From: a virus
Lineage: Duplodnaviria > Heunggongvirae > Uroviricota > Caudoviricetes
IMG/VR virus record: IMGVR_UViG_3300027125_000001
Direction: 5' to 3' (one strand)
DNA length: 22,444 bases
Shown here one piece after another: positions 1-22,444 of this stretch (position 1 is its first letter; the number at the start of each line of letters is the position of its first letter). Made by a program: the position numbers and the translations under genes. Under the pieces are notes generated by a model. It was given only the letters and a program-made list of their open reading frames with translations. It did no database searches and was not told the origin of the DNA.

Positions 1-969
1 AACAGCACCTGCTCCTCTCGAAACAACCCCTCTTGAGGGTTTGGGTGCTCTTGCTGCACGCGAACCTCTTGGTCTGGAACCAGAACCGGTCGCGCCGCCG
101 GAACCCGAACGAGATCCCCCGCCAGATGGTTTTCTAGATCTGGCAGATCCGCCCCCTCCAAATAATTCAGAAACTGAATCTACCAAGCCACCTAATAGAC
201 CCCCGCCTCCCATTTCTTCAGAAGATACTTCATTCCGTTTGCCTGCACTAATTTGATCAGAAGCTGCGAACAATCCCTTCAATTTACTAACAGCATTATC
301 TCCGACATCTTGAAGAACAACAGGAGTAGCAGTCACCTCTGCATCAAATATTGCATTTTGTTGTTGTGTTGTATTCTGCACCTTCAATGCATTTAGCATA
401 TCATTAGATGCATAATTCACAGTAGGCGCCGAGGGCTGAGCATTGTTTGAAGCCAATTTTGATAAATCAGCTTTAATGCTCTCGATATTTATCTGAGGAA
501 TACTTTGAGGTGCAAATAATGAATTATTAAACCCAGCCTCAATTAACGCTTTGAAATCTATATTTGACGTTTGAGATGAGGCGCGCTGAAATAATTCTGC
601 AGCGAATGTACTATATTGTTCAGCTAGAGGTATTTTTAATTCGTCGAATATATTGACTGACTTTGAAGTATCAATGAAATTAGTATTCTTGATATTGTCA
701 GATAAATTAAGCTTCAGAGATTCTATTATCGATGGGCGAATTGCATTTGCCAATGAATCATCCATTGTAGAATCTAAAATTTTATTGACCCTATCTCCTA
801 GATCAATTAATAAATCAGATTTAGTTATCGATGCTGATACCTTTTCTTTAATTGCACGTGCTAGCGCATACGAAATTTCTTCAGTCTCACGCCTTCCGAT
901 CAAATCTTGCAGATCTGACATATTGATACGTACGTCAGATAGATTAATGCGTGTGGATTCATCGGCCAT
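1..969 (-). CDS. Partial (runs off left edge) large virion protein, probable baseplate hub / tape-measure-like (T4 gp29-like position)
   Basis: Manual translation: ATG at 969 (MADESTRINLSDVRINMSDLQDLIGRRE...) stays open for 323 codons to base 1; absent from the ORF track because it has no stop in the window. Helical N-terminus followed by a Gly/Ser/Arg-rich linker. Preceded by TGTAAATA late-type motif and lies downstream of gp26-like genes. The product call is positional inference. Confidence 0.6.
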   Translation of the reverse strand, partial: MADESTRINLSDVRINMSDLQDLIGRRETEEISYALARAIKEKVSASITKSDLLIDLGDRVNKILDSTMDDSLANAIRPSIIESLKLNLSDNIKNTNFIDTSKSVNIFDELKIPLAEQYSTFAAELFQRASSQTSNIDFKALIEAGFNNSLFAPQSIPQINIESIKADLSKLASNNAQPSAPTVNYASNDMLNALKVQNTTQQQNAIFDAEVTATPVVLQDVGDNAVSKLKGLFAASDQISAGKRNEVSSEEMGGGGLLGGLVDSVSELFGGGGSARSRKPSGGGSRSGSGGATGSGSRPRGSRAARAPKPSRGVVSRGAGAV

Positions 970-996
970 ATTATTATTTACAGCCGACGTGTCTTA

Positions 997-1830
997 TTAT
1001 TCGGTCACAAAGAAATTCGAGTTAAGATCTAATGGAAAATTAATAGTGGTGCCGTTGTATTCAAATTTATTATTGATGAGTGTTTCCTTTAATTGATTAA
1101 ATTCTGATACGAATTTAGAAATTTTATCAAATGTAGACTTATCAAGCTGATTGACTAATTGAATGCGTTCATCTACTGTTAGTTTATTAAAGGCAATAGT
1201 ACTGCCATTAATATCAATTTCATCAATGAATTGGATAATGTTGTAGATAATAATCTCAGCCAAGAAATTATTTAAAGAATTTGGCTCCTCATCTGATATA
1301 GTATGAAGATCTGCTATATGATTATTAACCACATATTCATCAATTTCCTTTTGTGTTTTTAGAGTCGGGATGCTAACTCGTACTTGAAGATTGCTTGAAT
1401 TGATAACGGAATCTAATACAACTGATGAGTAGTTTTGTTCAAAATTGTCAATAGCAATATCAATATCAAAATTATTATAATGCTTGACACCATCAACATT
1501 AAATTCGCATTTGACAAAATTACCAGAATTAAATCGACGCAATTGATAGCATATGGCTATTTTATCCAAAATAGTAAATTGATCCACATTAGCATCGTCA
1601 ACTAGGCAGTCTTTCAAAATATTATACAGAACAATATTCATCTCGGACTTCAAAACAGACGCATTAATGGCACATTTTAAAAGTTCTTTGTGCTGCTGTG
1701 TTGTGAGTTGTCTGAATTTAAACGAACGAGATAGAGATGGAATCCATACAGCAGTTGCCGCAGACATTGTATTTTTCTTAATAAGATTTAACGCGTCATT
1801 AAAGTCGAGGATTTTTATTGATTCTGGCAT
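997..1830 (-). CDS. Baseplate hub assembly protein, T4 gp26-like
   Basis: VWIPSLSRSFKFRQLTTQQHKELLK...NILKDCL...FTILDKIAICYQLRRFNSGN matches the recalled gp26 pattern (LPS...K.RP..VKEEK.LL...NC...FD.EY.FL.LR..S.G). Start taken as ATG 1830 (MPESIK); the track's TTG at 1848 is an alternative. Confidence 0.65.
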   Translation of the reverse strand: MPESIKILDFNDALNLIKKNTMSAATAVWIPSLSRSFKFRQLTTQQHKELLKCAINASVLKSEMNIVLYNILKDCLVDDANVDQFTILDKIAICYQLRRFNSGNFVKCEFNVDGVKHYNNFDIDIAIDNFEQNYSSVVLDSVINSSNLQVRVSIPTLKTQKEIDEYVVNNHIADLHTISDEEPNSLNNFLAEIIIYNIIQFIDEIDINGSTIAFNKLTVDERIQLVNQLDKSTFDKISKFVSEFNQLKETLINNKFEYNGTTINFPLDLNSNFFVTE

Positions 1831-1849
1831 GCATTTAATTATGTCCAAA

Positions 1850-2755
1850 TTACATTATATCAAGAAATTGATCTTCATAATCCGATGTCTCACGTTGTTG
1901 TTGTGTCGAATTGATTTTCAGAGAAATGAGATGGTCTCTTTCAATTGGAATTAATTGATTGATTGGTTGCCCAGGGAAAAGAGTCATGAAATTCATTTCC
2001 TTTGTATATAAATCTTGGAGATTTGCATTGTATATAGATATCACAAAATTAAACAATGAGTCTAGAGATGTATCGAGATGATACAGCAACGATCCACAAT
2101 TGAAACATCGATAAGAATACGCGATTTCTTTATAGGTTTCCTTCTCAATAAAAGCATCAATAGTCTTATAAAAATTAGACGTTACAGACACACCCAACTC
2201 AGTTAACAACTTGAAATTATTTTCAACGGTAAGAAAATGTGAAGGGACATTATTACCTTCAATAGACATCTCTTTTATGAACGACGATCTCCATAAATTG
2301 TGATCTAGCGTTCCTTTTTTGTCTGACAGTCTTCTATACTCAAGATCATTTACAATCCGGGGCCAACCGATAGTATATCGCAATACATTACCAAAATCAA
2401 TACTAAGATGTGTGTCTGCATATTTAATTTTGCTGAGTACCTCATCAATCTCCAAATTAAAAGACATAGTATCACCACAATCACATTCAACGGAATACTT
2501 TAACTCTTTATCGAAGCAATACCCTCGGGTGTATATGGCATAATATAATCGATCAATGATATTAAAATCATTATAAGATTCCATGCAATTTTCTTGCATG
2601 ATTTTGTCAATAGCAAAACAAAATGACGAAGAATTTAGCGTTGTCTGCTTCGCAGCCTTTGCAAGAATTTTTTCTTGGTCGTGCGTTATCTCAGCGAAGA
2701 ATAATTCTTTCTCAGCACTTGGTATCCAAATCTTATTAAACGACCGCAATATCAT
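1850..2755 (-). CDS. Second gp26/gp51-like baseplate hub assembly protein with Cys motifs
   Basis: IWIPSAEKELFFAEITHDQEKILAKA...IMQENC...FNIIDRLYYAIYTRG...VECDCG and a later RCFNCG; same N-terminal pattern as the adjacent ORF. Confidence 0.6.
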   Translation of the reverse strand: MILRSFNKIWIPSAEKELFFAEITHDQEKILAKAAKQTTLNSSSFCFAIDKIMQENCMESYNDFNIIDRLYYAIYTRGYCFDKELKYSVECDCGDTMSFNLEIDEVLSKIKYADTHLSIDFGNVLRYTIGWPRIVNDLEYRRLSDKKGTLDHNLWRSSFIKEMSIEGNNVPSHFLTVENNFKLLTELGVSVTSNFYKTIDAFIEKETYKEIAYSYRCFNCGSLLYHLDTSLDSLFNFVISIYNANLQDLYTKEMNFMTLFPGQPINQLIPIERDHLISLKINSTQQQRETSDYEDQFLDIM

Positions 2756-2781
2756 TAAAAGTTAATTACTATGAACGGGTT

Positions 2782-3546
2782 TCAAGATCCACTAAATGTT
2801 TTCCCAGATATAATCGAATAATGAGAATAGGAAAAATTAACAGTGGTTGATATTATAGACGAATCCCCCACAGATGCATATTTTTCGCCGGCTATACTTG
2901 AAGGAAAAGCATTATAAAAATAATACGTCTTTCTTTTGATAGGTGCTTTACCCGGGCCAGTTAGTGCATATAAGCTGCATATAATATCGCTCCGCAATTT
3001 CAAATTGTCGCGGCGATTATAAGCAACCAAACTATCGGCAGCAACATTGATCATCCATGGGCGAATTGCAGTATCCACATATGATATATTAGTCTCGAGA
3101 AAAGATATACGCAACGCATCTAATTCATTACGACCCTCAGTAAGGATACCACCCAAGTAACCAGCAGATTTTTCTACAGCAGCCCTTTTAGTTGTAATCC
3201 CGTCAGATATAAAATCAACACCCGTAGCCAACATATTTCCCAAATACCACCCATTTATTTCTTTTGTAGTTGCTGTCACAATCTCTTGACGCTGATCATC
3301 TACATCCCATGATTTTGCAGCGTCGGCCCCCTTCACGCCATATGATATTGATGGATTTGATAAAGGCTCAGACAAATATGTATTCATCACTCGAGGCACT
3401 GTCAGTTCTACAGACCACATAGTCTTGAGAGGAATTGACGTAGGCCATTTTCCTAACAAATCCAAAAAAGCAGGTATTGGTCCTTTGTCGGCGTCGGCAC
3501 CAGCTGCTAGATTAAATTTATATGGTTGAGGTTCTGGGCAATACAT
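2782..3546 (-). CDS. Tail-tube-fold protein, probable baseplate tube initiator (gp54/gp48-like)
   Basis: LRISFLET...IRPWM...KTYYFYNAFPSSIAGEKY...TTVNFSYSHY is the gp19/gp54 C-terminal signature (F.E...W...Y.F..AFP.......V.F.Y); located in the baseplate block. Confidence 0.65.
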   Translation of the reverse strand: MYCPEPQPYKFNLAAGADADKGPIPAFLDLLGKWPTSIPLKTMWSVELTVPRVMNTYLSEPLSNPSISYGVKGADAAKSWDVDDQRQEIVTATTKEINGWYLGNMLATGVDFISDGITTKRAAVEKSAGYLGGILTEGRNELDALRISFLETNISYVDTAIRPWMINVAADSLVAYNRRDNLKLRSDIICSLYALTGPGKAPIKRKTYYFYNAFPSSIAGEKYASVGDSSIISTTVNFSYSHYSIISGKTFSGS

Positions 3547-3554
3547 AATTGAGT

Positions 3555-3920
3555 TTATTCTTTTTTCAATGAGTATGCACCATTTATGAGAATGAGCATT
3601 AACCCATTAGCAGAGTTCAATCTCTTTTCGGGTTCTTTTTCGGTAGGCCGTACGTTATAGAATGTCATTATTTCTTGTGCTATTGGGTCTGTTACTTTCA
3701 TAATCGAGCCAGGAGCAGATTTATCTATATTCTTTAGCATTTGGTCGGCAGATGTCGTTAGTGTCTGTGATACCTTGTTGTAAGGACGAAATTGATTTTT
3801 GTCCTTGGTTGTAGTGATGTTCTGATGTTTACGGTCGAAATTATCAGGATTGTACCCACGATAATCCTTTTCACCTAATAATTTCACTTGATAATATGCA
3901 ACCAATTCGTTATAATTCAT
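3555..3920 (-). CDS. Hypothetical late protein
   Basis: ATG 3920 (MNYNELVAYY) is preceded by TAAGTATAAATAAGGACTAT, containing a T4-late consensus TATAAATA and an AAGGA SD-like element; the track's upstream start at 3962 overlaps the primase and is unlikely. Confidence 0.7.
   Translation of the reverse strand: MNYNELVAYYQVKLLGEKDYRGYNPDNFDRKHQNITTTKDKNQFRPYNKVSQTLTTSADQMLKNIDKSAPGSIMKVTDPIAQEIMTFYNVRPTEKEPEKRLNSANGLMLILINGAYSLKKE
3888..3916 (+). promoter_or_regulatory. Sigma70-type promoter for primase (TTGATA-N17-TATAAT)
   Basis: TTGATA at 3888-3893, 17-nt spacer, TATAAT at 3911-3916, about 30 nt upstream of the primase ATG. Confidence 0.65.
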
Positions 3921-3928
3921 ATAGTCCT

Positions 3929-3940
3929 TATTTATACTTA
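3929..3940 (-). promoter_or_regulatory. T4-type late promoter (TATAAATA) overlapped by TAAGTA
   Basis: Minus strand reads TAAGTATAAATA, 8 nt before ATG 3920. Confidence 0.6.
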
Positions 3941-3945
3941 GAGAG

Positions 3946-4980
3946 ATGAGCGAATTTGACAATAATTTACCAGCTGATTATGTGCTTGAGAAGTTTTACC
4001 TTCATGCAGGCAAAGCTCGGCGAGTTGGGGACAAATATAACGCATCATGCCCAATATGCAGAGAAGGTAAAAGTTGGTTAAAGAAAAAAAGGCTTTACTA
4101 TTACCCAGGTTCAAATTCAATGTTTTGCCATAATTGTCAAAACTCATGGACGGCGCTGTGGTGGATTAAAGAGGTCACAGGACAAAGCCCGTCTCAAATT
4201 GTTAATGATGCCATGAAAAATTATGGATTTGATATGGGCACCGGTGGCAAATTTTTTAAGAAATTAGAGGCATCATCACAGACATACACAATTCCGGACC
4301 TACCCACCGATGCAATCAATCTGCTAGATGATAATGTAATCGATTTTTATAAAAGTGACCCTGCTGTAACGAAAGCAGTTAAGTATCTTAAAATGAGAAA
4401 ATTAGATACTGCCATAAACAGACCAAAGGCGATTTATTTTTCACACAAGGACAAATACCACGGAGATCGTATTATCATCCCATTTTACGATATTGGTAAT
4501 AAAATCTGCTTTTACCAATCTAGAAAAATAAATGACAATGACGATGGCCCAAAATATTTGTCAAAAATCAATTCAGACAAAAGCATATTCAATTTGAATA
4601 ATGTAAATAACGACATTGACTATTGCTTTATTTTTGAAGGCCCTGTAGACGCATGCTTTGTCAAAAATGGAGTAGCAGTTGCGGGAATTGCATGCACTCC
4701 AAAACAAGAGAGCCAATTAGAAACACTAAAGGCGTTTTATAAAATTGTATGGGTTTTGGACAATCCATATCAAGATCGCAATGAAGATGTTACTGATAAA
4801 TTTATTGAATTAGTAGACAAAGGGGAAACCGTATTTGTATGGCCGGCTGCGTTATCTATATATAAAGATATCAATGATATTTGCATTGATAAGAAAATAA
4901 ATGAATTTCCTTATCAAATTCTACTAAAGCATGCTAAGAACGGCATTGCTGCAAAAGCATCATACATGCAAATAAATTAA
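3946..4980 (+). CDS. gp61: DNA primase, T4 gp61-like
   Basis: N-terminal Zn finger CPICREG...FCHNC, RIIIPF...FYQSR, KYL, and TOPRIM motifs FIFEGPVDACFV and VLDN...D; 344 aa fits gp61 size. Confidence 0.92.
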   Translation: MSEFDNNLPADYVLEKFYLHAGKARRVGDKYNASCPICREGKSWLKKKRLYYYPGSNSMFCHNCQNSWTALWWIKEVTGQSPSQIVNDAMKNYGFDMGTGGKFFKKLEASSQTYTIPDLPTDAINLLDDNVIDFYKSDPAVTKAVKYLKMRKLDTAINRPKAIYFSHKDKYHGDRIIIPFYDIGNKICFYQSRKINDNDDGPKYLSKINSDKSIFNLNNVNNDIDYCFIFEGPVDACFVKNGVAVAGIACTPKQESQLETLKAFYKIVWVLDNPYQDRNEDVTDKFIELVDKGETVFVWPAALSIYKDINDICIDKKINEFPYQILLKHAKNGIAAKASYMQIN

Positions 4981-5822
4981 TCACCCTCGACTAAGCTTTT
5001 GGCGACATCAATGTAGTTAGTTTCCATCTTAGACAAAAGCTCGCGGCGTTTGATGTATAAATCGTAGTCCCACTTTGTAGCCAATTTTACATCGATTTCT
5101 TTAATTTGCTTGACGATTTTTTCATCCATGATAACATCTTCACCGATAATGGTTTCATCGGCATCATCGATTAGTTCAGTGATGTTGTATTCTGCATTAA
5201 GACGTTCCATGTACTCATCAATGCTCTCGCCATTGACGAGACCTTCTTGATTGATTTCAGCAAATAACTCACCGTCTGCTGTTTCAAGCACCATTCTATG
5301 CGATGCTGGCGATGACGATTTATACTCAAACCCGCAACGTGATAATCTCTCAATCACGATTTCAGACGGAGTTAATTCACTTTCAAAAGAATCAGCCATT
5401 CTAATGTTCTTAGCCTTGCGATCCGATGCGATAACAAACCCAGCAATAATTTCTTTAAGTTCAGCTAAGTCGCTTGAAACACGCGCAACCTTATCCGAAA
5501 TACGTGATGCAATTCCCTTAAACACACTATTATCTCTATCTAATACGTTGACTTGTCGGTTAATAGATCCAGTCGCAGTATCATTTAGGTATTTGACAAA
5601 CTCATCAATATTTTGAATCCAATCCTCTGCTGCGGCAACTTCGGCTTTGTATCCAGTGTTAGGGGGTCCAGGCTCTACGTCTAATGCATCTTCAGGCACA
5701 TCATTTTTTGCAAGACGATCACGAAGAGGTGCCTCATCTTGTTGTGCATCATAATTGGTTTCAGATTCAGGAGCTTCCTGTTCGAGTAATGTGTTTAGGA
5801 AAATTTGTTTGAGGTTTGCCAT
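4977..5822 (-). CDS. Hypothetical acidic/helical late protein (possible head-associated)
   Basis: Open 281-aa frame from ATG 5822 (MANLKQIFLNTLLEQE) with ATAAATA motifs directly upstream; no recognised domain. Confidence 0.7.
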   Translation of the reverse strand: MANLKQIFLNTLLEQEAPESETNYDAQQDEAPLRDRLAKNDVPEDALDVEPGPPNTGYKAEVAAAEDWIQNIDEFVKYLNDTATGSINRQVNVLDRDNSVFKGIASRISDKVARVSSDLAELKEIIAGFVIASDRKAKNIRMADSFESELTPSEIVIERLSRCGFEYKSSSPASHRMVLETADGELFAEINQEGLVNGESIDEYMERLNAEYNITELIDDADETIIGEDVIMDEKIVKQIKEIDVKLATKWDYDLYIKRRELLSKMETNYIDVAKSLVEGD

Positions 5823-5825
5823 ACA

Positions 5826-5875
5826 ATATTTATTTATTAGTTGCAACCATCATTTCCGTATGTTATATTTATTTA
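5826..5875 (-). promoter_or_regulatory. Late-type ATAAATA motifs in an 11-nt direct repeat (ATATTTATTTA x2 on + strand)
   Basis: ATATTTATTTA at 5826-5836 and 5865-5875; the reverse complement TAAATAAATAT faces ATG 5822, the nearer copy ending 4 nt before it. Confidence 0.5.
5841..5869 (+). promoter_or_regulatory. Sigma70-type promoter with extended -10 for the queC operon
   Basis: TTGCAA (5841-5846), N17, TATATT (5864-5869), with TG at 5861-5862; the predicted +1 falls at or next to the queC ATG (5875). Confidence 0.55.
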
Positions 5876-6612
5876 TGAATAAGGTTATTATCTTTAGCGG
5901 CGGCTTAGATTCCACAGTGCTGTTGTATGACGTCGCTTCAAAATTAGAAGAAGGTGAAGTTTTATATTGTTTGAATTTCTTCTATGGCCAAAAGCATTCC
6001 ATTGAATGTGCCAGAGCAGCTGCAGTAGTAGATCATTTGGCGGCGCTTTCGAACAACAAAGTAATTTTACATGAAATTTCGTTGAAGCATGTTTTTGACT
6101 ACTTGCAAACATCTGCATTGCTCAACGGAGAATATGACATACCAAAAGCAAAAGATGTTCTTGGAGATCCGCAGCCACTAAGTTACGTGCCTAATCGTAA
6201 TATGATTATGCTGAGCACTGCGGTAGGTTTCGCTGAAAGCACAGAATCAAATGAAGTATATTATGGAGCACAACAAGCAGATACTCTGTCGGGTTATTGG
6301 GACGCTTCTGCAGAGTTTTTGGAAGCAATTAATAGAGTTATTTGCCTTAATCGTAAAAATAGCATTGAAATTAAAGCACCTCTAATGACGATGAATAAAG
6401 AAGAAATCATTAGAAGAGGTGCAGAATTAAACGTACCATTCGAACTGACATGGACATGCTACGACCCGGTTTATATTCCGGGTGTTAAAACACTTTCATG
6501 CGGCGAATGTGTCGCATGCGCCAATAGATTACAAGGATTTATTAATGCCGGGTTAAAAGATTCCATGGAATATGCAATTTCCATTGACTATGAGAAATAC
6601 GGCATTCAATGA
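5875..6612 (+). CDS. queC: 7-cyano-7-deazaguanine synthase-like PP-loop ATPase (QueC family)
   Basis: IFSGGLDST PP-loop, YGQKHSIE, YVPNRNMIMLS, APLMTMNKEEII, TWTCY...CGECVACANRLQGF (four Zn cysteines). True start MNKVII at 5875 rather than 5755. Confidence 0.92.
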   Translation: MNKVIIFSGGLDSTVLLYDVASKLEEGEVLYCLNFFYGQKHSIECARAAAVVDHLAALSNNKVILHEISLKHVFDYLQTSALLNGEYDIPKAKDVLGDPQPLSYVPNRNMIMLSTAVGFAESTESNEVYYGAQQADTLSGYWDASAEFLEAINRVICLNRKNSIEIKAPLMTMNKEEIIRRGAELNVPFELTWTCYDPVYIPGVKTLSCGECVACANRLQGFINAGLKDSMEYAISIDYEKYGIQ

Positions 6613-7289
6613 GAATTATGAAAAGTACTGATATTTATTTCATCACAGCGACAAAAATGCACCATTACGATTTTTGGTGTAATTCCCATCTTGGAAAGTT
6701 CTTGAGAAAGGCTAAAGTCTCGGACCAGACATATGTTGCTTATAACAATAAGCAAGGCCTATCCGAAATTTACAACCATGCAATTTTGGAATGTGAGCAT
6801 GATTATGTAGTGTGTGTTCATGATGATGTCGTAATTGAAGATATTTTTTGGTTTGAAAAATTGAAAGAAGGATTTGAAAATTACGACATCTTGGGTCTTG
6901 CTGGTAGTTCTAATACAGAAATCAAATCACCGGCACTTTGGCATTTAATGTCACCTAGAGAACAATGGATGGGATTTGTGAATCATTATATTCCAAATAC
7001 AAACCAATCTTTCGCAACATCTTTTGGACCTTCCCCATCTAGATGCATCGTTATGGATGGGCTGTTTTTAGCTGCTAATAGAAAGGCACTTATGGATAAT
7101 GGTGTGCTTTTTGATCCTCAATTCGATTTCCATCATTATGATATTGATTTTTGTCTTCGCGCAAATAAAGCAGGGTTGAAAATGTCAACAGTTCCTATCC
7201 ATGTCACACACGCATCAGGCGGACTGAGTTCTACAGATAATGAAAGATGGAAAAATAGTGAAAAGAGGTTTTTAGCAAAGTATAGTTAA
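6609..7289 (+). CDS. GT-A fold glycosyltransferase (GT2-like / Glyco_tranf_2_5-like)
   Basis: YVVCVHDDVVIED (DxD-type), ILGLAGS, VMDGLFLA, FD..FDFHHYDIDFCLRANKAGLK, VTHASGG; ATGA overlap with queC. Confidence 0.85.
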   Translation: MRIMKSTDIYFITATKMHHYDFWCNSHLGKFLRKAKVSDQTYVAYNNKQGLSEIYNHAILECEHDYVVCVHDDVVIEDIFWFEKLKEGFENYDILGLAGSSNTEIKSPALWHLMSPREQWMGFVNHYIPNTNQSFATSFGPSPSRCIVMDGLFLAANRKALMDNGVLFDPQFDFHHYDIDFCLRANKAGLKMSTVPIHVTHASGGLSSTDNERWKNSEKRFLAKYS

Positions 7290-7293
7290 TCAT

Positions 7294-7914
7294 ATGTGCG
7301 GAATTTTTAAATCAACTAAATTGGAAAGATTCAATGAATTATACGACGCAAATACCGTTAGAGGGTTTAGTAGTTTTGGCGGAGTATTTCGGAGAAATAA
7401 TAAACACACTATATACAAAAGTGATGACATGGATATCAGATTCAATGCGAATGATGCATCTCTTTATCTTGGTCATCTGCGAGCGCCTACTGGGATTGGT
7501 CATACATTTACACCAATAAGATGCCATCCTTTTGAATATCGGAATTGGTTGGTTGCTCACAACGGCATCCTAACAAACCACAAAGAGCTTATTCCCGAAC
7601 ACATTCGAGACAATCATACATATGAAATAGATAGTAGTGTAATCCCGTTTCAATTGCATATCCATGGCTTTCAATGTTTTGAAAAATTTAAAGGAACGTG
7701 GGCTTGTTGGATGTATAATATTTTAACCAATCAGCTTTTTGTTACACGTTCGGATAATACTCTATTCATGGATCCAGAGACTGGGGATTTTTCTTCAACA
7801 GCTACAAATAGATGTAGTCAGAGCATCAACCCTAGAGTAGTATACGAAATTAAAGATAATGAATTCATCGAAGTCCACAGTTATCAAACCAAGCCTCTTT
7901 ATTTTATTCCATGA
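7294..7914 (+). CDS. Stand-alone class II (Ntn) glutamine amidotransferase
   Basis: MCGIF (Cys2 nucleophile), LGHLRAPT, CHPF, VAHNGILTN, IDSSVI; 206 aa with no fused synthase domain. Confidence 0.9.
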   Translation: MCGIFKSTKLERFNELYDANTVRGFSSFGGVFRRNNKHTIYKSDDMDIRFNANDASLYLGHLRAPTGIGHTFTPIRCHPFEYRNWLVAHNGILTNHKELIPEHIRDNHTYEIDSSVIPFQLHIHGFQCFEKFKGTWACWMYNILTNQLFVTRSDNTLFMDPETGDFSSTATNRCSQSINPRVVYEIKDNEFIEVHSYQTKPLYFIP

Positions 7915-8372
7915 GATGCAATGCTGGCATTGAGCCTAATATGCTATTAGATCAGCATTTAATCGCAGAGCAATCTGAATTGCTTATTGTGGATGGCATG
8001 TTGAGAAAAAATAAATTCAAAATGAAATCAAAAGTACCCAACGAATTTACGCTTGGGAAAGGACATATTTTATTTTGGACTGATAAGATTTTATACCTGC
8101 ACAAGCGACATGTCGAAATAAAAGATGAAATTATTCGCAGGGGATATAAGGTAACAGACAAGAAGTTTATCCTCGACGACTATCCAGATGAATTGCTCAA
8201 CGATTGGAGACCCCACAATAATGCAGTCGAAATAATCAAAAATCGAATTGCTGAAAAGATTTTGGCAAAAGGAGATAAAATATTTTGGCGCTATCAAGGA
8301 TTATATATTGATTCTAAAGACATCCCGCTATATATTAACAAATTAACAACATCACCACTATATTATGTTTAA
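7911..8372 (+). CDS. denV: Pyrimidine-dimer DNA glycosylase / T4 endonuclease V family protein
   Basis: MRCN...LLDQHLIAEQSEL...FTLGKGHILFWTDKILYLHKRHVEIKDEIIRRGY aligns with recalled T4 DenV (TRIN...LADQHLMAEYREL...[34 protein letters not shown]). Confidence 0.82.
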   Translation: MRCNAGIEPNMLLDQHLIAEQSELLIVDGMLRKNKFKMKSKVPNEFTLGKGHILFWTDKILYLHKRHVEIKDEIIRRGYKVTDKKFILDDYPDELLNDWRPHNNAVEIIKNRIAEKILAKGDKIFWRYQGLYIDSKDIPLYINKLTTSPLYYV

Positions 8373-8964
8373 CAAAGAAATTACACAATACGACGGCTCG
8401 CTGATTCATCAAAGATTTGCTTATAGATATTTTGGCAAGAATGTACATCCGCTTGGCAATATCATGGCATTTCGAGGATCAATGGAAGTAACAGATAATC
8501 TCGTTGACCTTGAAGATGCTCTCAAGAATGATTACATTTACAGTGAGGACGCCATTCAGTTTGTTTGGGAACTTCCAAACGTCTGCAGGTTTGGTGGAGT
8601 AAGTTTCCAACGATTGTTCGCAGCGAAAGTTGCACAGCTTCTATGGGAAGAAGGAGTGCCAGGAGTATCTATCGAAGGAGACGACATTATGGTTAACAAC
8701 GAATTTGTATCAGACCATCATTCATTGGTTCTTCCAAAAGGAAAGGCTAGTGTTTCTATTTGTCATGAAGTAAATGGTGCAAGTCTTGGACACTTAGCAG
8801 TGAATATCAGTGCAGGAGCAAAGGCACCAGCATTCGCTTACTCGACACGAGATGTATTAGGAGATAGTGATAAATTAACGAAATTTACAAATAATGTCAT
8901 TAATGAGTTTTATGTTATGATTGATGACATTTTTGTCGCAACCTCAAAGACGGCAATTCTCTAA
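8365..8964 (+). CDS. DUF366-like protein (biotin/lipoate-protein-ligase, class II aaRS-like fold)
   Basis: YDGSLIH..FAYR.FG...I.AFRGSMEV...VDLED...I.SEDA.QFVWE...FQRL matches the recalled DUF366 pattern; EGDDIMV...GKASVSI...HLAVNI mirrors the ND.....K..G.....G.N motifs of BPL/LplA ligases. Confidence 0.75.
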   Translation: MFNKEITQYDGSLIHQRFAYRYFGKNVHPLGNIMAFRGSMEVTDNLVDLEDALKNDYIYSEDAIQFVWELPNVCRFGGVSFQRLFAAKVAQLLWEEGVPGVSIEGDDIMVNNEFVSDHHSLVLPKGKASVSICHEVNGASLGHLAVNISAGAKAPAFAYSTRDVLGDSDKLTKFTNNVINEFYVMIDDIFVATSKTAIL

Positions 8965-9347
8965 TGCTATTTGATTATCTTAAAAATATCCTTTATTCGA
9001 AACAACCAGAGTTGCTCGAAGAAGAAAATGACTTTGTGCCGTTTCTCATTCAAAGATGGCTATCAATGCATTCGCCAGAAGTTACATACATTCTGAACGA
9101 AACTACCAATAGATATTGGATGGCATTGGCTGATAAGCAAGATTGGTATAATGCGTTTATGACCTCATTGCCGAGAGTAAAATTTCGTAAATTAAACTAC
9201 ATCAAGAAAGCAAAAGCGGAAAATAGCAAAGACGACGATACTGTAAAATTAATTGCCAAAAATATGGAAATTTCTGAAAGAGAAGTTCGGTTGTATTTGG
9301 AAAGAATTGATTTTAAGGTAAAAGATCTTGACATCTACAAAAAGTAA
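8964..9347 (+). CDS. gp62: Sliding-clamp loader small subunit, T4 gp62-like
   Basis: LFDYLKNI...FVPFLIQRWLSM...NE..N.Y...QDWY......LPR.KF...YIKKAK...VKLIAKNMEISEREV.LYL is the typical gp62 family pattern; 127 aa. Confidence 0.7.
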   Translation: MLFDYLKNILYSKQPELLEEENDFVPFLIQRWLSMHSPEVTYILNETTNRYWMALADKQDWYNAFMTSLPRVKFRKLNYIKKAKAENSKDDDTVKLIAKNMEISEREVRLYLERIDFKVKDLDIYKK

Positions 9348-9361
9348 CATAAATCACCCAT

Positions 9362-9703
9362 ATGGAAAATTTAGAAAAATACAGTAGCTCCGCACTTCCT
9401 GAAGACTATGAAATCAGTGAATTGTTTGGTGATACACTAGCAATTGCTTATAAAGATAATAACGGTGAAGGTCTTGTCAAGCGAGGCTCTCTGTGGGTAG
9501 ACCCAGGTGTTACCTATAACATGTGGAGAGTAGGAGAAATTATTCTCAAGGGACCCAAATGCAGCGACAATGTCAAAGTAGGAGATATGGTTCTATTTCC
9601 TAATGATCGAGGGATTCCGGGCATCAAACATAAGGGGGTCGAAGTTCGATATATTAACGAGGATAGACTATTCGGCAAAGTAAGCCTCAAAGAGGAACAA
9701 TAA
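9362..9703 (+). CDS. groES: GroES/Cpn10-like co-chaperonin
   Basis: LFGDTLAI...GLVKRGSLWV...GEIILKGP....VKVGDMVLFP..G....G...RYINEDRLFGKV follows the Cpn10 pattern (PL.D.V...G.V.A.GP....VKVGD.V.F....G.......E.DI...V). Confidence 0.78.
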   Translation: MENLEKYSSSALPEDYEISELFGDTLAIAYKDNNGEGLVKRGSLWVDPGVTYNMWRVGEIILKGPKCSDNVKVGDMVLFPNDRGIPGIKHKGVEVRYINEDRLFGKVSLKEEQ

Positions 9704-9706
9704 AAT

Positions 9707-10099
9707 ATGGCATCACTCACTGAACTAAGCAATCTGCTGGAAACTAATGTACTTGAGGTCAAATTCATTAGGCGCAATCCAAAGCCAGGGGCAGCATCAA
9801 CTAGAAGAGCATTCATAACAACAAGTAATAGTCTACTCAATAGCCCTCGAGGTAAAATTACACTACGATATGAAGGTGGTGGTGGGGGTGGATTAAAATT
9901 CACACCAGCAGCCCGCAATCTAATTCTTGCATGGGATATTCTCTGGCAAGAATATAGATTGTTTGGTGCAGAGGGATCTTCGATCATTACACAAATTCCA
10001 GTAACGACAGAAGACGAAGTTGCAAAATTTTGGGACTATTTTGACTCAAATATGTTGCCGCTAAGCCCTGAAGATAAATTAAGATTCATGAACTCATGA
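9707..10099 (+). CDS. WYL-like SH3-fold protein (DUF2693/WYL_2-like)
   Basis: LETNVLEVKFIRR....TRRAFIT...LL...ILAWDILWQEYRLF resembles V.F.F.K.DG..R.A..T.....Y.D.E...WRSF of DUF2693. Confidence 0.6.
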   Translation: MASLTELSNLLETNVLEVKFIRRNPKPGAASTRRAFITTSNSLLNSPRGKITLRYEGGGGGGLKFTPAARNLILAWDILWQEYRLFGAEGSSIITQIPVTTEDEVAKFWDYFDSNMLPLSPEDKLRFMNS

Positions 10100-10440
10100 T
10101 AATAGACAAAATCGAAAATGCGTTAAAGCAGCACTTCCAAAAAACCATTAAGCTATCAATTAATGGAACCAACGTATTCAAAACAGGCAGATTTGTGCTG
10201 TCAAAGATAAATGCGTTTTCGTTTGACCTCTACATCAAGACATCCAAACCATCTATTGAGATTCTGCCGATACCTATTCCGTTTGATATATTCATTACAG
10301 ATAATGGGATAATTTTTGATTATAGCGTAGACAAGATAGCAGTCAAAAACACGCAACCATATCAAGAGCTAATGTTTTATATTGGCAAGAATAAAACAAG
10401 CAAATACTTAAACGAGAAATTGGTGATTTCATTCGAATAA
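10096..10440 (+). CDS. Hypothetical protein
   Basis: 114-aa ORF with ATGA overlap to the previous gene, ending at a terminator. Confidence 0.75.
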   Translation: MIIDKIENALKQHFQKTIKLSINGTNVFKTGRFVLSKINAFSFDLYIKTSKPSIEILPIPIPFDIFITDNGIIFDYSVDKIAVKNTQPYQELMFYIGKNKTSKYLNEKLVISFE

Positions 10441-10470
10441 AAAAGGAGAGCTTTACGCTCTCCTTTTTTA
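10438..10470. terminator. Bidirectional intrinsic terminator
   Basis: Perfect 14-bp inverted repeat TAAAAAAGGAGAGC / GCTCTCCTTTTTTA with a 5-nt loop (TTTAC), T-tracts on both strands, between convergent genes. Confidence 0.9.
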
Positions 10471-10491
10471 GTTTATCAATATGACTGCCTA

Positions 10492-11229
10492 TTAGAAAAG
10501 ATCCTTACCAGCGGCAACACTGCTTTTCACTTGAAACGGTTGTGGTTTAGCAGCACCAACGGCGCTAAGCTTGCCGCTACTGTCGTATGATTTTGTCGGG
10601 CTTGCTTTGCCTGGGCGTGCCACCTGTTTGCACTTAACTTTGTCTGTACTTGTTTGTGCAAGCTTAGCACCGGCTGCGAGATTAGCAGCTCCCATGCTAT
10701 AATGACCTTCTTCTTCAACGACTTCTTCATCGTCTTCTTCTTCCTCATCTTTGCTCTCACCTAATCCATAATCTTCTCCCCCTTCTTCTTCACCCTCTCC
10801 GCCATCTTCTTCACCACCAATGACTGCAGCCAGCAATGCATGAAGCTTTTTAGCCGTCTCTTTATCAAGGGTAATTGTCACATCTTCTCCTTCAGCACCA
10901 ATAAGATCGGAATCGACTTGATCGTCGTCTGACATCATATCATATTCAGCGTATAGTTCACCATCTTCTTCTGCGAGCATATTTTCATGCTCAGTAAGTG
11001 TTTGCTCGAATAGACGATTGAATCTAGCACCAAATGCAGGCACTCTTGATTCTTTAACGGTACTTTTTGGTTTGACTGGGGTTTTTGCTCCCTCAGGGCC
11101 TGCACCGGATAGCCCTTTTTTAGGCGCATTAAATGCATCGCCAGGAGCTTTAGTAGCTGACGTTTGTTTGAACTTCGCGCCTTTTGCTTTCTTGCGTGCC
11201 TCTAAAAGTTGTTTTAATTTGACATTCAT
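10492..11229 (-). CDS. Low-complexity acidic/basic late protein (candidate scaffold/internal head protein)
   Basis: Lys/Ala/Pro-rich ends and a strongly acidic core (GGEEDGGEGEEEGGEDYGLGESKDEEEEDDEEVVEEE); TATAAGTA lies 13 nt upstream. The function is inferred. Confidence 0.65.
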   Translation of the reverse strand: MNVKLKQLLEARKKAKGAKFKQTSATKAPGDAFNAPKKGLSGAGPEGAKTPVKPKSTVKESRVPAFGARFNRLFEQTLTEHENMLAEEDGELYAEYDMMSDDDQVDSDLIGAEGEDVTITLDKETAKKLHALLAAVIGGEEDGGEGEEEGGEDYGLGESKDEEEEDDEEVVEEEGHYSMGAANLAAGAKLAQTSTDKVKCKQVARPGKASPTKSYDSSGKLSAVGAAKPQPFQVKSSVAAGKDLF

Positions 11230-11242
11230 AGATTATAGATTG

Positions 11243-11304
11243 TACTTATATAGAATAGCCCCATTTTCGCACACAACAATAAAAATTGATAATGCATATA
11301 AGTA
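11243..11304. promoter_or_regulatory. Divergent pair of TATAAGTA late-type promoters
   Basis: ATATAAGTA occurs on the minus strand (11243-11251) and the plus strand (11296-11304), 13 and 11 nt before the two divergent ATGs. Confidence 0.65.
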
Positions 11305-11315
11305 TATAAAATTAT

Positions 11316-13004
11316 ATGCAGTCAAAACGAACGCATTATCTCAATAACGAAAATCTACCATTACCGGCAACAAAGCACAACTATACATCGGAAATGATTG
11401 AGGAAATTGCGAAATGCAAAAAAGATCTCATTTATTTCGCACAATCTTATTTTACTATTATTAACATTGATGATGGAGAAAAAAAGATAGAATTATACCC
11501 CGCACAGAAGCGCGTTTTAAAGTCACTGTGCAAAAACCGTTTCGTAGTGACTCTAGCATCTAGACAGGTTGGTAAAAGTACTTTGATGTGTGTTTATTCA
11601 TTATGGAAAGCATGTTTCATTAAACACCAAAGAATCGTTATTGCTGCAAACAGAGAAGACACCGCAATTGAAATTTTTAGCCGCGTTAAAATGGCGTATG
11701 AGCAATTACCAAATTGGCTCAAGCCTGGTGTAGAGAAATGGGGTGAAACAGGGATGAAGCTAGAAAATGGATCATATCTATCAGTCGAAACCACATCACC
11801 GAATACGGGCCGTGGTAAGGCAACCAACTTAATCATCGTCGATGAGATGGCGTTCATCGCACCTAACATCATGGCGCAATTTTGGAAATCCGTGTCAGCT
11901 ACAATTTCATCTTCTAAAACGGCCCAGATATTTGTAGTTAGTACCGCAAATGGTACTGACAATATGTTTTATGAAATATATAAGAATGCAACGTCGGTGG
12001 CCCCGACAGAGGGTTTGGATCAATGGCACGCAGAGACCATTCACTGGTCGGATGTTCCGGGCAGAGGCAAAAAATGGAAAGAATCAATGCTTGCAAGCCT
12101 AAACGGCGACGAAGAAGCATTTGCTCAAGAATATGACAACAAATTTATCAGCACTGGTAGCGGATCTGTCGATGAGGCATTCATTGATGATATGCGTCAA
12201 AAAGCACGCGAACCTATATTGCAATTAGACGATGGGCATTATAAGATCTTTGATTTGCCTGATAAAACGCATGTATATACAATCGGAGTCGATGTATCTG
12301 ACGGCATAGGAGAAGCCGCGTCAGTTGTGGAAATATACGACATTACAGATCTTGGCAACATTAAGCAAGTCGCCGAATACCATGATAGGCAAATTGAACC
12401 GTTGACATTTACTAGAAAATTATACCAAATAGCTCTACAGTGGGGCTCGCCAATGCTTGCAATCGAAAGAAATAACATGGGCGGCACTGTTGTCGATACC
12501 TTAGTTACATCATATCATTATACAAGATTATTAGACTTCCTGCCGTCTAAACAAAGTGATAGAAACAAAAGAGGAATCTTCAGCCATACTAATGTTCGAC
12601 ATGATAGTGTATTAAATATGCGTTATTGGGTCAATCACTTAAGATGTGTTGATGTCAGAAGCGGTGGCTTGATCGATGAATTTCGTACATTTGTAAAACA
12701 CTCAAACGGCATTTGGAAAAAGAATGGTTCGAGAAATACATGGGATGATCGGGTCATGGCAACAGTGTGGGCTCTTTTTATACTAGAAAACGGCATCGTT
12801 GAAAAATATTATGATGTATACGAAAGAGATCGCAATGGTAAAGTTTCTAAGTTAGTAGATCCGTATGGGTTTTATGAATATGCACCGATCAGTGAATTGA
12901 CATTGGCAGTCGAGCCTATATTCAGAGGCCAGATGCCGGTGTATTTTGATCCAAGCGCAGCAGAATTCAGCCAAGAGGATATTAATTATCTATATGCTTT
13001 CTAG
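11316..13004 (+). CDS. gp17: Terminase large subunit, T4 gp17-like
   Basis: LYPAQ adenine-binding motif, Walker A ASRQVGKST, Walker B LIIVDEMAF, VSTANG, FAQEYDNKF, nuclease IGVDVSDG and DDRVMA; 562 aa. Confidence 0.95.
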   Translation: MQSKRTHYLNNENLPLPATKHNYTSEMIEEIAKCKKDLIYFAQSYFTIINIDDGEKKIELYPAQKRVLKSLCKNRFVVTLASRQVGKSTLMCVYSLWKACFIKHQRIVIAANREDTAIEIFSRVKMAYEQLPNWLKPGVEKWGETGMKLENGSYLSVETTSPNTGRGKATNLIIVDEMAFIAPNIMAQFWKSVSATISSSKTAQIFVVSTANGTDNMFYEIYKNATSVAPTEGLDQWHAETIHWSDVPGRGKKWKESMLASLNGDEEAFAQEYDNKFISTGSGSVDEAFIDDMRQKAREPILQLDDGHYKIFDLPDKTHVYTIGVDVSDGIGEAASVVEIYDITDLGNIKQVAEYHDRQIEPLTFTRKLYQIALQWGSPMLAIERNNMGGTVVDTLVTSYHYTRLLDFLPSKQSDRNKRGIFSHTNVRHDSVLNMRYWVNHLRCVDVRSGGLIDEFRTFVKHSNGIWKKNGSRNTWDDRVMATVWALFILENGIVEKYYDVYERDRNGKVSKLVDPYGFYEYAPISELTLAVEPIFRGQMPVYFDPSAAEFSQEDINYLYAF

Positions 13005-13626
13005 TCCACTCAATAAACAAACAGTCGATAGGTTTTTACTTGTACTCGACACGCCACCAGCATTAAGGCATTTAAAAACCAAAAATGCACGGACGAATCA
13101 ATTGTTAAATTCGAACTCGATGCAATTCACTGTATATGGCTCTGTTATACCGTCAATCACAGTGCCATATCTGACAGAAAGATTAGCAGGGCAATCAATA
13201 TCGGTGTCAACACATAATAAACAAGCACCCGACCCAATTTCGGTAAGATTTAATGTAGATAATAATTTTAACAATTATTGGTTCATATATAAATGGCTTG
13301 ACTTCATTTCTGATGATGTTCATGGCATTTATGATGGTAAAAATATTTCACGAGGAGTTGCAGGGATGCCAGGAATTGGATATCAAACAAATCTGACAGT
13401 TTATGCTCTGGATGAATACCAAAAAGCAAAGACTATAAAATTTACGTATACAAATGCATTCCCAGTCTATCTAAGTGGTATTGATTGGTCATATCAAGAC
13501 AGCAAAGCGATGGCCGGAGAGTTTCGTTTCATGTATTCACAATTCAGAGCAGAGCTTTTATGCGATACAGAATTCGAATCCGTATTAGACCCAACATCGA
13601 ATAATTCAGTACAAATTTGTAGTTAA
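12994..13626 (+). CDS. Tail completion / tube terminator, T4 gp3-like (tube fold)
   Basis: Start MLSSPLNK at 12994; IPSITVP...GQ...PISVRFNVDNNFNNYWFIYKWLD...LTVYALDEY...FTYTNAFPVYLSGIDWSY...FRFMYSQF fits gp3 (L.V.F.VDE...NY..IY.W...FP..L..I.F). Confidence 0.7.
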   Translation: MLSSPLNKQTVDRFLLVLDTPPALRHLKTKNARTNQLLNSNSMQFTVYGSVIPSITVPYLTERLAGQSISVSTHNKQAPDPISVRFNVDNNFNNYWFIYKWLDFISDDVHGIYDGKNISRGVAGMPGIGYQTNLTVYALDEYQKAKTIKFTYTNAFPVYLSGIDWSYQDSKAMAGEFRFMYSQFRAELLCDTEFESVLDPTSNNSVQICS

Positions 13627-13650
13627 ATCAAAAACGGCCATAAGATAAAA

Positions 13651-13658
13651 TGTAAGTA
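13651..13658 (+). promoter_or_regulatory. Late-type motif TGTAAGTA upstream of sheath
   Basis: 10 nt before ATG 13669. Confidence 0.55.
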
Positions 13659-13668
13659 GATTGTAATT

Positions 13669-15999
13669 ATGGCACGTACAATCGAATCACCAGGCGTAGA
13701 AATCAGAGAACGCGATCTAACCCTACGCGTTGAACCAACAGTTGGCACTAATACATGGGTTCTTGGATATGCAAGCCAAGGACCTACAGAAGAACCAATT
13801 ACAGTTACAAGTTTTTCAGAATTTGAATCTGTTTATGGTACTCCGGCAAATGCAGCTGAAAGATATTTTTATCACACATGCCGCGAGTATTTGAATTCCG
13901 GTGGTAATCTTATCGCTACAAGAATTCCATATGGTAGTGGTACTGGCAGCAGCTATGGTGAAAAATTTGGTGCACTGGTGTATCCTGTAATTCCTGCGTC
14001 GTCGACATATAGTGCAGCAGCAGTAGGAACAGCAACAGGAGCAACTTCATCGTTTAGCTTGATTTCTAATACATTGGTGTTTGGTGAACCATATCACGTC
14101 GAACTAACACAAGATGAGTATTATGACTTGATTAACAACAATATTTCATGGGCTGCGAGCGCTACGGCTGCTGCACTATCTGCAACAAATGCAACAAGAT
14201 TTGCGACCGGCACGGGAGTTAATAAACTAAGTTCCGCAGGTATGATTGTGATTGATACCACAAAGTCGATGTCCAATAACATCCAAGAAGGATATTATGT
14301 CGGGATTATAGACAATGCATTAGCAAATCCTACACAAGATTTTACAGACATTCTGAATCTGAAAGCAGTGAACAGTGCGAATACATATGCCACTGTCGAT
14401 TCAAGCAGAGTTGGGTTTGCGCTAAGTGCATCCTACGCCGGTGTAGCCGGTTCTGTTTCAGAAATTCTTGAAACTGTACCGAATTTTGTATATGACACAA
14501 CATCATACAACGATACAATTGTCTTGGGTCTCTTTAAAGTACGCAAATCCATTTATGCTGGGGCGAGTAATAGTACACTCGACAAAGTTCTAGTAGAGAC
14601 ATATATCGGCTCGCTCGATTCGTCACGCAGAGTTGCAGATCCGCTTGGAGGACCACCAAAATCATTCTTCATCGAAGATGTTGTAAATAATTCATCTTCT
14701 AATTTGAAAGTACTTGTAAATCCATATATTTCGAAATCTACTACATGGTCAGACGCTAGCGGTCAGCCAGCTAATAAGGTTCGCTTCTGGAAAACAACTG
14801 GTGTATCAGGCACAGGATTTATCGTTCTGCCAGACGGCAAAACAATTGCGTCCACTAACATCTCAGAATCAAGAAGTCTTTATGAAGCTAGCACATTTGC
14901 GACAACTACAGATGCAAATAAATTAATCGGTAATCTTCCAGATAAATTGGCTCGTATTTTTGCATGTGTATCGAATCCAGATTTGATTCCTATCGACATA
15001 ACTCTCGATGGCGGGCTGAGCACTATCTGGGCTACGACAAGAACAACATCTGCCACATTAGGGTCTGAAATCTTTGACGATACTGTATTTGTACCGAATG
15101 CAGCACTTACCCAATTGGCTTCATTTGACGGTAGCTTCACTGGGGACAATGGTATTGGCGATGCTCACAAAACAATCTTCAATCTGTTCAACAACTTCGC
15201 AGAATCAACACGCAAAGACCACATCCATATTAGTGATCCACTCCGCCAGCTCCTTGTTAATGGTACCAACTACAAAGTATTTGAATCCAAATGCGATCGC
15301 GTAACCAATCCATTCTCTAAAGTAGTATACTGGCCGCTACGCAATCTGTATCAAGCTGCAAATACATCATATTCAGTATCATATGCAAACTGGGTGAGAG
15401 TATACGACAGCGCCGCTGATGGTTATTGCTGGGTTCCATTCTCTGGGTGGGCAGGGCGCGCATTGGCTGAAACTGATAGAGATCGTTTCCCATGGATTGC
15501 ACCGGCTGGATTGACAAGAGGCATTGTACGCAATGTGGTAGATCTTGCAATCAATCCTAACCAAAAAGAACGCGATCTTCTCTATCGCATCGGACAAAAT
15601 CCTGTGTGCTACTTCCCTAACGATGGGTACGTAATCTGGGGCCAGAAGACTCTATTCAGAAAACCAAGTGCATTCGATCGTATTAATGTGCGTCGCTTGT
15701 TCTTAGCTCTTGAGAAGCCAACTGCTAGAGTTCTTAAATACTTCGTGTTCGAGCCTAATACAGTATTCACAAGAACGCAAGTAATCAACGTATTGACACC
15801 GCTGTTTGAGAATGCAAAACGCAATGAAGGTCTGTATGATTATCTGATCGTGTGCGATGAACGGAATAACACCGGTTCTGTAATCGATCGAAATGAGATG
15901 GTTGTAGACATTTATCTCAAGCCAGTCAGAGCGAGTGAGTTCATCCTTGTCAACTTCGTAGCAACAAGAACAAATCAAGACTTCGCTGAATTGATCTAA
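13669..15999 (+). CDS. gp18: Contractile tail sheath protein, T4 gp18-like
   Basis: N-terminal SPGVEIRERDLT, C-terminal PWIAPAGLTRG, NPVCYFP..GYVIWGQKTL, FDRINVRRLFL, FVFEPNT..TR, YLIVCDERNNT..VIDRNEMVVDIYLKP; 776 aa. Confidence 0.96.
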   Translation: MARTIESPGVEIRERDLTLRVEPTVGTNTWVLGYASQGPTEEPITVTSFSEFESVYGTPANAAERYFYHTCREYLNSGGNLIATRIPYGSGTGSSYGEKFGALVYPVIPASSTYSAAAVGTATGATSSFSLISNTLVFGEPYHVELTQDEYYDLINNNISWAASATAAALSATNATRFATGTGVNKLSSAGMIVIDTTKSMSNNIQEGYYVGIIDNALANPTQDFTDILNLKAVNSANTYATVDSSRVGFALSASYAGVAGSVSEILETVPNFVYDTTSYNDTIVLGLFKVRKSIYAGASNSTLDKVLVETYIGSLDSSRRVADPLGGPPKSFFIEDVVNNSSSNLKVLVNPYISKSTTWSDASGQPANKVRFWKTTGVSGTGFIVLPDGKTIASTNISESRSLYEASTFATTTDANKLIGNLPDKLARIFACVSNPDLIPIDITLDGGLSTIWATTRTTSATLGSEIFDDTVFVPNAALTQLASFDGSFTGDNGIGDAHKTIFNLFNNFAESTRKDHIHISDPLRQLLVNGTNYKVFESKCDRVTNPFSKVVYWPLRNLYQAANTSYSVSYANWVRVYDSAADGYCWVPFSGWAGRALAETDRDRFPWIAPAGLTRGIVRNVVDLAINPNQKERDLLYRIGQNPVCYFPNDGYVIWGQKTLFRKPSAFDRINVRRLFLALEKPTARVLKYFVFEPNTVFTRTQVINVLTPLFENAKRNEGLYDYLIVCDERNNTGSVIDRNEMVVDIYLKPVRASEFILVNFVATRTNQDFAELI

Positions 16000-16011
16000 T
16001 CAATACATTCA

Positions 16012-16046
16012 AAAATAAAAGCCAGCTAAAAACTGGCTTTTATTTT
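16012..16046. terminator. Intrinsic terminator after sheath (symmetric)
   Basis: Perfect 14-bp inverted repeat AAAATAAAAGCCAG / CTGGCTTTTATTTT with a 7-nt loop. Confidence 0.85.
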
Positions 16047-16053
16047 ATGTTGA

Positions 16054-16062
16054 TGATATAAT
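16054..16062 (+). promoter_or_regulatory. Extended -10 promoter (TGaTATAAT) for the nuclease gene
   Basis: Perfect TGnTATAAT ending 10 nt before ATG 16073; no clear -35. Confidence 0.55.
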
Positions 16063-16072
16063 TATATTCATA

Positions 16073-17812
16073 ATGGACGATGAATTACTCATAGAACAGA
16101 TAAAAGCACAATTATACACCAAAACAGGTAACATTAATAGTGCTGTGCTAAGACAACCCGGGTTTGATTCTAGTGAATTGTATCAAAGTATAAAAGAAAA
16201 GACCAAATTTCTAGACGAGCAAGCATGCTGTTCTGAACGAATTTACTGTATCGTCAATAAGACCACATCTCAGCAAAGATGTAAAGCTTGCAATAAGCCA
16301 TTAAAATGGAAGGGGTATAAAAACAAACCATATTCAAAAACTTGCTCAAACAACATTTGCAAGAGAGCATCTACAAAATGGAAATCATGCAAAGACGGAA
16401 AGATTAACACAGAGAAGAATAAAAAAAATGGATTTGTTGAAATTTTAAATTCAAATCATGAATTAGTATCACATGATGCTTTAATGGCGTTCTGCCTCGA
16501 AAGGCTTCAGCAACCTAATTCAACATTTAATACAGCGTTGCTAAGAACACATAGTACGCATCTATCTACTCTGCTAAAAATCGGATATATTAAGTATGGA
16601 GATGATATAAAATGGTCACAAGTATTTTATAACTTTATACATAACATACACACACCACCAAAATGCCATAAATGTGGTAATCACCTTAACTTCCGAAATA
16701 GCAAATTTGGCTATTCATCATGCCATGCAAAAAGATGCTCCCAGCAACTTGTAGCAGAGTCCAAAAAGAAAAATCGCATTAAATTAGTGACCGAACATTT
16801 TTTAGACAATGGCTACGAATTGATTACCAACCACGGCATAAACGAAGGAAAACATCACATTAAGCACCAGACATGTGGCCACGAATTTACCAGATCCATA
16901 TCGAGTGGTCAGTGGCAAAACACACTTATATGCCCTCAATGCAATCCTCGATCAAGTGCATTCGAATTAGAGGTATATCAATACATAAAAACCCTTGGGT
17001 TGGAGTGTATTAATAATTCAAGAGACGTTATACCACCAAAAGAAATAGACATATTTATTCCATCAAAAAACATAGCAATCGAATGCAATGGCATATATTG
17101 GCACAATGAATCAAATGGAAAAGACAAAAATTACCATCGTAATAAATATATGGAATGCAAAGCTAAAAACATTCAATTAATCCAGATATGGGAATCTGAA
17201 TGGCAAACAAAGCAACAAATTGTCAAATCTATTATAGATAGTAAATTGGGTATTTCGAAAAGGATATTTGGCAGAAAGTGCACCATCCACCAAATAACTG
17301 ATAGACATGAGAAGGTCAAATTCCTAGACGAGAACCATATACAAGGAAACGATAATAGCCAAATTTCTTATGGGCTATACCATGACAGTCAATTGGTATC
17401 TATGATGACTTTTGGTCATCGTAAAATTGTCAAAGGTGATTACAGTGATTGGGAGATGATTCGGTTTTGTAATAAATTAAACCACACTGTCATTGGTGGT
17501 GCTTCGAGGCTTCTAAAATATTTCATTAATACACACAACCCACAAAACATCATCACTTATGCCGACTTGAGATATTCGAATGGTGATCTATACCACAAAT
17601 TAGGATTCAAACATAAGCATGACAGCAAACCAGGTTATTGGTATGTCATCAACAATACACTCAAACACCGCAGTGGATTTATGAAACATAGATTACACAA
17701 GGTCTTAAAAGAATATGATGAGAATCTATCGGAGTATCAAAACATGTTGAATAATGGATTTGACAGAATTTGGGATTGTGGTCATGCAGTTTTTGTATAC
17801 AAAGATAGATAA
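16073..17812 (+). mobile_element. Free-standing homing-endonuclease-like gene: Zn-finger repeats + PD-(D/E)XK (Vsr/DUF559-like) nuclease + Mom-like GNAT domain
   Basis: CKACNK/CHKCGN repeats, HQTCGHEF...CPQCNP, KEIDIFIPSKNIAIECNGIYWH...NIQLIQIWESEW nuclease core, then EMIRFC...GGASRLLKYF...IITYADLRYSNGDLYHKLGF; inserted between sheath and tube genes. Confidence 0.75.
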
Positions 17813-17815
17813 GTA
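17808..17815 (+). promoter_or_regulatory. Late-type motif GATAAGTA
   Basis: Overlaps the TAA stop of the nuclease gene; 11 nt before ATG 17827. Confidence 0.5.
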
Positions 17816-17826
17816 CATTCAAACCT

Positions 17827-18177
17827 ATGAGTAATAAACTAGATGAAATTTACGGCGCTAGAGTATTTGGCAAACCTTCTATTCACATGGATCCGTTTGA
17901 AGCACCACCAGCGTCAAGAGCAGCAAAACTGACTGAGAGAGAAGCAGTCATCAATACATATTTGCCAGAGAGAATGCATGTCAAAACAGCATCTAATACC
18001 CCCCAAGCCTCACAGAAAACATCATTGAGAGAAAAGTATCAAAAAAATCAAAATACAGACTCAAGTATGATTATGTTCCTTGAAGGCTATTTTAAAACAA
18101 ATAGAATGGACCAATTCAACGCAGTCGAAGAGATTTTGGAAGATATGTATGCGTTCCTAAAAGAAAATCAAGGTTAA
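17827..18177 (+). CDS. Hypothetical late protein
   Basis: 116-aa ORF between nuclease and tube gene, with its own late motif. Confidence 0.7.
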   Translation: MSNKLDEIYGARVFGKPSIHMDPFEAPPASRAAKLTEREAVINTYLPERMHVKTASNTPQASQKTSLREKYQKNQNTDSSMIMFLEGYFKTNRMDQFNAVEEILEDMYAFLKENQG

Positions 18178-18179
18178 AT

Positions 18180-18187
18180 CATAAGTA
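18180..18187 (+). promoter_or_regulatory. Late-type motif CATAAGTA upstream of tail tube
   Basis: 5 nt before ATG 18193. Confidence 0.55.
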
Positions 18188-18192
18188 TTTTT

Positions 18193-18834
18193 ATGGCACA
18201 AGGTATTCAAGACTACTACGACACAATCCAAAGAAAGGGATTTCAGCGAAGAAATCTCTTCCGCATTGCTGCGATCAATGGAGATGGCATTTTATCTAAA
18301 CTGGCGGCAGAGTTAACGTCTCTAGATGGTGGCATTTCAAACGCATATCTAACGACAGCCACAGTGCCAGGCCGGACTATCCAAAACGTTACCGCACCAT
18401 TTATGGGATTGGATTTTAATGTACCAGGCAACGCCAAATATGATAACAGCAACAACTGGCAAGTTACATTCAGATTGCCTGGTGATCTTTCAATTCGAAA
18501 CGCATTCGAGCAAATGAGCTACGATATCTTCGATGATGGAACATCCACGGGCTGCTATGGAGTGCCTAATAGCAGAAATATCATTACGCTAGCCTTGTTA
18601 AACATTAAGGGAGAAGCAGTAAGATACTATGATTTGATTGGTGTATATCCAGTAGCGTTTAATGGATTGTCATTTGAATTGACCGGCAATGCCGAAGTCA
18701 TGACATTCAATGCAACATTGGCATATCAATACTACCGTATCAATAAATCCAAAGTTCCTGGGGCACAAGTCATTACAGATTTCGACAGAACGACTGGCCT
18801 TACACCTGCTCTTGGTGCTGGAAACGCCTGCTAA
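18193..18834 (+). CDS. gp19: Tail tube protein, T4 gp19-like
   Basis: FQRRNLFRI...TATVPGRTI...PFMGL.FNVPGNAKY...WQVTF...IRNAFEQ...LLNIKGEAVRYYDLIGVYPV...L.FE....VMTFNATLAYQYY. Confidence 0.9.
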   Translation: MAQGIQDYYDTIQRKGFQRRNLFRIAAINGDGILSKLAAELTSLDGGISNAYLTTATVPGRTIQNVTAPFMGLDFNVPGNAKYDNSNNWQVTFRLPGDLSIRNAFEQMSYDIFDDGTSTGCYGVPNSRNIITLALLNIKGEAVRYYDLIGVYPVAFNGLSFELTGNAEVMTFNATLAYQYYRINKSKVPGAQVITDFDRTTGLTPALGAGNAC

Positions 18835-18847
18835 TACTCAACCTCAA

Positions 18848-19093
18848 TTAATACCCGTCACCACCTAAGGGCGTAGTCATCTCACGGACTACGCCCTTTA
18901 TTCTATCAAAAATCGCCTCCGCCTCTTGGATGGATTTAAATTTGATGGTTTTGCCGTTCGTAAATCGATAGACAATTTCTTGTGTCTCTCTATCGAGACG
19001 GATATTTTGTATGATAAATACCCCAGGCGAAAATCCCAAGGATGAATATCGTTCGTTCAACACTTCAAGCTTTTCACCAGGAATATAATTCAT
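18848..19093 (-). CDS. Hypothetical protein
   Basis: 81-aa ORF with ATGA overlap with the upstream gene. Confidence 0.65.
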   Translation of the reverse strand: MNYIPGEKLEVLNERYSSLGFSPGVFIIQNIRLDRETQEIVYRFTNGKTIKFKSIQEAEAIFDRIKGVVREMTTPLGGDGY

Positions 19094-19362
19094 GCAGTCA
19101 AACGAGATGCGTATGGTCGGATTTTATTGGCGTTGCCAGATCCCATAATTTCAAAATAAATATCCCCGCTTATATCATCAATATAATCTTGAATGTCGTT
19201 TGGCGATAAATCAACAAGATCTTCGTGAACTCCTAATTTATCGGCTTTATCAAAAATGACATTTACTGAACGGATCAGCGCGAGCCATCGTGAAACGACG
19301 TGCACATCTTGATCTTCAAACTTATTCGGTTTCGGCCTTTGGTATTTGCGGAGTTTTTTCAT
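19090..19362 (-). CDS. Hypothetical protein
   Basis: 90-aa ORF in a tightly packed minus-strand run. Confidence 0.65.
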   Translation of the reverse strand: MKKLRKYQRPKPNKFEDQDVHVVSRWLALIRSVNVIFDKADKLGVHEDLVDLSPNDIQDYIDDISGDIYFEIMGSGNANKIRPYASRLTA

Positions 19363-19765
19363 AGATTTTTAAAATTATTTGTTTGATAAAAGGAATGTTG
19401 TTAACTAATATGCCTGTTAAATTGTTATTTTCAACTATAAAAGTATAATTTTGTATATACGATTCTCTAAGATATTTGTCGATGGTTTCTTTAAATTTTT
19501 GTATGCATTGAGGAAATGGCAATCCGTATTTTGTAGTGTCGTATTTGTGTTTCTCTTTTGAGATTTTATGCATCAACTGCACATAATCACTCGATCTCTC
19601 GAGCATGTATTTGAATTTTTCCTGGCGTTGATTTTTCTGACATTCACCGCAAATAAAATTTGCACGTAATAGCTCTCTAGCACCATACTCAATAGTAGCC
19701 TGTTTCCAGCTTATTTGCGATCTTTGTTTGTATTTGTGGCATTTAATACATTTGCACGTGAGCAT
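19322..19765 (-). CDS. Hypothetical Zn-binding protein
   Basis: CKCIKC at the N-terminus and CGEC about 35 aa later. Confidence 0.65.
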   Translation of the reverse strand: MLTCKCIKCHKYKQRSQISWKQATIEYGARELLRANFICGECQKNQRQEKFKYMLERSSDYVQLMHKISKEKHKYDTTKYGLPFPQCIQKFKETIDKYLRESYIQNYTFIVENNNLTGILVNNIPFIKQIILKIYEKTPQIPKAETE

Positions 19766-19768
19766 ATA

Positions 19769-20122
19769 TTATTTTATTAAGCCAGAAATAAATCCTCCAA
19801 TATACGAGATTATTTGATTCTTTTTGTGGTCGTCAATTTTTGCAGCGGATACTATTTCATCAATAACCATAGGATCTGCATTTGTGAACATCGAATGCAA
19901 TAATGTCTTTAACGACGAGCCAAGGTCTCTCGCATCTAATATTTGCTTACTCAACATCTCACCCACAGTATAGCAGTCTTTATCAAAGCAGGTAAGCTCT
20001 ACTAGATGTTTTTTGGTTCTATCTGCAGGCGTTTCGTCGATCAAAGAAGATTTAAAAATATCCATTGAACGAAGCATTTCGCTATATTTTGATGTATCGA
20101 TGTTACTGTATTGAGGATTCAT
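19769..20122 (-). CDS. Hypothetical helical protein
   Basis: 117-aa ORF overlapping the upstream gene end. Confidence 0.65.
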   Translation of the reverse strand: MNPQYSNIDTSKYSEMLRSMDIFKSSLIDETPADRTKKHLVELTCFDKDCYTVGEMLSKQILDARDLGSSLKTLLHSMFTNADPMVIDEIVSAAKIDDHKKNQIISYIGGFISGLIK

Positions 20123-20513
20123 GATTAGTCAATAAAGTATCTACTGGTACGATCTTGCGAGCAGCATAAAATTTACCGTAAATGGCATTTATATTTTTGC
20201 AATGCACACATTCGTATTCTTCTTCATACACATTATAATCAATGATACTGGGCTTTTTGCAGAACGCACACTCAATATTCATTTTGATTGTTGGTGATGG
20301 CATTGTATCAACTAATTCTTGAATTCTTGAGGAACGAAAGAGATCCGCATACCATTTAACAGTGATCTGCAAGACTATCGCGATTGCCGTCGCAATACTG
20401 AATTTTAACAGACTCCAGTCAAAGAATAAGGAGAATACACCAGATATACTCGACCCCACTACGACCAGCAATAGAATCGATTTAAAGAGAGGTACAAAAA
20501 ATGAACTAAACAT
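20103..20513 (-). CDS. Membrane protein (two TM segments) with C-terminal Zn ribbon
   Basis: Hydrophobic ILLLVVVGSSISGVFSLFF and FSIATAIAIVLQITV, then ECAFCKK...ECVHCKN. Start taken at MFSSFF (20513). Confidence 0.7.
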   Translation of the reverse strand: MFSSFFVPLFKSILLLVVVGSSISGVFSLFFDWSLLKFSIATAIAIVLQITVKWYADLFRSSRIQELVDTMPSPTIKMNIECAFCKKPSIIDYNVYEEEYECVHCKNINAIYGKFYAARKIVPVDTLLTNHESSIQ

Positions 20514-20694
20514 TTTCTTTTTGGGTTTTAATGCGTTCAGCAACTTCTGCAGTTTGCTCTTTGATTTTCTGAATCAATTGTTTTTCAAATAGTGCTTCAC
20601 TATCATAGTGCAACGCTAGAATCTCTGATATGTGCAATTTTAAATTGCAGGCATAAAGATTATAATCGTTAATTGGATACGTACGTATTTCCAT
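20506..20694 (-). CDS. Small hypothetical protein
   Basis: MEIRTYP... starts 1 nt after the exonuclease stop (TAA T ATG). Confidence 0.6.
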   Translation of the reverse strand: MEIRTYPINDYNLYACNLKLHISEILALHYDSEALFEKQLIQKIKEQTAEVAERIKTQKENV

Positions 20695-20695
20695 A

Positions 20696-21586
20696 TTATG
20701 AAAACCATTGTGCCATGACGTCACTCAATTTCGATGTAAATGGATTAAGCCAGTAGTGACTATCATTGGCAAGTTTGGTCATTTCTAATTTATTCGCGAG
20801 TTCGACAAATTTCACCGGATCCTGTGTAGTATTTAACCAAGCATATTGATCTTCATACGATTTCATCTCGTCTGGCTCTGAAGACCACCCCATACCCAAA
20901 TCCATGATTTTTCGATTAGTGAGAATGACTTCAATCTGATGAGCATCGCAAACACTACTCAAATTATCAAAGCCACCAATCTCCACAGCTAATTTCTTTG
21001 ATTTCTTTTCACCATACCTATCGAGCCCTTTGATGTTATCGGAAGGATCCCCTAAAATACATTTATACAATACAAATTGTTCGATAGGAAGTCCTACTTC
21101 ATTTTCAAAATTCAAATGTGTGTATGTTTTCTTCTGGTATGGATTAAAAACACTAACCCGTTCATTTACTAACTGCAAAAGATCTTTATCACCGGAAATG
21201 ACTGTGATCGCGCCAGATTCTTTTTGGCAAAGCCATGCAATAACATCGTCCGCCTCCATTCGATATGGATATATAGAAGGAACGCCCATATATTTAAGAA
21301 ACTCAATAATATATGAAACGGTATGATACACTGCCGTGTTGTCGCTTCGATTCTGCTTGTAATTATCATTCAACTCACTGCGGAACGAAGGTCTTGCTGG
21401 ATCATAATCAAGCTTCTGGTCCCATGTAACGATGACATCCTTGGTATCATATCCAATAGCATACGACCGAATCATTTTCAAACTCTGTGCGATTGCAGCA
21501 ATATTCACGCCGTCACTATTCCGAAATTCAGGAATCGCAAAGCTCGCTCGAAATAATAGATTGTTTCCGTCGATGATAATCTTCAT
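20696..21586 (-). CDS. rnh: 5'-3' exonuclease / T4 RNase H-like flap endonuclease
   Basis: IIDGNNLLFRA, VTWDQK, FRSELNDNYKQNR, MEADDVIA, VISGDKDLLQLV, ILGDPSDNIKGL..YGEKKS (helix-3-turn-helix). Confidence 0.93.
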   Translation of the reverse strand: MKIIIDGNNLLFRASFAIPEFRNSDGVNIAAIAQSLKMIRSYAIGYDTKDVIVTWDQKLDYDPARPSFRSELNDNYKQNRSDNTAVYHTVSYIIEFLKYMGVPSIYPYRMEADDVIAWLCQKESGAITVISGDKDLLQLVNERVSVFNPYQKKTYTHLNFENEVGLPIEQFVLYKCILGDPSDNIKGLDRYGEKKSKKLAVEIGGFDNLSSVCDAHQIEVILTNRKIMDLGMGWSSEPDEMKSYEDQYAWLNTTQDPVKFVELANKLEMTKLANDSHYWLNPFTSKLSDVMAQWFS

Positions 21587-21860
21587 ATGCTTGTTTGAAT
21601 GGTTCTAATTTGTCACCAGAATATGACTTCTGTAGATCTGTGATATCACTTTGCGGCAGGGTTGCAATATACTCAACTTGTTTTTGTGCAATGCTAGCTA
21701 AAAATTCTGTTTTAGACACAACAGCTTTGGAATAGGTTGGGTAAATCAGTAATGTCAAACTCAGCTCAGATTCATCAAGGATAATAAAGAATCTTTCTAT
21801 GTAGGTTGCTTTATACAGGCAACCAATTTTGTCGGATTTCGTCTGCGATTGGTGTGACAT
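21528..21860 (-). CDS. Hypothetical protein
   Basis: 110-aa ORF filling the gap between kinase and exonuclease; overlaps both neighbours. Confidence 0.55.
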   Translation of the reverse strand: MSHQSQTKSDKIGCLYKATYIERFFIILDESELSLTLLIYPTYSKAVVSKTEFLASIAQKQVEYIATLPQSDITDLQKSYSGDKLEPFKQAYEDYHRRKQSIISSELCDS

Positions 21861-22444
21861 AATTTTTAAGGTTAAGATCTGGAGTGGTTGGCCAGCTAAT
21901 GCATATATCTGCTCGATTCATCAATTTAGGGATTTGTTCCTTTTCAGTCTCATTGATAAAGGAAATTGGCATTTTGTTTCCATCAACAAGATCGTATCGA
22001 TCGATATAGATTAATTTACCATTATGCCTCTGCTGCAACCAATTAACTTCGTCATTTTCATATTCTTGAAAACGAATATCTGTAATACACAAAATTAACG
22101 GTTTTGTCGAATCGATGGGATTCGTTTGCGACCCTATAATTCGTTCCGAATCATAGTATTTCGAACGATTTACAGACTGAGTGACGGTGTGCTCGATTTG
22201 TTTATCAATTATATCTAAGAAATAAGTGCCCTTTGATTTGCTGCGAACTAGGTTGGCATATTCCACCATTAGCGGCCGGATTTCCTCTTTTTCCGCAGGC
22301 GTAAAGTTAAAAACATTAAGATTGTTACTAGCAAAGTACCCAAGATGATTTATGTCGATACGAATATAATCACCAATCGAGACTCTCCGCACTTGGTATT
22401 CCGGTAAAGAATTTTTCAATATTTCGTAAAAAGTATCTTTACCT
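21811..22444 (-). CDS. Deoxynucleoside monophosphate kinase-like P-loop kinase (5'-truncated by the window edge)
   Basis: The frame stays open upstream of the track's TTG, adding ...GKDTFYEI (Walker A tail); RVSIGDYIRIDI, EIRPLMVEYANLVR and ITDIRFQEYENDEVNWL...GKLIYIDR match the recalled dNMP-kinase pattern (GKDT; R.AFAD.LK; R.LLQ..G...R; ITDVRF.NE...G..I.I.R). Confidence 0.75.
   Translation of the reverse strand, partial: GKDTFYEILKNSLPEYQVRRVSIGDYIRIDINHLGYFASNNLNVFNFTPAEKEEIRPLMVEYANLVRSKSKGTYFLDIIDKQIEHTVTQSVNRSKYYDSERIIGSQTNPIDSTKPLILCITDIRFQEYENDEVNWLQQRHNGKLIYIDRYDLVDGNKMPISFINETEKEQIPKLMNRADICISWPTTPDLNLKNYVTPIADEIRQNWLPV

Follow-up and report, generated by a model that had tools for sequence, protein, structure and literature searches.

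A run of five genes in an uncultured T4-like phage appears, with a probability of roughly 0.6, to include part of a 7-deazaguanine DNA-modification system of the DpdA3 type. In this reading QueC is split and glutamine-dependent, DUF366 is a candidate component, and a glycosyltransferase and a DenV homologue are probable bystanders. The analysis shows directly which genes these are, how they are conserved, which folds they have and which genes they occur with; the reaction steps, the pairing of Gat with QueC, the role of DUF366 and a modified base in virion DNA are inferred from these results. 7-Deazaguanine bases in DNA shield phages against restriction, and new derivatives are still being added to those already known. 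Through the five-gene cassette, the aquatic T4-like phages concerned, a large and uncultured group, would join the DpdA3 branch of deazaguanine biology. Two parts of the cassette, DUF366 and a glutaminase separate from QueC, are together absent from every studied phage system.

The gene run and its setting

The window, a stretch of 22,444 nucleotides, is a piece of a phage genome whose own record spans 49 kb and is 25% complete. Five ORFs, all on the + strand, were confirmed between positions 5875 and 8964. They encode, from 5' to 3', QueC (5875-6612; PF06508, E 8.6e-54), a GT-A glycosyltransferase of the Glyco_tranf_2_5 family (GT; 6609-7289; PF13712, E 1.2e-10), a stand-alone class II (Ntn) glutamine amidotransferase (Gat; 7294-7914; PF13522, E 6e-9; phrog_12378), a homologue of the T4 endonuclease V DenV (7911-8372; PF03013, E 8.5e-9; phrog_1183, E 3e-28) and DUF366 (8365-8964; PF04017, E 8e-23). 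An earlier, sequence-only reading had named the same domains, and the Pfam profiles agree with it on all five. It had also described overlapping or near-abutting genes, as the successive junctions prove to be, with overlaps of 4 bases at the first and third, a gap of 4 bases at the second and an overlap of 8 bases at the fourth.

A DNA primase gene lies upstream (3946-4980, + strand; phrog_47, E 1.5e-34). DUF366 overlaps by 1 base the gene of a gp62-like clamp-loader small subunit (8964-9347, + strand; phrog_225, E 1e-9), which is followed by a gp31/GroES-like co-chaperonin gene (9362-9703, + strand; phrog_3188). The proposal of a run from 5875 to 8964 under one promoter thus holds for the tight packing but not for the end point, as the co-directional run continues past 8964 to 10440 and comprises nine ORFs. 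Judged by its sequence, a sigma-70-like site just 5' of queC (5841-5869, + strand; TTGCAA and TATATT separated by 17 nt, with a TG) makes a single promoter for the cassette plausible, although such sites are not enriched in the region (20 observed against 17.5 expected from shuffles). The same five-gene order recurs in at least five related contigs with protein identities of 46-95%, where all of the flanking genes are syntenic as well.

QueC and its proposed glutaminase subunit

The window protein is a genuine member of the QueC family by its sequence, scoring 182.7 bits against PF06508 (cut-off 22) over profile positions 3-209 of 210 and matching the QueC structure 2pg3 with an E-value of 7.5e-22. 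Its PP-loop, SGGLDS, occupies residues 8-13, and the four C-terminal Zn-binding cysteines (C195, C209, C212 and C215) are invariant in a 10-sequence alignment. The canonical GYPDCR loop is absent and reads GYWDAS. Since this W variant occurs both in the QueC of vibriophage ValKK3 and in QueC proteins from QueF-encoding genomes, we read GYWD as the sequence mark of a phage QueC subfamily that still feeds preQ0-dependent steps.

Gat is encoded in a separate ORF, with the GT gene between it and queC, and is not fused to QueC. The protein begins MCG, and C2, R23-G24, H89-N90-G91 and D113 are invariant in 13 sequences; from knowledge of GlmS and PurF, we take these positions to be catalytic. At least 305 Gat loci are found in IMG/VR. 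We propose that this stand-alone protein is the glutaminase subunit of QueC. Structure prediction lends weak support to such a complex: QueC and Gat score 0.41 together against 0.12 for the best control, with a contact agreement of at least 91% between runs and a partner pLDDT of at least 83. In the benchmark for this score, 58 of 80 solved complexes reached the mark, as did 2 of 110 mismatched pairs; only 7 of the 80 solved complexes, and both mismatches, did so with a score of 0.60 or below.

A precedent for the pair comes from vibriophage nt-1, whose DNA is reported to contain dPreQ0, dADG and dG+, and its close relative ValKK3 (PMC6884629). Directly after queC, ValKK3 carries a 202-aa ORF that starts with MCG and is 28% identical to the window Gat (E 6e-14), and nt-1 has the equivalent 202-aa ORF. 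In both phages it is clustered with QueD, FolE and DpdA2, to which ArcS is added in nt-1 and QueF in ValKK3. These phages share with the window the QueC subfamily (the GYWD motif, seen in ValKK3), the stand-alone Ntn glutaminase and the vicinity of gp31, but they use DpdA2 and have neither DUF366 nor the GT. The parts of the two papers drawn on here (PMC6884629, PMC10516641) contain no discussion of the 202-aa glutaminase ORF. The equation, made in the sequence-only reading, of the split pair with the fused Gat-QueC enzyme is supported. The latter is known from Crenarchaeota and from Enterobacteria phage 9g, where it works with DpdA to give dG+ in DNA as part of a system of FolE, QueD, QueE, Gat-QueC and DpdA1 (Hutinet et al., 2019, PMC6884629). 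Both 9g and the window lineage combine a class II glutaminase with QueC, but in the window each is a polypeptide of its own and another gene lies between them, and the lineage's transglycosylase is of the DpdA3 rather than the DpdA1 type.

A probable DpdA3-type pathway in the relatives

Searches of the 49-kb record return no FolE, QueD, QueE, radical SAM protein, TGT, DpdA2 or DpdA3. The sequence-only reading had left the substrate open on account of the missing folE, queD, queE and dpdA. Their absence from the window is uninformative because the window represents about 25% of a T4-like phage genome, and the gap is probably an artefact of the incomplete contig. The nearest large relatives (G001 and G002), whose QueC is 86% identical to that of the window, encode FolE and a DpdA3-type protein of phrog_19058; the 71-kb G001 has both and gives no match to QueD, QueE or QueF. 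The AF2 model of the phrog_19058 family (pLDDT 85) has the TIM barrel fold of TGT and DpdA, and its top Foldseek matches in the PDB are all TGT, arcTGT or DpdA (7ui4), with E-values of about 1e-8 to 1e-7. Among more distant relatives, three complete genomes (G018, G029 and G030) each encode QueD, QueE, QueC, Gat, QueF, DpdA3 and DUF366, with FolE present in G018 and G030 and absent from G029, and an 88%-complete genome (G017) encodes FolE, QueD, QueC, Gat, DpdA3 and DUF366. The pathway genes are scattered across the genome, and those seen so far in the window's own clade are only QueC, Gat, FolE and DpdA3; by analogy with the relatives, the window's own phage would also encode FolE, QueD, QueE and DpdA3. 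The suggestion that the cassette has to do with a deazaguanine base in DNA is supported.

The transglycosylase of this lineage is 45% identical to that of the immuto-type phages described in 2023 (PMC10516641). The immuto block of DpdA3, formyltransferase, AAA_28 kinase and QueF recurs in G018 and G030, and the complete relatives add QueD, QueE and QueC, with FolE in the same two genomes. The phages of that study differ in giving no tblastn match to the stand-alone Gat, DUF366 or the window GT.

From these comparisons we infer a series of reaction steps. FolE, QueD and QueE, from genes located in other parts of the genome, would yield 7-carboxy-7-deazaguanine, which QueC would convert to preQ0. 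Gat, as the partner of QueC, would supply ammonia from glutamine and may push the product to the amidine G+, as in the fused enzyme of 9g. DpdA3, also encoded elsewhere, would then swap the base into DNA, so that virion DNA would carry a modified base, and DUF366 may serve the same pathway as an ATP-dependent tailoring or activating enzyme.

Alternatively, QueC and Gat, together with FolE and the other enzymes, could do no more than raise the host pool of preQ0 and preQ1 for tRNA queuosine and leave the phage DNA unmodified. The 49-kb, 25%-complete record of the window's phage contains no DpdA, and QueF, the enzyme that forms the tRNA precursor preQ1, is present in the complete relatives, both as this explanation would have it. 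DpdA3 is nevertheless found in all six of G001, G002, G017, G018, G029 and G030, DpdA is regarded as a signature of DNA modification, and the block that contains DpdA3 in G018 and G030 is shared with Flavobacterium phage immuto_2-6A, a phage with DNA reported as fully modified (PMC10516641); a role confined to tRNA is thus improbable. The sequence-only reading had also suggested that QueC and Gat form a split AsnB-like amidotransferase acting on a sugar carboxylate that the GT places on DNA or virion proteins. All that speaks for this is an analogy of architecture, an Ntn glutaminase and a PP-loop ATP pyrophosphatase beside a GT. Against it, QueC matches the QueC model with 183 bits and retains the Zn cysteines specific to QueC, the subfamily to which it belongs operates in proven deazaguanine clusters, genomes with the same QueC also encode QueE, QueF and DpdA3, and the GT occurs without QueC or Gat, all of which make amidation of a sugar acid very improbable.

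DUF366, the glycosyltransferase and DenV

Within the preferred DpdA3-type system, DUF366 is the concrete candidate for a new tailoring step. It scores 81.3 bits against PF04017 (cut-off 29.9) and matches PH0223 (PDB 2ddz) by sequence (E 4e-11). Its AF2 model (pLDDT 90.6) finds 2ddz as the best Foldseek match (E 1e-12, TM 0.75-0.83), followed by BPL and LplA (E 5e-6 to 1e-4, TM 0.45-0.57), in agreement with the adenylate-forming ligase fold assigned earlier and specifying it as that of biotin/lipoate ligases. The likeness is thus one of sequence to PH0223 and of predicted fold to all of these proteins. K127 is invariant in DUF366. IMG/VR holds at least 533 DUF366 loci, and a single ESM Atlas cluster has 2,368 members. 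Sequence surveys make DUF366 probably a new component of the deazaguanine system, with a phyletic pattern in common with the QueC genes. More tentatively, it may be an ATP-dependent adenylate-forming ligase that acts on a 7-deazaguanine, for example by acylating the aminomethyl group of (d)preQ1 or activating the carboxylate of CDG. If so, these abundant uncultured T4-like phages would carry a DNA base beyond the eight described deazaguanine derivatives, and an orphan family of 2,000 members would gain a function.

The position of DUF366 allows another account, in which QueC and Gat alone belong to the deazaguanine system and DUF366, as an accessory gene of the clamp-loader operon with a role in replication or sugar metabolism, follows QueC through common descent only. 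The gp62-like gene lies directly downstream of DUF366 in 76 of 80 DUF366 loci, a fixed placement that would also fit a replication-linked role with no tie to base modification. Its upstream neighbours are hypervariable, often sugar-nucleotide or GT2 genes, and in a large marine clade the QueC-Gat-GT genes lie some 25 kb away. Set against this, QueC is present in 11 of 11 large contigs selected by DUF366 alone, DUF366 is found in none of five QueC-less genomes, several different arrangements have it adjoining QueC/Gat or QueD/QueE, and in about 24 of the 80 loci the 6 kb upstream of it contain QueC/Gat, QueD/QueE or the associated AAA_28 gene. The contrast of 4/4 genomes with QueC and 0/5 without it does not consist of independent events, because the genomes with QueC and those without it may each form a clade, and the co-occurrence may likewise reflect shared ancestry. 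We consider a purely syntenic DUF366 possible but doubtful.

The GT (41.9 bits against PF13712, cut-off 27) carries a DxD-type motif, H71-D72-D73 (HDD), that is invariant in 14 sequences. A fuller tailoring pathway, the first option of the sequence-only reading, would enlist it with QueC, Gat and DUF366, the GT glycosylating and/or DUF366 acylating the 7-deazaguanine before or after insertion by DpdA to give an undescribed glycosylated DNA base. The conserved motif suits such a role, as does the adjacency of GT and Gat in 70 of 75 Gat-selected loci, in three different arrangements and at two genome positions (uvsX-gp41 and upstream of gp62); in four loci a formyltransferase gene lies between the two. 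The GT is also new to studied phages, with no match in 50,697 GenBank phage records. Yet close homologues (43-46% identical) occur in four complete genomes (G040-G043) and one 73%-complete genome (G044), picked by the GT, that have no QueC, Gat, DpdA3 or DUF366; the positive controls for each of these queries passed. QueC/Gat are nearby in only 23 of 80 GT-selected loci, and bacterial chromosomes carry GT homologues 36-48% identical without QueC. Furthermore, preQ0 and G+ lack a hydroxyl acceptor, and a literature search found no paper tying a glycosyltransferase to deazaguanine DNA. Such a four-gene tailoring pathway is therefore unlikely. Because the GT is kept in the four complete genomes that lack QueC, Gat, DpdA3 and DUF366, it is independent of the deazaguanine pathway, and by its distribution it is probably an accessory gene common in these phages with or without that pathway. 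The glycosylated base suggested by gene adjacency is thus a tempting over-reading, although a functional link with QueC/Gat may exist where both are present, given the 70 adjacent loci in three arrangements.

The genomes that have the GT without QueC, together with the restriction of DenV to the window's clade, dissolve the proposal that the five genes form one unit. The co-occurrence predicted for all five stands for QueC, Gat and DUF366 and fails for the GT and DenV. The DenV homologue is part of the cassette in the window's own clade only; none of the other QueC/Gat loci has it, and neither do the complete genomes examined. It scores 36.1 bits against PF03013 (cut-off 23), matches PDB 2end (E 6e-17) and is 37% identical to T4 endonuclease V. 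The equivalent of the catalytic Glu23 is kept, but Ser and Ile stand in place of the DNA-contacting Arg22 and Arg26, and the N-terminus, MRCNAG, departs from the Thr2 of T4. Its sequence makes it most likely an ordinary UV-repair pyrimidine-dimer glycosylase, a clade-specific passenger from a family with 1043 phage records.

A probable deazaguanine system and a run of neighbouring genes

Five plus-strand genes at 5875-8964 of the window encode QueC, a GT-A glycosyltransferase (GT), a stand-alone class II (Ntn) glutamine amidotransferase (Gat), a homologue of T4 endonuclease V (DenV) and a DUF366 protein. We are fairly confident that QueC and Gat are parts of a 7-deazaguanine DNA-modification system of the DpdA3 type, with its remaining genes located beyond the window. 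For DUF366, membership in the same system stands at about even odds, and GT and the DenV homologue are most likely neighbours. The deazaguanine interpretation of the sequence-only reading survives in part, but not as a pathway of five genes. Neither a stand-alone Gat nor DUF366 has been described as a component of the published deazaguanine systems.

The window corresponds to the minus strand of a 49-kb IMG/VR record, from 18334 to 40777; CheckV puts the completeness of this record at 25%. Its source is a T4-like myovirus with primase, baseplate, tail, gp62-like clamp-loader, gp31/GroES-like, terminase and sheath genes. All five cassette ORFs and their domain calls are confirmed by profile matches. 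QueC (5875-6612; PF06508, E 8.6e-54) carries the PP-loop SGGLDS and four zinc cysteines, GT (6609-7289) matches PF13712, and Gat (7294-7914) begins with Met-Cys. The DenV homologue (7911-8372) shares 37% identity with T4 endonuclease V (PDB 2end, E 6e-17), and DUF366 (8365-8964) is recognized by its Pfam domain and by a fold match of its AlphaFold2 (AF2) model. Neighbouring ORFs overlap or leave almost no gap, as had been described. The boundary around five genes is a cut from the annotation that the sequence itself does not show, and the co-directional run extends through gp62 and gp31 to 10440. Of the single promoter proposed, one promoter-like site is found upstream of queC, although shuffled sequence shows no lower frequency of sites of this kind. 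G001 (71 kb) and G002 (58 kb), the nearest large relatives, share the five-gene order, with QueC 86% identical to that of the window. This synteny was rejected as evidence of shared function because the flanks in those contigs are equally syntenic.

Pathway genes in related genomes

FolE, QueD, radical SAM, TGT and DpdA2 have no match in the 49-kb record, an absence that says little because the contig represents one quarter of a genome of roughly 200 kb. The earlier view that pathway genes are missing and the substrate is open was an artefact of this fragment. Both G001 and G002 encode FolE, adjoining gp32, and a 267-aa protein of the family phrog_19058. Ten members of this family were aligned and the G001 protein was folded (pLDDT 85, pTM 0.86); the best Foldseek matches in the PDB are tRNA-guanine transglycosylases, archaeosine TGT and DpdA 7ui4 (E ~1e-8 to 1e-7, probability 1.0). 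The last is the DNA preQ0 insertase DpdA, and the relatives' transglycosylases belong to the DpdA3 subfamily defined by Cui et al. 2023 (PMC10516641). The Pfam TGT model (PF01702) gave zero matches even in contigs holding DpdA2 or DpdA3, so its negatives are worthless as evidence on DpdA. DpdA1 (CAjan) and DpdA2 (nt-1) queries had no match in any genome with QueC, Gat and GT. Because all three queries miss the DpdA3 family, the earlier transglycosylase negatives are meaningless.

Three complete IMG/VR genomes were joined from pieces and searched locally: G018 (230 kb), selected through Gat, and G029 (209 kb) and G030 (201 kb), both with terminal repeats and selected through DUF366 alone. QueD, QueE, QueC, Gat, GT, QueF, DpdA3 and a DUF366-gp62 pair are present in all three (3/3), FolE and a formyltransferase additionally in G018 and G030, while DenV, DpdA1, DpdA2 and ArcS were found in none. 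The search for DpdA, FolE, QueD and QueE that had been suggested therefore succeeds in G018 and G030, and for FolE and DpdA3 in G001 and G002, but not in the window's own record. The G018 gene order DpdA3, formyltransferase, AAA_28 kinase, QueF reproduces a block of phage immuto_2-6A, whose DNA carries 7-(formylamino)methyl-7-deazaguanine (PMC10516641). The shared gene set and this immuto_2-6A-like block make a putative DpdA3-type deazaguanine system recognisable in the lineage, with genes dispersed across the genome.

A pair of AAA_28 (NadR/dNK-like kinase) paralogues borders the deazaguanine genes (18243-18959 and 227825-228511 in G018; 13505-14215 and 3111-3740 in locus L094), one past QueE and the other between the formyltransferase and QueF; the second is annotated as thymidylate kinase in immuto_2-6A. 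An AAA_28 gene also precedes GT in QueC-less phages. The region upstream (5') of DUF366 in G018 (L201:12846-15791) encodes a double GT2 protein of 458 aa, another GT2 and a 2OG-Fe(II) oxygenase; next come HAD, nucleotidyltransferase and AAA_28 genes, and finally QueE, QueD and FolE. The whole is a single island with both glyco and deazaguanine genes. Two genes downstream of FolE, this complete 230-kb T4-like genome encodes a tubulin/TubZ-like GTPase (PF00091, E 2e-17, with a TubZ-like C domain; 22426-23532, L193:10427-11533).

QueC, Gat and DUF366

In the window QueC, GYWDAS replaces the canonical GYPDCR. The W variant is common to the QueC of vibriophage ValKK3 and to every QueC travelling with a stand-alone Gat, including those in genomes that encode QueF. 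QueF requires preQ0. With this distribution, GYWDAS was rejected as the sign of a new QueC substrate and is a subfamily mark.

Directly 3' of queC in ValKK3 lies a 202-aa ORF that starts with MCG (L090:12717-13325), is annotated as hypothetical and sits within a QueD-FolE-DpdA2-QueF-QueC cluster. At 28% identity to the window Gat (E 6e-14), it is a predicted Ntn glutaminase homologue of that protein. Phage nt-1 has an equivalent 202-aa MCG ORF, also hypothetical, directly 3' of queC (L098:9717-10325) in a QueD-ArcS-FolE-DpdA2-QueC cluster. The available text of Hutinet 2019 (PMC6884629) and Cui 2023 (PMC10516641) holds no mention of the vibriophage ORF.

Gat is probably the glutaminase subunit of QueC, with preQ0, ADG or G+ as the possible product. 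No variation is seen in the Gat alignment at the positions that are catalytic in Ntn amidotransferases, and the prior for a partnership is high because a fused Gat-QueC exists in phage 9g, where together with DpdA it yields dG+ (PMC6884629). A predicted QueC-Gat complex scores 0.41, whereas the highest-scoring of three controls gives 0.12; contacts agree at 91% or more between runs, and partner pLDDT is at least 83. It was graded as weak support: 58 of 80 solved complexes reach the mark for such scores, as do 2 of 110 mismatched pairs, yet only seven of the 80, and both mismatches, do so with a score of 0.60 or under. In many marine loci an unannotated ORF of ~305 aa on the minus strand intervenes between QueC and Gat.

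Uncultured phages carry DUF366 in abundance, with 647 homologues, at least 533 IMG/VR loci and an ESM Atlas cluster of 2,368 members, 75% of them viral. Its fold had been called as an adenylate-forming ligase, and the AF2 model (pLDDT 90.6) bears this out by matching PH0223 (2ddz), then biotin and lipoate protein ligases. gp62 lies directly downstream in 76 of 80 loci; the upstream side is hypervariable, with GDP-sugar and GT2 genes, QueC/Gat, or QueD/QueE. All 11 large contigs picked by DUF366 alone contain QueC, and DUF366 is present in G008 and G009 and in both near-complete genomes selected by QueC/Gat (G017, G018). The phyletic pattern fits membership in the deazaguanine system, though the genomes are related and the counts are not independent events. 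No paper turned up in a whole-word literature search for DUF366, and the word-start form returned DUF3669 only. The sole GenBank "phage" with DUF366, Microcystis phage MaAM05 (MW495066.1), was set aside, as the gene's surroundings (L001, 108483-124959; glyS, mtgA, fabI, fliM, secF, engB) resemble a bacterial chromosome rather than a phage.

Glycosyltransferase and DenV homologue

A tight QueC-Gat-GT trio was first suggested by adjacency. Among 75 further IMG/VR loci collected with the Gat alignment, 57 read QueC-Gat-GT, 13 Gat-GT at a contig start and five QueC-Gat; three arrangements of the trio were seen, at two places in the genome (the uvsX-gp41 interval and upstream of gp62). The reverse, GT-based test removed this coupling. 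When the 80 IMG/VR loci with the highest similarity to the window GT are taken, only 23 have QueC/Gat nearby, and the commonest patterns are AAA_28-GT-gp62 (32) and uvsX-GT-gp32 (7). GT, 43-46% identical, occurs in four complete genomes (G040-G043, 203-248 kb) and in the 73%-complete G044; QueC, DpdA3, DUF366 and Gat are absent from all five, each query finding its target in positive genomes. Homologues of 36-48% identity are also found in bacterial MAG chromosomes without QueC. GT is independent of the deazaguanine pathway, and its invariant HDD motif marks a protein that, judged from its alignment, is surely an enzyme, with DNA, the virion or the host surface as candidate targets. A tblastn search of 50,697 GenBank phage records gave no hit to GT, a literature search combining deazaguanine and glycosyltransferase returned nothing relevant, and the ESM Atlas clusters for GT and DUF366 were merely generic. 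The 61-kb contig QCDM01000007.1 of the Prochlorococcus sp. AG-355-I20 single-cell assembly (L339), a host or phage contig, carries a GT homologue at 33% identity.

DenV homologues occur in the records of 1,043 phages, the majority of them T4-like. Within the cassette the gene occurs only in the window's clade, being absent from the L016 clade, the 75 Gat loci and the complete genomes. Co-occurrence across relatives, put forward as a check, thus holds for DUF366 with QueC but not for GT or DenV, and one five-gene pathway is not sustained. The equivalent of Glu23 is kept in the DenV homologue and those of Arg22 and Arg26 are lost; it is treated here as a probable ordinary UV-repair gene within a variable island. 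A faint LAGLIDADG (homing endonuclease) match separates Gat from DenV in one relative (L095:8711-9586), and in another locus a phrog_314 homing endonuclease is inserted between GT and DUF366 (L020:4094-4978).
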